A DNA stretch of 64,000 nucleotides. Source: Escherichia phage ime09. Under the pieces are notes generated by a model, which did no database searches, was not told the origin of the DNA, and saw nothing but the letters and a program-made list of their open reading frames with translations. The stretch lies in the sequence record NC_019503.1. One strand, 5' to 3'. Below, in pieces: positions 1 to 64,000 of the stretch (position 1 is its first letter; each line of letters opens with the position of its first letter). The position numbers were made by a program, and so were the translations under genes.

Positions 1-1223
1 CAATTTATCCAGGCGGCGGCACACGCGCATCTACTGCCAAAGCAGTGTTTGGATATGGACCACAAACTGATTCACAATACGCTATTATAGTTCGTCGCAA
101 TGATGCTATTGTTCAAAGCGTTGTTCTTTCAACAAAGCGTGGTGAAAAAGATATTTACGATAGTAACATCTATATTGATGACTTTTTCGCAAAAGGTGGT
201 TCAGAATATATTTTCGCAACTGCACAAAACTGGCCAGAAGGCTTCTCTGGAATTTTAACTCTGTCTGGTGGATTATCATCAAATGCTGAAGTAACAGCAG
301 GAGATTTGATGGAAGCTTGGGACTTCTTTGCTGACCGCGAATCTGTTGATGTTCAGTTGTTTATTGCGGGTTCTTGCGCCGGCGAATCTTTAGAAACAGC
401 ATCTACTGTCCAAAAACACGTCGTTTCAATTGGTGATGCTCGCCAAGATTGCTTAGTATTGTGCTCACCGCCGCGCGAAACTGTAGTTGGAATTCCTGTA
501 ACTCGTGCTGTTGATAACTTAGTCAATTGGAGAACTGCAGCAGGTTCATACACTGATAACAACTTTAATATCAGTTCAACCTATGCAGCAATCGATGGTA
601 ACTACAAGTATCAGTATGACAAATATAATGATGTGAATCGTTGGGTTCCATTAGCAGCTGATATTGCTGGTTTGTGTGCAAGAACTGATAACGTTTCTCA
701 GACTTGGATGTCTCCAGCTGGTTATAATCGTGGTCAGATTCTTAACGTTATTAAACTTGCTATTGAAACTCGCCAGGCGCAGCGCGACCGTTTATACCAA
801 GAAGCTATCAACCCAGTAACTGGTACAGGTGGTGATGGTTACGTATTGTATGGTGATAAAACAGCTACTTCTGTTCCTTCTCCATTTGATCGTATTAACG
901 TTCGTCGTCTGTTTAATATGTTGAAAACGAATATCGGACGTAGTTCAAAATATCGTTTGTTCGAATTAAACAACGCGTTTACTCGTTCATCGTTCCGCAC
1001 AGAAACTTCCCAGTACTTACAGGGAATTAAAGCTCTCGGTGGAATTTATGAATATCGTGTAGTTTGCGATACAACAAATAACACTCCGTCAGTAATTGAT
1101 AGAAATGAGTTTGTTGCAACATTCTACATTCAACCGGCTAGAAGCATTAACTACATTACCTTAAACTTCGTAGCAACTGCTACTGGTGCAGATTTCGATG
1201 AGTTAACTGGTCTTGCAGGTTAA
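1..1223 (+). CDS. 18: Tail sheath protein gp18, C-terminal part (5' end upstream of window)
   Basis: Open frame runs from position 3 to the stop at 1221-1223 with no genuine in-window start; lies immediately upstream of the tail tube gene as in T4. Confidence 0.85.
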   Translation, partial: IYPGGGTRASTAKAVFGYGPQTDSQYAIIVRRNDAIVQSVVLSTKRGEKDIYDSNIYIDDFFAKGGSEYIFATAQNWPEGFSGILTLSGGLSSNAEVTAGDLMEAWDFFADRESVDVQLFIAGSCAGESLETASTVQKHVVSIGDARQDCLVLCSPPRETVVGIPVTRAVDNLVNWRTAAGSYTDNNFNISSTYAAIDGNYKYQYDKYNDVNRWVPLAADIAGLCARTDNVSQTWMSPAGYNRGQILNVIKLAIETRQAQRDRLYQEAINPVTGTGGDGYVLYGDKTATSVPSPFDRINVRRLFNMLKTNIGRSSKYRLFELNNAFTRSSFRTETSQYLQGIKALGGIYEYRVVCDTTNNTPSVIDRNEFVATFYIQPARSINYITLNFVATATGADFDELTGLAG

Positions 1224-1239
1224 TACGGTGCATTCTAAA

Positions 1240-1257
1240 GGCCTGTTTCGGCAGGCC
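1240..1257 (+). terminator. GC hairpin with UUCG loop after gene 18 (no U-tract; RNA-stability/attenuator-like)
   Basis: ggcctgu uucg gcaggcc. Confidence 0.4.
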
Positions 1258-1258
1258 A

Positions 1259-1266
1259 TATAAATA
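1259..1266 (+). promoter_or_regulatory. Late promoter box TATAAATA
   Basis: Exact TATAAATA; a second copy at 1318-1325 lies 15 nt before gene 19 ATG. Confidence 0.5.
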
Positions 1267-1317
1267 CACTATATCCTTAATTCTTTAATTCTATATGCCC
1301 TAGGTTAAACATAGGGA

Positions 1318-1325
1318 TATAAATA
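1318..1325 (+). promoter_or_regulatory. Late promoter box TATAAATA for gene 19
   Basis: Exact TATAAATA 15 nt upstream of ATG 1340. Confidence 0.55.
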
Positions 1326-1339
1326 CTACAGAGGCTAAT

Positions 1340-1831
1340 ATGTTTGTAGATGATGTAACACGAGCGTTTGAATCTGGTGATTTTGCTCGACCTAACTTAT
1401 TCCAAGTAGAAATTTCTTATCTTGGACAAAATTTTACGTTTCAATGCAAAGCCACTGCTTTACCAGCTGGTATTGTAGAAAAAATTCCAGTAGGATTTAT
1501 GAACCGTAAAATTAACGTAGCAGGCGATCGTACATTCGATGACTGGACTGTTACAGTAATGAACGATGAGGCACATGATGCTCGTCAGAAGTTTGTTGAT
1601 TGGCAAAGCATTGCTGCTGGGCAAGGGAACGAAATTACTGGTGGAAAACCAGCAGAGTATAAAAAGAGCGCTGTTGTTCGCCAATATGCTCGTGACGCTA
1701 AAACTGTAACAAAAGAAGTCGAAATTAAAGGTCTGTGGCCTACTAACGTGGGTGAACTTCAATTAGATTGGGATTCAAACAATGAAATCCAAACCTTTGA
1801 AGTAACTCTTGCTCTCGATTATTGGGAATAA
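1340..1831 (+). CDS. 19: Tail tube protein gp19 (163 aa)
   Basis: ATG at 1340 with SD gaggc 5 nt upstream; 163 aa as in T4 gp19; TATAAATA late box just upstream. Confidence 0.95.
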   Translation: MFVDDVTRAFESGDFARPNLFQVEISYLGQNFTFQCKATALPAGIVEKIPVGFMNRKINVAGDRTFDDWTVTVMNDEAHDARQKFVDWQSIAAGQGNEITGGKPAEYKKSAVVRQYARDAKTVTKEVEIKGLWPTNVGELQLDWDSNNEIQTFEVTLALDYWE

Positions 1832-1837
1832 AATGAA

Positions 1838-1853
1838 TGGGGAGAAATCCCCA
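1838..1853 (+). terminator. Hairpin with GAAA tetraloop after gene 19
   Basis: tgggga gaaa tcccca; no U-tract. Confidence 0.4.
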
Positions 1854-1863
1854 TCCTGCTTAA

Positions 1864-3488
<1,625 letters not shown>

Positions 3489-3489
<1 letters not shown>

Positions 3490-3746
3490 TGGAAGGTTTA
3501 ATTGAAGCTATTAAATCAAACGACCTCGTAGCCGCTCGTAAATTCTTTGCTGAAGCCATGGCTGCAAGAACGATTGATTTAATTAAAGAAGAAAAAATCG
3601 CTATCGCTCGTAATTTCTTAATCGAAGGTGAAGAACCTGATGATGAGGATGATGACGAAGACGAGGACGACGAAGATAGCGATGATAAAGACGACAAAAA
3701 AGACAAAGACTCTGACGAAGATGACGAAGACGAGGATGATGAATAA
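3489..3746 (+). CDS. 67: Prohead core protein gp67 with poly-Asp/Glu C-terminal tail
   Basis: 85 aa ORF, TAATG overlap with gene 20 stop; extremely acidic tail; T4 position between 20 and 68. Confidence 0.85.
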
Positions 3747-4171
3747 TGCTTCTAATCCCTGAAACTCATGAATTAGTTCTCGAGAATGTCGAAGCACTTA
3801 TTCCTGAAGCACAGGGTCGCTTTGACGAATTGTCTTCTGCTTTAAATAAAGACGATATAAATACAATTGTCGAGAATATGCTTGATGATGAAACTGATTT
3901 AGCGATTGCATTAGCTTCTATTAATGAAGATATGCCGCTAAATGAATTCATCGTTAAACATGTTTCTGCTCGTGGTGAAATTACACGTACCAAAGACCGT
4001 AAAACGCGTGAACGTAATGCATTTCAAACCACCGGGCTGTCTAAAGCAAAACGTAGACAAATCGCTCGCAAAGCTACCAAAACGAAGATTGCCAATCCAG
4101 CAGGTCAATCTCGTGCTCAGCGTAAGCGTAAAAAAGCTCTTAAACGCCGTAAAGCATTAGGATTAAGCTAA
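3746..4171 (+). CDS. 68: Prohead core protein gp68
   Basis: 141 aa, TAATG coupling to gp67, basic C-terminus; T4 synteny. Confidence 0.85.
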
Positions 4172-4809
4172 TGAATGAACCCCAATTACTAATTGAAACT
4201 TGGGGTCAACCTGGCGAAATTATTGATGGTGTGCCAATGCTTGAATCTCATGATGGAAAAGACCTCGGTTTAAAACCTGGTTTATACATCGAAGGAATAT
4301 TCATGCAAGCGGAAGTCGTCAATAGAAATAAACGTCTTTATCCAAAACGCATATTAGAAAAAGCGGTAAAAGACTATATCAATGAGCAAGTTTTAACTAA
4401 ACAAGCTCTCGGAGAATTAAATCATCCTCCACGCGCTAATGTTGACCCGATGCAAGCCGCTATCATTATAGAAGATATGTGGTGGAAAGGAAATGACGTA
4501 TACGGACGAGCTCGTGTTATTGAAGGTGACCATGGTCCTGGAGATAAATTAGCAGCTAATATTCGTGCCGGATGGATTCCAGGAGTTTCTTCTCGTGGAT
4601 TAGGTTCATTGACTGACACAAATAAAGGTTATCGTATCGTAAACGAAGGATTCAAATTAACTGTAGGTGTTGATGCAGTATGGGGTCCAAGTGCTCCAGA
4701 TGCATGGGTAACTCCTAAGGAAATTACCGAATCACAGACGGCGGAAGCCGATACAAGTGCCGATGACGCCTATATGGCTCTCGCAGAGGCCATGAAAAAA
4801 GCGTTATAA
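4171..4809 (+). CDS. 21: Prohead core protease gp21
   Basis: 212 aa, start overlaps gp68 stop; position upstream of scaffold and major capsid genes. Confidence 0.92.
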   Translation: MNEPQLLIETWGQPGEIIDGVPMLESHDGKDLGLKPGLYIEGIFMQAEVVNRNKRLYPKRILEKAVKDYINEQVLTKQALGELNHPPRANVDPMQAAIIIEDMWWKGNDVYGRARVIEGDHGPGDKLAANIRAGWIPGVSSRGLGSLTDTNKGYRIVNEGFKLTVGVDAVWGPSAPDAWVTPKEITESQTAEADTSADDAYMALAEAMKKAL

Positions 4810-4812
4810 ATA
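4805..4812 (+). promoter_or_regulatory. Late promoter box TATAAATA for gene 22
   Basis: Exact TATAAATA overlapping gene 21 stop, 28 nt upstream of ATG 4840. Confidence 0.5.
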
Positions 4813-4839
4813 TTATTATCTAAACAACAGGACTACAAA

Positions 4840-5649
4840 ATGCTTAAAGAACAACTGATTGCTGAAGCGCAAAAAATTGATGCTTCCGTTGCTCTTGATA
4901 GTATTTTCGAATCAGTTAATATTTCTCCGGAAGCAAAAGAAACTTTCGGCACTGTATTCGAAGCTACCGTCAAGCAGCACGCCGTTAAATTAGCTGAATC
5001 TCATATCGCTAAAATTGCTGAAAAAGCAGAAGAAGAAGTAGAAAAAAATAAAGAAGAAGCCGAAGAAAAAGCTGAGAAGAAAATCGCTGAGCAAGCTTCT
5101 AAATTCATCGACCATCTTGCAAAAGAATGGCTCGCTGAAAATAAATTAGCAGTTGATAAAGGCATCAAAGCCGAACTGTTTGAATCCATGCTTGGTGGAT
5201 TAAAAGAGCTCTTTGTTGAACACAACGTTGTTGTTCCAGAAGAATCAGTTGATGTTGTAGCTGAAATGGAAGAAGAGCTGCAAGAACATAAAGAAGAATC
5301 AGCTCGTCTGTTCGAAGAACTCAATAAGCGTGACGCATATATCAATTATGTGCAGCGTGAAGTGGCATTGAGCGAAAGTACTAAAGATCTGACTGAGTCT
5401 CAAAAAGAAAAAGTCTCTGCTCTGGTCGAAGGTATGGATTATTCAGATGAATTCTCAAGTAAATTGAGTGCCATCGTAGAAATGGTGAAGAAGTCTAATA
5501 AAGATGAAAGCACTATTACTGAGGGTATAAATACTCCTGATACTGAAGCAGCCGGACTGAATTTCGTCACTGAAGCTGTAGAAGATAAAGCTGCACCTGG
5601 TGCAGAAGATATTGTAAGTGTATATGCGAAAGTCGCATCTCGTTTCTAA
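4840..5649 (+). CDS. 22: Prohead scaffolding core protein gp22
   Basis: 269 aa, strongly acidic/coiled-coil-like, preceded by TATAAATA at 4805-4812. Confidence 0.92.
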   Translation: MLKEQLIAEAQKIDASVALDSIFESVNISPEAKETFGTVFEATVKQHAVKLAESHIAKIAEKAEEEVEKNKEEAEEKAEKKIAEQASKFIDHLAKEWLAENKLAVDKGIKAELFESMLGGLKELFVEHNVVVPEESVDVVAEMEEELQEHKEESARLFEELNKRDAYINYVQREVALSESTKDLTESQKEKVSALVEGMDYSDEFSSKLSAIVEMVKKSNKDESTITEGINTPDTEAAGLNFVTEAVEDKAAPGAEDIVSVYAKVASRF

Positions 5650-5667
5650 TTTTAAAGGTTAACACAA

Positions 5668-7233
5668 ATGACTATCAAAACTAAAGCTGAACTTTTGAAC
5701 AAATGGAAACCATTACTGGAAGGTGAAGGTTTACCGGAAATTGCTAATAGCAAACAAGCGATTATCGCTAAAATCTTTGAAAACCAGGAAAAAGATTTCC
5801 AGACAGCTCCAGAGTACAAAGACGAAAAAATTGCTCAGGCATTCGGTTCTTTCTTAACAGAAGCTGAAATCGGTGGTGACCATGGTTACAATGCTACTAA
5901 CATCGCTGCAGGTCAGACTTCTGGCGCAGTAACTCAGATTGGCCCAGCTGTTATGGGTATGGTACGTCGTGCTATTCCTAACCTGATTGCTTTCGATATT
6001 TGCGGTGTTCAGCCGATGAACAGCCCGACTGGCCAGGTATTCGCACTGCGTGCAGTATATGGTAAAGACCCAATCGCTGCCGGTGCTAAAGAAGCATTCC
6101 ACCCAATGTATGGTCCAGATGCAATGTTCTCTGGTCAGGGTGCTGCTAAGAAATTCCCGGCTCTGGCTGCTAGCACAGAAACCACAGTAGGTGATATCTA
6201 TACTCACTTCTTCCAGGACACTGGTACTGTGTATCTGCAGGCTTCTGCTCAAGTAACAATTAGTGCAAGCGCAACTGATGCAGCTAAATTAGATGCTGAA
6301 ATTAAGAAACAAATGGAAGCTGGTGCATTGGTAGAAATCGCTGAAGGTATGGCTACTTCTATCGCTGAACTCCAGGAAGGTTTCAACGGTTCTACCGATA
6401 ACCCATGGAATGAAATGGGCTTCCGTATCGATAAACAAGTTATCGAAGCTAAATCTCGCCAGCTGAAAGCTGCTTACTCTATCGAATTAGCACAAGACCT
6501 CCGCGCTGTTCACGGTATGGATGCTGATGCTGAACTGTCTGGTATTCTGGCTACCGAAATCATGCTGGAAATCAACCGTGAAGTTGTTGATTGGATTAAC
6601 TACTCGGCTCAGGTTGGTAAATCTGGTATGACCCTGACTCCAGGTTCTAAAGCTGGTGTATTTGACTTCCAGGATCCGATTGATATTCGTGGTGCTCGCT
6701 GGGCGGGTGAATCCTTTAAAGCTCTGTTGTTCCAGATTGACAAAGAAGCAGTTGAAATTGCTCGTCAGACCGGTCGTGGTGAAGGTAACTTCATTATCGC
6801 TTCCCGTAACGTAGTTAACGTTCTGGCTTCAGTTGATACTGGCATTTCTTATGCTGCACAGGGTCTGGCTACCGGCTTTAACACTGATACTACCAAGTCA
6901 GTATTTGCTGGTGTTCTGGGTGGTAAATACCGTGTATATATCGACCAGTATGCTAAACAGGATTATTTCACTGTAGGTTATAAAGGTCCGAACGAAATGG
7001 ATGCTGGTATTTACTATGCTCCATATGTAGCTCTGACTCCGCTGCGTGGTTCCGATCCGAAGAACTTCCAACCAGTAATGGGATTCAAAACTCGTTACGG
7101 TATCGGTATCAACCCATTTGCAGAATCCGCTGCTCAGGCTCCGGCTTCTCGCATTCAAAGCGGTATGCCTTCTATTCTGAATAGCCTTGGTAAAAACGCT
7201 TACTTCCGCCGTGTATATGTTAAAGGTATCTAA
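5668..7233 (+). CDS. 23: Major capsid protein gp23
   Basis: 521 aa as in T4 gp23; followed by strong UUCG hairpin terminator. Confidence 0.97.
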   Translation: MTIKTKAELLNKWKPLLEGEGLPEIANSKQAIIAKIFENQEKDFQTAPEYKDEKIAQAFGSFLTEAEIGGDHGYNATNIAAGQTSGAVTQIGPAVMGMVRRAIPNLIAFDICGVQPMNSPTGQVFALRAVYGKDPIAAGAKEAFHPMYGPDAMFSGQGAAKKFPALAASTETTVGDIYTHFFQDTGTVYLQASAQVTISASATDAAKLDAEIKKQMEAGALVEIAEGMATSIAELQEGFNGSTDNPWNEMGFRIDKQVIEAKSRQLKAAYSIELAQDLRAVHGMDADAELSGILATEIMLEINREVVDWINYSAQVGKSGMTLTPGSKAGVFDFQDPIDIRGARWAGESFKALLFQIDKEAVEIARQTGRGEGNFIIASRNVVNVLASVDTGISYAAQGLATGFNTDTTKSVFAGVLGGKYRVYIDQYAKQDYFTVGYKGPNEMDAGIYYAPYVALTPLRGSDPKNFQPVMGFKTRYGIGINPFAESAAQAPASRIQSGMPSILNSLGKNAYFRRVYVKGI

Positions 7234-7246
7234 TCTTTGACGATTT

Positions 7247-7270
7247 AAGGGACCTTCGGGTCCCTTTAGT
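7247..7270 (+). terminator. Intrinsic terminator after gene 23
   Basis: aagggacc ttcg ggtccctt followed by T-rich tract. Confidence 0.7.
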
Positions 7271-7281
7271 TGTTTTTATGG

Positions 7282-7289
7282 TATAAATA
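7282..7289 (+). promoter_or_regulatory. Late promoter box TATAAATA for gene 24
   Basis: Exact TATAAATA after gene 23 terminator. Confidence 0.55.
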
Positions 7290-7316
7290 AATCATATAAA
7301 CCAAAAGGAAAGCGCA

Positions 7317-8600
7317 ATGGCTAAAATCAACGAACTTCTGCGCGAATCAACCACAACGAATAGCAACTCAATCGGTCGCCCAAATCTCGTTGCTTTGACT
7401 CGCGCTACCACTAAATTAATATATTCTGACATTGTAGCAACGCAAAGAACTAATCAACCTGTTGCTGCTTTTTATGGTATCAAATACCTTAATCCAGATA
7501 ACGAATTTACATTTAAAACTGGTGCTACTTACGCTGGCGAAGCTGGATATGTAGACCGAGAACAAATCACAGAATTAACAGAAGAGTCTAAATTAACTCT
7601 CAATAAAGGCGATTTATTCAAATATAATAATATCGTTTATAAAGTATTAGAAGATACACCATTTGCTGATATTGAAGAAAGCGATTTAGAATTAGCTCTT
7701 CAGATTGCAATTGTTCTTTTAAAGGTTCGTTTATTTTCTGATGCTGCAGTAACAAGCAAATTTGAAAGCTCTGATAGTGAAATTGCGGATGCTAGATTCC
7801 AGATTAATAAATGGCAAACCGCAGTTAAATCTCGTAAACTTAAAACTGGCATTACGGTTGAATTAGCACAAGATTTAGAAGCAAATGGATTCGATGCTCC
7901 TAATTTCTTGGAAGATTTGCTTGCAACTGAAATGGCGGATGAAATCAATAAAGATATTCTGCAGTCTTTGATTACAGTGTCAAAACGCTATAAAGTTACA
8001 GGAATTACTGATACTGGATTCATTGATTTGAGTTATGCATCTGCACCTGAAGCTGGTCGTTCATTATACCGAATGGTGTGTGAAATGGTTTCGCATATCC
8101 AAAAAGAATCAACTTATACTGCAACGTTCTGTGTTGCTTCAGCTCGTGCCGCTGCGATTCTTGCTGCATCAGGTTGGTTAAAACATAAACCAGAAGATGA
8201 TAAATATCTTTCACAAAATGCCTACGGGTTCTTAGCTAATGGTTTACCGCTTTATTGCGATACTAACAGCCCATTAGATTATGTAATCGTTGGTGTAGTA
8301 GAAAATATCGGTGAAAAAGAAATTGTTGGATCAATTTTCTATGCTCCGTATACAGAAGGTCTTGACTTAGATGACCCTGAACATGTAGGTGCATTTAAAG
8401 TTGTAGTTGATCCAGAAAGTTTGCAGCCATCTATCGGTTTATTAGTTAGATATGCTTTATCTGCAAATCCTTACACTGTAGCAAAAGATGAAAAAGAAGC
8501 AAGAGTAATTGATGGTGGAGACATGGATAAAATGGCGGGTCGTTCAGATTTGTCTGTTTTATTAGGTGTTAAGCTACCAAAAATTATCGTTGATGAATAA
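7317..8600 (+). CDS. 24: Capsid vertex protein gp24
   Basis: 427 aa, gp23 paralogue directly downstream of gene 23; TATAAATA at 7282-7289. Confidence 0.95.
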   Translation: MAKINELLRESTTTNSNSIGRPNLVALTRATTKLIYSDIVATQRTNQPVAAFYGIKYLNPDNEFTFKTGATYAGEAGYVDREQITELTEESKLTLNKGDLFKYNNIVYKVLEDTPFADIEESDLELALQIAIVLLKVRLFSDAAVTSKFESSDSEIADARFQINKWQTAVKSRKLKTGITVELAQDLEANGFDAPNFLEDLLATEMADEINKDILQSLITVSKRYKVTGITDTGFIDLSYASAPEAGRSLYRMVCEMVSHIQKESTYTATFCVASARAAAILAASGWLKHKPEDDKYLSQNAYGFLANGLPLYCDTNSPLDYVIVGVVENIGEKEIVGSIFYAPYTEGLDLDDPEHVGAFKVVVDPESLQPSIGLLVRYALSANPYTVAKDEKEARVIDGGDMDKMAGRSDLSVLLGVKLPKIIVDE

Positions 8601-8603
8601 AAC

Positions 8604-8627
8604 AAAGGGACCGAAAGGTCCCTTTTT
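8604..8627. terminator. Bidirectional intrinsic terminator between gene 24 and rnlB
   Basis: aaagggacc gaaa ggtccc ttttt between convergent genes. Confidence 0.75.
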
Positions 8628-8629
8628 AT

Positions 8630-9634
8630 TTAACTTACCAATTCAATCCAAGCCGGACGAAGTACATCTTGTACCATTTTAACTAATTCCTTCTTAATCA
8701 AAGAAGGATTATCCGCTTGAGCTAAAGTAATACCTTCACGAGAAGTTTCTTCCAAAATATCTTGAACAGTTAGTCCCATCACCTTTCCAAAATCTTTTGG
8801 ACCAATTTCGCCAATTTTAGAAATAACGTTATTTACTCGGTTCAGTGTAACGTAGCAAGCTAAAATTCCAACCAATTTGTTATCAGCTTCTGACAGTTCA
8901 ACTTTAGCTTTAATAGGCTTATCAGACTTTTTCTTTTCACTAAATTTAGAGTTCTTGCATTTGATGGCTACACGATTGCGATTAGGCAGCCAAGAAGGAT
9001 AACAAGGTTTCAATACATATCCTTCAGCGGTAAATACTTCGCCTTTTGCTTCAGCATTCCAAACGCATTTATTTGCATCAACTAATCCAGCATGGTCTAC
9101 CGTAAAATTATAATCCTGTACGACAGAATCTAAATCATTTGGCAATTTAATCAGCTCTTCAAATTTACCGCGACCTAAAAGTGGAGCCATTTTAAATTTA
9201 AATGTATTACAGAATGATTCCATCATATAATCATCGACATAAGTTACATCACCACTTTCTGTAGTAACAATAATGTCAAATACATAAAAGTCTTTATCGC
9301 CATAATCGACATTCTTCTGAATGCCAGGTCCGGCGAATTCACCAAAGACTTGATAAGATACAACTGCTGAAGTTTCCATAATATCTTGCACTGCTTTAAT
9401 GGAATCAGCGTAATTCTTCAAAATAATTTCATACCCAAAGAAATCTTCAGCAGGAAGAATAGGACCAGTACGTTTAGCACAAGTTACTTTATCACGCTCA
9501 ATAATTAGCGAGAAATTTGTACCATGAATCTTTTCACGAGCTACCCATTCGCCGCCAGTCAATCCTAAACTGTAAAGTTTTTCAATGAATTTAGAATTGT
9601 AATGATTTTCAAGACTGCTATACTTTTTAAACAT
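8630..9634 (-). CDS. rnlB: RNA ligase 2 (Rnl2)
   Basis: 334 aa; ligase motif region (EKIHGTNFS, adenylylation Lys) recognisable; convergent with gene 24 as in T4. Confidence 0.93.
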
Positions 9635-9643
9635 AATTAATCC

Positions 9644-9922
9644 TCAAAATGTAATTTCTAACCAATCACCATCACGCTGATCACTATTGACTTTAAAGCT
9701 AAATCCTTCTTTTCTCAGCCAATCACCAATTTCTTCAGTAATCAATTTATCGCGAGCAGTACAATAATAACTAAAATATGTTTTACCTTGTTCAGCTGCT
9801 TTATTAGCAAGTTCCGAAAAATCTTTAATAAAACACTCTAGCTTAAACTGTTTACTTTTAAGTGCTTTTTCACGTAATTGATTAGCAAAAGATTCATTTT
9901 CATAAAGATCATACTGTTCCAT
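9644..9922 (-). CDS. Hypothetical protein, 92 aa (T4 24.2 position)
   Basis: ORF downstream of rnlB region on minus strand; synteny only. Confidence 0.6.
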   Translation of the reverse strand: MEQYDLYENESFANQLREKALKSKQFKLECFIKDFSELANKAAEQGKTYFSYYCTARDKLITEEIGDWLRKEGFSFKVNSDQRDGDWLEITF

Positions 9923-10124
9923 TTTTCACCTTTTTATTAATATGCCTTTTTCTATAGACAACTTTTTCTCGAGTTTCAAATTTATTCTTAGCAGTCATAG
10001 CTCGAGCCCATAATACAGCCACTTCCTTTGCCTGTAAGTTCAATTCACGAGCAATTTCAATGAATGACTTTCCAGACTCATGAAGAGTAAACACCACAAC
10101 CTCAGTTCTCATAATCAATCTCAT
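9909..10124 (-). CDS. Hypothetical protein, 71 aa (T4 24.3 position)
   Basis: ORF between hoc terminator and the 92 aa ORF; start uncertain (alternative Met at 10112). Confidence 0.55.
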   Translation of the reverse strand: MRLIMRTEVVVFTLHESGKSFIEIARELNLQAKEVAVLWARAMTAKNKFETREKVVYRKRHINKKVKNGTV

Positions 10125-10190
10125 GTTATCGAGTTGGTGCCATTATATACATCATTTTCTGAGTGTGTTTTGTGTGCTTTCAAAATGAAG

Positions 10191-10209
10191 AAAGGGGCCG
10201 AAGCCCCTT
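10191..10209 (-). terminator. Hairpin terminator after hoc
   Basis: ggggc cgaa gcccc (plus) ; on minus strand followed by U-rich tract. Confidence 0.55.
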
Positions 10210-10213
10210 ATGA

Positions 10214-11632
10214 TTATGGATAGGTATAGATGATACCAGTTTCTAAAGCAGTTTTATGAATGATGTATCCATTACGTGATTCTTGAACATCAACTTCTGG
10301 ATAGTCTTTCATCATCTTCTGAAGAGTGTAACGATGCAGGTAGTATTTACTATCTGGATCTTCAGTTTTCCAATCTTTACCTTCTTCGGTCATTTTTTGG
10401 ATTTCATCCATAACCCACCAACCGCACCAGATATAAGCCGAAGTACGATGTGGAAGAGGATGAACATAAGGCAATTCACCTTCTGGTTCTGGAGCAACTT
10501 TATCAGTTACCTGAACTTGACCTTCTGCTGTGATAGTTTTGCTATCATAATCAGTAGCAGTAACAGTTGCAGTAACTTCAATAGTTTGACTTCCAATAGA
10601 TGATGTATCAACCGTGTATACATTAGTTGACCCTTCTACTGGAGAAGAATCTTTCTTCCATGAATATTCGATTTGTGCTTCTTCTGGAGCATCCGTAACA
10701 TTAGCAGTAAATGTAGCCGAAGCATCTTGCTGAACGTTAATAGAAGGAGGAGTCAATGTAACCTGTGGATTCATTGTTTTCTTATTAACAGTCAATGATA
10801 CTTCATTAGAAGTAACTTCCTTTTCATTGTAATTTTCTGCAGTTACTTGAGCTACACACTTAACTGTTTTAGCTCCAACTGTGGTAGGAGTATAGTTAAA
10901 TGTAGTAGTAGTTTCTCCATCGACCAGAGAACCGTCAACATACCACTGATACGTAGCAGACGCTCCTGGTGGCTGTGAAGCCAAGGCAGCAGTAAATTGA
11001 ACTGGGGTTCCAATTACCCCGGCAGCAGGATTAGCAGGAGTTACTGCCAAGGTAGTCGTCTGCGTCTTCTTATTAACTGTTAATGATACTTCATTAGAAG
11101 TAACGCTTAGTGTATCATAATCTGCCGCAGTTACTTGAGCTACACACTTGATTTTTTTAACTCCGCTTGTGTCAGGAGTGTAATTGAATGTAGCGTCAGT
11201 TGCTTCGTCTACAGGAGAACCGTCAACGTGCCATTGATACGTAGCGTTTGCACCTGATGGCTGTGAAGCTAAGGCAGCGGTAAATTCAATTGGAGTTCCA
11301 ATCACTCCAGCATCAGGGCTACCAGGAGTTACAGCTAAAGTAGTTGTTTGTGTCTTATTTTGAACTGTGATAGTTGTACTAATTTCTGCTGTTTCAGGTT
11401 CAGATTCTGCAACTTGATTGGTTGCAACTACTTTAATAGTCTTTTGACCGGCAGGTCCTTTTAGTACATAACTAAAAGTTGCTGACGTTTCTTCCTGTGG
11501 AGCGTCGTCTACAGTCCAAGCATATGTAATAGGTCCATCTCCAGTTTGACCACTGGGTGTAGCAGTAAACTGCTGAGTCTGATCTATAACTCCAGTAGGT
11601 GTTTTAGGAGTTATATCAACTGTAAAAGCCAT
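10214..11632 (-). CDS. hoc: Hoc capsid decoration protein, 472 aa with four Ig-like domains
   Basis: N- and C-terminal regions match T4 Hoc as recalled (capsid-binding C-terminus ...YIIHKTALETGIIYTYP); contains two tandem 96 aa Ig-like units. Confidence 0.92.
   Translation of the reverse strand: MAFTVDITPKTPTGVIDQTQQFTATPSGQTGDGPITYAWTVDDAPQEETSATFSYVLKGPAGQKTIKVVATNQVAESEPETAEISTTITVQNKTQTTTLAVTPGSPDAGVIGTPIEFTAALASQPSGANATYQWHVDGSPVDEATDATFNYTPDTSGVKKIKCVAQVTAADYDTLSVTSNEVSLTVNKKTQTTTLAVTPANPAAGVIGTPVQFTAALASQPPGASATYQWYVDGSLVDGETTTTFNYTPTTVGAKTVKCVAQVTAENYNEKEVTSNEVSLTVNKKTMNPQVTLTPPSINVQQDASATFTANVTDAPEEAQIEYSWKKDSSPVEGSTNVYTVDTSSIGSQTIEVTATVTATDYDSKTITAEGQVQVTDKVAPEPEGELPYVHPLPHRTSAYIWCGWWVMDEIQKMTEEGKDWKTEDPDSKYYLHRYTLQKMMKDYPEVDVQESRNGYIIHKTALETGIIYTYP
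10781..11356 (-). repeat. Tandem duplication of a 288 bp Ig-like domain unit inside hoc
   Basis: Units 10781-11068 and 11069-11356 encode 96 aa segments with about 75 percent identity (KTQTTTLAVTP...SNEVSLTVNK twice). Confidence 0.75.
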
Positions 11633-11641
11633 AAGTTATCC

Positions 11642-12322
11642 TTATTTTAATGTTACGAAAGAAGAATTGCGTGTTTCACGAATTAGAACTGATCCGTCAC
11701 GGTTAATGTAGTAAATTAAGCTAAATAAAGTTTGATGTGCCGACGCGTGTTCAAAACTAGTTGGGTGAGATTTCCAATCCGGAGTTTCAGCAATCCACTG
11801 GTAAATCCACCAAGGAACAGTGCAGAATCCTGGATTTTTTCCAATCAGCTGAAGATTCGGACTAAAGTTTTCCGGAAGAGTAAATACAGACGGCTTTTCA
11901 GATTCAATAATCTCAGCTACAGCCTGTTCGAATTTTTCTTCAACAAAAGGAGTATCTTCAATCAAAACATCGGTATTTTCGGGAATTTTATCCATTTCGA
12001 CTACTTCAATTTTAATGTCAGATTTAACCGGAGAATCAATCAGAAGTGCTGCTTCTGGATTGACTTCTTCATCGTCATATTTTAATCCCTCTGCGGCATC
12101 AGCAGCATTGATTAAGTCTTTAATAGATAACCCATCAGTCTCTGGCATAGGTTCACTAGCGAGCTTCTGGAGGGCTTCTTCAATATCATTAACGATATTA
12201 TCAAAAGATTTATTCTTTTTGACCTTTATACCAAACTGTTCAGCATATTCAGCTAATTTAGCCTTAGCTTCTTTATTATCATCAAGAGCCTTCAGCTCTG
12301 CAATATAATCTTTATCTATCAT
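11642..12322 (-). CDS. inh: Inh, inhibitor of prohead protease
   Basis: 226 aa ORF directly upstream of hoc as in T4. Confidence 0.85.
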   Translation of the reverse strand: MIDKDYIAELKALDDNKEAKAKLAEYAEQFGIKVKKNKSFDNIVNDIEEALQKLASEPMPETDGLSIKDLINAADAAEGLKYDDEEVNPEAALLIDSPVKSDIKIEVVEMDKIPENTDVLIEDTPFVEEKFEQAVAEIIESEKPSVFTLPENFSPNLQLIGKNPGFCTVPWWIYQWIAETPDWKSHPTSFEHASAHQTLFSLIYYINRDGSVLIRETRNSSFVTLK

Positions 12323-12335
12323 AATATTTCCTCAG

Positions 12336-12343
12336 TATAAATA
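12336..12343 (+). promoter_or_regulatory. Late promoter box TATAAATA for uvsW
   Basis: Exact TATAAATA 30 nt upstream of uvsW ATG. Confidence 0.5.
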
Positions 12344-12372
12344 TAGATATATTTATTACATGGTATTTAGAC

Positions 12373-13884
12373 ATGACTGACATTAAAGTACATTTTTATG
12401 ATTTTAGTCACGTGAGAATTGATTGTGAAGAAAGTACATTTCATGAACTCCGTGATTTCTTTAGCTTCGAAGCTGATGGGTATCGTTTTAATCCGAAATA
12501 CAAGTATGGTCACTGGGATGGACGAATCCGTCTATTAGATTATAATCGCCTTCTTCCGTTTGGTTTAGTCGGGCAAATTAAAAAGTTCTGCGATAACTTT
12601 GGCTATAAAGCTTGGATTGACCCGCAAATTAACGAAAAAGAAGAATTATCAAGAAAAGATTTTGATGAATGGCTTTCTAAGTTAGAAATCTATTCAGGAA
12701 ATAAAAGAATTGAACCACACTGGTATCAAAAAGATGCAGTGTTCGAAGGATTAGTTAATCGTCGTAGAATTCTTAATCTTCCAACATCCGCAGGTAAATC
12801 TTTAATTCAAGCTTTGCTTGCACGTTATTATTTGGAAAATTATGAAGGTAAAATTCTTATCATTGTTCCAACAACTGCTTTAACAACTCAGATGGCTGAT
12901 GACTTTGTTGATTATCGTTTATTCAGTCATGCAATGATAAAGAAAATCGGCGGCGGAGCATCAAAAGATGATAAATATAAAAATGATGCACCGGTAATTG
13001 TTGGTACATGGCAAACTGTAGTAAAACAACCAAAAGAATGGTTCTCACAGTTTGGAATGATGATGAATGATGAATGCCATCTTGCCACAGGAAAAAGTAT
13101 TTCATCTATCATATCAGGTTTAAATAACTGCATGTTTAAATTTGGTTTGTCCGGTTCATTGCGTGATGGCAAAGCTAATATCATGCAGTATGTTGGAATG
13201 TTTGGTGAAATATTTAAGCCAGTAACGACTTCTAAATTAATGGAAGATGGACAAGTAACTGAGTTAAAAATTAATAGTATTTTTCTTCGCTATCCCGATG
13301 AGTTCACTACTAAATTAAAGGGAAAAACTTACCAAGAAGAAATAAAAATTATTACTGGGCTCAGTAAAAGAAATAAATGGATCGCTAAATTAGCTATTAA
13401 GCTTGCACAAAAAGATGAAAACGCTTTTGTCATGTTTAAACACGTATCACACGGTAAAGCTATTTTCGATTTAATTAAAAATGAATACGATAAAGTTTAT
13501 TACGTATCAGGGGAAGTTGATACCGAAACACGCAACGTAATGAAAACCCTAGCTGAAAACGGTAAAGGAATAATTATAGTAGCTAGTTATGGTGTATTTT
13601 CTACTGGTATTTCAGTTAAAAATCTGCATCACGTTGTTTTAGCACACGGTGTTAAATCTAAAATTATTGTATTGCAAACAATAGGTCGCGTATTACGTAA
13701 GCATGGTTCCAAAACAATCGCAACGGTCTGGGACCTCATTGACGATTGTGGCGTTAAACCAAAATCTGCTAATACGAAAAAGAAATATGTTCATTTGAAC
13801 TATCTTTTAAAACACGGCATTGATCGTATTCAGCGCTACGCAGATGAAAAATTTAATTACGTAATGAAAACAGTTAATTTATAA
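12373..13884 (+). CDS. uvsW: UvsW recombination/repair helicase
   Basis: 503 aa; helicase motifs (Walker A-like PTSAGKS, DECH box) visible; TATAAATA at 12336-12343. Confidence 0.93.
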   Translation: MTDIKVHFYDFSHVRIDCEESTFHELRDFFSFEADGYRFNPKYKYGHWDGRIRLLDYNRLLPFGLVGQIKKFCDNFGYKAWIDPQINEKEELSRKDFDEWLSKLEIYSGNKRIEPHWYQKDAVFEGLVNRRRILNLPTSAGKSLIQALLARYYLENYEGKILIIVPTTALTTQMADDFVDYRLFSHAMIKKIGGGASKDDKYKNDAPVIVGTWQTVVKQPKEWFSQFGMMMNDECHLATGKSISSIISGLNNCMFKFGLSGSLRDGKANIMQYVGMFGEIFKPVTTSKLMEDGQVTELKINSIFLRYPDEFTTKLKGKTYQEEIKIITGLSKRNKWIAKLAIKLAQKDENAFVMFKHVSHGKAIFDLIKNEYDKVYYVSGEVDTETRNVMKTLAENGKGIIIVASYGVFSTGISVKNLHHVVLAHGVKSKIIVLQTIGRVLRKHGSKTIATVWDLIDDCGVKPKSANTKKKYVHLNYLLKHGIDRIQRYADEKFNYVMKTVNL

Positions 13885-13899
13885 GGGCTTCGGCCCTTT
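13884..13899 (+). terminator. Hairpin after uvsW
   Basis: agggc ttcg gccct ttt. Confidence 0.5.
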
Positions 13900-13909
13900 G
13901 GAGAAAAAG

Positions 13910-14140
13910 ATGTTACTAGAATTTAAACAATTTCTTTATGAAGCTTCTATTGATGAATTTATGGGTAAAATTGCCTCTTGTCAAACATTAGAAGGTCTAG
14001 AAGAACTTGAAGCTTATTACAAGAAAAGAGTTAAAGAAACTGAATTAAAAGATACTGATGACATCTCTGTGAGAGATGCTTTGGCAGGAAAAAGAGCTGA
14101 ATTAGAAGATTCAGACGATGAAGTAGAAGAAAGCTTTTAA
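13910..14140 (+). CDS. uvsW.1: UvsW.1 small protein (76 aa)
   Basis: ORF track begins at TTG 13898; ATG 13910 is 7 nt after GGAG and gives 76 aa. Confidence 0.75.
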   Translation: MLLEFKQFLYEASIDEFMGKIASCQTLEGLEELEAYYKKRVKETELKDTDDISVRDALAGKRAELEDSDDEVEESF

Positions 14141-14195
14141 ATTAAAAAAGGCCCAACCAAAAAGGAAGGGCCAAAACTATAGACTAAAGGTCACA

Positions 14196-14363
14196 CTATA
14201 GCAAAAGTTGTGTTTCATTTAATTGTTCTTCCGAACTTTCTGAAACTGGTAGTTCTTTAATGTAATTATAACAAGGCCCAGGATGTACAGGACCTTTGTC
14301 TGTTTCAACAACCAATGCAGAATCGATTGGAGTTTTACAGACAACACAAATCTTATCTGACAT
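14196..14363 (-). CDS. Small Cys-containing protein, 55 aa (not in ORF track; uvsY-downstream small gene)
   Basis: ATG at 14363-14361 preceded by GAGGA with 7 nt spacer; translation MSDKICVVCKTPIDSALVVETDKGPVHPGPCYNYIKELPVSESSEEQLNETQLLL. Confidence 0.5.
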   Translation of the reverse strand: MSDKICVVCKTPIDSALVVETDKGPVHPGPCYNYIKELPVSESSEEQLNETQLLL

Positions 14364-14391
14364 GATTGTCTCCTCTAAATTATATATCTAT

Positions 14392-14616
14392 TTATATAAC
14401 TCTCATATGCATATCAATGCCCATATCTTTGGAATAAAAATATTCATCAAGATATCCGGCAAATTTTCCTTTAACATAAAGTACATCTTCACCACATGGA
14501 TGGTCGGCCAGGATACGAATATCCTGACGCTTGAGATTATACTTTTTCATTAAGAATTGAATTTCCGTTTCAAATTCTTCTTCATAATTAAAAGCATTGA
14601 TGATGCTATATCTCAT
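14392..14616 (-). CDS. Hypothetical protein, 74 aa downstream of uvsY
   Basis: ORF with stop/start overlap to uvsY. Confidence 0.6.
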   Translation of the reverse strand: MRYSIINAFNYEEEFETEIQFLMKKYNLKRQDIRILADHPCGEDVLYVKGKFAGYLDEYFYSKDMGIDMHMRVI

Positions 14617-15029
14617 TATTTTCCAGCCTCAAATGCTCGCATGTCTTGAATATGCTTAATAGCAAATCCGCGTGATTTAATAGCATCAAGAGCTCCGCTA
14701 CAGAAATCCAATAAAATTCCCCAATATTGTAATGAAGTATCAACTTTTAAAACATCCTTATCAGCTGATAGAACTGTCTTCATTTCTGATTTCTCATAGC
14801 GGTCCATACTAAATTCATCACCATCTCCTCGTCCCGAGTAGTAGTCTAATCTAGCTTTAAGAGCAACTTTTTTCTGTGCGTCAATTCTAAGCATTTCCTT
14901 TTTAATACTTGAATGCTTATTAAGCCATTTGCTATATAACATCACATTATTAGCTGCTTCATACTGTAATTTAGTCGAATCTATAAACACATCTTTCTTC
15001 AATTCTTCTTGAAGATCTTCTAATTTCAT
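14616..15029 (-). CDS. uvsY: UvsY recombination mediator
   Basis: 137 aa as in T4; MotA-box promoter upstream. Confidence 0.93.
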   Translation of the reverse strand: MKLEDLQEELKKDVFIDSTKLQYEAANNVMLYSKWLNKHSSIKKEMLRIDAQKKVALKARLDYYSGRGDGDEFSMDRYEKSEMKTVLSADKDVLKVDTSLQYWGILLDFCSGALDAIKSRGFAIKHIQDMRAFEAGK

Positions 15030-15067
15030 ATTGTTCTCTATTCAATTGTTATTGGATGGACTTAGAT

Positions 15068-15098
15068 TCATTATACCACGTTTATACGTGAAGCATTA
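15068..15098 (-). promoter_or_regulatory. MotA-dependent middle promoter upstream of uvsY (candidate ori(uvsY)/oriF-type element)
   Basis: Minus strand reads taaTGCTTcA (plus 15089-15095) then 13 nt then TATAAT (plus 15070-15075); matches MotA-box consensus and spacing. Confidence 0.5.
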
Positions 15099-15494
15099 TA
15101 CTCTGTTACTGGAAGCTAGTTGCAGTTTTATCTGCTCAATATCATCAGGGTTATCGATGACCGAAAAGCGTATTTCTACTATCAGAGTATAATCATCATA
15201 AACTGGTATTACATTAACTGCTAATTTATCAATACGTGGCTCGTAGTTTCTTACTGCGCTTTCAATGTTACGCTCAACAGTATCAGCAGTAAGAGGAGTC
15301 ATATTCTCAAAAAGCTGGTCAGATAAATCACATCCAAATTCCGGGTCAAATGGCCTTGACCCTTTCCTGGTTGTAATAATTCCTAAAAGGCTATTTTTAA
15401 TTGACCTTAATCCAAGAGATCTGGAAACGTCTTTGTCCCAATCCATTTTCATTTCTGGGTCAATGTCAGAATAAAGCTTATTAATATTTGCCAT
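15096..15494 (-). CDS. 25: Baseplate wedge protein gp25
   Basis: 132 aa as in T4, single-nucleotide stop/start overlap with gene 26. Confidence 0.93.
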   Translation of the reverse strand: MANINKLYSDIDPEMKMDWDKDVSRSLGLRSIKNSLLGIITTRKGSRPFDPEFGCDLSDQLFENMTPLTADTVERNIESAVRNYEPRIDKLAVNVIPVYDDYTLIVEIRFSVIDNPDDIEQIKLQLASSNRV

Positions 15495-16120
15495 TACAAT
15501 AGCTCAAAGAATTCTTTGAGTCCTCTTATTACATGAGCGTGAGTTTTTCCACACTCTGGACACTTAATTGGAACAGCCAAATAAACAGTAGGCTTTAAAA
15601 GCATATCTTTTATAGCTACAATATCTGACTCTGTGATGATAGAATATAAATCTTCCAATTCTTTTTCATTTAAGTCTTCAACTGGAATGCTTTCACCGTT
15701 AGCATGAATCGTTTCTATACATGATACTATCATGTGGGCTATATTTTTATCATCAAAAATTTTAGGGTAATGGAACTTAATTTTAATGTCACCCAGTGTA
15801 TACCAGAGGTCTTCTGGTGCATCTATTTGTGTATGTAATAGATTTATATGGGTTGGTATTTCAGTTCCACAGATGCACTTCCAGGAGTTTTCGTGATTAA
15901 CTTCTCCAAGAGAATGTGCCCATAAATGAATCAGCAGTAGTTCTGATTCTTGACGGTTTAAATCTTTTGCATTTGTACAGTCTTTGATTAGCTTTTTAAC
16001 GATCTCTTCTACTGAACCGTTCTTTTTAGCAGTAATAAGTTCTAGATATTCTTTAAGAGTAAATGCGCGACAGTTGATTATTTTAGAACCAACTCTCACG
16101 TCAAATTTGTATTCATACAT
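15494..16120 (-). CDS. 26: Baseplate hub protein gp26
   Basis: 208 aa, AAGGAG SD, divergent from gene 51. Confidence 0.9.
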
Positions 16121-16141
16121 ATTTAGCTCCTTTATTTATCA

Positions 16142-16153
16142 TATTTATAAATA
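16142..16153. promoter_or_regulatory. Overlapping divergent late promoters (palindromic TATTTATAAATA) for genes 26 and 51
   Basis: Plus TATAAATA 16146-16153 before gene 51; minus TATAAATA (plus TATTTATA 16142-16149) before gene 26. Confidence 0.55.
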
Positions 16154-16170
16154 GAATAAAAGGAGCATCT

Positions 16171-16920
16171 ATGGCAAACATTATTCGTTGTAAATTACCA
16201 GATGGTGTTCATCGTTTTAAACCATTTACGGTAGAAGATTATCGAGATTTTTTGTTAGTTCGAAACGATATAGAACATCGGTCACCACAAGAACAAAAAG
16301 AAATAATTGCTGATTTAATTGCCGATTATTTTGGAGACTATCCGAAGACTTGGCAACCATTTATATTTTTGCAGGTATTTGTAGGGTCAATAGGTAAAAC
16401 TAAAGTACCGGTCACATTTGTATGTCCAAAATGTAAAAAAGAAAAGACAGTTCCATTTGAAATATATCAAAAAGAATTAAAGGAGCCTGTTTTTGATGTA
16501 GCTAATGTTAAAATTAAATTAAAGTTTCCTTCTGAGTTTTATGAAAATAAAGCAAAGATGATTACTGAAAATATTCATTCCGTTCAAGTAGATGAAATAT
16601 GGTATGATTGGAAGGAAATTAGCGAATCAAGTCAAATAGAACTTGTTGATGCCATCGAGATAGAAACATTAGAAAAAATTCTCGATGCAATGAATCCTAT
16701 TAATTTAACATTGCATATGTCATGTTGTAATAAGTATGTAAAAAAATACACTGATATAGTAGATGTGTTTAAGCTATTAGTTAACCCAGATGAAATATTT
16801 ACTTTTTATCAAATCAATCACACACTCGTAAAAAGTAATTATAGCTTAAATTCAATAATGAAAATGATTCCTGCTGAGCGCGGATTCGTATTAAAACTGA
16901 TTGAGAAGGATAAACAATAA
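16171..16920 (+). CDS. 51: Baseplate hub assembly catalyst gp51
   Basis: 249 aa, SD aaggag, TATAAATA at 16146-16153. Confidence 0.9.
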
Positions 16921-18095
16921 TGAGTATGTTGCAACGCCCAGGATATCCAAATCTCAGCGTTAAATTATTTGATAGCTACGACGCTTGGAGTAATAATAGA
17001 TTTGTTGAATTAGCTGCTACTATTACCACATTAACTATGCGGGATTCTCTTTATGGCCGAAATGAAGGAATGTTGCAGTTTTATGATTCTAAAAATATCC
17101 ATACAAAAATGGATGGAAATGAAATAATTCAGATTTCTGTAGCTAACGCAAACGATATTAATAATGTTAAAACACGAATTTATGGATGTAAGCATTTTTC
17201 TGTATCTGTAGATTCAAAGGGTGATAACATCATTGCTATTGAATTGGGAACTATTCATTCCATAGAAAATCTTAAATTTGGCAGACCGTTTTTCTCTGAT
17301 GCAGGTGAATCTATAAAGGAAATGCTTGGTGTCATTTATCAGGATCGCACGTTATTAACTCCAGCAATAAATGCTATAAATGCTTATGTTCCTGATATTC
17401 CATGGACTAGCACATTTGAAAACTATTTGTCGTATGTTAGAGAAGTTGCTCTAGCTGTAGGAAGTGACAAATTTGTATTTGTGTGGCAAGACATCATGGG
17501 AGTTAACATGATGGACTATGATATGATGATAAATCAAGAACCGTATCCAATGATTGTCGGTGAGCCATCTTTAATAGGTCAATTCATCCAAGAATTAAAA
17601 TATCCATTAGCATATGATTTCGTTTGGTTGACTAAATCGAATCCTCACAAACGCGACCCAATGAAAAACGCTACTATCTATGCGCATTCATTTTTAGATT
17701 CTTCATTGCCAATGATTACTACAGGAAAGGGCGAAAACTCTATTGTAGTGTCAAGGTCAGGTGCTTATTCTGAAATGACTTATAGGAATGGCTATGAAGA
17801 AGCTATTCGTCTTCAAACTATGGCACAATATGACGGCTATGCTAAATGTTCTACTGTCGGTAATTTTAACTTGACTCCTGGTGTTAAAATTATTTTTAAT
17901 GATAGTAAAAACCAATTTAAAACAGAATTTTACGTTGATGAAGTTATCCATGAATTATCCAATAATAATTCAGTAACTCATCTATATATGTTCACTAATG
18001 CAACGAAACTGGAAACAATAGACCCAGTTAAGGTTAAAAATGAATTTAAATCTGATACTACCACTGAAGAAAGTAGTTCTTCCAATAAGCAATAA
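16920..18095 (+). CDS. 27: Baseplate hub protein gp27
   Basis: 391 aa as in T4, ATGA-type overlap with gene 51. Confidence 0.93.
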
Positions 18096-18573
18096 AGAAG
18101 TTTCTATTCCTAAAATGGGTCTTAAACATTATAACATTTTAAAAGATGTTAAAGGTCCTGATGAAAATTTAAAACTTCTTATTGATTCTATTTGTCCGAA
18201 TTTATCACCAGCAGAAGTTGATTTCGTTTCCATTCATTTATTGGAATTTAATGGAAAGATTAAATCTCGTAAAGAAATAGATGGTTATACTTATGACATT
18301 AATGATGTTTATGTATGCCAAAGATTAGAATTTCAATACCAAGGAAATACATTTTATTTTAGACCTCCTGGAAAATTTGAACAATTTTTAACGGTGAGCG
18401 ATATGTTATCCAAATGCTTGCTTAAGGTCAATGATGAAGTTAAAGAAATTAATTTTCTTGAGATGCCAGCATTCGTTTTAAAATGGGCAAATGATATTTT
18501 TACAACTTTAGCAATTCCTGGCCCTAATGGTCCAATAACCGGAATTGGCAATATTATTGGATTATTTGAATGA
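18040..18573 (+). CDS. 28: Baseplate hub distal subunit gp28
   Basis: 177 aa, ATG 18040 with AGG 8 nt upstream; overlaps 3' end of gene 27 by 56 nt. Confidence 0.82.
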
Positions 18574-20342
18574 AAAAGCCACAAGAAATGCAAACGATGC
18601 GTAGAAAAGTTATTTCAGATAATAAATCAACACAGGAAGCGGCTAAATCCGCTTCCAACACTTTATCTGGACTTAACGATATATCTACGAAATTGGATGA
18701 TGCTCAAGCTGCTTCTGAATTAATTGCTCAAACTGTCGAAGAAAAATCGAATGAAATAATTGGAGCAATTGACAATGTAGAAAGCGCAGTGAGTGATACT
18801 ACTGCTGGTTCTGAGTTAATTGCTGAAACTGTCGAAATTGGCAACAATATTAATAAAGAAATCGGTGAATCACTCGGAAGTAAATTAGATAAATTAACGA
18901 GTTTACTAGAGCAAAAAATTCAGACAGCCGGAATTCAACAAACAGGAACTAGTTTAGCTACGGTTGAAAGCGCTATTCCTGTTAAAGTTGTTGAGGACGA
19001 TACAGCTGAATCCGTGGGTCCTTTATTACCAGCTCCTGAAGCAGTTAATAATGATCCTGATGCTGATTTTTTCCCTACCCCTCAGCCAGTTGAACCTAAA
19101 CAAGAATCGCCAGAAGAAAAACAGAAAAAAGACGCATTTAACTTAAAATTATCTCAAGCTTTAGATAAATTAACAAAGACTGTTGATTTCGGATTTAAGA
19201 AATCTATTTCAATTACTGATAAAATATCGAGCATGTTATTTAAGTATACCGTCAGTGCTGCTATTGAAGCTGCTAAAATGACTGCAATGATATTGGCTGT
19301 TGTTGTTGGAATAGATCTGCTGATGGTTCACTTTAAATATTGGTCAGATAAATTTTCACAGGCATGGGATTTATTTAGTACAGACTTTACTAAATTCTCT
19401 AGCGAAACCGGAACATGGGGTCCTTTATTACAGAGCATCTTTAGTTCTATCGATGAAATTAAAAAATTCTGGGAAGCGGGAGATTGGGGTGGTTTGACAG
19501 TAGCTATTGTAGAAGGGCTTGGAAAGGTTCTTTATAATTTAGGAGAACTTATTCAGCTTGGAATGGCTAAATTATCTGCTGCAATTCTTCGAGTCATTCC
19601 TGGCATGAAGGATACTGCTGATGAAGTAGAAGGAAGAGCGCTGGAAAATTTCCAAAATTCTACTGGAGCATCTCTCAATAAAGAAGACCAGGAAAAAGTA
19701 GCAAATTATCAAGATAAACGAATGAATGACGATCTTGGTCCAATAGCAAAAGGATTAGATAAAATTGCTAATTGGAAAACCCGTGCATCTAACTGGATTC
19801 GTGGCGTTGATAATAAAGAAGCACTAACTACCGACGAAGAACGTGCAGCAGAAGAAGAAAAATTAAAGCAACTTTCACCAGAAGAAAGAAAAAATGCTTT
19901 AATGAAGGCTAATGAAGCTCGGGCCGCGATGATTCGTTTTGAAAAATATGCTGATTCAGCTGATATGAGTAAAGACTCAACGGTTAAATCAGTTGAAGCT
20001 GCCTATGAAGACCTTAAAAAACGAATGGATGACCCGGATTTAAATAATTCACCGGCAGTTAAAAAAGAACTTGCTGCTAGATTTTCTAAAATTGATGCTA
20101 CTTATCAAGAGCTCAAGAAAAATCAGCCTAATGCCAAACCTGAAACTTCTGCTAAATCGCCAGAAGCAAAACAAGTCCAGGTAATAGAAAAGAACAAAGC
20201 ACAGCAAGCTCCTGTTCAACAAGCATCTCCTTCGATCAATAATACTAATAATGTTATTAAGAAAAATACTGTCGTTCATAATATGACACCTGTAACGAGC
20301 ACGACTGCTCCTGGTGTATTTGATGCGACTGGAGTTAATTAA
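18570..20342 (+). CDS. 29: Baseplate hub / tail length determinator gp29
   Basis: 590 aa, ATGA overlap with gene 28. Confidence 0.9.
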   Translation: MKKPQEMQTMRRKVISDNKSTQEAAKSASNTLSGLNDISTKLDDAQAASELIAQTVEEKSNEIIGAIDNVESAVSDTTAGSELIAETVEIGNNINKEIGESLGSKLDKLTSLLEQKIQTAGIQQTGTSLATVESAIPVKVVEDDTAESVGPLLPAPEAVNNDPDADFFPTPQPVEPKQESPEEKQKKDAFNLKLSQALDKLTKTVDFGFKKSISITDKISSMLFKYTVSAAIEAAKMTAMILAVVVGIDLLMVHFKYWSDKFSQAWDLFSTDFTKFSSETGTWGPLLQSIFSSIDEIKKFWEAGDWGGLTVAIVEGLGKVLYNLGELIQLGMAKLSAAILRVIPGMKDTADEVEGRALENFQNSTGASLNKEDQEKVANYQDKRMNDDLGPIAKGLDKIANWKTRASNWIRGVDNKEALTTDEERAAEEEKLKQLSPEERKNALMKANEARAAMIRFEKYADSADMSKDSTVKSVEAAYEDLKKRMDDPDLNNSPAVKKELAARFSKIDATYQELKKNQPNAKPETSAKSPEAKQVQVIEKNKAQQAPVQQASPSINNTNNVIKKNTVVHNMTPVTSTTAPGVFDATGVN

Positions 20343-20350
20343 GGAATAAT

Positions 20351-21445
20351 ATGGCAATTGTTAAAGAAATAACTGCTGATTTAATTAAAAAGTCCGGTGA
20401 GAAAATTTCAGCCGGACAGAGTACTAAATCAGAAGTAGCAACTAAAACATACACTGCCCAGTTTCCAACTGGGCGTGCTAGTGGTAATGACACTACAGGG
20501 GACTTCCAGGTAACAGATCTATATAAGAATGGATTATTATTTACTGCATACAATATGTCATCTAGGGATTCTGGAAGTCTTAGATCGATGAGATCTAACT
20601 ACTCTTCTTCATCTTCGAGTATTTTAAGTACAGCTAGAAACACTATTAGTAGTACAGTATCAAAACTATCAAATGGATTAATATCAAACAATAATTCAGG
20701 AACAATAAGTAAAGCTCCTGTCGCAAACATTCTTTTACCGAGATCTAAATCTGACGTTGATACGTCATCACATAGATTTAATGATGTTCAAGAAAGTCTT
20801 ATCAGCAGAGGCGGAGGTACTGCTACTGGTGTGTTAAGTAATATTGCTTCAACTGCAGTATTTGGGGCACTGGAAAGTATAACACAGGGTATAATGGCTG
20901 ATAATAATGAACAGATTTATACTACAGCCAGAAGTATGTATGGTGGAGCTGAGAATAGAACTAAAGTGTTTACATGGGATTTGACTCCACGTTCAACAGA
21001 AGATTTAATGGCTATTATCAATATCTATCAATATTTTAACTATTTTTCTTATGGTGAAACGGGTAAATCTCAATATGCTGCTGAAATAAAGGGGTATTTA
21101 GATGATTGGTATCGTTCTACGTTAATTGAACCTTTATCTCCGGAAGACGCAGCTAAAAATAAAACACTATTTGAGAAAATGACATCGAGCTTAACTAACG
21201 TTCTAGTAGTTTCAAACCCGACAATTTGGATGGTGAAAAACTTTGGTGCAACATCTAAGTTTGATGGAAAAACGGAAATATTTGGCCCATGCCAAATACA
21301 GAGCATCAGATTTGATAAAACACCTAATGGTAACTTTAACGGATTAGCTATTGCTCCAAACCTCCCTAGTACATTTACTCTTGAGATTACTATGAGAGAA
21401 ATTATCACGTTAAACCGTGCTTCTTTATATGCGGGGACTTTTTAA
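20351..21445 (+). CDS. 48: Baseplate-tail tube junction protein gp48
   Basis: 364 aa as in T4. Confidence 0.9.
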   Translation: MAIVKEITADLIKKSGEKISAGQSTKSEVATKTYTAQFPTGRASGNDTTGDFQVTDLYKNGLLFTAYNMSSRDSGSLRSMRSNYSSSSSSILSTARNTISSTVSKLSNGLISNNNSGTISKAPVANILLPRSKSDVDTSSHRFNDVQESLISRGGGTATGVLSNIASTAVFGALESITQGIMADNNEQIYTTARSMYGGAENRTKVFTWDLTPRSTEDLMAIINIYQYFNYFSYGETGKSQYAAEIKGYLDDWYRSTLIEPLSPEDAAKNKTLFEKMTSSLTNVLVVSNPTIWMVKNFGATSKFDGKTEIFGPCQIQSIRFDKTPNGNFNGLAIAPNLPSTFTLEITMREIITLNRASLYAGTF

Positions 21446-22410
21446 TGTATTCTTTAGAGGAATTTAATAATCAAGCAATAAACGCAGATTTCCAACGTAA
21501 TAATATGTTTAGCTGCGTTTTTGCGACAACTCCATCAACTAAAAGCTCTTCGTTGATAAGTTCAATTAGCAACTTTTCTTATAATAACTTGGGTCTAAAT
21601 TCAGATTGGTTAGGATTGACTCAAGGCGATATTAATCAGGGAATTACCACGCTAATTACCGCTGGCACACAAAAACTGATAAGAAAATCAGGGGTTAGTA
21701 AATATCTTATTGGTGCCATGAGTCAACGTACAGTTCAAAGTTTATTGGGCTCATTTACAGTTGGTACATATTTAATTGACTTCTTTAACATGGCATATAA
21801 CTCATCTGGGTTGATGATATATTCTGTAAAAATGCCAGAGAATAGATTATCCTATGAAACTGACTGGAACTATAACTCTCCTAATATTCGTATAACTGGG
21901 AGAGAATTAGACCCTTTGGTTATTTCATTTAGAATGGATTCAGAAGCTTGTAACTATCGTGCAATGCAAGACTGGGTTAACGCTGTTCAAGACCCAGTAA
22001 CTGGACTGCGTGCTTTGCCGCAAGATGTCGAGGCAGATATTCAGGTTAATCTTCATGCTCGTAATGGATTACCTCATACTGCAGTGATGTTCACCGGATG
22101 CATTCCAGTGTCAGTGAGCGCTCCTGAGTTATCATATGATGGAGATAACCAAATAACTACATTTGATGTTACTTTTGCGTATAGAGTCATGCAGGCTGGG
22201 TCGGTTGATAGACAAGCTGCGCTTGAGTGGCTTGAATCTGCTGCTATAAACGGTATTCAAAGCGTTCTCGGAAATAGTGGAGGTGTTACTGGATTATCTA
22301 ATTCGCTTTCACGACTTAGTAGATTAGGAGGAACTGCTGGAAGCATTTCAAACATTAATACTATGACGGGAATTGTCAATTCGCAAAGTAAAATATTAGG
22401 AGCAATATAA
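21445..22410 (+). CDS. 54: Baseplate-tail tube initiator gp54
   Basis: 321 aa, start overlaps gene 48 stop; followed by bidirectional terminator. Confidence 0.9.
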   Translation: MYSLEEFNNQAINADFQRNNMFSCVFATTPSTKSSSLISSISNFSYNNLGLNSDWLGLTQGDINQGITTLITAGTQKLIRKSGVSKYLIGAMSQRTVQSLLGSFTVGTYLIDFFNMAYNSSGLMIYSVKMPENRLSYETDWNYNSPNIRITGRELDPLVISFRMDSEACNYRAMQDWVNAVQDPVTGLRALPQDVEADIQVNLHARNGLPHTAVMFTGCIPVSVSAPELSYDGDNQITTFDVTFAYRVMQAGSVDRQAALEWLESAAINGIQSVLGNSGGVTGLSNSLSRLSRLGGTAGSISNINTMTGIVNSQSKILGAI

Positions 22411-22413
22411 CAA

Positions 22414-22438
22414 TGGGGACCGAAAGGTCCCCATATTT
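22414..22438. terminator. Bidirectional terminator after gene 54
   Basis: tggggacc gaaa ggtcccca tattttt between convergent genes. Confidence 0.7.
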
Positions 22439-22729
22439 TTATTTACGGAATGAAATAAAAGCAGCAACTGAAGCAACTAGACTGTCTTCAATATAAACTT
22501 CAATTTTTACCGGAGCTTCTGACTCAAATTTACCTGTTACTACACCCTGGAAAATGCTTTCAGTCTGTTCTGGCTTTAAAAAATTTTCAGAAGGAAAAAT
22601 TCCGAACTTTTTATCTGTTCCAAAAATTTTGATAAATTCATCATAAACTGCTTCATTAAAAGCGTTATCAGCAGGAATAACGCCTTCAACTACAAGTTCT
22701 TGACCTAAAAAGCGTAAAGAAGATTTCAT
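22439..22729 (-). CDS. Hypothetical protein, 96 aa (alt-downstream small gene)
   Basis: ORF with GAGGA SD 7 nt upstream of ATG; has its own early-type promoter. Confidence 0.6.
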   Translation of the reverse strand: MKSSLRFLGQELVVEGVIPADNAFNEAVYDEFIKIFGTDKKFGIFPSENFLKPEQTESIFQGVVTGKFESEAPVKIEVYIEDSLVASVAAFISFRK

Positions 22730-22754
22730 TTTGTGTTCCTCATGTTATGTCAGT

Positions 22755-22792
22755 AAAACTATTGTAACACAACACGAGGGACTTGTAAACTA
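22755..22792 (-). promoter_or_regulatory. Early sigma70-type promoter TTTACA-17-TACAAT with extended -10 TG
   Basis: Minus strand: -35 plus 22784-22789, -10 plus 22761-22766; drives the 96 aa ORF. Confidence 0.5.
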
Positions 22793-24847
22793 CATCTTGA
22801 ACTTTTTAGACATTCCGTTGATGTTAACCAAAGAAGCCAAGATTTGAGAAACTTCGTTTTCCTCTTCTTTTGATTCTTCTACAAGGAATTGATTAAACCC
22901 AGCCATTGGACGAACTTCACCAGTTTCCATTAGATGATCGCCATCATATACCGATTCTTCTAATTGTTCAGAAGGAGGAACGATTGTGCCTTCGATTAGA
23001 TACTTGTTATAAGCAGTTTCTTTCATCATGTACGTGCTTACTTTATTAATCTTCAACAAAATTCCACGCGGTAGAATAACTTCAGCTTCTGATGGAAATC
23101 CTGATAAATGACCTGGAACGATAACTTTGATTCGCTCAGCCCCTTTAATTACCATACCTACGCTAGTTTCAGCATCTTCATTAGCATATGCAGAATGACT
23201 ACCCATATGCATTAAATCTTCAGCATCAACAGAACCTTCTCCTTCACCAGAAAATACTGCACCGGAATCATCTAGAGCCATATAGTTTTTACCATGCTCA
23301 CCGAAGATATTTGGTTTAAGCGATGTTGATACGAAGTTCTTGAAATAGAACATTTTATTTTCAATATTATGGCGTAAAGTTTTAAAAGTAACTTCTTGTC
23401 CACGATAAAGCGTAGTTCCTGGAGGAAGAACTGATCCTTTTGCGAATGCAGAATCCAGCGTCTCGATGTGTTTAATAGCTCGTTCCATGTATTCTTCACG
23501 GGTAGAATCTGGTTTACCCAAGAGGAACGAGTTCATTTCAACATATGAATCTGCACAATAATCTTCAATTACATCAGACTCAGCCTGAGTCAGTCCTTTT
23601 GGAGTTACTTCGGTGCTTGCGTATTCATATGCCTGAGCAGCAGATTCATTAATCAATTTATAAATGCCATTCATGACAAATTGAATAATAGCTACTTTTT
23701 CGTCTGGCGTGGCTTTAGAACCTTTAACTAAATCATTGATAATTTTCTTAATAACATCAAAGCTATTAGAAATATTAATGTCAGCGAGATCGCTCAAAAT
23801 TTTATCGGTTTTATAATCAAAAAATTCTTTATTCTTTAAATATTCTTGAGAACCTTGATGTGTTATATCGCTCTGCAGTCTGATAGACGGATCACGTAAA
23901 CGTGCATGGGCCAATGCAATATGATTTCGGAAGCTTTCTAGTTCATAATCGTTAGATTTAAAACGAGAAGCACTTCTCATACCACCGATAGCTCCTTTGC
24001 CGAAGTTTGAACCAATCTGAATAACGCCAGAGTTCATTGGTCCTTCTGCTTTATATACCGGAACTTTAGATTCAAACTCTTGATATTTCTTGGCAGCGAA
24101 GCTATCACCCTGAAGTGAAGCATCGACAGTAGAATATTGAGCTTGTGCTGCTAATCGACGACTAATTTTAGTTTTCTGAATAACAGCTTGATCCGTGCGC
24201 TTATCATTTTCTAAGGCAATAGAAGCAGCAACAGCAACAGCTTTAGGAACAGCATTACCTGTTTTAACATCTACATAAACATCACCAACCTTTGATTCAA
24301 CTTTTGTGAATAACTCAGTTGAAATAGGAGGTACACCTGGAATGTCTTCTAAATTGGCATTTTTACGGTAAACCATAATATATGCATACTTTTTATCATA
24401 ATCCCAGATTTCCTTTAAAAGAACATATCGACCTGCTCCTTTAGTACGTACTAAACGGTCAGCAATAACTTGCATTTGACGAGCAGCGCCATTTGTTTTA
24501 CTTTTTAGTACGCGGAATAGGCATGCGTCAATTTTATACTGTTTCATTGTTTGAAGAGCAGTATCAAAAACCGCATTAATGACACCAATTGGATTTCCAC
24601 CCAAGTTTTTAAGTTTAACGAGCGATAGTTTCTCATTGACACCTATCATTACGATATGCATCATTTTATCGCCTGGCTTAACGTTTTTATTTGTATCACC
24701 GCCAGAGGTGTATGTACAAAATCTAAATCCAGGAAGCACACTTTCTTCGCCGGCTTGAATAGCAAAAATTTGAGGTATTTTATGCTTAGGATTTAAGTTA
24801 ACAACCGGCGCCGAAGCGCCGTCAAATAATTCTGTAATAAGTTCCAT
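22790..24847 (-). CDS. Alt-like ADP-ribosyltransferase paralogue (685 aa)
   Basis: N-terminal ~200 aa nearly identical to Alt (MELITELFD...); C-terminal region retains R / S-T-S / E-x-E motifs (YRGQ, FVSTSL, SEAEVILPRG). Confidence 0.85.
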   Translation of the reverse strand: MELITELFDGASAPVVNLNPKHKIPQIFAIQAGEESVLPGFRFCTYTSGGDTNKNVKPGDKMMHIVMIGVNEKLSLVKLKNLGGNPIGVINAVFDTALQTMKQYKIDACLFRVLKSKTNGAARQMQVIADRLVRTKGAGRYVLLKEIWDYDKKYAYIMVYRKNANLEDIPGVPPISTELFTKVESKVGDVYVDVKTGNAVPKAVAVAASIALENDKRTDQAVIQKTKISRRLAAQAQYSTVDASLQGDSFAAKKYQEFESKVPVYKAEGPMNSGVIQIGSNFGKGAIGGMRSASRFKSNDYELESFRNHIALAHARLRDPSIRLQSDITHQGSQEYLKNKEFFDYKTDKILSDLADINISNSFDVIKKIINDLVKGSKATPDEKVAIIQFVMNGIYKLINESAAQAYEYASTEVTPKGLTQAESDVIEDYCADSYVEMNSFLLGKPDSTREEYMERAIKHIETLDSAFAKGSVLPPGTTLYRGQEVTFKTLRHNIENKMFYFKNFVSTSLKPNIFGEHGKNYMALDDSGAVFSGEGEGSVDAEDLMHMGSHSAYANEDAETSVGMVIKGAERIKVIVPGHLSGFPSEAEVILPRGILLKINKVSTYMMKETAYNKYLIEGTIVPPSEQLEESVYDGDHLMETGEVRPMAGFNQFLVEESKEEENEVSQILASLVNINGMSKKFKM

Positions 24848-24850
24848 GAT

Positions 24851-26944
24851 TTATCCTTGAACGAACTTGTAAGGCATGTTTGTAATATCTATGCAAGACG
24901 CAATAATTCCAAGAGATGATTCTACTTTTTGTTTAACATTTGATGAAACAAATGATGCAAAGTCAACTCTGTCTTCTATTTCAATATCACCTGTCATTGC
25001 AACTACTTCACCAGTTTCCATTAGACGGTCACCGTCATAAATTACTGATTCGGTGAGTTCTTCCGTAGTCATAACTTCAGCTTGAATGAGTTTTGTATTA
25101 TTAGATGTTGTTCCGTCGTTATTAGAAGCATCAGTTATTTTATTGACTTTGACCATCAATCCGCGTGGTAGAATAACTTCAGCTTCTGTTGCTATTCCGA
25201 GACTTCCTGGATATACAACATTAACTTTATGAGCTCCATCAATTGCCCATCCTATTTGAACTTTAACGTATTCAGGATTTTCTTTATACGCTCTTATTTC
25301 ATTTGGATTAATAGTTATTCCTTCTTCATTTTTATCAACTGTCAATTCATTACGAGCTTCTGGTTCTAAAAGACCAATACCAGCATGTGTAATTCCAAAA
25401 CGTCCAAAAATGATAGGAGTTAAAGAAGTAGATACAAAATTTCTGAAATAGAACACTTTATTTTTAACTAGTGCTTCGTATATAGGAGCAGTCATGCTTT
25501 GAGCACGATAAACTGTAATGCCTTCTGGTATACGGTCACCGTTTTCAAAAGCTGAATCTAAGTTATTTATAGCAGATTCAATTTCTTTTTCACTCATTAC
25601 ATCATATCGTTCTGGATTGTAACGACCCAAAAGAAGATTATTGATGTCAGTATATCCTGAACCACAATACTCTCTAATGCCGCGCTTTTGTGATGGAGTA
25701 TATTTAGAACCATCACGGGCAATAGTAATATCAATCATTGGACCTGCACCAATTCCAGAAAAGCTATAAATCATTCGTTTGAGGAATTTAGTTTTTGCTG
25801 CGTTCCAGGAATTTTTAGTTATTTCTTCCCAGACTTCATCTGGCTGTCCTTTACGGGTTTTATTATGTTTATCAAGCCAATTATCTTTATATTCTTCAAA
25901 GAATTGATTAACGGCTGCTGCGTATTTCTCCAAACATTTTATTGAAGTAGTTGGTTCATTTTTAATCGCATTAAGAATTACATCTTTAATTTTTTCAGAA
26001 ACTTCATTAACCTCACTTTTTGAAAAGAATTTATAATCATAGTGAAGTTCATCTGCAGTTCCTTCGGCAATGATTTTTGCTGCCTTAGTTTTAGAAGCTA
26101 ATGAATTAATTCCAAGCTTCATTTCTTCTGCTTCGGGAATTAAAGGAGCTGTAGCAGGTTTATTGAAATTAGCTGCGGTAGATTCATACTTTTGGAATAA
26201 TTCACTTTCAAATCTAGAAGATTCCAATGACTGACTTTGTGCAATTGCTCTGCGGGAAATTTTAACTTTAACGATTACAGCTTGGTCAGAACGTTTATCG
26301 TTTTCTTGTGCAATAGATGCTGCAATTGCCTCATTTTTAGTTACTTGAGCTCCAGTATCTTTATTGATATAAACATCACCGACCTTCGATTCAACTTTAG
26401 TAAAGAGCTCGGTACTGATTTCCGGAACTCCTGGAATGTCTTCTAATGATACATTTTTGCGATGTATAAGAATATATGCATACTTTTTATCGTAATCCCA
26501 GAGTTCCTTAAGAAGGACGTATCTGCCGCCTGAACGGCTGCGGATAAGTCTATCAGCAATAACTTGAATTTGTCGAGCTTGACCAGCAGTTTTAGACTTA
26601 AGAATACGAAGCATACAGGCATCAATTTTATACTGACGCATTGTTTGCATTGCAACAGTAAAAACTGAATTGATGTAATTAATTGGGCTTGGACCGAGAC
26701 CTTTCAATTTAGCAATTGAACCTTTAGCAGTTAATGTAAAAGGAACAATATGCATCATTTTATCACCCATCTTTAAATCGCGATTAGTATCACCTCCAGA
26801 TGTATAGGTACATAAACGAAAGCCTGGTTGTTCAATTGCGTCATCAACATGAACTGAAAAAATTTGCGGTATTTTCTTCTTTGGATTTAAGTTTGTAATC
26901 GGAAGAGTAGTATCTTCGTCAAATAATTCTGTAATGAGTTCCAT
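24851..26944 (-). CDS. alt: Alt ADP-ribosyltransferase (virion-packaged)
   Basis: 697 aa from second Met (SD GAGG better spaced); R-S-E motifs YRAQ, FVSTSL, TEAEVILPRG; TATAAATA upstream. Confidence 0.9.
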   Translation of the reverse strand: MELITELFDEDTTLPITNLNPKKKIPQIFSVHVDDAIEQPGFRLCTYTSGGDTNRDLKMGDKMMHIVPFTLTAKGSIAKLKGLGPSPINYINSVFTVAMQTMRQYKIDACMLRILKSKTAGQARQIQVIADRLIRSRSGGRYVLLKELWDYDKKYAYILIHRKNVSLEDIPGVPEISTELFTKVESKVGDVYINKDTGAQVTKNEAIAASIAQENDKRSDQAVIVKVKISRRAIAQSQSLESSRFESELFQKYESTAANFNKPATAPLIPEAEEMKLGINSLASKTKAAKIIAEGTADELHYDYKFFSKSEVNEVSEKIKDVILNAIKNEPTTSIKCLEKYAAAVNQFFEEYKDNWLDKHNKTRKGQPDEVWEEITKNSWNAAKTKFLKRMIYSFSGIGAGPMIDITIARDGSKYTPSQKRGIREYCGSGYTDINNLLLGRYNPERYDVMSEKEIESAINNLDSAFENGDRIPEGITVYRAQSMTAPIYEALVKNKVFYFRNFVSTSLTPIIFGRFGITHAGIGLLEPEARNELTVDKNEEGITINPNEIRAYKENPEYVKVQIGWAIDGAHKVNVVYPGSLGIATEAEVILPRGLMVKVNKITDASNNDGTTSNNTKLIQAEVMTTEELTESVIYDGDRLMETGEVVAMTGDIEIEDRVDFASFVSSNVKQKVESSLGIIASCIDITNMPYKFVQG

Positions 26945-26967
26945 CATATCCTCTCTAGTGTTTATTC

Positions 26968-26975
26968 TATTTATA
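26968..26975 (-). promoter_or_regulatory. Late promoter box TATAAATA for alt
   Basis: Plus TATTTATA = minus TATAAATA, about 20 nt upstream of alt ATG. Confidence 0.5.
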
Positions 26976-26980
26976 AAATT

Positions 26981-26998
26981 AAAGGCCCGAAGGCCTTT
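26981..26998 (-). terminator. Hairpin between 62 aa ORF and alt
   Basis: aaaggcc cgaa ggccttt overlapping the stop codon. Confidence 0.45.
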
Positions 26999-27185
26999 AA
27001 TAATCTATTGGTAAGAGAGTACGGTATATTTCAAACTTTGGACCTTTTTCGTAGGCATCAAATGTTTCTGTGAATTTATTATAAGCATACGCATCTATAA
27101 ATTCAATCATAATTTGTGATACAGAAGTAGAAACATCTCCACCTTCTTTTTGAGCCACGACAATTGTTTCTAAATAAGCTTTCAT
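26997..27185 (-). CDS. Hypothetical protein, 62 aa
   Basis: ORF with ATGA overlap to DNA ligase stop. Confidence 0.5.
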   Translation of the reverse strand: MKAYLETIVVAQKEGGDVSTSVSQIMIEFIDAYAYNKFTETFDAYEKGPKFEIYRTLLPIDY

Positions 27186-28645
27186 AGACCAGTTACCTCA
27201 TGAAAATCACCAAATACATCCTCGAATGTATTAGCTTTAGTTTTATCTTCACGTAAACGAATCGCAATCGGAAGAAATAATTTAACGTAATCAGTGCGGC
27301 CATCAGATTTTAACCAACCGTTGCATTCGCACTCTAGAATTTTTCCAATATAATAATTTTGGTTTTCCATAATGCGAGTACGGTCAAGTTCATGTGATTT
27401 TACACCGGCTTTATCTTTTAAGCCTGAACCAGCATTTACTTTAATTTTTCCACACTCTGATTCAAGAATAAATCCACCTGCTTTGGTAGGGTCTTTACGG
27501 TGAGGATAAATTCCTACAATTTTTAAATCAACATCAATTACTTCTTTAAATTTATAAAGATTTTTTGAACGAGCATTTTCCCACAATCCATCGGTATTTT
27601 TGAGAATAATACCTTCAAGACCTTGGTCAATATACTTTTTATAAATTACCTTAGCTTCATCTAGGTTATTTACTACCTGGTTTTCAATTAAAATTACTTT
27701 ATCATATCCTGATGTCATTTGTTCTAGTTTAGAAAAACGCACATCATATTTTAAACGAAACGCCGGAAGACCATATATTTCTACCAACGGAACATAATCC
27801 CAGACCTGAAACTTCATGCATTGAGCTTCTTTTTCAGAAATGGTTCCTTTTAAGGATTTATTGGCGATTCCATTAGAAGTAGTACGAGATTCCGCTACTT
27901 CGGCGAATTCTTTAGCTTTACTAATTTCAGGATAAGCATCAAAAAGAAAATCTAGGCCTTCTGGTTCCTTTTTAACTTGCTCGTGGTATACCAATTCGCC
28001 ATCAATTAACACACCTTCTGGATGAATCTGGCGGGCTTCAGCAGTCATTTTGATTAATTCTTCCTTAAGAAGATCTAATCCTAGATATTCATTACCAGCT
28101 CGTGATAAAAGACGAACATCATCTAATTCATCGCCTCTAACTTCAGCAAAACACCGGGCTCCATCTGCTTTTAACTGTGCAAAGGCTGGAAATTTGATAT
28201 TCTTACTAATGCCCTTTTCATCATAAGAACTTGCCAGCATTTGAGGTTGTTCAGGAATTAAACCTGGCCAAACTTTGTTTGCAATAGATACTGAAGCACC
28301 GCATTCAAGGTCTCGCATCATCACTCGACGCAAAACTTCAACATCATCCTTTTTACCATCGGTGATATATCCAGTTAATTCCTCAATTGCAGCATTTCCG
28401 GTCAATTTCCGAGTAGCTAACGTGAATTCAATGAAGTCAAGCATATCGGTAATAGTCAGCATTCCAAAACTCTGGGTAGCAATATCAGGTTTAGGCCATT
28501 TCTTGATATAATACTGTAACCCACGAGAATAAGTCAGACGATATACCCGTTTAAGCAATTCATTATCTTTATTCTTTTCAAGAATTGCTTGCTTCTGCTT
28601 AGTTGATCCAATAGATGCTATTTCATTCAGAATTTTAAGAATCAT
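27182..28645 (-). CDS. 30: ATP-dependent DNA ligase gp30
   Basis: 487 aa as T4 DNA ligase; adenylation Lys motif region (KADGAR) present. Confidence 0.95.
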   Translation of the reverse strand: MILKILNEIASIGSTKQKQAILEKNKDNELLKRVYRLTYSRGLQYYIKKWPKPDIATQSFGMLTITDMLDFIEFTLATRKLTGNAAIEELTGYITDGKKDDVEVLRRVMMRDLECGASVSIANKVWPGLIPEQPQMLASSYDEKGISKNIKFPAFAQLKADGARCFAEVRGDELDDVRLLSRAGNEYLGLDLLKEELIKMTAEARQIHPEGVLIDGELVYHEQVKKEPEGLDFLFDAYPEISKAKEFAEVAESRTTSNGIANKSLKGTISEKEAQCMKFQVWDYVPLVEIYGLPAFRLKYDVRFSKLEQMTSGYDKVILIENQVVNNLDEAKVIYKKYIDQGLEGIILKNTDGLWENARSKNLYKFKEVIDVDLKIVGIYPHRKDPTKAGGFILESECGKIKVNAGSGLKDKAGVKSHELDRTRIMENQNYYIGKILECECNGWLKSDGRTDYVKLFLPIAIRLREDKTKANTFEDVFGDFHEVTGL

Positions 28646-28911
28646 TGCTCATCCTTCAAAGTTTGGTTTACAGCTCTATTATAAATCAATTCATCATTAA
28701 GCTCAGGCAAAGACTTATGATATGTAGTTCTAACTTTATTTCCTTGCATCCAGTGCTTGACGTAAATGAAACCTTGCTCTACACATTTTTTAAAAATTCG
28801 TTCGTCTTTTTGAGCTCGGAATTCTGGATTGCATCTAAAAAATTGATTTACGTGACCGTAATCACGTGTAGTATTACCTTCATTTTCATAAATAGTGTGA
28901 ACGACAAACAT
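28642..28911 (-). CDS. Hypothetical protein, 89 aa (T4 30.1 position)
   Basis: ORF, overlap coupling to gene 30. Confidence 0.6.
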   Translation of the reverse strand: MFVVHTIYENEGNTTRDYGHVNQFFRCNPEFRAQKDERIFKKCVEQGFIYVKHWMQGNKVRTTYHKSLPELNDELIYNRAVNQTLKDEQ

Positions 28912-29750
28912 TAGAATGCTCCTTGGAAAATATTATCACCACAAGTAGGTCTATTATACAAATACTCTATGCCACCAGGTTTAATATAGTTCCATGTCTG
29001 AAACGGATGTGTCTGATATGGATGATATAGATGATTATAAGGATTAAACCCAGGCGTTCTCCAGGTAGTGTTCCAACGAAAAGAATCGTTTTTAACCATC
29101 TTCTCAATTAAATCTTTTATAGCTTTTTCACTATCAAAACTTTCTTTATTTTCCTTCGGCGAAAAAAGCTTATTTTCTACATCATTCCATGTATAAACTC
29201 GCTGCGCAGTTTTTGGAATATTGTCACGCTCTCCTCGAGCCATCCAATAAACAGGAACATTTAATATTTCACTAGCATGATCGCAGTGATGAGCGAGATC
29301 GTCAATATAACAAATTACGTTATATTTCTCTTTTGCCTTTTTGAACAACTCTTCTTTTGAAGAATCATGACCGCACATCATTACTTCCGAGAAGGCACCA
29401 GGAAAAAGAGCATTCAAATTAAATTGACGATTCAACAGAGCGTCAATAGAATCACCCAATGCTGTAACAGCTACAAAATTATAATCTTCTTTTAATTTGT
29501 TAATTACACACAGGGCATCTTTATATGGAGACAAGTAACGAATAAAATCTGATCGATTGTATTTTTCAATTAGCTTGACACCAAGTTCTTCATCACAGTT
29601 AAATAGTTTACCTGGAGAAATAAATTTCTCATCTTGGATCATTTTTAAAATATGTTCTAACGGAAGATTATATTTCTGAGCAAAATAAGGAAGACCTGAT
29701 TGCCAGCTTAAACATACTCCATCAATATCAGTTAAAATAGTAGGCTTCAT
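28911..29750 (-). CDS. HAD-like hydrolase family protein, 279 aa (T4 30.2 position)
   Basis: N-terminal DxDG motif (LTDIDGV) typical of HAD phosphatases. Confidence 0.7.
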   Translation of the reverse strand: MKPTILTDIDGVCLSWQSGLPYFAQKYNLPLEHILKMIQDEKFISPGKLFNCDEELGVKLIEKYNRSDFIRYLSPYKDALCVINKLKEDYNFVAVTALGDSIDALLNRQFNLNALFPGAFSEVMMCGHDSSKEELFKKAKEKYNVICYIDDLAHHCDHASEILNVPVYWMARGERDNIPKTAQRVYTWNDVENKLFSPKENKESFDSEKAIKDLIEKMVKNDSFRWNTTWRTPGFNPYNHLYHPYQTHPFQTWNYIKPGGIEYLYNRPTCGDNIFQGAF

Positions 29751-30211
29751 AGAGAGTCTCTTAATAGGTTTAACACATCAATAAATTCAGCTTCGGTTAG
29801 TATTGTATCATCTTTTGTTAGACCACTAGCCATGCTGTGCTTCAAAACTTTTCCTTTCGAGGCTTGTAATGCATCGCGAAAGCCCCTGTTTTGGAACGCT
29901 GCTTCAAAATATGCATTTGTGTATAATTCTTTCCACGCTGGAGAGTATCTTGAAAACGGAACTCCAAGCCAGAAGAGGGTCCCACGGTCCTGAGCTCTAG
30001 CATAAGCTCGTCCAGCTTGTTGGGCAGCAAGCCCGGATAACCCAAATATACGACGTTGCTGTTCAACATTTTTCACCTTACACCCTTGGAGGAATCCTTC
30101 GAGACCTCCAAATTGGATACCATCCATAACAAAAGGCCATTGGGCGAAATTACTTAGTGCGCATGATGGCCATCTAAAATTGCTTCTTATCTCTAACTCA
30201 GACATTTTCAA
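29747..30211 (-). CDS. NADAR (YbiA-like, DUF1768) domain protein, 154 aa (T4 30.3 position)
   Basis: Motif LSNF-x3-PF...G-x2-F-x2-E-x-F-x-Q-x-K near N-terminus matches NADAR family pattern. Confidence 0.72.
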   Translation of the reverse strand: MKMSELEIRSNFRWPSCALSNFAQWPFVMDGIQFGGLEGFLQGCKVKNVEQQRRIFGLSGLAAQQAGRAYARAQDRGTLFWLGVPFSRYSPAWKELYTNAYFEAAFQNRGFRDALQASKGKVLKHSMASGLTKDDTILTEAEFIDVLNLLRDSL

Positions 30212-30413
30212 TACTTATAATTTCAACATCAGCCCAATGACCGTAACCCGGTAAACGGTCTTCAATAGATAATCCGCCATCATATTTAAGCATTTTAATT
30301 GTCATAATATATGGCTCTAAATGGTCTTCTGTGAGAGGAGAAACGTCAGTCACACGATAAGTAACTTCAACCATTTCCGTACCTAATAATTTCTGAATTA
30401 ATTTCTTAAACAT
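30198..30413 (-). CDS. Hypothetical protein, 71 aa
   Basis: ORF in 30.x cluster. Confidence 0.5.
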   Translation of the reverse strand: MFKKLIQKLLGTEMVEVTYRVTDVSPLTEDHLEPYIMTIKMLKYDGGLSIEDRLPGYGHWADVEIISIENV

Positions 30414-30417
30414 TTTA

Positions 30418-30705
30418 TTAGAACCTCATCTGAAAACCGTGCGATTTAACATTACCGCCGCCAATATCAGAAATATTAATTTCACGCGCAATTGAAGGAT
30501 CAATGTCAATTTCACGATTGAGTTTAGTGATAGCTAAAGTATCGCGGCCATTTACAGTACGGAACTCTAAAGGACATACTACATTAACGTAGTTTTTAAT
30601 CGATTCGCTGGTAGGTTGCAAATGAGCAGGAAGGTCTTTAGGCGCCTTAGAGAAAACCACTTCACAGAAGTTTTTACGAGTATCAAAATAAGTAGTCATA
30701 AACAT
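30418..30705 (-). CDS. Hypothetical protein, 95 aa
   Basis: ATG 30705 with GAGGA 8 nt upstream, preceded by CGAA-loop hairpin. Confidence 0.6.
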   Translation of the reverse strand: MFMTTYFDTRKNFCEVVFSKAPKDLPAHLQPTSESIKNYVNVVCPLEFRTVNGRDTLAITKLNREIDIDPSIAREINISDIGGGNVKSHGFQMRF

Positions 30706-30722
30706 AGTATTTTCCTCAGTAA

Positions 30723-30736
30723 GGGGCCGAAGCCCC
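30723..30736 (-). terminator. Short CGAA/UUCG hairpin in 30.x cluster
   Basis: ggggc cgaa gcccc directly upstream of SD of next gene. Confidence 0.4.
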
Positions 30737-30746
30737 TCATTTTATT

Positions 30747-31112
30747 TTAAATATCAAATTCATTAAGAACTACATCAAAGATCGCTTCAAGATGCTCAGG
30801 TTTAGCTCTGTTACTCAGAATATGACGAATCCAAGTTTTAACCAGAAGCTTGCGATTAACACCATTCCAGCAAGGATGAGTCCCTAAATCGCGTTGACGA
30901 AAATCATCATCCAAAGCAATTTTGAAGTTGGAACCTTCCATTGTGATTGAAACCGTGATGCCATTTTCAAATCGCATATAAACGTAGTTAGGAGTCATAT
31001 ACTGTTCAATTTCGCATACTGATCCATTTTGATGTTTCCAAAGGCAAATAGTATCAATAGAACCTGCAATACCATTAGAAACATATTTACGTTCAAAGTT
31101 AATGTAGTTCAT
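30747..31112 (-). CDS. Hypothetical protein, 121 aa
   Basis: ORF with GGAG SD and early-type promoter upstream. Confidence 0.6.
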   Translation of the reverse strand: MNYINFERKYVSNGIAGSIDTICLWKHQNGSVCEIEQYMTPNYVYMRFENGITVSITMEGSNFKIALDDDFRQRDLGTHPCWNGVNRKLLVKTWIRHILSNRAKPEHLEAIFDVVLNEFDI

Positions 31113-31142
31113 TTTTATTCTCCGAGATGTTTAATTGCGGTA

Positions 31143-31180
31143 CAGGTATATAATATCATATCCTGTACCAAAGTAAACTA
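31143..31180 (-). promoter_or_regulatory. Early-type promoter TTTACT-16-TATTAT flanked by 8 bp inverted repeat
   Basis: -35 plus 31172-31177, -10 plus 31150-31155, TGa upstream of -10. Confidence 0.4.
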
Positions 31181-31182
31181 TT

Positions 31183-31551
31183 TTATGCAACTTTAATCCA
31201 ATTATCTAAATTTAATTCACCTTTGGCTTTCATTTTTTCAATCAAGAGGTCAGCGGTAATACGACCATTTTGATACCACGTAACATCTTCAGAGTAACCA
31301 GTTTCTTTATCTTCATAAGTCTCACAGCGAATTTTACCAAGAATCAAAGTTTTTAATTCGTATGTATCTCCAGTAAAAAAGTTAGTTAACATTATTTTCC
31401 AAGAGAAGTCATCAGAAGGACCTTCAGGAGTCATGCAACCTACAAATTCAAATTGTTCTTTGTATAAGTGCCACTGAAGTTCTTTAGTTTCGATAGCTTT
31501 ATAGCCGTCGTGATCTTTACCTTTGATGTATGAGTTAAGATTGATTTTCAT
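31183..31551 (-). CDS. Hypothetical protein, 122 aa
   Basis: ORF with AAGGAG SD and TTTACA-17-TAGTAT promoter upstream. Confidence 0.6.
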   Translation of the reverse strand: MKINLNSYIKGKDHDGYKAIETKELQWHLYKEQFEFVGCMTPEGPSDDFSWKIMLTNFFTGDTYELKTLILGKIRCETYEDKETGYSEDVTWYQNGRITADLLIEKMKAKGELNLDNWIKVA

Positions 31552-31576
31552 TTTATTCTCCTTTGTTTGTGTAAGA

Positions 31577-31609
31577 TAATACTATCACAAAGGAACCATA
31601 CTGTAAACA
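31577..31609 (-). promoter_or_regulatory. Early-type promoter TTTACA-17-TAGTAT
   Basis: -35 plus 31602-31607, -10 plus 31579-31584, extended TG. Confidence 0.5.
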
Positions 31610-31638
31610 ACTTTGTGCAATCTTTGGAAAATAAAAAA

Positions 31639-31656
31639 GGACTCCCGAAGGAGTCC
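31639..31656 (-). terminator. Intrinsic terminator after the 58 aa basic-protein gene
   Basis: Minus strand ggacucc uucg ggagucc followed by UUUUUUAUUUU. Confidence 0.7.
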
Positions 31657-31661
31657 TCAAC

Positions 31662-31838
31662 TTATGCTTTCTGCTTACCAAAACGAGAAGCATCATCTCG
31701 AAGAACCGCACGTGCTCGGCGCATGATCTTCTCAACAGTTTGATTGATACGAGAGTTCGACCCACGCTTGTAACCAGCGCGTTTAGAATCACCAACTTTC
31801 TTTTCAACTGCTTTCTTTGCTTTAGCTTGTTTTGCCAT
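31662..31838 (-). CDS. Small highly basic protein, 58 aa (possible nucleic-acid binding)
   Basis: ATG at 31838 (ORF track extends to 31880); MAKQAKAKKAVEKK... Lys/Arg rich; followed by strong terminator. Confidence 0.55.
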   Translation of the reverse strand: MAKQAKAKKAVEKKVGDSKRAGYKRGSNSRINQTVEKIMRRARAVLRDDASRFGKQKA

Positions 31839-32032
31839 TATAAATTCTCTTTTAAATGAAAATGCAGGACTTATTGGCATTGCCTGCGAAAGCCCTCAAG
31901 GGGTACTTAGGTTTTGAATATTTACCGACAGGATAACCATAAACCTCGTCAACATTCAAGAGGTACACCGTAAAACAAAGTTCGACGGCTCCTCGTTTTA
32001 ACTTCACACTAAGGCAGTGACTCTCCAATAAA

Positions 32033-32281
32033 TTACTTCAGTGTTACCACAAAGTGACGAACTGCTTTTCGTGCAGCAGAAGCCAGAGGCTTAGCATATT
32101 TAAGTTCATCTTTTTCCTGAAGCTCAGCAGCTAATGCAGTTTGAGCAGGATTCAGATGTTTGAAATAACGCAGGATTTCAAGAGCTTCGGCTTCAACATC
32201 AATAGATGCGCCATAGTTTTCGTGACCATTATTCCATGCGTTTCGTTGCAGTTCAAGAGCGTATTGTAATTGTTTAATCAT
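32033..32281 (-). CDS. rIII: rIII lysis inhibition accessory protein
   Basis: 82 aa as in T4, located between gene 31 and the 30.x cluster. Confidence 0.88.
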   Translation of the reverse strand: MIKQLQYALELQRNAWNNGHENYGASIDVEAEALEILRYFKHLNPAQTALAAELQEKDELKYAKPLASAARKAVRHFVVTLK

Positions 32282-32407
32282 TTAAAAATTCTCGTTAGAG
32301 ATTAAAACTCGGTAGTCACGTTCTTCTGAATTTCATCTTCTTTCGACAGATCTCTCAGTTGTAGACTACCACATAGAATTGAAACTCAATTCATATTATT
32401 ATTTATA

Positions 32408-32743
32408 TCACTTATAAAGACACGGAATAGCTTTATAGTGACAGGTAACGAATTTTTGTTTAATTTCTTTTGGCTGCTTAAGACCCAGAGCTACAAAAGG
32501 ATGCGGAACGTTTCGAATTTGACCAACTGGAAGAGAAGTCAAATCACCAACTTCACAGAAACCTTCAGGAACATCAGGACCAACAGAGTGAATTACACAC
32601 AGTTCAGGAACTTCACCTTGAACACGTTTACCGATAATAAGTCCTGATTCTGTAACTTCTTCATCACCGGCTTGTGCAGGTTCAGAAACTAAAATAACAT
32701 ATTCACCGACAGCACGAATTGGTAGCTGTTGTACTTCAGACAT
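32408..32743 (-). CDS. 31: Co-chaperonin gp31 (GroES functional analogue)
   Basis: 111 aa as T4 gp31. Confidence 0.93.
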
Positions 32744-32800
32744 CGTTTTTCCTTTTTTGTTAACAGATGAATTAATAATAACAAATAATTCTTAAAGCAT

Positions 32801-33109
32801 TTATTTACCAATAAATTGGAGCAAATGCTCAACTTTCATGCCATTAACGGAAATCAATTTGTCAATAGAAAAACCTCGCCACTCGCCAAGCTCAACATCA
32901 AATACTGGAATCATATCAGTAGATTCTTTCCGGGCAGATTCAGTCAATTTACCGGTTTGCATGGTTGGCATAAAGTCTGCATCACGAGTACCTTTCATAG
33001 TACGAATAGTACCATCAGACTTTTCAAAAACTACGTTTGAAATACCCATGGACAATTTAGTTTTCAAAATTTCACGAATTGCTACTTTTTGTTCAGTCGT
33101 CAATTTCAT
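32801..33109 (-). CDS. Hypothetical protein, 102 aa (T4 31.1 position)
   Basis: ORF, synteny. Confidence 0.65.
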   Translation of the reverse strand: MKLTTEQKVAIREILKTKLSMGISNVVFEKSDGTIRTMKGTRDADFMPTMQTGKLTESARKESTDMIPVFDVELGEWRGFSIDKLISVNGMKVEHLLQFIGK

Positions 33110-33346
33110 TTATTTACCTATTACAGTTTTATGATAAATTGTTCCACGTTCTTTAAGAGTGGAAAGTAATTTTTGATATTTTTCTAAATCAGATTTCCAA
33201 CTATGCGGTCTATCAATACAAACCCAGTTTGATTTATAATACTGTTTCCACCTAGAGAAAAAATATTTCTTATACTCTACAGCAAATGAAATGTTCTCGG
33301 TAGAATAAGAACTAATTGCTGTGAGCTGTACCAAACGAAATTTCAT
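33110..33346 (-). CDS. Hypothetical protein, 78 aa (T4 31.2 position)
   Basis: ORF, synteny. Confidence 0.6.
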   Translation of the reverse strand: MKFRLVQLTAISSYSTENISFAVEYKKYFFSRWKQYYKSNWVCIDRPHSWKSDLEKYQKLLSTLKERGTIYHKTVIGK

Positions 33347-33927
33347 TATTCACCACAGAATTCGTTGATATTTTCCCAGTTTAACTTATTCAAGTTTTTC
33401 TTAGGAACATTAAACACTTCAATACCTGCATTTCGCAGAATATCATCCCAGCCAGGTTTATTTTTATCGTATGTTTCACAATAAACCAGCTTTTTAATAC
33501 CAGATTGAGCTATTGCTTTTGCACAATCTGGGCAAGGAGAAAGTGTTACATACATAGTAGCACCTTCAATTGAAGAACCGTTTCGTGCAGCAAACAAAAT
33601 CGCATTTAGTTCAGCATGAATTTCATTTTTAGACGACCATTCAGAGTGCGCGCTACGATGTTCTTTCGCCAAGACAAAACGATCAGTTGAACCAAATGAT
33701 ACACATTCAGGCTTATGACCTTGAATGATAGTATGTTTAGGCTTATTCAGCAACCAACCTTGCTCAGCAGCATAATCACAGCAGTTCACACCCCCGGCAG
33801 GTGAACCATTATATCCGGTAGAAATAATACGTCCATTCTTTTCAATTACTGCTCCTACCTTCCAGGAGCAACATTTTGATTCTTGTGATACTAAATATGC
33901 AATTTGAAGTACTGTACTCGCTTTCAT
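33346..33927 (-). CDS. cd: dCMP deaminase
   Basis: 193 aa; zinc-binding H-x-E and P-C-x2-C deaminase motifs (HAELNAI, SPCPDC). Confidence 0.93.
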   Translation of the reverse strand: MKASTVLQIAYLVSQESKCCSWKVGAVIEKNGRIISTGYNGSPAGGVNCCDYAAEQGWLLNKPKHTIIQGHKPECVSFGSTDRFVLAKEHRSAHSEWSSKNEIHAELNAILFAARNGSSIEGATMYVTLSPCPDCAKAIAQSGIKKLVYCETYDKNKPGWDDILRNAGIEVFNVPKKNLNKLNWENINEFCGE

Positions 33928-34262
33928 TTCATAATCACCAGATAAGCAGATTTAGCAGTTTCAACACGATAAATTTCGTGACGAAGTTTAGTTATACTTT
34001 TAATAACAGAACTAATTATATTCTGCCCATCTTTAAAGCGGTTTTTCTTATCAATAAAAATTGCGCCAACCATCTTTTTGTGAAGCTCAACTGGATACTT
34101 CGTCACAATAATAGCATCATACACAGAAGGATGAATACTATTCACTAGAGTGTCATTCATTAAAGTTATTCTAATGAACTGTGCTGTGTCAGAGTCAAGC
34201 GCTCTATGATCGCCAGTATCATTTTCAAGACAATTATCAATTATATCAGTTAAATTCATCAT
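33924..34262 (-). CDS. Hypothetical protein, 112 aa (cd.1 position)
   Basis: ORF, overlap coupling. Confidence 0.6.
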   Translation of the reverse strand: MMNLTDIIDNCLENDTGDHRALDSDTAQFIRITLMNDTLVNSIHPSVYDAIIVTKYPVELHKKMVGAIFIDKKNRFKDGQNIISSVIKSITKLRHEIYRVETAKSAYLVIMK

Positions 34263-34495
34263 AGTACGCCATACACCCTTTGTGCTTCAACTAATCCATC
34301 AAAATCCAATTTGAGATGTGTTATTTGGTCACCATCACCTGGATTCACAATTACTAATACTGAACGAGGAGTTTCGGTAATAACACGAACCGATGTTTCA
34401 GGAAATCGTTCAGAAACCTTATTTACCAATTCCTGAGCAAATAGTTTAACTTTTTCTTGGAATTCTTTAACAGTAATTGGTTTTTCACTTAGCAT
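34259..34495 (-). CDS. Hypothetical protein, 78 aa (cd.2 position)
   Basis: ORF, overlap coupling. Confidence 0.6.
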   Translation of the reverse strand: MLSEKPITVKEFQEKVKLFAQELVNKVSERFPETSVRVITETPRSVLVIVNPGDGDQITHLKLDFDGLVEAQRVYGVL

Positions 34496-35016
34496 GTTGA
34501 TCCCAGCTCCTTACTTTCAACGTTTTTAACTAATTTGACAGAAACTAATTCGGCATCTTGGGTAATCATTACCGGGCCTTCTTTATACTCTTCAAGATAT
34601 TCTAGAGCTTTCTTTTTAGCTTCTTCCTTCGTATCAGTTTGAGCATAGATATAAAACATACAACCAGTAATACCTACTACTTTCCACTTAATTTCTTTAT
34701 CAGTTTTAATTTCAAATTTACTGACAGAATCGTCTTTTTGAACTTCTTCGAAAAAAGAATATTCTAACATATAAGCAATTGAAAATAACGGGCTAACTTT
34801 ATAGGATTCGCCCATTACATCAACAGCTTTATACCAACAGTCATCAATTTCGCGTTTAATGCTAATAACATTTTTCGCAGGATCTATTTTTACTTTAAAT
34901 GAATTTTCCCCAATAAACTGAGCAATTCGTTTATTAGCCCCGCAGGTTTCATTAAAAATATCTTTATATCCAGCTTTAAAGCGATAAACCTTATCTTCTT
35001 CAAACCATTCGCTCAT
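34489..35016 (-). CDS. Hypothetical protein, 175 aa (cd.3 position)
   Basis: ORF with GAGGA SD and early-type promoter upstream. Confidence 0.65.
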   Translation of the reverse strand: MSEWFEEDKVYRFKAGYKDIFNETCGANKRIAQFIGENSFKVKIDPAKNVISIKREIDDCWYKAVDVMGESYKVSPLFSIAYMLEYSFFEEVQKDDSVSKFEIKTDKEIKWKVVGITGCMFYIYAQTDTKEEAKKKALEYLEEYKEGPVMITQDAELVSVKLVKNVESKELGSTC

Positions 35017-35044
35017 TTCAATTTCCTCATTTGTTTTGGTAGAG

Positions 35045-35077
35045 CTATAATATCACAACTCTACCGTAAAGTAAACT
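35045..35077 (-). promoter_or_regulatory. Early-type promoter TTTACT-17-TATTAT
   Basis: -35 plus 35070-35075, -10 plus 35047-35052, extended TG. Confidence 0.45.
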
Positions 35078-35078
35078 G

Positions 35079-35354
35079 TTAAATTGCTTTGAATTCTGAT
35101 GTCTGTGATTCAAAGCGAATATCGCCTTTGATGACTAGCTCAGCATCAAGACCGAATACGACAATGATATGCGCGGAACCTGGATACAGCGTAATGGCAA
35201 TAGAATCCACCTGGTCTGGAAGCAAAGTGTTCAATACATGAGTCACTTGAGCATGAATTCGAAGCTCAGCTGCGTTATCAAGCTTTTCAAACATATTATT
35301 AGCGATAATTTGGCTAAACACTACTTCTACGATTTTAGAGTAAGTTGGAAACAT
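35079..35354 (-). CDS. Hypothetical protein, 91 aa (cd.4 position)
   Basis: ORF. Confidence 0.6.
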   Translation of the reverse strand: MFPTYSKIVEVVFSQIIANNMFEKLDNAAELRIHAQVTHVLNTLLPDQVDSIAITLYPGSAHIIVVFGLDAELVIKGDIRFESQTSEFKAI

Positions 35355-35361
35355 ATTTACC

Positions 35362-35548
35362 TCACATAATTTTCTTCAAGCCAATTAATAACATCCAACG
35401 CATTATCAAAAGTGAACCATCTACTTTGTCTTCTGTTTCATAATCAAGAACATCTAAGCCTACTCTTCCATCAACAATAGGCCATAAACAAAATAGATAT
35501 TTCTTTTCTTTTTCAATTTTATCACAAAGTCGATAAATCTTTTCTATG

Positions 35549-35556
<8 letters not shown>
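35362..35556 (-). CDS. Hypothetical protein, 64 aa (cd.5 position)
   Basis: ORF. Confidence 0.5.
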
Positions 35557-36971
<1,415 letters not shown>

Positions 36972-36974
36972 TTA

Positions 36975-37205
36975 TTATTTCTCAACCAATGATTGAATAT
37001 AATCATGCAGGTCTTTAGATGCTTTACCCCACTTATTTTGGTATTCATTTTTAAGATTAGCACGTGATTGAGCTAATAAAACATCATTAGTTGGAGGTAA
37101 AGATTCTAATCGTTGAATCTGGCGTCCATAAATCATTGCAGCCATCTCGGATTCATAAATCAATCCTTTGAGGTGTTCAAATTGATGCCATGAAATCATT
37201 TGCAT
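36975..37205 (-). CDS. Hypothetical protein, 76 aa
   Basis: ORF. Confidence 0.55.
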   Translation of the reverse strand: MQMISWHQFEHLKGLIYESEMAAMIYGRQIQRLESLPPTNDVLLAQSRANLKNEYQNKWGKASKDLHDYIQSLVEK

Positions 37206-37495
37206 TTATCCTCTTTTAGCTCTTGACGATAATAACATATCATAGTTTTTTGGTCATGTACATATCGTTTTACATCATTAAGCCAAATACGAAATTCCTG
37301 GGAATCTTCAAATGGCATACCGACCCAAGCTTTACCATCAATAACTTTAACTTGCCAAGATAGTTTAGCTTCATCATATGACTTTATTTGTACAGGCCAA
37401 TTAGGATGAACTGTTTCTTTCTTTACTTCTAGAGGCTTTGTCGAACAACCAACTAGAAGACCAATAGATAATATTACTGCTGATAGTTTAATCAT
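37196..37495 (-). CDS. pseT.2: Outer-membrane spanin (o-spanin) lipoprotein
   Basis: Signal peptide with lipobox LLVGC, C-terminal cysteines; adjacent to i-spanin as in T4 pseT.2. Confidence 0.8.
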   Translation of the reverse strand: MIKLSAVILSIGLLVGCSTKPLEVKKETVHPNWPVQIKSYDEAKLSWQVKVIDGKAWVGMPFEDSQEFRIWLNDVKRYVHDQKTMICYYRQELKEDKCK

Positions 37496-37845
37496 TTAGA
37501 AAGGTCCTGGATGTCTTCTGCGAACTTGTTGAAGGAGTTGTTGATTTGTTTTTCAACCAATCCTGGCTTATGAGCCACCACATCCGCCTTCTTTGCGTCT
37601 TTGCGCAGTTTTTCATTTTCACGCTCAATAGCAGCAATTGCCTCACGATTTTTATTATTCATCGCATCAATATAATTATACTGAATTCGCAAATTATTTA
37701 ATGCTAAAGCGTTTTCATTGGCCGTTTTTGTAATTTCTACAACAGACGTTTCTAATCTTTCAATTTTATTTTTTAAAATTAAAGAAGTTCCGCCCAATGC
37801 AATTACAATTAATAACAAGCCTGTTGTCGTATTACTTAATTGCAT
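37492..37845 (-). CDS. pseT.3: Inner-membrane spanin (i-spanin)
   Basis: 117 aa, N-terminal TM helix (TGLLLIVIALGGTSLIL) followed by coiled-coil-like region. Confidence 0.8.
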   Translation of the reverse strand: MQLSNTTTGLLLIVIALGGTSLILKNKIERLETSVVEITKTANENALALNNLRIQYNYIDAMNNKNREAIAAIERENEKLRKDAKKADVVAHKPGLVEKQINNSFNKFAEDIQDLSK

Positions 37846-38339
37846 AAAGTTTTAATAACCTCTATAATATCGTCTTGAGAAAGACCGTTAATTAAAATAT
37901 GATGTTCAGCCGGAGATTTAGAAATTTTAAAGCATGCCTCAACATCTTCTGCCATATCCGATGCGCTACGATTTGGATTACTAATTCCAAGACGGTGTTT
38001 TCCCGTCAAAGGATTAACGATGATATAGCATTTACAATTATTGATATGAACATTAGGTTGAGTCTGATTAATGAACACATCACAATCATATTTCGCAAGC
38101 TGATTTTCTAAAAAGACTTTCATCTCCTCAACCGCATCAGGAAGCATATCACGGGCTTGCTCAAGACGACGATTTCGATATTCTTTAATGGTCGTTTTCC
38201 GCTTGACTTGCTTAGCTAAATCTTTCTTAAGATCGGTGATATATCCAACTCGACGATTTCCTTTAAATACAGAAATCCCATCTGTAGTATCACCGTATGC
38301 TTCAACGACCATTTCAGTAGTAATAAGCTGTAAATCCAT
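37836..38339 (-). CDS. alc: Alc, inhibitor of host transcription elongation
   Basis: 167 aa from second ATG (GAGGA 7 nt upstream); early promoter TTTACA-17-TACAGT upstream. Confidence 0.9.
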   Translation of the reverse strand: MDLQLITTEMVVEAYGDTTDGISVFKGNRRVGYITDLKKDLAKQVKRKTTIKEYRNRRLEQARDMLPDAVEEMKVFLENQLAKYDCDVFINQTQPNVHINNCKCYIIVNPLTGKHRLGISNPNRSASDMAEDVEACFKISKSPAEHHILINGLSQDDIIEVIKTLCN

Positions 38340-38364
38340 CATAAAGTCCTCATGTTATGTCAGT

Positions 38365-38402
38365 AAGACTACTGTAACACAACACGAGGGACTTGTAAAC
38401 AG
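38365..38402 (-). promoter_or_regulatory. Early promoter of alc, TTTACA-17-TACAGT
   Basis: -35 plus 38394-38399, -10 plus 38371-38376; 54 nt module nearly identical to 22737-22790. Confidence 0.5.
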
Positions 38403-38403
38403 C

Positions 38404-39991
<1,588 letters not shown>

Positions 39992-39999
39992 AATAAAAT

Positions 40000-40013
40000 G
40001 GGCCTTGCGGCCC
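40000..40013 (-). terminator. GNRA hairpin between nrdB stop and denA start (terminator and/or structured RBS)
   Basis: Minus strand ugggcc gcaa ggccca followed by uuuuauu then AUG. Confidence 0.5.
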
Positions 40014-40018
40014 ACTCC

Positions 40019-41188
40019 TTAAAAATATTTTTTAAAACTCATCATAACTTTATCATCAACATCATTATCAATCTGTGCTACAAGGTAAGATGACAGTTCT
40101 ACTTCTTGTGGCGCGGATTGAACATTATCAGAATTAAGATATTCACGAATCCAAGGATATGGATGTTTAACCGGAGCATCAGTAATTGGGCATGGAAGAC
40201 CACACTGTTTCATACGAGATACAGTTAAGTAATCAATAAAGCTCCACATGCTATTTGTATTTAATCCAGGAACATCGCCATCTTTAAATAAATGAACTGC
40301 CCAGTCTTTTTCTTGACGGTTAACTTCCATGAAAATATCAACTGCTTCTTGTTCACACTCTTGGGCGATTTTAACCCATTCATCACCATCAGTGCCAAGT
40401 TGAAGTTGACGAATAATATATTGGGTGCCTTTAAGATGAAGCTGCTCATCACGTGCAATGAACTTCATAATCTTGGCATTACCTTCCATGATTTCCATGT
40501 TCTTATGGAAGTTAAAGGTACATGCGAAAGATACATAAAAACGAATAGCTTCCAATGCGTTGATTACATGCAAGCAGAGGTAAAGAGATTTCATTAGCGC
40601 TCGTTTAGTACATTCAACAACTTTGCCTAGCTCTTCTTTACGAAATCCTTCTGATAAAATTCCTTCATAATCTTCAACCGCATTCTGGTATTCACGAGTC
40701 TTAACTAGAACATCATCGTAATAGCGACCAATGGACTCGGCACGTTTCATAATAGCTTTATCTAATACAATCTCATCAAACACCTTTGACGGATCAGTAT
40801 AAAGATTTCGCATAATATGAGTGTATGAACGACTGTGAATAGTTTCACTAAAAGTCCATGTAGCAACCCATGTATCAAGGCTTGGGTCTGAAATTAATGA
40901 CATAAGTACAGCAGACGGTGCACGACCCTGAATGCTATCCAAAAGTGATTGATACTTCAGGTTATTAGTAAAAATATCTTGCTGATACTGAGGAAGCTTG
41001 TTAAATTGTGCAGCATCCATCATCAAGTTTACTTCTTCAGGACGCCAGAAAAATGACAACTGTTTTTCGGTTAAATCTTCAAAAACTTTATGGCGTTGAA
41101 TATCATAACGCGCAATACCAAGACCTGAACCGAAGAACATAGGTTCTTTTAAAACATCAACTGGATTTGTATTAAAAACTGTGCTCAT
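40019..41188 (-). CDS. nrdB: Ribonucleotide reductase small subunit, uninterrupted
   Basis: Continuous 389 aa ORF; no intron. Confidence 0.95.
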   Translation of the reverse strand: MSTVFNTNPVDVLKEPMFFGSGLGIARYDIQRHKVFEDLTEKQLSFFWRPEEVNLMMDAAQFNKLPQYQQDIFTNNLKYQSLLDSIQGRAPSAVLMSLISDPSLDTWVATWTFSETIHSRSYTHIMRNLYTDPSKVFDEIVLDKAIMKRAESIGRYYDDVLVKTREYQNAVEDYEGILSEGFRKEELGKVVECTKRALMKSLYLCLHVINALEAIRFYVSFACTFNFHKNMEIMEGNAKIMKFIARDEQLHLKGTQYIIRQLQLGTDGDEWVKIAQECEQEAVDIFMEVNRQEKDWAVHLFKDGDVPGLNTNSMWSFIDYLTVSRMKQCGLPCPITDAPVKHPYPWIREYLNSDNVQSAPQEVELSSYLVAQIDNDVDDKVMMSFKKYF

Positions 41189-41239
41189 AAATTTTCCGCT
41201 TAGTTAATAGATAGTGACTCGTCCGTGAGTCAAATTATA

Positions 41240-43504
41240 TCATAATTTACAGGATGAACAATCTTCAGCTTTTGGAGTTTCTATTTCATAATCATCAGTA
41301 CCAGAACCGTCACGGGTATTATGATAATAGAAATTTTTTCCGCCAAAATACCAAAAATATAAAAGGTCATCAATCATTATTGACATTGGAACCTTTCCTT
41401 TTGGAAAAATCTGCGGGTCATAATATGTATTCGCTGAAGCTGATTGACACACCCATTTAAGCATAATAGCTACCTGCGTAAGATAAGGTTTATTACCCTT
41501 CTTAGCTAATTTCCATGTATAATCATAGAGGTCTATGTTGTGCTCAATATTGGGCACGACTTGATTAAATGAACCTTCTTTAGATTCTTTAACACTTACT
41601 GGACCGCGTGGTGGCTCGATGCCGTTGGTAGAGTTAGATACCTGACTTGACGATTCACAAGGCATAAGGGCCGAGAGTGTACTGTTACGGATTCCATAAG
41701 TTCTGATTTCAGAACGGAGTGCTTCCCAATCACAAACATAAGCGGGCGCAGCGATTTGGTCAATCTTTTTATTGTACCAGTCGATAGGTAATTCGCCTCG
41801 AGACCAACGAGTGTCTGAATAATATTCGCAAGGTCCTTTTTCTTTGGCGAGCTTAATGGATGCTTTAATGAGTCCATACTGTAATCTCTCAAATAGTTCA
41901 TGTGTTAAATCGTTAGCATCTTCATAAGAAGCAAAATTACTTGCCAGCCAAGCTGCATAGTTAGTAACACCTACGCCAAGGTTTCGACGCTTTTTAGCTT
42001 TTTCTGCTTCAGGAACCGGATATCCTTGGTAATCTAAAAGATTATCAAGAGCACGAACTTGGACTTCTGCCAATTCATTAATTTTATCTTGGTCTTGCCA
42101 ATCGAAGTTATCTAGCACAAATGCAGATAACGTGCACAATCCAATTTCAGCATCAGGACTATTCACATCATTTGTTGGAATAGCAATTTCACAGCACAAG
42201 TTGCTCTGACGAATAGGTGCCTTTTCACGAATAAATGGCGTATAGTTATTCGTATTATCAATGAACTGCACATAAATCCTTGCTGTTCCTGAGCGTTCAG
42301 TCATGAGCAATTCAAACAGTTCACGGGCTTTAATGCGCTTTTTACGAATATTAGGGTCTTTTTCTGCGGCTTCGTATAATTCACGGAAACGGTCTTGGTC
42401 TTTAAAATAAGAATAATAAAGCTCGCCACCCATTTCATGCGGACTGAACAAAGTAATGTAATCATTCTTTCCGAATCGTTCCATCATTAGGTCATTCAGT
42501 TGAACGCCATAATCCATATGACGGATACGGTTTTCTTCTACACCTTTGTTATTTTTCAAAACGAGAAGATTTTCAACTTCCAAATGCCAAATAGGATAAT
42601 AAGCAGTAGCAGCGCCGCCACGAATTCCACCCTGTGAACATGATTTAACAGCAGTCTGAAAATGTTTCCAAAAAGGAATAACACCAGTATGACGTACTTC
42701 ACCTGTACCAATCTTAGAACCTTCGGCACGAATCATACCAACGTTAATACCAATTCCAGCGCGTTTGGAGATATATTCAACAATTGAAGCAGAAGCCTTA
42801 TTGATAGACTTTAATGAATCACCTGCTTCAATAACAACGCATGAACTAAACTGCCGAGTTGGAGTACGGCAACCAGCCATAATAGGAGTTGGCAGTGAAA
42901 TCTGTCGAGTAGATACTGCTTCATAAAAACGGATAACGTGTTTTAATCTATCAACAGGTTCATCTTGATGTAATGCCATTCCAATAGTCATAAATGCAAA
43001 CTGCGGAGTTTCATAAATTTGACCAGTGGTTTTATCTTTAACTAGATATTTTTCTTTTAATTGCATCGCTCCGGAATAAGTAAATTCCATATCCCGCTCA
43101 TGCTTAATTTTTGATTCTAAAAATGTAATTTCTTCAGCAGAATATTTTGACAATAGTTCAGGGTCATATTTACCTTCATTTACACAGTAAGAAATATGGT
43201 CAATAAATGAACGTGGTTCATACTGCCCGTAAACATGCTTACGAAGAGCGAACATTAAACAGCGTGCAGCTACATATTGATAATCAGGCTCTTCAACTGA
43301 AATAGAATTCGCAGCAGCCTTAATGACAATAGTCTGAATGTCATCAGTTGTCATTCCATCACGGAGATATGATTTAATATTTTCATATAATTCATAAGGA
43401 TCTACAGATGTTCCTTCAGCTGCCCAAGATAAAACTTTAATAATTTTTTGCGGGTCAAAGCTCTGAGAAACACCACTACTTTTGATAACATTAATTAATT
43501 GCAT
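41240..43504 (-). CDS. nrdA: Ribonucleotide reductase large subunit
   Basis: 754 aa with ATP-cone N-terminus and catalytic core. Confidence 0.96.
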   Translation of the reverse strand: MQLINVIKSSGVSQSFDPQKIIKVLSWAAEGTSVDPYELYENIKSYLRDGMTTDDIQTIVIKAAANSISVEEPDYQYVAARCLMFALRKHVYGQYEPRSFIDHISYCVNEGKYDPELLSKYSAEEITFLESKIKHERDMEFTYSGAMQLKEKYLVKDKTTGQIYETPQFAFMTIGMALHQDEPVDRLKHVIRFYEAVSTRQISLPTPIMAGCRTPTRQFSSCVVIEAGDSLKSINKASASIVEYISKRAGIGINVGMIRAEGSKIGTGEVRHTGVIPFWKHFQTAVKSCSQGGIRGGAATAYYPIWHLEVENLLVLKNNKGVEENRIRHMDYGVQLNDLMMERFGKNDYITLFSPHEMGGELYYSYFKDQDRFRELYEAAEKDPNIRKKRIKARELFELLMTERSGTARIYVQFIDNTNNYTPFIREKAPIRQSNLCCEIAIPTNDVNSPDAEIGLCTLSAFVLDNFDWQDQDKINELAEVQVRALDNLLDYQGYPVPEAEKAKKRRNLGVGVTNYAAWLASNFASYEDANDLTHELFERLQYGLIKASIKLAKEKGPCEYYSDTRWSRGELPIDWYNKKIDQIAAPAYVCDWEALRSEIRTYGIRNSTLSALMPCESSSQVSNSTNGIEPPRGPVSVKESKEGSFNQVVPNIEHNIDLYDYTWKLAKKGNKPYLTQVAIMLKWVCQSASANTYYDPQIFPKGKVPMSIMIDDLLYFWYFGGKNFYYHNTRDGSGTDDYEIETPKAEDCSSCKL

Positions 43505-43821
43505 AAGTCCTCAACTTGAAAATCGTCTTTAAACAATCGGTTAACTATATGAGCTATTATATCACCATGACACGGCTTTGGTTTACATGTGCATCCTAGC
43601 CTCATTCCACGTAAAGGCTCTAAATGTGATTTAGTTATTTCTCCGGATTTAATTCGACGTATAAAATCTTTTTTGAATAATTCAATGGCAGCCTCCCGGC
43701 TGCCAGCATCTTTACCGACGTAATTTCCCCAAAATGTACCACGGTGAATATTAACATCAAAGTCGGATTTATATTTATTCACTACCTGGCATAGACGGCC
43801 CACGCGGTAATAATTCGTCAT
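43495..43821 (-). CDS. Hypothetical protein, 108 aa (nrdA.1 position)
   Basis: ORF overlapping nrdA start by 10 nt. Confidence 0.6.
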
Positions 43822-44050
43822 ATTGTTGTTCCGTTAAAACAGTAATATCATAGTAGCAATCAGAAGAAGTTTTAACTGTGGAAATTTTATTATCAAAATA
43901 CTCACGAGTCATTTTATGAGTATAATACTTTTTACCATAAATGATAATAGGTTGTTCTGGTCCTGGAACTTCTAACTCGCTTGGATTAGGAAGTGTAAAA
44001 AGAACGACACCAGAAGTATCCTTAAATCGTAAAATCATATATCCTCTCAA
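43775..44050 (-). CDS. Hypothetical protein, 91 aa (nrdA.2 position)
   Basis: ORF downstream of td. Confidence 0.55.
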
Positions 44051-44061
44051 TTAAATTAAAA

Positions 44062-44922
44062 TTACACCGCCATCTTTCCTTTCAATACACCGTGGGACTG
44101 ATAATCTTTGAGAACGAAATCCCGTGCTGTCATATATTCAGTTAACCAATACATTTGAGTTTCAGTATCGCATTGACTGAATCCATTAGGCCAATTAATA
44201 CTGAGTTTGCATAGATCCATAGGAGTTCTATTTAATATCTCTTTGCATTGCTCAATATGGTTAGAATAAATGTGTGTATTACCACCCGAGAATACCAAAT
44301 CGCCCGGAACTAGTTCACACATATCAGCAACAATATGTAAAAGAGCAGCATAACTCGCGATGTTAAATGGAAGACCGAGGAAAACATCTACCGAACGTTG
44401 ATACCATTGGAGGTCAAGGTATCCATTACGCACATTAAACTGATAGAACATATGACAAGGTGGTAATGCCATCTGCTTGAGTTCAGCTGGATTCCATGCC
44501 GACACAATTTGACGTCTATCATTGGGAAATGTTTTAATACGATTAACAACTTCTACAATTTGATCTACACCACCAAAATCACGCCACTGTTTTCCGTAAA
44601 TTGGACCAAGTTCACCGCTATGATAACCTAAGTCTTTGGCCTGGTTTTCGTAGTTTTCATCCCAAATTGTTTTTCCTGCAATTAAAGATCCATGAGTACG
44701 TTGACGTAAATCATTTACGTTAGTACTTCCTGATAAGAACCACAATAACTCAGAAATACATGCATTCCAGGCGAGCTTCTTAGTCGTTACTGCAGGAAAA
44801 CCTTTAGTTAAATCCCAGCGTAATTTAGTACCGAACAAAGCAATTGTTCCTGTGCCTGTTCGGTCATCAGTTTCATAGCCGTTTTCAAAAATGTCTTTAA
44901 TTAAATCTTGGTATTGTTTCAT
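44062..44922 (-). CDS. td: Thymidylate synthase, uninterrupted
   Basis: Continuous 286 aa ORF with active-site region (PPCH); no group I intron. Confidence 0.96.
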   Translation of the reverse strand: MKQYQDLIKDIFENGYETDDRTGTGTIALFGTKLRWDLTKGFPAVTTKKLAWNACISELLWFLSGSTNVNDLRQRTHGSLIAGKTIWDENYENQAKDLGYHSGELGPIYGKQWRDFGGVDQIVEVVNRIKTFPNDRRQIVSAWNPAELKQMALPPCHMFYQFNVRNGYLDLQWYQRSVDVFLGLPFNIASYAALLHIVADMCELVPGDLVFSGGNTHIYSNHIEQCKEILNRTPMDLCKLSINWPNGFSQCDTETQMYWLTEYMTARDFVLKDYQSHGVLKGKMAV

Positions 44923-44967
44923 TTAGTACCTTATATAAATTATAAATATATTTTATGAAGCTAATAA

Positions 44968-45315
44968 TCAATACGGTTTAGCATCAAATTTTCTTTCAAT
45001 TTCAGGCGTAAAATACAATTCTTTACCACGCTTGGAAAAGCGACCAATAATATGATAATTATTCTCATCAAACGTGATATTGCCAATATCCATAGCTTTC
45101 AACCAAATATCGATATTTCTGTCAAGCTTTATATCAAAATTCCAGTATTGAGAACTATTACCAAAAATAATGCAAGCGGATTCAGTGAAACAACTGCTAT
45201 AAATCTTGTCTTTAGGAACTACTAATTGATAGACGCCTTTAATAAACTGAGGACCCTGCCATTTTGGTTGTTTCGCGTCTTTTTCTAATAGAATAGGGTA
45301 ATAATTAAAATTCAT
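44968..45315 (-). CDS. Hypothetical protein, about 115 aa, between frd and td
   Basis: ORF; first ATG at 45315 (ORF track uses GTG 45327). Confidence 0.55.
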   Translation of the reverse strand: MNFNYYPILLEKDAKQPKWQGPQFIKGVYQLVVPKDKIYSSCFTESACIIFGNSSQYWNFDIKLDRNIDIWLKAMDIGNITFDENNYHIIGRFSKRGKELYFTPEIERKFDAKPY

Positions 45316-45335
45316 ATTTTCCGCCACGTGTTATT

Positions 45336-46162
<827 letters not shown>

Positions 46163-46172
46163 ATTATTTTCC

Positions 46173-46415
46173 TTAAACAGACTTTTTCACAATTTTCCAA
46201 TCAGCTTTAAACTGTTCAACATCAGAATGGTAAATCCAGAATCCTGCGCTTTCTCCATCCTCATAAAGAGGGCATCCATCACATTCATCTTCCCATCCCA
46301 TATCACGCAAAAGACGTTCAGCTTTTTCAACAAGTTCAGAATCTTTACCGATGATATTAAAATACCATTTACCTCTAACTTCTGAATCTTTAATGCTCTG
46401 ACGTTGTAATCTCAT
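46173..46415 (-). CDS. Hypothetical protein, 80 aa (frd.2 position)
   Basis: ORF with AAGGAG SD and early-type promoter. Confidence 0.6.
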   Translation of the reverse strand: MRLQRQSIKDSEVRGKWYFNIIGKDSELVEKAERLLRDMGWEDECDGCPLYEDGESAGFWIYHSDVEQFKADWKIVKKSV

Positions 46416-46438
46416 TTTATTCTCCTTAGTTGATAGGG

Positions 46439-46472
46439 TAATAGTATCACACTACTACCCTTCTGTAAACTA
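46439..46472 (-). promoter_or_regulatory. Early-type promoter TTTACA-17-TACTAT
   Basis: -35 plus 46464-46469, -10 plus 46441-46446, extended TG. Confidence 0.5.
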
Positions 46473-46850
46473 CTTTTTGAAAGTTTTTCGCAAAAGTTCA
46501 ATGATTTCATCTACATTGTTTTCGTCTACAACGCAGTGAATTTTTGTTACGCCAGAAACCTTGTCTTTGACTTCATCTTCTTCAGAAGTCGGTTCTTTAT
46601 ACTCGCGAAAACAATGAAATTCATCTTCGCAAATTTCTAAAAGTCTATCTTTGAGGTAAAAATGCTTTCCATTAGCACATTCAATATGTTTTACCGCTTT
46701 AAATCCATTAGCAAAGAAAACTTCTTTAACTTCAAACCATCCGCCATTTTCTCGAATAATTTTAACTATTGACGCGTTGGATCGTGGGCTATAATTAATA
46801 AATGTATCAATAAGTCTTGGAACAAGTTCATACTTTTTGCCAATATACAT
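46470..46850 (-). CDS. Hypothetical protein, 126 aa (frd.3 position)
   Basis: ORF, synteny. Confidence 0.6.
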   Translation of the reverse strand: MYIGKKYELVPRLIDTFINYSPRSNASIVKIIRENGGWFEVKEVFFANGFKAVKHIECANGKHFYLKDRLLEICEDEFHCFREYKEPTSEEDEVKDKVSGVTKIHCVVDENNVDEIIELLRKTFKK

Positions 46851-46870
46851 TACGTTTTCCTCATTTTAAC

Positions 46871-46887
46871 GGGGCTGTAATAGCCCC
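46871..46887 (-). terminator. Hairpin in frd.3-upstream intergenic region
   Basis: ggggct gtaat agcccc; no clear U-tract. Confidence 0.3.
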
Positions 46888-46894
46888 TTGATAA

Positions 46895-47125
46895 TTATTG
46901 TTCAATCAATCCCATATAAAATTCTGCGTCTTCAGAATCCATGCCGTCACAATACTCATTAGCCATAAAGCGGGTGAGGTCTTCAAGAGGACCTTCAATG
47001 ACAATAGAAAAATTGCAATAATTGGGATCATCGTGAATACTTGTGATACTAAGTTCAGGATAACGATTACGAATAATTTCTTCAATATATTCAAAATCAA
47101 CGATGTCAATATCAACTTTAGCCAT
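46895..47125 (-). CDS. Hypothetical acidic protein, 76 aa (ORF track extends to 47146)
   Basis: ATG 47125 has AAGAGGA SD 8 nt upstream; no nuclease motifs seen. Confidence 0.55.
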
Positions 47126-47229
47126 ATTATTTTCCTCTTTAATCATCAGCAGTATTGCCGATAGTTGTATAGTACCATAAAGCTTTATGCTTGTAAACCG
47201 TTTTGTGAAAAAATTTTTGAAATAAAAAA

Positions 47230-47248
47230 GGGGACCTCTAGGGTCCCC
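47230..47248 (-). terminator. Intrinsic terminator after gene 32
   Basis: Minus strand hairpin ggggaccc/gggucccc followed by UUUUUUAUUU. Confidence 0.7.
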
Positions 47249-47270
47249 AATTAATTAGTAATATAATTTA

Positions 47271-48179
47271 TTAAAGGTCATTCAAAAGGTCATCCAGGTC
47301 CGTGTCATCAGCACTAGATGAACTGCCAGAGCTTGAGCTCATAAAATCATCTTCAGTTTTTGTATTGAAGTCATCAACATTGAATGCATCCAAATCATCA
47401 GCAACTTTGTCAGCTTTCTTAGCGGCAGTTGCTGCGGCACCACCCATAGCAGCAGTTCCCATAACTTGACTGAACTTAGTGCTCAGTTCTTCAAACGATT
47501 TGAATTTATCTTTAGAAGTCATTTCAGAAAGATCAACCATTTGTTCGAACAGTTCTTTCTGGAAAGATTCATCATCAATGTTTGGAATCGCAGATTGATT
47601 CAGGAATTTAGATTCGTCGTAGTTACTAAAACCAGAAACTTGTTTAACTTTCAGTACAAAGTTAGCACCTTCCCACGGACAAGTTACATCAACCGGAGTT
47701 TCACCCATTTCAACATCAACTGCAATCATTGCATTGATTTTATCCCAGATTTTCTTACCGAAACGGTATTTAAATACTTTACCTTCATTTTCTGGAGCAG
47801 CTGGGTCTTTTACTACAAGAATGTTAGCCCAGTAAGAAGTTTTACGTTTAACAAGACCGTACTCTTTATTGTCAGTGTTGTACAAATCATTTTTACTGAT
47901 GTACTGACATACTGGACAAGAATCGTAATCACCGTGGGTAGATGAACAGTTTTCAATATACCATTTACCATTTTTCTTGAAACCGTGATTTACAAGAATT
48001 GCGAATGGTGCTTGTTCATCATTTTTAGACGGAAGAAAACGAATTACTGCTTGACCGTTACCCGCATTGTCGAGTTTCAGTTTCCACTCGCCTTTATCTT
48101 CAGAAGAAAAACCACCTTTATTTCCAGCCAGTTTAGCCATTTGTGCAGCGAGTTCAGCAGTAGATTTACGTTTAAACAT
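47271..48179 (-). CDS. 32: Single-stranded DNA-binding protein gp32
   Basis: 302 aa; acidic Ser-rich C-terminus; flanked by the known operator/pseudoknot leader and a terminator. Confidence 0.96.
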
Positions 48180-48250
48180 TTTTATTTCCTTTTTAATTTA
48201 ATTAACAGTTGGTGCTATGACGATGTATGACCTCATAGCTGGTCAGTGAG
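48180..48250 (-). promoter_or_regulatory. Gene 32 autoregulatory translational operator with 5' pseudoknot
   Basis: Minus-strand leader ...UGACCAGCUAUGAGGUCAUACAUCGUCAUAGCAC... (two interlocked stems) followed by UUAAUUAAAUUAAAAAGGAAAUAAAAAUG. Confidence 0.75.
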
Positions 48251-48262
48251 ATAATTATAATC

Positions 48263-48270
48263 TATTTATA
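48263..48270 (-). promoter_or_regulatory. Late promoter box TATAAATA upstream of gene 32 leader
   Basis: Plus TATTTATA = minus TATAAATA upstream of pseudoknot/operator. Confidence 0.5.
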
Positions 48271-48278
48271 ATAAGCAA

Positions 48279-48932
48279 TTAATACTTACAAGATTTCACA
48301 GTTTCAATAAAAATACTTTTAGCTTTCTGCGAATCAATATTTAAAATTTTTCTATAAGCCTTTAACTTTATAGAATAATTATTCCAGACTAAATTATCAG
48401 TCTGTTCATCATGTTTATCGATTATATTTAAAAACGAATCAAGCAAGATAAACGTCTCAAACGAAATTATATTCGATTGAAGTAGTTTAAAAATATAACT
48501 CGATTGAACTTTTGGATTATACTCAAAGATTTCTTTAAAAGCAGAAACTTCAACTTTTTTACTAAAATAATAAATGTTGCGAATATCTTCTTCAAACTTA
48601 AATTTAATTTGCTTTAAGCGTCCGATATATTCACGATAAAACACAAGTGCATCAGCGTCAGAGATGTCACCAATCCAAGCATCTTGGTTAGCAACCAGAT
48701 TGCTTATAAAGATTAAAGCAAGTTCCTTTAATTTATATTTTTCTGATAACTTCTGGAAAAAATACTTATCCCTTCGCTTTTGATAAGCGGCATCAGACAC
48801 CCGCATGCACCAATTATACTTAATTACATCATACTTTCCATTCATATGTTGTTTTATCATTAAGTATAATTTATAAACTGATTTACCATCAATGTATCTT
48901 TCACCACCAGCAGGCATGCGGAGTTTAATCAT
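48279..48932 (-). CDS. 59: gp59 helicase loader
   Basis: 217 aa as T4 gp59. Confidence 0.93.
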   Translation of the reverse strand: MIKLRMPAGGERYIDGKSVYKLYLMIKQHMNGKYDVIKYNWCMRVSDAAYQKRRDKYFFQKLSEKYKLKELALIFISNLVANQDAWIGDISDADALVFYREYIGRLKQIKFKFEEDIRNIYYFSKKVEVSAFKEIFEYNPKVQSSYIFKLLQSNIISFETFILLDSFLNIIDKHDEQTDNLVWNNYSIKLKAYRKILNIDSQKAKSIFIETVKSCKY

Positions 48933-49267
48933 AGTAGAAAATCTAATGTATTAGTTTTTTCACAACGAACAACAGAAGGACGTAAAAGATTTTCGTCGAT
49001 AGCTTCTGACTGAATTTTTTCAATTATACCCGAAGGAATAAATTTAGCAAATTGAGTTTCAGGAATAGAATTTTCTTCTAAGAATGCTGTTGTAGCTTCA
49101 AGATAACTCATTCCAAACTCTTCTACCATTTTTTCAATAATAAATCCATTTTCTTGGCGATCGAGAAGCTTTGCAATTTCATCTTTTTCTTTCTTAATTG
49201 AAAGTTCTTTTTCTGAAAGACCGGTCTCATCGACCGGACGAATATCATTTAGAGAAAACTGTGTCAT
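48929..49267 (-). CDS. 33: gp33 late transcription co-activator
   Basis: 112 aa from ATG 49267 (ORF track starts at TTG 49276); begins MTQFSLNDI. Confidence 0.88.
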   Translation of the reverse strand: MTQFSLNDIRPVDETGLSEKELSIKKEKDEIAKLLDRQENGFIIEKMVEEFGMSYLEATTAFLEENSIPETQFAKFIPSGIIEKIQSEAIDENLLRPSVVRCEKTNTLDFLL

Positions 49268-49514
49268 AAAGTTCAACTACCTCTTCAGTTTCAGCTTCAA
49301 ACACATCACGGTTATCTTTATGATACAAAGCTAACAGACGATTAAACATCTTACCATCAACGCCAAGTTCATCTTTGGCACGAATTCGAATATCTTTAAT
49401 CAATTCATTATAACCAGAAATTTTCAGTTTATGATCAGATGCTTCTTTAATAAATTTAGCCAAGTCTTCGCCATGAATAGCTTCATCAAATTCAACCATT
49501 TCTTTTTTAGCCAT
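49245..49514 (-). CDS. dsbA: DsbA double-stranded DNA-binding protein
   Basis: 89 aa as T4 DsbA. Confidence 0.88.
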   Translation of the reverse strand: MAKKEMVEFDEAIHGEDLAKFIKEASDHKLKISGYNELIKDIRIRAKDELGVDGKMFNRLLALYHKDNRDVFEAETEEVVELYDTVFSK

Positions 49515-49522
49515 TATTCACC

Positions 49523-50439
49523 TCAAAATTCATTAATGCTATTAGTTAATTTAGAAAGACCCGCTTTTACAAAATATGAATAAATTTTGCCACGCGGTGG
49601 TAATTTATATGAATTATAGTAATTCACAATGTTTGAAGCAATATTATCAGGAATATAATCAAAATCAATTAGAACTAAATTTTCTTTATATCGATTATAT
49701 TCAGATTCAGTGAGAAGCACCTTAGCTTGCTCACGGTCATTAGCAATAGCTTCAACAATAGATGTTTTCATTGAAGGAGTTCGTTCACCTTCAACTCTAG
49801 TAAACCAAAAGTCAGACCGTACTTTAACTGAAGCAACGTTATCCTTTTTGTCACCTTTAAGGATTTTAGTCATACAGTCAATTTCAGCAGAACCGCTTTT
49901 AATTTTAACCCATTTCTTGTGCATCGGTGACCATTGCTTAACATTTGGGTATTTGTGAAGTTGAGTAAAGTCACCATCAGATGAAATGATTAAAATCTTA
50001 TGTCCTTCTAAAGAGAACTTTTTAACAAGAACAGCAATATGGTCATCTGCTTCATACTTATCAATATCCATAACAATGTATGGCATATAAGCTTTCAATT
50101 CATCTATGACTTTATGACTGGATTCAAAATAACCTTCCCAGTCCCAAGTAGATTCTTCTCGTGCTTTTCCACGGTTTTTCTTATAATAATAAGCGAAATC
50201 ACGACGCCAGTATCCAGATTTCGCATTATCAATACACAGTACAATTTTAGTGTATCCAAGAGCTTTTGCTTTTTTGACATTAAACTTAATTGAGTTCAAT
50301 ATCAAATGACGAACCATTGATAAATTAATTTTTCTTTATCTGGAAAGTTTACCAAAGCAGTTGAAAGAGCAATTTGACTAAAGTCAATTAAGCAGATTCC
50401 TTCTTTGTAATCTTCATCCAGCATCATTTCTAAATCCAT
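49523..50439 (-). CDS. rnh: RNase H (FEN-1 family 5'-3' exonuclease), reading frame broken by an apparent 1-nt deletion
   Basis: ATG 50439 with GAGG SD and TTTACT-17-TATAAT promoter opens a 45-codon frame (MDLEMMLDEDYKEG...DKEK) that stops at 50302-50304; the 264 aa remainder (49523-50317) is in another frame; junction is an A5 run (plus T5 at 50329-50333). Confidence 0.8.
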
Positions 50440-50466
50440 ATGAACCTCGTTCAATTAGTGAGATTT

Positions 50467-50499
50467 CTATTATATACCATCCGAATCTTAAAGTAAACA
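50467..50499 (-). promoter_or_regulatory. Early promoter of rnh, TTTACT-17-TATAAT
   Basis: -35 plus 50492-50497, -10 plus 50469-50474. Confidence 0.5.
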
Positions 50500-50501
50500 A
50501 G

Positions 50502-50509
50502 TATAAATA
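50502..50509 (+). promoter_or_regulatory. Late promoter box TATAAATA for gene 34
   Basis: Exact TATAAATA 34 nt upstream of ATG 50544. Confidence 0.55.
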
Positions 50510-50543
50510 CTTATTATTGAAAACACAATAGGAGCCCGGGAGA

Positions 50544-53500
50544 ATGGCCGAGATTAAAAGAAAGTTCAGAGCAGAAGATGGTCTGGACGCAGGTGGCGAT
50601 AAAATAATCAACGTAGCTTTAGCTGATCGTGCCGTAGGAACTGACGGTGTTAACGTTGATTACCTAATTCAAGAAAACACAGTTCAACAATACGATCCAA
50701 CTCGTGGATATTTAAAAGATTTTGTAATCATTTATGATAACCGCTTTTGGGCTGCTATAAATGATATTCCAAAACCGGCAGGAGCTTTTAATAGCGGACG
50801 CTGGAGAGCATTACGTACCGATGCTAACTGGATTACAGTCTCATCTGGTTCATATCAATTAAAATCTGGTGAAGCTATTTCGGTTAACACTGCAGCTGGT
50901 AATGATATTACATTTACTTTACCATCTACTCCAATTGACGGTGATACTATCGTTCTCCAAGACATTGGAGGAAAACCTGGAGTTAACCAAGTTTTAATTG
51001 TAGCTCCAGTGCAAAGTATTGTAAACTTCAGAGGCGAGCAAGTACGTTCAGTACTAATGACTCATCCAAAGTCACAGTTAGTTTTAATTTTTAGTAATCG
51101 TCTGTGGCAAATGTATGTAGCTGATTATAGTAGAGAAGCTGTAGTTGTAACACCAGCGAATACTTATCAAGCACAATCCAACGATTTTATCGTACGTAGA
51201 TTTACTTCTGCTGCACCGATAAATATTAAACTTCCGAGATTTGCTAATCACGGCGATATTATTAATTTCGTCGATTTGGATAAATTAAACCCTCTTTATC
51301 ATACAATTGTTACTACATATGATGAAACGACATCAGTGCAAGAAGATGGAACTCATTCCATTGAAGGCCGTACATCGATTGACGGTTTCTTGATGTATGA
51401 TGATAATGAGAAATTATGGAGATTATTTGACGGGGACAGTAAAGCACGTTTACGTATCATAACAACTAATTCAAACATTCGTCCAAATGAAGAAGTTATG
51501 GTATTTGGTGCGAATAACGGAACAACTCAAACGATTGAGCTTCAGCTTCCAACTAATATTTCTGTTGGTGATACTGTTAAAATTTCCATGAATTACATGA
51601 GAAAAGGACAAACAGTTAAAATCAAAGCTGCCGGTGAAGATAAAATTGCTTCTTCAGTTCAATTGCTGCAATTCCCAAAACGTTCAGAGTATCCACCTGA
51701 AGCTGAATGGGTGACTGTTCAAGAATTAGTTTTTAACGGTGAAACTAATTATGTTCCAGTTTTACAACTTGCTTATATAGAAGATTCTGACGGAAAATAC
51801 TGGGTTGTACAACAAAACGTTCCAACCGTAGAAAGAGTTGATTCTTTAAACGATTCTACTAGAGCAAGATTAGGCGTAATTGCTTTAGCTACACAAGCGC
51901 AAGCTAATGTCGATTTAGAAAATTCTCCACAAAAAGAATTAGCAATTACTCCAGAAACATTAGCTAACCGTACTGCTACAGAAACTCGTAGAGGTATCGC
52001 AAGAATAGCAACCACTGCTCAAGTGAATCAGAACACCACATTCTCTTTTGCTGATGATATTATCATTACACCTAAAAAGCTGAATGAAAGAACTGCTACA
52101 GAAACTCGTAGAGGTGTTGCTGAAATTGCTACGCAACAGGAAACTAATGCAGGTACTGATGATACTACAATCATCACTCCTAAAAAGCTTCAAGCTCGAC
52201 AAGGTTCTGAATCATTATCTGGTATTGTAACCTTTGTATCTACTGCAGGAGCTACTCCAGCTTCTAGTCGTGAATTAAATGGTACAAACGTTTATAATAA
52301 AAACACTAATAATTTAGTTGTTTCGCCTAAAGCTCTGGATCAGTATAAAGCTACTCCAACACAACAAGGTGCAGTAATTTTAGCAGTTGAAAGTGAAGTA
52401 ATTGCTGGACAGAGCCAAGAAGGATGGGCAAATGCGGTTGTAACGCCAGAAACGTTACATAAAAAGACATCAACTGATGGAAGAATTGGTTTAATTGAAA
52501 TTGCTACGCAAAGTGAAGTTAATACAGGAACTGATTATACTCGTGCAGTCACTCCTAAAACTTTAAATGACCGTAAAGCAACTGAAAGTTTAAGTGGTAT
52601 AGCTGAAATTGCTACACAAGTTGAATTCGACGCAGGCGTCGACGATACTCGTATCTCTACACCATTAAAAATTAAAACTAGATTTGATAGTACTGATCGT
52701 ACTTCTGTTGTTGCTCTATCTGGATTAGTTGAATCAGGAACTCTCTGGGACCATTATACCCTTAATATTCTTGAAGCAAATGAGACACAGCGTGGTACAC
52801 TTCGTGTAGCTACACAGGTTGAAGCTGCTGCAGGAACATTAGATAATGTTTTAATAACTCCTAAAAAGCTTTTAGGTACTAAATCTACTGAAGCACAGGA
52901 AGGCGTTATTAAAGTTGCAACTCAGTCTGAAACTGTGACTGGAACGTCAGCAAATACTGCTGTATCTCCAAAAAATTTAAAATGGATTGTGCAGAGTGAA
53001 CCTACTTGGGCAGCTACTACTGCGATAAGAGGCTTTGTTAAAACTTCATCCGGTTCAATTACATTCGTTGGTAATGATACAGTTGGTTCAACACAGTCGT
53101 TAGAATTATACGAGAAAAATAGCTATGCAGTATCACCATATGAATTAAACCGTGTATTAGCAAATTATTTGCCATTAAAAGCAAAAGCTGCTGATACAAA
53201 TTTATTGGATGGTCTAGATTCATCTCAGTTCATTCGTAGGGATATTGCACAGACAGTTAATGGTTCACTAACCTTAACCCAACAAACGAATCTGAGTGCC
53301 CCTCTTGTATCATCTAGTACTGCTACGTTTGGTGGATCAGTTTCGGCAAACAGCACATTAACTATTTCTAATACTGGAACGGCAACTCGTCTGATTTTTG
53401 AGAAAGGACCTCAAACTGGAACTAACCCAGTACAGACGATGACTATCAGAGTTTGGGGAAATCAGTACGGTGGCGGTTCAGATACAACACGTTCTACTGT

Positions 53501-54413
53501 ATTTGAAGTTGGTGATGAAACGTCTAATCACTTTTATTCTCAACGTAATAAAGCTGGGAATATAACGTTTAGTATCAATGGTACTGTAATGCCAATAAAT
53601 GTTAATGCTTCGGGTTCTTTGAATGCGAACGGCGTTGCAACATTTGGTAGTTCAGTTACTGCTAATGGTGAATTCATCAGCAAGTCTGCAAATGCTTTCA
53701 GAGCAATAAATGGCGACTATGGATTCTTTATTCGCAATGATGCTGCTAACACCTATTTTATGCTTACTGCATCGGGTGATCAGACTGGCGGATTTAATGG
53801 ATTACGTCCTTTAGCTATTAATAATGCATCCGGTCAAGTAACGATTGGTGAAAGCTTAATCATTGCCAAAGGTGCTACTATAAATTCAGGTGGTTTAACT
53901 GTTAACTCGAGAATTCGTTCTCAGGGTACTAAAACATCTGACTTATATACCCGTGCGCCGACATCTGATACTGTAGGATTCTGGTCAATTGACATTAATG
54001 ATTCAGCCACTTATAATCAGTTCCCAGGTTATTTTAAAATGGTTGAAAAAACTAATGAAGTGACTGGACTTCCATACTTAGAACGTGGCGAAGAAGTTAA
54101 ATCTCCTGGTACATTGACTCAGTTTGGTAATACACTTGATTCGCTTTACCAAGATTGGATTACTTATCCAACGACTCCAGAAGCACGTACCACTCGCTGG
54201 ACCCGTACATGGCAGAAAACCAAAAACTCTTGGTCGAGTTTTGTTCAGGTATTTGATGGAGGTAACCCTCCTCAGCCGTCTGATATCGGTGCTTTACCAT
54301 CTGATAATGCTACAATGGGGAATCTTACTATTCGTGATTTCTTACGAATTGGCAATGTTCGCATTATTCCTGACCCAGTGAATAAATCTGTTAAATTTGA
54401 ATGGATTGAATAA
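50544..54413 (+). CDS. 34: Long tail fiber proximal subunit gp34
   Basis: 1289 aa as T4 gp34; internal repeated motifs; TATAAATA at 50502-50509. Confidence 0.95.
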   Translation: MAEIKRKFRAEDGLDAGGDKIINVALADRAVGTDGVNVDYLIQENTVQQYDPTRGYLKDFVIIYDNRFWAAINDIPKPAGAFNSGRWRALRTDANWITVSSGSYQLKSGEAISVNTAAGNDITFTLPSTPIDGDTIVLQDIGGKPGVNQVLIVAPVQSIVNFRGEQVRSVLMTHPKSQLVLIFSNRLWQMYVADYSREAVVVTPANTYQAQSNDFIVRRFTSAAPINIKLPRFANHGDIINFVDLDKLNPLYHTIVTTYDETTSVQEDGTHSIEGRTSIDGFLMYDDNEKLWRLFDGDSKARLRIITTNSNIRPNEEVMVFGANNGTTQTIELQLPTNISVGDTVKISMNYMRKGQTVKIKAAGEDKIASSVQLLQFPKRSEYPPEAEWVTVQELVFNGETNYVPVLQLAYIEDSDGKYWVVQQNVPTVERVDSLNDSTRARLGVIALATQAQANVDLENSPQKELAITPETLANRTATETRRGIARIATTAQVNQNTTFSFADDIIITPKKLNERTATETRRGVAEIATQQETNAGTDDTTIITPKKLQARQGSESLSGIVTFVSTAGATPASSRELNGTNVYNKNTNNLVVSPKALDQYKATPTQQGAVILAVESEVIAGQSQEGWANAVVTPETLHKKTSTDGRIGLIEIATQSEVNTGTDYTRAVTPKTLNDRKATESLSGIAEIATQVEFDAGVDDTRISTPLKIKTRFDSTDRTSVVALSGLVESGTLWDHYTLNILEANETQRGTLRVATQVEAAAGTLDNVLITPKKLLGTKSTEAQEGVIKVATQSETVTGTSANTAVSPKNLKWIVQSEPTWAATTAIRGFVKTSSGSITFVGNDTVGSTQSLELYEKNSYAVSPYELNRVLANYLPLKAKAADTNLLDGLDSSQFIRRDIAQTVNGSLTLTQQTNLSAPLVSSSTATFGGSVSANSTLTISNTGTATRLIFEKGPQTGTNPVQTMTIRVWGNQYGGGSDTTRSTVFEVGDETSNHFYSQRNKAGNITFSINGTVMPINVNASGSLNANGVATFGSSVTANGEFISKSANAFRAINGDYGFFIRNDAANTYFMLTASGDQTGGFNGLRPLAINNASGQVTIGESLIIAKGATINSGGLTVNSRIRSQGTKTSDLYTRAPTSDTVGFWSIDINDSATYNQFPGYFKMVEKTNEVTGLPYLERGEEVKSPGTLTQFGNTLDSLYQDWITYPTTPEARTTRWTRTWQKTKNSWSSFVQVFDGGNPPQPSDIGALPSDNATMGNLTIRDFLRIGNVRIIPDPVNKSVKFEWIE

Positions 54414-54421
54414 GAGGTATT

Positions 54422-55537
54422 ATGGAAAAATTTATGGCAGAGTTTGGACAAGGATATGTCCAAACGCCATTTTTATCGGAAAGTAATTCAGTAAGATATA
54501 AAATAAGCATAGCGGGTTCTTGCCCGCTTTCTACGGCAGGACCATACGTTAAATTTCAAGATAATCCTGTTGGAAGTCAAACATTTAGCGCAGGTCTTCA
54601 TCTAAGAGTTTTTGACCCTTCCACCGGAGCATTAGTTGATAGCAAGTCATATGCTTTTTCGACTTCAAATGATACTGCGTCAGCTGCTTTTGTTAGTTTC
54701 ATGAATTCTTTGACGAATAACAGACTTGTTGCTATATTAACTAGTGGAAAGGTTAATTTTCCTCCTGAAGTAGTATCTTGGTTAAGAGCTGCAGGAACGT
54801 CTGCTTTTCCATCTGATTCTATATTGTCAAGATTTGACGTATCATATGCTGCTTTTTACACTTCTTCTAAAAGAGCTATTGCATTAGAGCATGTTAAACT
54901 GAGCAACAGAAAAAGCACAGATGACTATCAAACTATTTTAGATGTGGTGTTTGACAGTTTAGAAGACGTCGGAGCTACCGGGTTTCCAAAAAGAACGTAT
55001 GAAAGCGTTGAGCAATTTATGTCAGCAGTCGGTGGAACTAATAACGAAATTGCACGTCTACCAACTTCAGCTGCCATAAGTAAATTATCTGACTATAATT
55101 TAATTCCTGGCGATGTTCTTTATCTTAAAGCACAGTTATATGCTGATGCCGATTTACTTGCGCTTGGAACTACAAATATATCTATCCGTTTTTATAACGC
55201 ATCGAATGGATATATTTCTTCAACACAAGCTGAGTTTACCGGGCAAGCTGGGTCTTGGGAATTAAAAGAAGATTATGTAGTTGTTCCAGAAAACGCTGTG
55301 GGATTTACGATATACGCACAAAGAACAGCACAAGCTGGCCAAGGTGGCATGAGAAATTTAAGCTTTTCTGAAGTGTCAAGAAATGGAGGTATTTCTAAAC
55401 CTGCTGAATTTGGCGTCAATGGTATTCGAGTTAATTATGTCTGTGAATCTGCTTCACCTCCGGATATAATGGTACTTCCTACGCAAGCATCGTCTAAAAC
55501 TGGTAAAGTGTTTGGGCAAGAATTTAGAGAAGTATAA
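54422..55537 (+). CDS. 35: Long tail fiber hinge protein gp35
   Basis: 371 aa, position between 34 and 36. Confidence 0.9.
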   Translation: MEKFMAEFGQGYVQTPFLSESNSVRYKISIAGSCPLSTAGPYVKFQDNPVGSQTFSAGLHLRVFDPSTGALVDSKSYAFSTSNDTASAAFVSFMNSLTNNRLVAILTSGKVNFPPEVVSWLRAAGTSAFPSDSILSRFDVSYAAFYTSSKRAIALEHVKLSNRKSTDDYQTILDVVFDSLEDVGATGFPKRTYESVEQFMSAVGGTNNEIARLPTSAAISKLSDYNLIPGDVLYLKAQLYADADLLALGTTNISIRFYNASNGYISSTQAEFTGQAGSWELKEDYVVVPENAVGFTIYAQRTAQAGQGGMRNLSFSEVSRNGGISKPAEFGVNGIRVNYVCESASPPDIMVLPTQASSKTGKVFGQEFREV

Positions 55538-55542
55538 ATTGA

Positions 55543-55567
55543 GGGAGCCTTCGGGTTCCCTTTTTCT
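55543..55567 (+). terminator. Intrinsic terminator after gene 35
   Basis: gggagcc ttcg ggttccc followed by tttttcttt. Confidence 0.7.
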
Positions 55568-55568
55568 T

Positions 55569-55576
55569 TATAAATA
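55569..55576 (+). promoter_or_regulatory. Late promoter box TATAAATA for gene 36
   Basis: Exact TATAAATA after gene 35 terminator. Confidence 0.55.
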
Positions 55577-55599
55577 CTATTAAAATAAAGGGGCATACA

Positions 55600-56265
55600 A
55601 TGGCTGATTTAAAAGTAGGTTCAACAACTGGAGGCTCTGTCATTTGGCATCAAGGAAATTTTCCATTGAATCCAGCCGGTGACGATGTACTCTATAAATC
55701 ATTTAAAATATATTCAGAATATAATAAACCACAAGCTGTTGATAACGATTTCGTTTCTAAAGCTAATGGTGGTACTTTTGCGTCAAAGGTAACATTTAAT
55801 GCTGGTGTTCAAGTACCATATGCTGTAAACAATACAAACCCGTGCGGTATTTATCCAGGTAATGGCGATGCAGCTACTTTTGCTACAGCAAATATTGATA
55901 TTGTTTCGTGGTATGGTATTGGTTTTAAATCATCACAGGGTTCAGCAGCCCGAACTGTTGTAATTAATACGCGTAATGGTGATATTAGTACAAAAGGTGT
56001 TGTGTCGGCAGCTGGTCAAGTAAGAAGTGATGCGACTGCTCCTATAGCAGCGAATGACCTTACTAGAAAGGACTATGTTGATGGAGCAATAAATACTGTT
56101 ACAGCAAATGCGAACTCTAGAGTGTTACGATCTGGTGACACTATGACTGGTAATTTAACCGCACCAAACTTTTTCTCGCAGAATCCTGCGTCTCAACCTT
56201 CACACGTTCCGCGATTTGACCAAATCGTAATTAAGGATTCTGTTCAAGATTTCGGCTATTATTAA
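55600..56265 (+). CDS. 36: Long tail fiber distal connector gp36
   Basis: 221 aa as T4 gp36; TATAAATA at 55569-55576. Confidence 0.9.
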
Positions 56266-56273
56266 GAGGACTT

Positions 56274-59200
56274 ATGGCTACTTTAAAACAAATACAATTT
56301 AAAAGAAGCAAAACCGCAGGTGCACGTCCTGCTGCTTCAGTATTAGCCGAAGGTGAATTGGCTATAAACTTAAAAGATAGAACAATTTTTACTAAAGATG
56401 ATTCGGGAAATATCATTGATCTAGGTATTGCTAAAGGCGGTCAAATTGATGGAAATGTGACTATCAATGGTCTTTTAAGATTAAATGGGGATTATACACA
56501 AACTGGTGGAATGACCGTAAATGGACCTATTGGTTCTACTGAAGGCGTATCCGCCTTAGTTTTTAGATCTATGCGAGGGTCATTTTACGCAAGAGCAACA
56601 AATGATACTTCCAATGCCCATCTTTGGTTTGAAAATACAGATGGATCGGAGAGAGGTGTTTTATATTCAAAACCACAGTCTGAAAATGAAGGCGTAATCA
56701 CAATGCGTGTTCGTCAAGGAACCGCAGCAGGGGCTCAAAATTCAGAATTTCATTTCATTTCTACTGATGGTGGTATTTTCCAGGCACGCAAGTTAACTGC
56801 TTTAACTTCTATTAGTACACCAACTATTAGTGTTAATTTAATTAATCATGATTCTAAAGCCTTTGGACAATACGATTCACAATCATTGGTTCAGTATGTT
56901 TATCCTGGAACCGGTGAAACTAACGGAGTAAACTATCTTCGTAAAGTTCGTGCTAAATCTGGCGGCACTATGTGGCATGAAATCTGTACAGCTCAGACTG
57001 GACAAGCTGATGAAATGTCATGGTGGACTGGTAATACTCCTCAATCTAAACAATATGGTATTCGTAATGATGGCCGAATAGCTGGCCGTAATAGCCTTGC
57101 ATTAGGTACATTCACTACGGGTTTCCCGTCTAGTGATTATGGAAATACTGGGGTAATGGGTGATAAGTATCTTGTTCTCGGTGACACTGTAACTGGTCTG
57201 AAATATATTAAACAAGGTGTTTATGATTTAGTTGGTGGAGGTTATTCCGTTGCATCTATTACGCCTGATAGTTTCCGTAGTACTCGTAAAGGTATATTTG
57301 GTCGCTCAGAAGATCAAGGTACAACATGGACTATGCCTGGAACGAATGTTGCATTTTTATCAGTTCAAACACAGGCTGATGAAAACGCTGCTGGAGACGG
57401 CCAGACACATATTGGCTATAACTCAGGCGGAAAAATGAACCACTATTTCCGTGGTAAAGGCAAAACTAATATTAATACTCAAGAAGGCATGGAAGTTAAC
57501 CCGGGTATTCTTAAAATAGTAACCGGTGCAAATAATGTAATGTTTTATGCTGATGGCGGTATTACATCCACTAAGCAGCTTTCAATATATAATGGTGTAT
57601 ATTTAGCAGCTAATAATTCTACTGCTGGGCTAACATTCGCTCCAACTACTACAATTGACGGCACTAAGCAAATTTTGTGGGAAGGTGGTAAGCGTGCTGG
57701 ACAGAATAAAAGCTATGTAACTGTTAAAGCGTGGGGTAATTCATTTAACGCATCTGGCGATCGTAATCGTGAAACGGTTTTTGAAGTAGCTGACGGACAA
57801 GGTTATTATTTTTATGCGCAGCGTGTAGCTCCTGCATCAGGTTCAACAACTGGAGTAATTCAATTTAGAATTGCTGGAGCATTATTAACCGGTGGGGGTA
57901 TTACATCATCAGGTTCTATTGTTACTGAGTCAAGTTTAGTTGCAAATAATGGATTGTCTGTAAATGGACAAGCTAAATTTGGTGGAACAGCAGATGCATT
58001 AAGAATTTGGAATGCTGAATACGGTGCTATTTTCCGCCGTTCGGAAACTAACTTTTATATTATTCCAACTTTACAAAATGCCGGAGAATCGGGCGGTATA
58101 AGTAATTTACGCCCATTTACCATCAATCTCGCAAATGGTAGTGTTATGATGGGCAATCATACACAAGCCGGAAAAAATTTGCTTACTATTGATAACGTAT
58201 CAAAATTCGTTCAAACCGATGTTAGACTTCGAGTTAATATGGATTCTGACGCTATTGTGGTAAATGCTTCATCTCAAGCTGCATCTAACTTTATTCAAGG
58301 ACGTAAGGCTGATGTTACAAAATGGTATTTAGGTATTGGCGATGGCGGAAACGTCGTTCGTATGCATAATTACACCTACTCTCACGGTATTGCATTAAAC
58401 TCTGATACTGTCGATATTACTAAGCCTCTTAAAATTAATGATATTCGAATTGGTACAGATGGTAACATCACAGGTGGTACTGGTAATTTTGCTAACTTAA
58501 ATACAACGTTAAATCGTAAAACCAACGTGGGCGGTTGGGCTGGTAGTTCTGTTGACGGATGGTATAAATTTGCTACGGTAACAATTCCTCAGGGTACTGG
58601 TACAGTGACTTTTAAGATTTCCGGCGGCGCTGGTTTTAATTTTAAAAGCTATAGCCAAGCTTCTGTTGCAGAAATAGTTCTTCGCACGGGTAATAATAAT
58701 CCTAAAGGCATAAATGCTGTACTGTGGAATAGGTCAGACCTGAGTTTTAATCAGATAGCTACTATGAATACATCTGGCGATACTTATGATGTATACGTGT
58801 TCTGTGCCGGTTATACAAATGCATTAGTGGTTGAATATTCCTGTAGTGAAAACTCTTCGGTAACCGTAGTCGGTCTTAACGGAGGCATTCAGCCAGTTGT
58901 TGATGCATTGCCTGAGGGACATGTTGTAGGTAAAACAGTTCGTCTGTTAAATAATATTGGCGGAACTTTCGCAGCTGGAGAATCTAACATTGTTACTCGC
59001 GGTGAATACGTTACTGATAATCAAAAAGGCATGCGTATTAAATCTAACGGTAATAATATCGGTTCTAACGCAGCTTTAATTAGAAATGATGGCGGAAGTT
59101 TTTATATTTTAGCTACAGATAAAAATACGGAAGAAAAACCCGATGCAGCTAATGGTGATTGGAATGGATTAAGACCTTTCTCGATTAATATGGCTGATGG

Positions 59201-60122
59201 TCGCGTTGGTATGAACCACGGGTTAAATATTACTGGCGGTGGTCTGAACGTGGCGGGTGGCCTTAATGTTACCAGTGGTAATACTAGTTTAGGTAATATC
59301 TCATCTCGTGTGGTTGCAGGTTGGCGTGGTGCCGCAGGTTGGGGAGATACCTCAGATGCCATGAAATCCAAAATTACCTTTATGGCAGACCATGGTGATT
59401 TATCTAATTCAGGTAGTTATTATCCTATTGTCGGTGCATACAGTAACTATGGTTCAGCGGGTTATCGTCAAACCTTTGAGTTCGGATGGGTCGGTTCCGG
59501 CACTACAGCGGGTTGGCGCGATGGTATTATTCGTATTCGCGGAGATAATGCTAATGACCAGCAAGCAAGATGGCGCTTTACAATGGACGGTACTTTAGAT
59601 TGCCCTGGTAAAGTACTGCTACCACAAACAGGTGCCTTTGGTGTCAATACATCAAATGGTCTCGGTGGAAATAGTATAACATTTGGTGATAACGATACTG
59701 GTATTAAGCAAAATGGTGATGGATTATTAGACATATATGCGAACAGCGTACAAGTATTCCGTTTCCAAAACGGTGATTTGTACTCATACAAAAATATAAA
59801 CGCTCCAAACGTTTATATTCGTTCTGATATTCGTTTAAAATCCAACTTTAAACCTATCGAAAATGCACTTGATAAAGTTGAAAAACTTAACGGTGTCATT
59901 TATGATAAAGCTGAATACATCGGTGGAGAGGCAATTGAAACTGAAGCGGGTATTGTGGCTCAAACGCTGCAAGACGTTTTACCAGAAGCTGTCCGTGAAA
60001 CAGAAGACAGCAAGGGTAATAAAATACTCACTGTTTCTTCTCAAGCCCAGATTGCTCTTCTAGTTGAAGCTGTGAAAACACTTTCTTCTCGTGTAAAAGA
60101 ACTTGAATCTAAACTTATGTAA
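56274..60122 (+). CDS. 37: Long tail fiber distal subunit gp37 (T2-type, with C-terminal intramolecular chaperone domain)
   Basis: 1282 aa; C-terminal about 100 aa begin with SDIRLK motif typical of self-cleaving intramolecular chaperone (peptidase S74-like) domains. Confidence 0.92.
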
Positions 60123-60123
60123 A

Positions 60124-60141
60124 AGAGGGCTTCGGCCCTCT
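60124..60141 (+). terminator. UUCG hairpin after gene 37 / upstream of gene 38 SD
   Basis: agagggc ttcg gccctct then aagga SD and ATG of gene 38. Confidence 0.5.
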
Positions 60142-60152
60142 AAGGATTTTTA

Positions 60153-60947
60153 ATGGCAATTGTAGGTGTTCCTGGCTGGATTGGTGAATCTGCCGTGAAT
60201 GAAACTGGACAACGTTGGATGGATGCTGCGATGAGAGCAGTTCGTGTTTCAGTTCCTGGTTGGATGAGCTCAATGGCCGGACAATCTAAAGAAGTATATT
60301 ACAGCATTGGTGCTAGCAATTCTTATAATAAAGACACACTAATAAATTATCTCAAATCTCAAGGTAGTACTCCTGTTGTTGTTACTATTACTGGTAACTT
60401 AGTTTCTTCATCTGCCGGGCAACCTTGCTTAGATTTTCCTAGTTCATTAACTAATGCTTATGTAACGCTTATTATAAATGGCGGTGTAACAGTATATGGT
60501 CGCGGAGGACGCGGCGCGCAAGCGGGAAACCAGGCGGGTGAAGCTGGTGGTACTGCAATTAACAATGGTATAGGTACTCGTCTACGAATCACTAACAATG
60601 GAGCAATCGCTGGCGGCGGCGGTGGTGGTGGCGCCCAATCAACTGATAATGGATGGGGAGGTAAATATGTTTCTGGCGGTGGCGGCGGACGTCCTTTCGG
60701 AGCTGGTGGTAATAATGGAGCAAAAGCTCCGGGTGCATCAGCATCTTTAACATCTCCAGGCGCTGGCGGAAAAATGTATTCCGGCGTTGGATACTACGGT
60801 GGTGACGGTGGTAATGTTGGTGAACGAGGTAAGGATGCGGTTAGATTGAACGGCTATTCGAACTCACCTGGCGCAGCAGGTAAAGCTGTTACTGGTAATG
60901 CTCCAACTTGGACTAAAGTTGGTACAATATATGGTTCAAGAGTATAA
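60153..60947 (+). CDS. 38: gp38 receptor-recognising adhesin (T2-type) with glycine-rich motifs
   Basis: 264 aa with repeated poly-Gly blocks (AGGGGGGGAQ, SGGGGGRPFGAGG) separated by variable segments. Confidence 0.85.
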   Translation: MAIVGVPGWIGESAVNETGQRWMDAAMRAVRVSVPGWMSSMAGQSKEVYYSIGASNSYNKDTLINYLKSQGSTPVVVTITGNLVSSSAGQPCLDFPSSLTNAYVTLIINGGVTVYGRGGRGAQAGNQAGEAGGTAINNGIGTRLRITNNGAIAGGGGGGGAQSTDNGWGGKYVSGGGGGRPFGAGGNNGAKAPGASASLTSPGAGGKMYSGVGYYGGDGGNVGERGKDAVRLNGYSNSPGAAGKAVTGNAPTWTKVGTIYGSRV

Positions 60948-60978
60948 TTTTGAATAAATATCCTTAAAAGGAGGGTCT

Positions 60979-61635
60979 ATGGCAGCACCTAGAATATCAT
61001 TTTCGCCCTCTGATATTCTGTTTGGTGTTCTAGATCGCTTGTTCAAAGATAACGCTACCGGGAAAGTTCTTGCTTCCCGGGTAGCTGTCGTAATTCTTTT
61101 GTTTATAATGGCGATTGTTTGGTATAGGGGAGATAGTTTCTTTGAGTACTATAAGCAATCAAAGTATGAAACATACAGTGAAATTATTGAAAAGGAAAGA
61201 AATGCACGCTTTGAATCTGTCGCCCTGGAACAACTCCAGATAGTTCATATATCATCTGAGGCAGACTTTAGTGCGGTGTATTCTTTCCGCCCTAAAAACT
61301 TAAACTATTTTGTTGATATTATAGCATATGAAGGAAAATTACCTTCAACAATAAGTGAAAAATCACTTGGAGGATATCCTGTTGATAAAACTATGGATGA
61401 ATATGCAGTTCATTTAAATGGACGTCATTATTATTCCAACTCAAAATTTGCTTTTTTACCAACCAAAAAGCCTACTCCCGAAATAAATTACATGTACAGT
61501 TGTCCATATTTCAATTTGGATAATATCTATGCTGGAACAATAACAATGTACTGGTATAGAAATGATCATATAAGTAATGACCGCCTTGAATCAATATGTG
61601 CTCAGGCGGCCAGAATATTAGGAAGGGCTAAATAA
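60979..61635 (+). CDS. t: Holin T
   Basis: 218 aa; single N-terminal TM segment (VAVVILLFIMAIVWY) and large periplasmic domain as T4 T. Confidence 0.93.
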   Translation: MAAPRISFSPSDILFGVLDRLFKDNATGKVLASRVAVVILLFIMAIVWYRGDSFFEYYKQSKYETYSEIIEKERNARFESVALEQLQIVHISSEADFSAVYSFRPKNLNYFVDIIAYEGKLPSTISEKSLGGYPVDKTMDEYAVHLNGRHYYSNSKFAFLPTKKPTPEINYMYSCPYFNLDNIYAGTITMYWYRNDHISNDRLESICAQAARILGRAK

Positions 61636-61908
61636 TTATTTGTTCGTATACATCTCTAGATATCGATATACACCCTCAAAACCCTCGTTGAATTCGTCGA
61701 TGAGGGTTTTCTTATCTTCTTGAGTTAATTCAGAAACAATTTTACGGAATGAATTCTGATTCAACTTTCTACCTTCATGTGTTACTCCAATCTCATTCAG
61801 AAATGCAATAAAATTAGCACGATTCTCAACAATATCTTCTCTGGAAAATTTAATCAAAATAGACGCAACAGTAATAATTTCACGAACTGTATCAATATTT
61901 TTATTCAT
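61636..61908 (-). CDS. asiA: AsiA anti-sigma70 factor
   Basis: 90 aa matching T4 AsiA; early promoter TTTACA-17-TATTAT upstream. Confidence 0.93.
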   Translation of the reverse strand: MNKNIDTVREIITVASILIKFSREDIVENRANFIAFLNEIGVTHEGRKLNQNSFRKIVSELTQEDKKTLIDEFNEGFEGVYRYLEMYTNK

Positions 61909-61920
61909 TAACTATACCAC

Positions 61921-62073
61921 TCAATTAGTTGACTTTACTATAATATCATCAGACGCTTGATTTGTAAACTGGTCTGTGGTATTTTCTTCAAAAATTTTTT
62001 CTACGAATTCCTTGAACGACTTACGTTCCTGAGCTACATTGTGCTCGATTACTTTTTCAAGATTATGACTCAT
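61921..62073 (-). CDS. Possible small acidic protein, 50 aa (not in ORF track)
   Basis: ATG overlaps arn stop (ATGA); MSHNLEKVIEHNVAQERKSFKEFVEKIFEENTTDQFTNQASDDIIVKSTN; overlaps asiA promoter so uncertain. Confidence 0.3.
   Translation of the reverse strand: MSHNLEKVIEHNVAQERKSFKEFVEKIFEENTTDQFTNQASDDIIVKSTN
61938..61970 (-). promoter_or_regulatory. Early promoter of asiA, TTTACA-17-TATTAT
   Basis: -35 plus 61963-61968, -10 plus 61940-61945, extended TG. Confidence 0.5.
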
Positions 62074-62348
62074 TCGAAATAATCTTCAATTTCATAATCA
62101 TGGACATAAATCATTATAGTTTTTAATACATCATCAATACTTTTTCCAGGAGCTGGAATTACGTAAAAATATCCTGCTTTTGAGAGGTCTTTATAAGTTC
62201 CAATCAAGAAATCATTATTCTCGAGATGTAGTTCTTCAACTAATTCATTGACAATTGAGTGGTATAAATTTGGTAGAAACTTATATAGCTTTTCTAGAAT
62301 ATCAATTTTGATTGTGTATTGAACCACAGACTGAGAATCAATAATCAT
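62070..62348 (-). CDS. arn: Arn anti-restriction (McrBC inhibitor) protein
   Basis: 92 aa, acidic, matches T4 Arn as recalled. Confidence 0.88.
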   Translation of the reverse strand: MIIDSQSVVQYTIKIDILEKLYKFLPNLYHSIVNELVEELHLENNDFLIGTYKDLSKAGYFYVIPAPGKSIDDVLKTIMIYVHDYEIEDYFE

Positions 62349-62431
62349 AGACCTTCCCCTTATGTTTCTGTTTGCGATTAGATTCTTTAAACGCTTTCTT
62401 CTTATCCTTATGGACAGAAGCTTTATTAAAA

Positions 62432-62650
62432 TTATGTTTTGCGACTAAATTGTTCATAGTGCTGAATTACCTCTCTCAAACATTTGCATGTGAATGAAAA
62501 CTTTTTAGCTACACCACATTCAAATATATGTTCTCTTAAATCACGTGTATCAGTATATCCCATCTCAACGATAAAATGCCGTATTAGATTTTTATCTTTA
62601 TCATTGAGAGAATTAAAATAATCGGATTTTGAATTAATTTCCCTGGCCAA
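62432..62650 (-). CDS. Hypothetical protein, 72 aa
   Basis: ORF in arn-motA interval. Confidence 0.5.
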   Translation of the reverse strand: MAREINSKSDYFNSLNDKDKNLIRHFIVEMGYTDTRDLREHIFECGVAKKFSFTCKCLREVIQHYEQFSRKT

Positions 62651-62930
62651 ATTGAATCACCTTCAGTTGACGTTTTAGCTCTTTTATCATTTCTTCGTTC
62701 ATCGCAATATAAAGATCGCGTAAAGCAGGTTTTAACATGTCATTTATTGTAGAACTAAATGGACATACATAATCTTTTCCTACAAGCTTTTTAGTGAATT
62801 CCATATCGCAGAACTTAAATCCCGGTTCATTGGCATAAATTCCCCAATTAGTTGACATCATTTTATTAGCATATTCCAGTGCCTGGATTTGATTCATAAT
62901 TCCATCAATTTGAAACTTTTTAATATTCAT
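62634..62930 (-). CDS. Hypothetical protein, 98 aa
   Basis: ORF in arn-motA interval. Confidence 0.55.
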   Translation of the reverse strand: MNIKKFQIDGIMNQIQALEYANKMMSTNWGIYANEPGFKFCDMEFTKKLVGKDYVCPFSSTINDMLKPALRDLYIAMNEEMIKELKRQLKVIQFGQGN

Positions 62931-63391
62931 TAGTAAAGGTCCTCAGAGTAAAGTTCTTTTTCACTACCACCGCGTTCAATACGTACTTGTCTGGCGTAAG
63001 TTGCAATAATCATTGCTTCTTCACGTGTCCAATAATTACTATATTGGTCAATAAACCCTTGGTCATCATCACAAACTTGTTGAGTAACTAATTGAGGTTT
63101 AACTACATCTAAAACTTCTGCCATATCTTTAGAATAATGACGAGCACCCGGAATAACAAGAGTTCGTCCATCTTTTAATTTAAAACGGTTGGCTGCGCAA
63201 ACAATTCGTCGTTGATACTTTTGATTTTCGTCCCAATATGCAGACTGCCAACAGATTTCAGGAACTTCTTTCAGAATATCTTCTTCTGTGCATTTATAAC
63301 CATGCGCTTTAAATTTTTCAACAAGACTTTCTGGAGTTTCACGGGATAAAGGAACATTCAGCATTTTTAAACGATTAATAAACGGGTTCAT
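62930..63391 (-). CDS. Hypothetical protein, 153 aa
   Basis: ORF in arn-motA interval. Confidence 0.6.
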
Positions 63392-63717
63392 TTAAACCAT
63401 CCTTTAATACGTTGCCACAAAGTTTTCTGTTGAGCTTTGTTAACACCAATTGAGCGAATAACTGGTTGAGATTCCTGGAATTCTTTATAATCAGCAAGGT
63501 AAATTTCGTAAGCTGCATCTGTAAATGAACTTATCGCCGCCATAAAATTATTGCGAATACCTACTGGAGCATCTTTACTTTCACGAATAATCATGTATTT
63601 ACCAGTCTTAATCTTTACGATAGTTCCAAGATAAGCTCCGTGGTACCAGATGTCCCACCCCTCTTGAGTGGGTTCTGCACAACGACGAAGTTCATTAACA
63701 ATTTCTAACTTGTTCAT
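63388..63717 (-). CDS. Hypothetical protein, 109 aa
   Basis: ORF directly downstream of motA. Confidence 0.6.
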
Positions 63718-63727
63718 TATTTATTCC

Positions 63728-64000
63728 TCACAGTTCAGATGCTACGGTGATTACTGCTTCAATGTTTTCTGCCGAGCGTTTAATGTCAAGATACACATTA
63801 CCGTTTTTAGCGATTTTACATGACATTCCGATATCAGTAAATTTCTGAATATGATGTTCCATCATTTTGTATCCAAAAATTCGCATATTTCCATTGTTAT
63901 TAATTTCAAAATTGCGAATTCCGTGAGTGCGTTTTTCTAAAATAGCAAGATAGTTACTGCGGTAAGTTTCAACCTTTTTAAGAACAAATCCATTTTCATC
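63728..64000 (-). CDS. motA: MotA middle-transcription activator, C-terminal part (5' end beyond window)
   Basis: Minus-strand frame ends ...KRSAENIEAVITVASEL then TGA at 63728-63730; no start in window. Confidence 0.85.
   Translation of the reverse strand, partial: DENGFVLKKVETYRSNYLAILEKRTHGIRNFEINNNGNMRIFGYKMMEHHIQKFTDIGMSCKIAKNGNVYLDIKRSAENIEAVITVASEL

Follow-up and report, generated by a model that had tools for sequence, protein, structure and literature searches.

The tandem alt and alt2 genes of phage ime09 as the normal T-even locus for two Alt-family ADP-ribosyltransferases, and the loss of alt2 in T4

In the DNA analyzed here (the window, a 64,000-nt stretch from the Tequatrovirus phage ime09), two adjacent minus-strand genes, alt and alt2, encode Alt-family arginine-type ADP-ribosyltransferases. 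The pair is real and already known: it represents the alt-alt2 (altA-altB) locus that T-even phages normally carry, and alt paralogues were listed by Nolan et al. in 2006 (PMC1524935). Taken as a whole, the observations are very probably best explained by this ordinary locus, with late expression, packaging of the products, and ADP-ribosylation of host proteins, probably at different targets. The original prediction recognized the enzyme family but implied that the pair is unusual and took T4 as the reference state. Instead, T4 is the exception, and a derived one, because most of the second copy has been deleted there.

The two ORFs lie exactly 3 nt apart, and the coordinates and lengths first proposed for them (698/697 and 685 aa) were confirmed.

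24851..26944, minus strand: alt (altA, "Alt"), the positional orthologue of T4 alt, with 697 aa when read from MELITE
22790..24847, minus strand: alt2 (altB, "Alt2"), 685 aa; the full-length gene, of which T4 keeps the remnants alt.-1 and alt.-2
22439..22729, minus strand: alt.-3 (DUF5498; PF17602, E 1.4e-63; T4 synteny), the downstream neighbor that closes the minus-strand block

For alt, the second ATG is the T4-annotated MELITE start (697 aa), and the first in-frame ATG (26947), one codon upstream, gives 698 aa (ORF 24851..26947). The gene is flanked as in T4 by alt.1 and the gp30 ligase gene, and the pair occupies the Alt-family position between gp30 ligase/alt.1 and alt.-3/gp54. A bidirectional terminator hairpin lies by alt.-3 at 22413..22434.

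Both proteins match PF03496 (ADPrib_exo_Tox; alt E 1.9e-37, 129 bits; alt2 E ~3e-20, 72.7 bits) above the Pfam gathering cut-off of 23.4 bits, and PF03496 and PF26846 are precomputed on every full-length homologue. PHROG 802 ("Alt-like RNA polymerase ADP-ribosyltransferase") spans residues 1-697 of 698 in alt (E 6.8e-273) and 1-685 of 685 in alt2 (E 7.9e-256), while PHROGs 23015 and 15247 (61 and 67 positions) are matched more strongly by alt2 than by alt. The ~76-78 kDa products share one four-part build, consisting of an N-terminal alpha/beta domain, a helical middle, a C3/VIP2-type R-S-ExE mono-ADP-ribosyltransferase (ART) domain, and a disordered C-terminal tail.

26231..26944, minus strand: alt N-terminal alpha/beta domain (aa 1-238), with the MELITE|L gp21 site; alpha/beta in the AF2 model at aa ~12-225
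24134..24847, minus strand: alt2 N-terminal alpha/beta domain (aa 1-238), with the MELITE|L gp21 site
25055..25684, minus strand: alt catalytic (ART) cassette, aa 421-630; DNA nearly identical to Dhakavirus IME08 alta
22988..23602, minus strand: alt2 catalytic (ART) domain, aa ~416-620 (R482, S507-T-S509, E587-A-E589)
24854..25015, minus strand: alt C-terminal tail, aa 644-697, past DGDxLME|TGE; probable gp21-removed propeptide, pLDDT < 50
22793..22924, minus strand: alt2 C-terminal tail, aa 642-685, past DGDHLME|TGE; probable propeptide, pLDDT < 50 over aa 629-685

The R / S-T-S / E-x-E motifs noted at the outset are indeed intact in both copies: YRAQ479/STS505/EAEVILPRG587 in alt (R480/S505/S507/E587/E589) and YRGQ481/STS507/EAEVILPRG587 in alt2 (R482/S507/S509/E587/E589). 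The catalytic R, S, S, E, and E are invariant across a family alignment of 22 sequences, the YR and ExE of the phage proteins align with CdtA, and structure models predict the ART fold expected of the Alt family.

Pairwise alignment gave 41% identity between alt and alt2 (BLASTP, E 3e-162), distributed very unevenly. The proposed strong divergence of the middle was borne out, with only 16-19% identity over aa 239-400. The description of the N-termini as near-identical was an overstatement: the first ~238 residues share 68% amino acid identity (62-77% per 60-aa block) and 63-70% nucleotide identity, with synonymous sites saturated. The duplication is thus old, because dS between the N-terminal domains of the two copies is 1.2-2.1. 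The ART domains share ~31% identity, and essentially no relationship is left in the helical region or in the loop from STS to ExE.

The pair is present in ~400 of ~500 related phage records, including T2, T6, and the BASEL phage Bas37; at least 80% of the 5-kb locus was found in 355 records, and 401 encode an Alt2 at ≥80% amino acid identity. In T2 and T6, the genes are likewise 697 and 685 aa long and 3 nt apart. With the same two full-length paralogues in so many relatives, the implied unusualness of the pair could not be upheld. T4 does have a single full-length alt, as first stated, and its alt.-1 and alt.-2 (NP_049810, NP_049809) are collinear with, and nearly identical to, the first 117 codons of alt2; judged from this sequence match, they are the wreck of Alt2. 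Relative to alt2, T4 lacks 1 nt of an A-run, which shifts the reading frame, and has also lost 1,699 bp between two 9-bp CTAAAAAGT repeats.

24500..24508, minus strand: 9-bp direct repeat CTAAAAAGT, upstream copy, marking the left end of the deletion from which T4 alt.-2 arose
22801..22809, minus strand: the same repeat, downstream copy, at a distance of 1,699 bp, marking the right end of that deletion in T4

One CTAAAAAGT copy is retained in T4 (L001 5105..5113), after which the frame reads into sequence 3' of the alt2 stop (VPRVVL). The T4-type deletion junction was contiguous in 91 of the 497 records matching the probe. In T4 and its closest kin, alt2 was therefore lost by frameshifting and by a 1.7-kb deletion mediated by repeats. 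According to the T4 GenBank note, alt.-1/alt.-2 duplicate the first part of alt, and the T6 record describes the full gene as an "apparent insertion in alt.-2"; against this wording, the sequences indicate that the direction of change was deletion in T4.

Strong purifying selection maintains both copies, with dN/dS values among the window, Bas37, T2, and T6 of 0.018-0.050 for alt2 and 0.011-0.047 for alt. Compared with T4 Alt, alt is 72% identical overall, 99-100% over aa 1-238 (dS ~0.14), and 94% over aa 616-697. In 30-codon windows, its ART cassette is 90-100% identical to IME08 alta in amino acids, 84-97% in nucleotides, and 63-90% at third positions, whereas the same windows share only 57-78% nucleotide identity with T4 alt. 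By these comparisons, alt is a mosaic of T4-like ends and a Dhakavirus-alta-like catalytic domain, the catalytic cassette having been exchanged between Tequatrovirus and Dhakavirus. The N-terminal domains are genus-specific, at 41-46% identity across genera (46% for alt versus IME08 alta) versus 66-68% within one genome.

The pair would be transcribed late from a T4-type promoter box upstream of alt, and translation of alt2 would start from a Shine-Dalgarno sequence that lies within the final alt codons.

26981..26998, minus strand: terminator-like hairpin AAAGGCC-TTCG-GGCCTTT, then AATTTTAT, at the end of alt.1; read from the sequence and uncalled by the consensus scan
26968..26975, minus strand: T4-type late promoter box TATAAATA, exact match, just past the alt.1 hairpin
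25564..25571, minus strand: second exact TATAAATA, internal to alt (codons Ala-Ile-Asn), 717 nt before the alt2 start
24848..24858, minus strand: alt/alt2 junction, with AAGGA at 24854-24858, TAA at 24851-24853, spacer ATC at 24848-24850, and alt2 ATG at 24845-24847
22761..22789, minus strand: sigma-70/T4-early-type promoter TTTACA-17-TACAAT (with TG), 10/12 matches, directly past the alt2 stop

The upstream box lies 21 nt before the first ATG of alt and 24 nt before the MELITE ATG. The junction is the same as that between T4 alt and alt.-1, and the consensus scan called no minus-strand terminator-like site between alt and alt2. Co-transcription from the late promoter, as originally suggested, thus remains plausible. 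The 3-nt gap holds no TATAAATA of alt2's own, and the late promoter expected of the Alt family is present as a motif match only. The related claim that a late box precedes the upstream copy only did not hold, given the second exact box within alt, which is absent from T4 alt (AIDNL there). This internal box is a possible late promoter but may well be chance, because the window contains 18 such sites against 9.4 expected. It could nevertheless give alt2 its own transcript; therefore, strict co-transcription is not established. The promoter past the alt2 stop presumably drives alt.-3.

In T4, Alt is packaged in the capsid at ~40 copies per head and injected (PMC9026906, PMC9958956), and its N- and C-termini are both propeptides cleaved by gp21 at the motif L/I-x-E (PMC9026906). 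The N-terminus, proposed to direct packaging, is therefore not supported as the sole signal. Candidate gp21 sites occur at both ends of both proteins, as in other Alt-family members: MELITE|L places one at E6 in alt and alt2, and C-terminal sites lie at E632 and E643 in alt and at E619, E631, E641, and E657 in alt2. Near the C-terminus, these comprise LTE|S / LEE|S and LME|TGE, and DGDxLME|TGE (DGD..E.GE) is invariant in the family. Since these motifs are kept as in the T4 Alt propeptides, Alt and Alt2 are probably both packaged and injected. By analogy with T4 Alt, both would enter the prohead core, be trimmed by the gp21 prohead protease at MELITE| and at the conserved ...LME|TGE, and be injected with the DNA to ADP-ribosylate host proteins.

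Alternatively, Alt2 could be an active ADP-ribosyltransferase that is made late, stays unpackaged, and acts in the producing cell, e.g., on phage or host proteins during assembly. Our literature search would allow this, as it found no proteomic record of Alt2 in virions, no paper naming Alt2 together with ADP-ribosyltransferase and phage, and no direct evidence for Alt2 in virions, for its cleavage by gp21, or for its enzymatic activity; an N-terminal domain merely 68% identical to that of Alt also fits. However, Alt2 has retained MELITE|LFD unchanged at its N-terminus as well as the invariant DGDxLME|TGE, both of which are gp21 propeptide boundaries in T4 Alt (PMC9026906), its gene appears to be late and translationally coupled to alt, and genome-specific N-terminal domains in both paralogues are expected if both must fit one prohead core. 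We therefore regard an unpackaged Alt2 as quite improbable.

Packaging of both enzymes thus remains the preferred reading, and two further explanations fare worse still. The view of Alt2 as a degenerating or catalytically inactive duplicate, whose decay T4 only finished, would agree with the loss of Alt2 from T4 and ~90 related records and with the fact that it was not flagged as conditionally essential in the clinical isolates examined, but the ORF is intact in ~400 records, dN/dS values of 0.02-0.05 largely refute decay, the R, STS, and ExE are invariant in a predicted ART fold, and Bas37 insertions are partly counter-selected relative to the neutral T4 remnants; this reading is highly improbable. 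A recent, lineage-specific duplication peculiar to phage ime09 is suggested only by comparison with T4 and its one full-length alt. With synonymous sites saturated between the copies, the same pair in T2, T6, Bas37, and hundreds more, and alta/altb in other genera (the ART, middle, and C-terminal parts there cluster according to paralogue type), its probability is vanishingly small, and it was rejected.

Alt and Alt2 most likely hit different host targets, because their ART domains have diverged so far and the helical region and STS-to-ExE loop are essentially unrelated; two injected enzymes with different targets are, from sequence, a reasonable hypothesis. Transposon data for Bas37 (bioRxiv 10.1101/2025.11.20.689424) bear on both genes, although Alt2 is nowhere mentioned in the text of that study. 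There, Bas37 needed Alt to withstand Mokosh type I (log2FC -7.74, q=0), and T4 Alt, but not Bas37 Alt, complemented evasion of this defense in trans. On K-12, Alt2 insertions hit 116 of 164 TA sites (class "Intermediate", partly depleted), with mean reads of 44.5 versus ~170-200 in neighbors, while T4 alt.-1 and alt.-2 were fully insertion-tolerant (17/17 and 20/20 sites). Under cloned Mokosh type I, Alt2 insertion mutants of Bas37 were enriched 2.5-fold (log2FC +1.32, q=0), so that alt and alt2 phenotypes were opposite under this defense. The "Intermediate" class could stem from the toxicity of truncated products and not from losing a function of use to the phage. T4 thrives without Alt2, and any Alt2 function is therefore dispensable in the laboratory.

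A further reading, rather unlikely in our judgment, is that Alt2, as a second ADP-ribosyltransferase delivered by the capsid and directed at host targets of its own, competes with Alt for limited prohead-core sites, making the ratio of these "warheads" a tunable trade-off. If true, it would explain (i) why Alt2 insertions are enriched exactly when Alt becomes essential against Mokosh type I, (ii) the fitness cost of Alt2 insertions on K-12, and (iii) a possible profit to the T4 lineage from the alt2 deletion. Combined with the exchange of the Alt catalytic cassette between genera, on an N-terminal domain that is genus-specific, this would make the locus a modular effector-delivery platform.

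Among known systems, Bas37 (Escherichia phage KarlGJung, MZ501089) is a sister isolate with the same two genes, order, spacing, and flanks; bas37_0033 "Alt" is identical to alt at 696/698 residues and bas37_0032 "ADP-ribosyltransferase Alt2" to alt2 at 683/685 (99.7% for the pair), and nothing of substance differs. T4 Alt (gpAlt, NP_049811), an NAD+:arginine ADP-ribosyltransferase that is packaged in the head and acts on RNA polymerase alpha among other host proteins, shares the late promoter context, R-S-ExE motifs, and gp21 sites with alt, but the central 375 aa (helical region and ART domain) of alt are a different allele (33-75% identity, dS > 1.3). In Dhakavirus (IME08, JS98 group) and Gaprivervirus (SP18), a tandem alta/altb is annotated in identical synteny (ligase, alt.1, alta, altb, alt.-3, gp54), with alt.1 annotated in IME08 and not in SP18. 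The ART domain of alt is 94% identical to that of IME08 alta, and alt2 groups with IME08 altb (ART 54%, middle 46%, C-terminal 65%). The small Mod proteins (~200 aa) are expressed early and are not packaged. Iyer et al. (PMC5512222) place T4 ModA and ModB with Alt in one Alt/VIP2 clade of R-S-E ARTs. Compared with the C3, VIP2, iota Ia, CDTa, and Vis toxins, the phage enzymes are extended by ~410 residues at the N-terminus and have a low-confidence insertion of ~50-70 aa between STS and ExE and, by analogy with T4 Alt, a C-terminal propeptide that would serve capsid delivery.

The window is a segment of a Tequatrovirus genome, and its 5-kb locus stretch matches 542 phage records, with 98.4% identity to Shigella phage ESh26 and phage IME339. 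The two Alt-family genes lie in a minus-strand block that runs from the gp30 ligase to alt.-3 and converges on the plus-strand gp54; the gene order of this block is that of T4. Only 3 nt separate alt from alt2 (TAA at 24851-24853, ATC, and the alt2 ATG at 24845-24847), and the alt2 Shine-Dalgarno sequence AAGGA sits within the final alt codons.

Features of the alt/alt2 locus (all minus strand)
27182..28645, gp30 DNA ligase
26997..27185, alt.1 (62 aa)
26968..26975, T4-type late promoter box TATAAATA
24851..26944/26947, alt (697/698-aa ORF)
25564..25571, second exact TATAAATA, within alt (Ala-Ile-Asn codons; the alt2 start is 717 nt downstream)
22790..24847, alt2 (685-aa ORF)
24500..24508 and 22801..22809, two copies of the 9-bp direct repeat CTAAAAAGT (single T4 copy at 5105..5113 of the T4 sequence L001)
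22761..22789, early-type promoter TTTACA-17-TACAAT with an extended -10 TG
22439..22729, alt.-3 (DUF5498)

The original prediction correctly recognized two Alt-family ADP-ribosyltransferase (ART) genes: their products share 41% identity (E 3e-162), match PF03496 and PHROG 802 ("Alt-like RNA polymerase ADP-ribosyltransferase") end to end, and keep the R/S-T-S/E-x-E residues, which are invariant across a 22-sequence family alignment. An NCBIfam scan of the Alt and Alt2 proteins returned no family, a scan of the first 237 aa alone (E ≤ 10) against a Pfam copy without PF26846 no match, and a phmmer search of Alt2 against PDB sequences (E ≤ 1) no match; the relation of Alt2 to PDB structures was recovered by fold comparison alone. 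Among the homologues P0001-P0120, precomputed Pfam annotation places PF26846 on all full-length Alt-family members and on none of the N-terminally truncated ones; therefore, the N-terminal domain of Alt seems to have a curated family of its own. The product of the neighboring alt.1 matches PF24647 ("Phage_blade") over its full length (E 7.5e-29), as well as PHROG 1976, of unknown function.

The N-termini of the two proteins had been described as near-identical, but they are merely similar, with 68% identity over 238 aa and 63-70% at the nucleotide level. Synonymous sites in this region are saturated (dS 1.2-2.1) and dN/dS is low (0.11-0.24); therefore, the duplication is old and the similarity has been held by selection, and recent gene conversion is ruled out by the same dS values. 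The strong divergence noted in the middle of the proteins holds, conservation being lowest over aa 239-400 (16-19% identity) and in the STS-to-ExE segment (15%), a segment of low confidence in both AlphaFold models.

Comparison with T4 accounts for the apparent oddity of the pair. The window alt is the positional orthologue of T4 alt, with 99-100% amino acid identity over aa 1-238 (dS ~0.14), 33-75% over aa 239-615 (dS > 1.3 in most blocks), and 94% over aa 616-697 (dS 0.29). The window alt2 is the full-length form of T4 alt.-1 plus alt.-2: over its first 117 codons it aligns collinearly with these two and is almost identical to them, and two short PHROGs (61 and 67 positions) match alt2 more strongly than alt. 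T4 carries two lesions: (i) a 1-nt deletion in an A-run, giving a frameshift that separates alt.-1 from alt.-2, and (ii) a 1,699-bp deletion whose exact end-points are the two CTAAAAAGT repeats. After its single remaining repeat, T4 reads out of frame past the old stop codon into "VPRVVL". Therefore, the alt.-1/alt.-2 state of T4 is derived. Mention of the T4 remnants goes back to the era of the T4 genome paper, and the two lesions refine the T4 GenBank note of an "old duplication of the first part of gene alt". The T6 record instead notes an "apparent insertion in alt.-2", which the deletion in T4 contradicts. A 1.7-kb insertion in the other phages was rejected because the 1.7 kb completes an Alt-family protein in frame, T4 carries the frameshift as well, and outgroup genera have a full-length altb.

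The two genes have evolved as modules, as a comparison with the alta/altb pair of Dhakavirus phage IME08 illustrates.

Amino acid identity by module
Window alt vs window alt2: N-terminal 68%, middle 16%, ART 31%, C-terminus 42%
IME08 alta vs IME08 altb: N-terminal 66%, middle 10%, ART 33%, C-terminus 42%
Window alt vs IME08 alta: N-terminal 46%, middle 65%, ART 94%, C-terminus 59%
Window alt2 vs IME08 altb: N-terminal 45%, middle 46%, ART 54%, C-terminus 65%
Window vs IME08, all four pairings: N-terminal 41-46%

The N-terminal domains therefore group by genome, and the ART, middle, and C-terminal parts by paralogue type. Codons 421-630 of alt (25055..25684, minus strand) are 84-97% identical to IME08 alta at the nucleotide level (63-90% at third positions), whereas their flanks are only ~50-60% identical; against T4 alt, the same codons reach 57-78%, and the ends of the gene are T4-like. 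This contrast between cassette and flanks indicates that the ART cassette was swapped fairly recently between the Dhakavirus and Tequatrovirus lineages, in either direction, and such exchange between genera illustrates how injected effectors of this kind diversify. The window-type alt allele (≥90% identity) occurs in 315 records, T2, T6, and the BASEL phage KarlGJung (Bas37) among them, and T4-type and other alleles (60-80% identity) in 212.

Regarding expression, the late box predicted ahead of the upstream copy is real and follows a terminator-like hairpin that ends alt.1, but it is not the only one, as a second exact TATAAATA lies within alt. With 18 such sites in the 64-kb window against 9.4 expected by chance, and no counterpart in T4 alt, this internal site may be either a late promoter or a chance occurrence; as a dedicated alt2 promoter, which we neither accept nor dismiss, it is consistent with chance. 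No terminator-like site was found on the minus strand between alt and alt2. The early-type promoter directly after the alt2 stop is strong and presumably serves alt.-3. The alt.-3 gene is therefore probably expressed early, although it sits behind two genes of the late class. The reading frame of alt.-2 extends through this promoter in T4.

Selection constrains both genes strongly, with dN/dS values among the window, Bas37, T2, and T6 of 0.011-0.047 (alt) and 0.018-0.050 (alt2). In the AlphaFold model of Alt2 (mean pLDDT 74.6), an N-terminal alpha/beta domain (aa ~12-225) is followed by a helical region (aa ~230-470), the ART core, and a disordered tail (aa 629-685). The N- and C-termini of T4 Alt are propeptides removed by gp21, and each head contains ~40 packaged copies of the protein (PMC9026906, PMC9958956). 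Both Alt and Alt2 contain the gp21 motif L/I-x-E, as MELITE/L and as an invariant DGDxLME/TGE ~45-55 residues from the C-terminus, and predicted cleavage at these sites would yield products of ~68-71 kDa. As the motifs are shared with T4 Alt, there are good grounds to expect that Alt2 would likewise be packaged and injected. The literature searched yielded no functional study of the second paralogue and no virion proteomics on it. To our knowledge, essentially all Alt work has been done in T4, a model phage without Alt2; therefore, most T-even phages have in Alt2 an uncharacterized enzyme that is conserved, under strong constraint, and probably injected.

Alt2 is present in the tables of the HIDEN-SEQ preprint and receives no mention in its text (10.1101/2025.11.20.689424). 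According to that study, evasion of Mokosh type I needs the alt of T4 and of Bas37, and complementation in trans succeeded with Alt of T4 and not with Alt of Bas37, which fits the difference between the window-type and T4 alleles.

Transposon insertions in Bas37 (10.1101/2025.11.20.689424)
TA sites hit, reference library: Alt2 (bas37_0032) 116/164, "Intermediate"; Alt (bas37_0033) 164/179, "Non-essential"
Mean reads, K-12 control: Alt2 44.5; Alt 203.6
Cloned Mokosh type I: Alt2 41.6 to 105.3, log2FC +1.32, q=0; Alt 213.1 to 0, log2FC -7.74, q=0
Native isolate CFE331: Alt2 log2FC +0.12, not significant; Alt log2FC -1.56, q=0

The downstream alt.-3 was scored non-essential, so polarity does not explain the depletion in Alt2, and the T4 remnants alt.-1 and alt.-2 were fully insertion-tolerant (17/17 and 20/20 sites, ~155 reads) (10.1101/2025.11.20.689424). 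These data suggest that fitness depends in part on Alt2 and that Alt2 and Alt interact functionally; the two may compete for packaging sites, which would be one explanation of the numbers. Given the link of Alt to Mokosh and the opposite sign of the Alt2 data, Alt2 lends itself to inexpensive experiments on a well-defined question.

The HIDEN-SEQ tables also cover alt.-3. On their first host-comparison sheet, assigned by sheet order to K-12 versus UPEC CFT073, insertions in the alt.-3 orthologue bas37_0031 were depleted from 169.7 to 25.3 reads (log2FC -2.70, adjusted p 0.020), with no depletion in CFE331 or under Mokosh, which hints at a host-specific, possibly anti-defence, role. Nearby, the ORF at 29747..30211 (minus strand) is a candidate gene 30.3 by synteny with T4. 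Gene 30.3 has been named adfN, and its product described as a NADAR enzyme that clears DNA of the ADP-ribose added by DarT (10.1101/2025.11.20.689424); if the ORF is 30.3, a putative ADP-ribose "eraser" would lie 3 kb from two "writers".

The original prediction considered the pair unusual, yet on its own terms the arrangement is ordinary: the same pair occurs in T2, T6, and ~400 records, and it seemed odd because T4, a deletion derivative, was taken as the reference. At least 80% of the 5-kb locus is contained in 355 records, the alt2 protein is encoded in 401 at ≥80% identity (400 at ≥90%), and, among the 497 records matching a T4 deletion-junction probe, the T4-type junction is contiguous in 91. 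T2 (AP018813) and T6 (MH550421) each carry a 697+685-aa pair 3 nt apart, and in Bas37 the proteins are annotated "ADP-ribosyltransferase Alt" and "ADP-ribosyltransferase Alt2" (696/698 and 683/685 residues identical to the window proteins). The pair is thus the usual Alt/Alt2 locus of T-even phages, which hundreds of genomes already annotate as alt_1/alt_2, alta/altb, or Alt/Alt2, and its existence is nothing new; the remaining interest is in the biology of Alt2 and the cassette-like evolution of the catalytic domain. Dhakavirus IME08 and Gaprivervirus SP18 have annotated alta/altb genes in the same synteny. The number of alt copies is one in RB69, whereas Aeromonas phage 44RR (44RR2.8t) carries two complete ones and a 319-aa partial third (4040..8908 of its sequence L005). 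Thus, the alt locus, whose paralogues were already described by Nolan et al. 2006 (PMC1524935), has repeatedly gained and lost ART genes across the Straboviridae.

Follow-up and report, generated by a model that had tools for sequence, protein, structure and literature searches.

The RNase H gene of Escherichia phage ime09 is split in the sequence record by one missing base in an A6 tract

The window analyzed here, by which we mean the whole stretch of 64,000 nt from Escherichia phage ime09 (sequence record NC_019503.1), classes by its sequence as part of a Tequatrovirus (T4-like) genome, and its closest GenBank relatives, at 98 to 99% identity, are CrRp10, IsaacDaniel, ECP2301, ESh26, and KRT47. 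The gene for RNase H (rnh) is flanked by gene 34 and dsbA, an arrangement shared by all annotated relatives (Table 1). A sequence-only reading of the locus had described a TTTACT-17-TATAAT promoter, a GAGG ribosome-binding site, an ATG at 50439, and a stop after 45 codons, and all of these coordinates are correct when the minus strand is read. The promoter-like hexamers are kept in five aligned relatives, with a spacer that is 2 nt shorter in two; 2-nt deletions in the spacer occur in Lv5cm and SsoM_113 (alignment columns 25–29, corresponding to the promoter interval of the window) and would give a spacing of 15 or a shifted −10 element.

Table 1. Features of the rnh locus, with the second disrupted reading frame of the window (window positions).
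Feature	Position	Strand	Basis or remark
dsbA, downstream neighbor	49245..49514	−	ORF; annotated dsbA in relatives; PF11126 in neighbors
rnh C-terminal ORF (MVRHLILNS...INEF), 264 codons + stop, residues 42–305	49523..50317	−	ORF list; −1 frame
Predicted 13–14 bp mRNA hairpin around the premature TGA, rnh codons ~44–56	50273..50306	−	RNA fold
rnh N-terminal fragment, 45 codons, TGA 50304–50302	50302..50439	−	Translation
A5 tract (plus-strand T5), 1-nt deficit	50329..50333	−	nt 107–112 of the 918-nt gene; codons 36–38
GAGG Shine-Dalgarno element, 5-nt spacer before ATG 50439	50445..50448	−	Direct reading; invariant in alignment
TTTACT-17-TATAAT, putative sigma-70/T4-early-like promoter upstream of rnh	50469..50497	−	10/12 in consensus scan
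Gene 34, long tail fibre proximal subunit, divergent upstream neighbor	50544..54413	+	1289-aa ORF; relatives' annotations
66-aa pseT.2-like hypothetical ORF with deletion at ~35413	35362–35556	−	TT -> T; 64-aa product

As given, the sequence contains no continuous rnh ORF of ~305 codons; the gene is represented by 45 and 264 codons in different frames. The 45-codon frame consists of MDLEMMLDEDYKEGICLIDFSQIALSTALVNFPDKEK, the out-of-frame residues LIYQWFVI (8 codons), and a TGA. Its codons 1–37 are those of RNase H, D19 included, and residues 1–37 are identical to those of T4 RNase H (1TFR); by itself, the 45-aa fragment gave no Pfam match. The ORF list and the alignment agree with the earlier placement of the remaining 264 codons, from 50317, in another frame and of the junction at the A5 run. 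Codons for residues 38–41 (INLS) precede this ORF in the same frame at 50329–50318, and the frame is closed just upstream of the A5 run by a TAA at 50338–50336, so that a −1 shift joining the two parts is confined to the interval from this TAA to the TGA at 50304. The 264-aa ORF matches both PF02739 (5'-3' exonuclease N) and PF09293 (T4 RNase H C) and shows 100% identity with CrRp10 RNase H across 269 aa.

The break between the two frames amounts to one base. A tblastn search with the relatives' 305-aa protein returned two HSPs in different frames with a break at 50326–50332, and a 250-nt alignment contained a single gap column, inside the A run. A comparison of run length with related phages, which the sequence-only reading had proposed, gave A6 in all five aligned relatives (5/5) and A5 in the window. 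Addition of one A yields a continuous protein of 305 aa, the anticipated length of T4 RNase H, that is identical to the latter (PDB 1TFR) at 304 of 305 positions (E = 1.6e-205), T60A being the sole difference, and 100% identical to the RNase H of CrRp10, IsaacDaniel, ESh26, Lv5cm, and UoN_LDJ77. Homology to T4 RNase H runs over its full length, the two fragments together covering residues 1–37 and 38/42–305. Since the repaired protein matches both the relatives and 1TFR, rnh shows no other decay. The alignment, the repaired protein, and the comparison with 1TFR thus bear out the view that rnh is cut by a 1-nt deletion in a homopolymer. The split is truly present in the recorded sequence and is no chance pattern, and the locus, judged from its predicted protein, is a T4-type rnh (RNase H, a FEN-1-family 5' nuclease) that is wild type save for one missing base. 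Compared with T4 RNase H (rnh; PDB 1TFR/2IHN), it has the same Pfam pair and the same position, and its promoter and Shine-Dalgarno layout is that of the relatives; in contrast, the window gene lacks one base of the A6 at nt 107–112. The T4 "das" suppressors may map to rnh.

The position of the break matters for function. In T4 RNase H, the site I metal has four Asp ligands (D19, D71, D132, and D155), and Asn at any of these positions abolishes nuclease activity (PMC3012046). The split separates D19, in the 45-aa fragment, from the other three, in the 264-aa ORF, so that, in contrast to the T4 gene, no single ORF of the window holds all four. The active-site acidic residue that the sequence-only reading had placed in the lost N-terminus is therefore identified as D19, a site I metal ligand (PMC3012046). 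The N-terminal peptide of T4 RNase H also carries a PIP-type motif that binds the gp45 clamp (PMC3012046). With D19 and the PIP peptide both on the 45-aa fragment, a product reinitiated at Met42 would, as predicted from the sequence, be catalytically dead and clamp-blind.

These properties bear directly on the possibility that termination at the premature TGA is followed by reinitiation at Met42, giving a 264-aa protein with a useful noncatalytic or altered function. The geometry permits such coupling, as the ATG at 50317 lies 13 nt before the TGA and overlaps the end of the short ORF, and the 264-aa ORF keeps, besides both Pfam domains, the C-terminal gp32-interacting domain (PMC3012046). However, this ATG has no Shine-Dalgarno element, the upstream sequence being AAAAATTAATTTATCA, and the product would be without D19, where a D to N change abolishes activity, without the gp45-clamp PIP peptide, and without part of the alpha/beta core of the N-domain (PMC3012046). 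The short form is, moreover, encoded by no relative, among the annotated relatives and 10 sampled neighborhoods. Reinitiation to a useful product is, in our estimate, extremely improbable.

A second route around the stop would be recoding. If tRNA-Lys slips back by one base on AAA (Lys37), the wild-type protein results exactly, and −1 slippage at any point from the TAA at 50338–50336 to the TGA at 50304–50302 leads to a wild-type or near-wild-type one. Together with the slippage-prone behavior of tRNA-Lys on A-runs in E. coli, this is consistent with a reading in which A5 is a maintained OFF or low-rnh state that tunes nuclease dosage, whether through −1 ribosomal frameshifting, transcriptional slippage, or reversible toggling between A5 and A6. 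The locus resembles dnaX-type programmed −1 frameshifting in that both the frame and the wild-type sequence would be recovered by −1 slippage at a Lys AAA codon, but the other elements of such a system are missing. No X XXY YYZ slippery heptamer is present in the 0 frame at A5; in either of the candidates, A GAA AAA and A AAA UUA, only tRNA-Lys can re-pair, and re-pairing in the −1 frame fails for P-site GAA (against AGA) and for A-site UUA (against AUU). No Shine-Dalgarno-like stimulator was found upstream of A5. Downstream, the stable hairpin predicted by folding of 50345–50250 (96 nt; MFE −20.6 kcal/mol, z = −4.08) would favor recoding, yet it begins ~22 nt after the A tract, as compared with 5–9 nt for a stimulator, and its sequence is identical in all aligned A6 relatives; since it is unchanged in these phages, it is no frameshift-specific device. 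Efficient slippage of RNA polymerase usually needs 8–9 residues, and A5 is well below this length. Conservation, the remaining mark of a dnaX-type signal, is also lacking, as a two-frame arrangement of rnh was not found among relatives (0/498 GenBank records) and A5 is neither conserved nor monophyletic. We regard programmed recoding or a phase-variable switch as highly improbable. Low-level, unprogrammed leakiness at A5 would be the most that could be expected, and the split is not a programmed feature, whichever its origin.

To place A5 among relatives, the 82-nt context of the tract was compared with 498 GenBank Tequatrovirus records, none of which contained a perfect match (0/498); the best GenBank matches all span 83 nt, that is, A6. 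The A5 string had no match in IMG/VR, GTDB genomes, or JGI metagenomes, and the A6 string is present in IMG/VR. The tract is A6 in 24 retrieved stretches representing ~20 different phages, and A5 was seen in four Logan contigs only. Likewise, the 45-aa frameshift peptide was found elsewhere only in four contigs of one project (ERR4622920-23). Within the assembly collection, ~3,181 blocks contain a DsbA protein identical to that of the window, with an intact 305-aa rnh next to it in 10 of 10 sampled neighborhoods. Used as strain markers, the exact gp34 and the exact 64-aa ORF (Table 1) gave no match in other assemblies.

The Logan assemblies of ERR4622920-23 contain the exact 264-aa and 45-aa products, and their rnh differs from that of the window by 20 substitutions, all of which are silent. 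Read at face value, they would be independent confirmation of the A5 allele, or a shared split gene under purifying selection. This interpretation was rejected because the contigs represent one phage, because their rnh is nearer to A6 phages, and because the runs shorten most 6-mers. No substitutions (0) separate the four contigs from one another. Differences in rnh number 8 between Logan and UoN_LDJ77 (A6), 10 between the window and CrRp10 (A6), and 20 between the window and Logan; the Logan rnh is thus less distant from A6 phages than from that of the window, which makes the A5 calls polyphyletic. Silent-only divergence, for its part, is the norm for rnh. Seven of 10 observations of other 6-mer tracts in the Logan contigs were shortened, inconsistently between runs: with the contigs aligned to window 48535–53350, shortening affected the A6 at 50275 in 2/4 runs, the T6 at 48762 in 1/2, the T6 at 52975 in 1/1, and the A6 of gene 33 (49129–49134) in 3/3. 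Gene 33 encodes an essential T4 late-transcription factor, so no viable phage could truly carry the shortened tract, and it was this impossible frameshift that exposed the Logan error. Given the frequency of 7/10 elsewhere, four shortened calls of four at rnh have P ~0.24 under error alone. The Logan A5 calls confirm no real allele; rather, A5 at the rnh tract demonstrably arises as an artefact, and artefactual A5 is at least as frequent there as credibly real A5. No paper citing ERR4622920-23 was found in the literature. In general terms, mass re-assemblies such as Logan can repeat one systematic homopolymer error across runs and thereby mimic independent confirmation.

The reliability of the window itself was assessed by an indel census at base level, with the full-length relatives CrRp10 and ECP2301 as references, and by a split-gene scan with all reading frames of at least 60 aa from these two. 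Only two frame disruptions were detected in 64 kb, in rnh at 50333 and in the ORF at 35413, and ~100 genes are intact. Homopolymer runs of length 4/5/6/7 number 773/322/61/4 in the window, 808/332/58/2 in CrRp10, and 772/334/58/5 in ECP2301. The rnh tract is the only six-mer tract of the window that is shortened relative to both full-length relatives; at an intergenic site, 32758, T6 versus T5 is a natural polymorphism common to phages REP1 and A6-6. The census, the scan, and the homopolymer spectrum together reject an assembly full of homopolymer errors. The window thus shares with the Logan undercalls the same A5 call at rnh, a −1 change in a 6-mer, but whereas the Logan contigs shorten 7/10 other 6-mers, the window shortens one of ~62 six-mer tracts. 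As would be expected of an artefact, the change at rnh is a −1 confined to a homopolymer in an otherwise intact gene; miscalls at other tracts, which an artefact might also bring, were not found in the window by the census or the spectrum against the two relatives.

The second disruption, at 35413, changes only the last 18 residues of a hypothetical protein. It is private to the window: among the matches listed of 423 GenBank records, all span 102 nt as compared with 101 in the window, and the exact 64-aa product is not on record elsewhere.

Larger differences from the two full-length relatives were observed in three further places. Window ~30245–31980 has no nucleotide alignment of at least 1 kb to ECP2301 (30245–31980) or to CrRp10 (30245–31534); it corresponds to the gene 30.x/rIII neighborhood, with several small minus-strand ORFs (71–122 aa), and is probably a hypervariable accessory-gene block. 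In CrRp10, an annotated homing-endonuclease gene (12508–13125, within an insert at 12495–13131) separates inh from the helicase gene; the window (~12359–12379) and ECP2301 lack it. Finally, distal tail-fibre segments (gene 37) at window 56462–56856 and 58114–59637 show 73% identity or no alignment to both relatives; divergence of the gene 37 region is the usual host-range mosaicism.

A loss of one base from an A6 tract has a known biological source. The 2025 preprint of Gomez, Barrick & Waters describes A6 tracts as replication-slippage hot spots in T-even phages: simple sequence repeats (SSRs) of at least 6 bases in T2/T4 show a ±1 change in ~3e-4 reads on average (2.9e-4 for T2), and an A6 in T4 rIIA reverts ~10,000x faster than a point mutation (10.1101/2025.10.21.683753). 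Among the SSRs tabulated for T2, T4, and T6 is the rnh tract itself (coding nt 107–112 of 918), and in the supplement rows available, deep Illumina sequencing of these phages recorded 0 mutant reads at the tract in 1,242–2,009 (10.1101/2025.10.21.683753). As far as those rows go, a real A6 to A5 event would be mechanistically ordinary, but the rnh tract is not unusually hot.

The tract belongs to a class that has been proposed as phage contingency loci (10.1101/2025.10.21.683753), and a real A5 might accordingly be pictured as the OFF position of a reversible rnh ON/OFF slippage switch for a replication nuclease, with host Pol I, and rare tRNA-Lys −1 slippage that would regenerate the wild-type enzyme, buffering its OFF state. 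Like the proposed T-even contingency loci (rIIA A6, agt A-tracts), rnh has a coding single-base tract that reaches 6 bases (A6 in all relatives), with a −1 change in it, and if A5 is real, the mechanism of origin would be the same. In contrast to those loci, rnh has no mutant reads in the supplement rows available and no credible second natural carrier in the collections searched, and its OFF state is not known to bring a benefit. Recurrent OFF alleles in independent isolates, another mark of a contingency locus, were not found, the other A5 calls coming only from the error-laden Logan runs. We consider a contingency switch at rnh very unlikely.

Two origins of the missing base are left to be weighed. 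With moderate confidence, we consider it most likely that a homopolymer undercall remained in the assembly, so that the DNA itself would contain the base that the data lack; the phage would then make a normal 305-aa RNase H from its early-type promoter and GAGG site. This reading is favored because a −1 change in a 6-mer is the commonest type of sequencing error, because the repaired protein is identical to the RNase H of five phages with no secondary decay, because no credible natural carrier appeared in 498 GenBank records or the other collections searched, and because error demonstrably generated A5 in the Logan runs. The absence of mutant reads at the tract in T2/T4/T6, as far as the supplement rows extend, argues further for a low mutational supply, and since rnh loss is costly, leaving the phage dependent on host Pol I (PMC3012046), fixation would need drift. 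The second private 1-nt deletion, at 35413, adds to the case for an artefact, but it also tells against it, since the change is TT to T without a long homopolymer and looks more like real variation. Also against an artefact, the window is not generally error-prone, having a homopolymer spectrum like that of its relatives, one shortened six-mer, and two disrupted genes, and a high-coverage Illumina consensus almost never miscalls A6.

The alternative, to which we would give an appreciable but less than even chance, is a genuine A6 to A5 mutation of the Streisinger slippage type that was fixed in the isolate, for example during plaque purification, and left rnh null or severely hypomorphic. Under this reading, the 5'-3' exonuclease of host DNA polymerase I would remove Okazaki primers and allow the phage to survive, and rare −1 slippage of tRNA-Lys on AAA-A would supply traces of wild-type enzyme, consistent with the exact wild-type protein obtained when the frame slips by −1 at Lys37. 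Elsewhere in the window, the six- and seven-mer tracts are clean and ~100 genes intact, as a real mutation would have it, and the private, non-homopolymer deletion at 35413 suggests a lineage that carries lesions in dispensable genes. Phages that are rnh− are viable, the 5'-3' exonuclease of E. coli Pol I substituting for the lost enzyme; such phages need host Pol I, and the gene is dispensable where the host is polA+ (PMC3012046). No benefit of rnh loss is documented in the available part of that source. Since A6 tracts are slippage hot spots in T-even phages (SSRs of at least 6 bases slip in ~3e-4 reads, and this very tract is catalogued in the tables available from 10.1101/2025.10.21.683753) and a polA+ host makes rnh dispensable, it is entirely feasible that the allele is real. 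Against it stand the lack of a credible second example in 498 GenBank records or thousands of assemblies, the restriction of other A5 calls to error-laden runs, the 0 mutant reads in the T2/T4/T6 rows available, and the fitness cost of rnh loss; in addition, with no further decay in the gene, the mutation would have to be very recent.

Of the three explanations that the sequence-only reading had offered, an inactivating frameshift and a sequencing error are thus retained, and slippage or reinitiation found no support. Both main readings, an undercall and a slippage null allele, are already-known phenomena, and no new recoding mechanism is involved. For annotation, rnh of this phage calls for a frameshift flag or a check against reads, and neither two genes nor recoding should be recorded for it. 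Should the deletion be real, Escherichia phage ime09 would be a natural rnh-null T4-like phage in which host Pol I is needed for Okazaki-primer removal, a handy but unsurprising strain.
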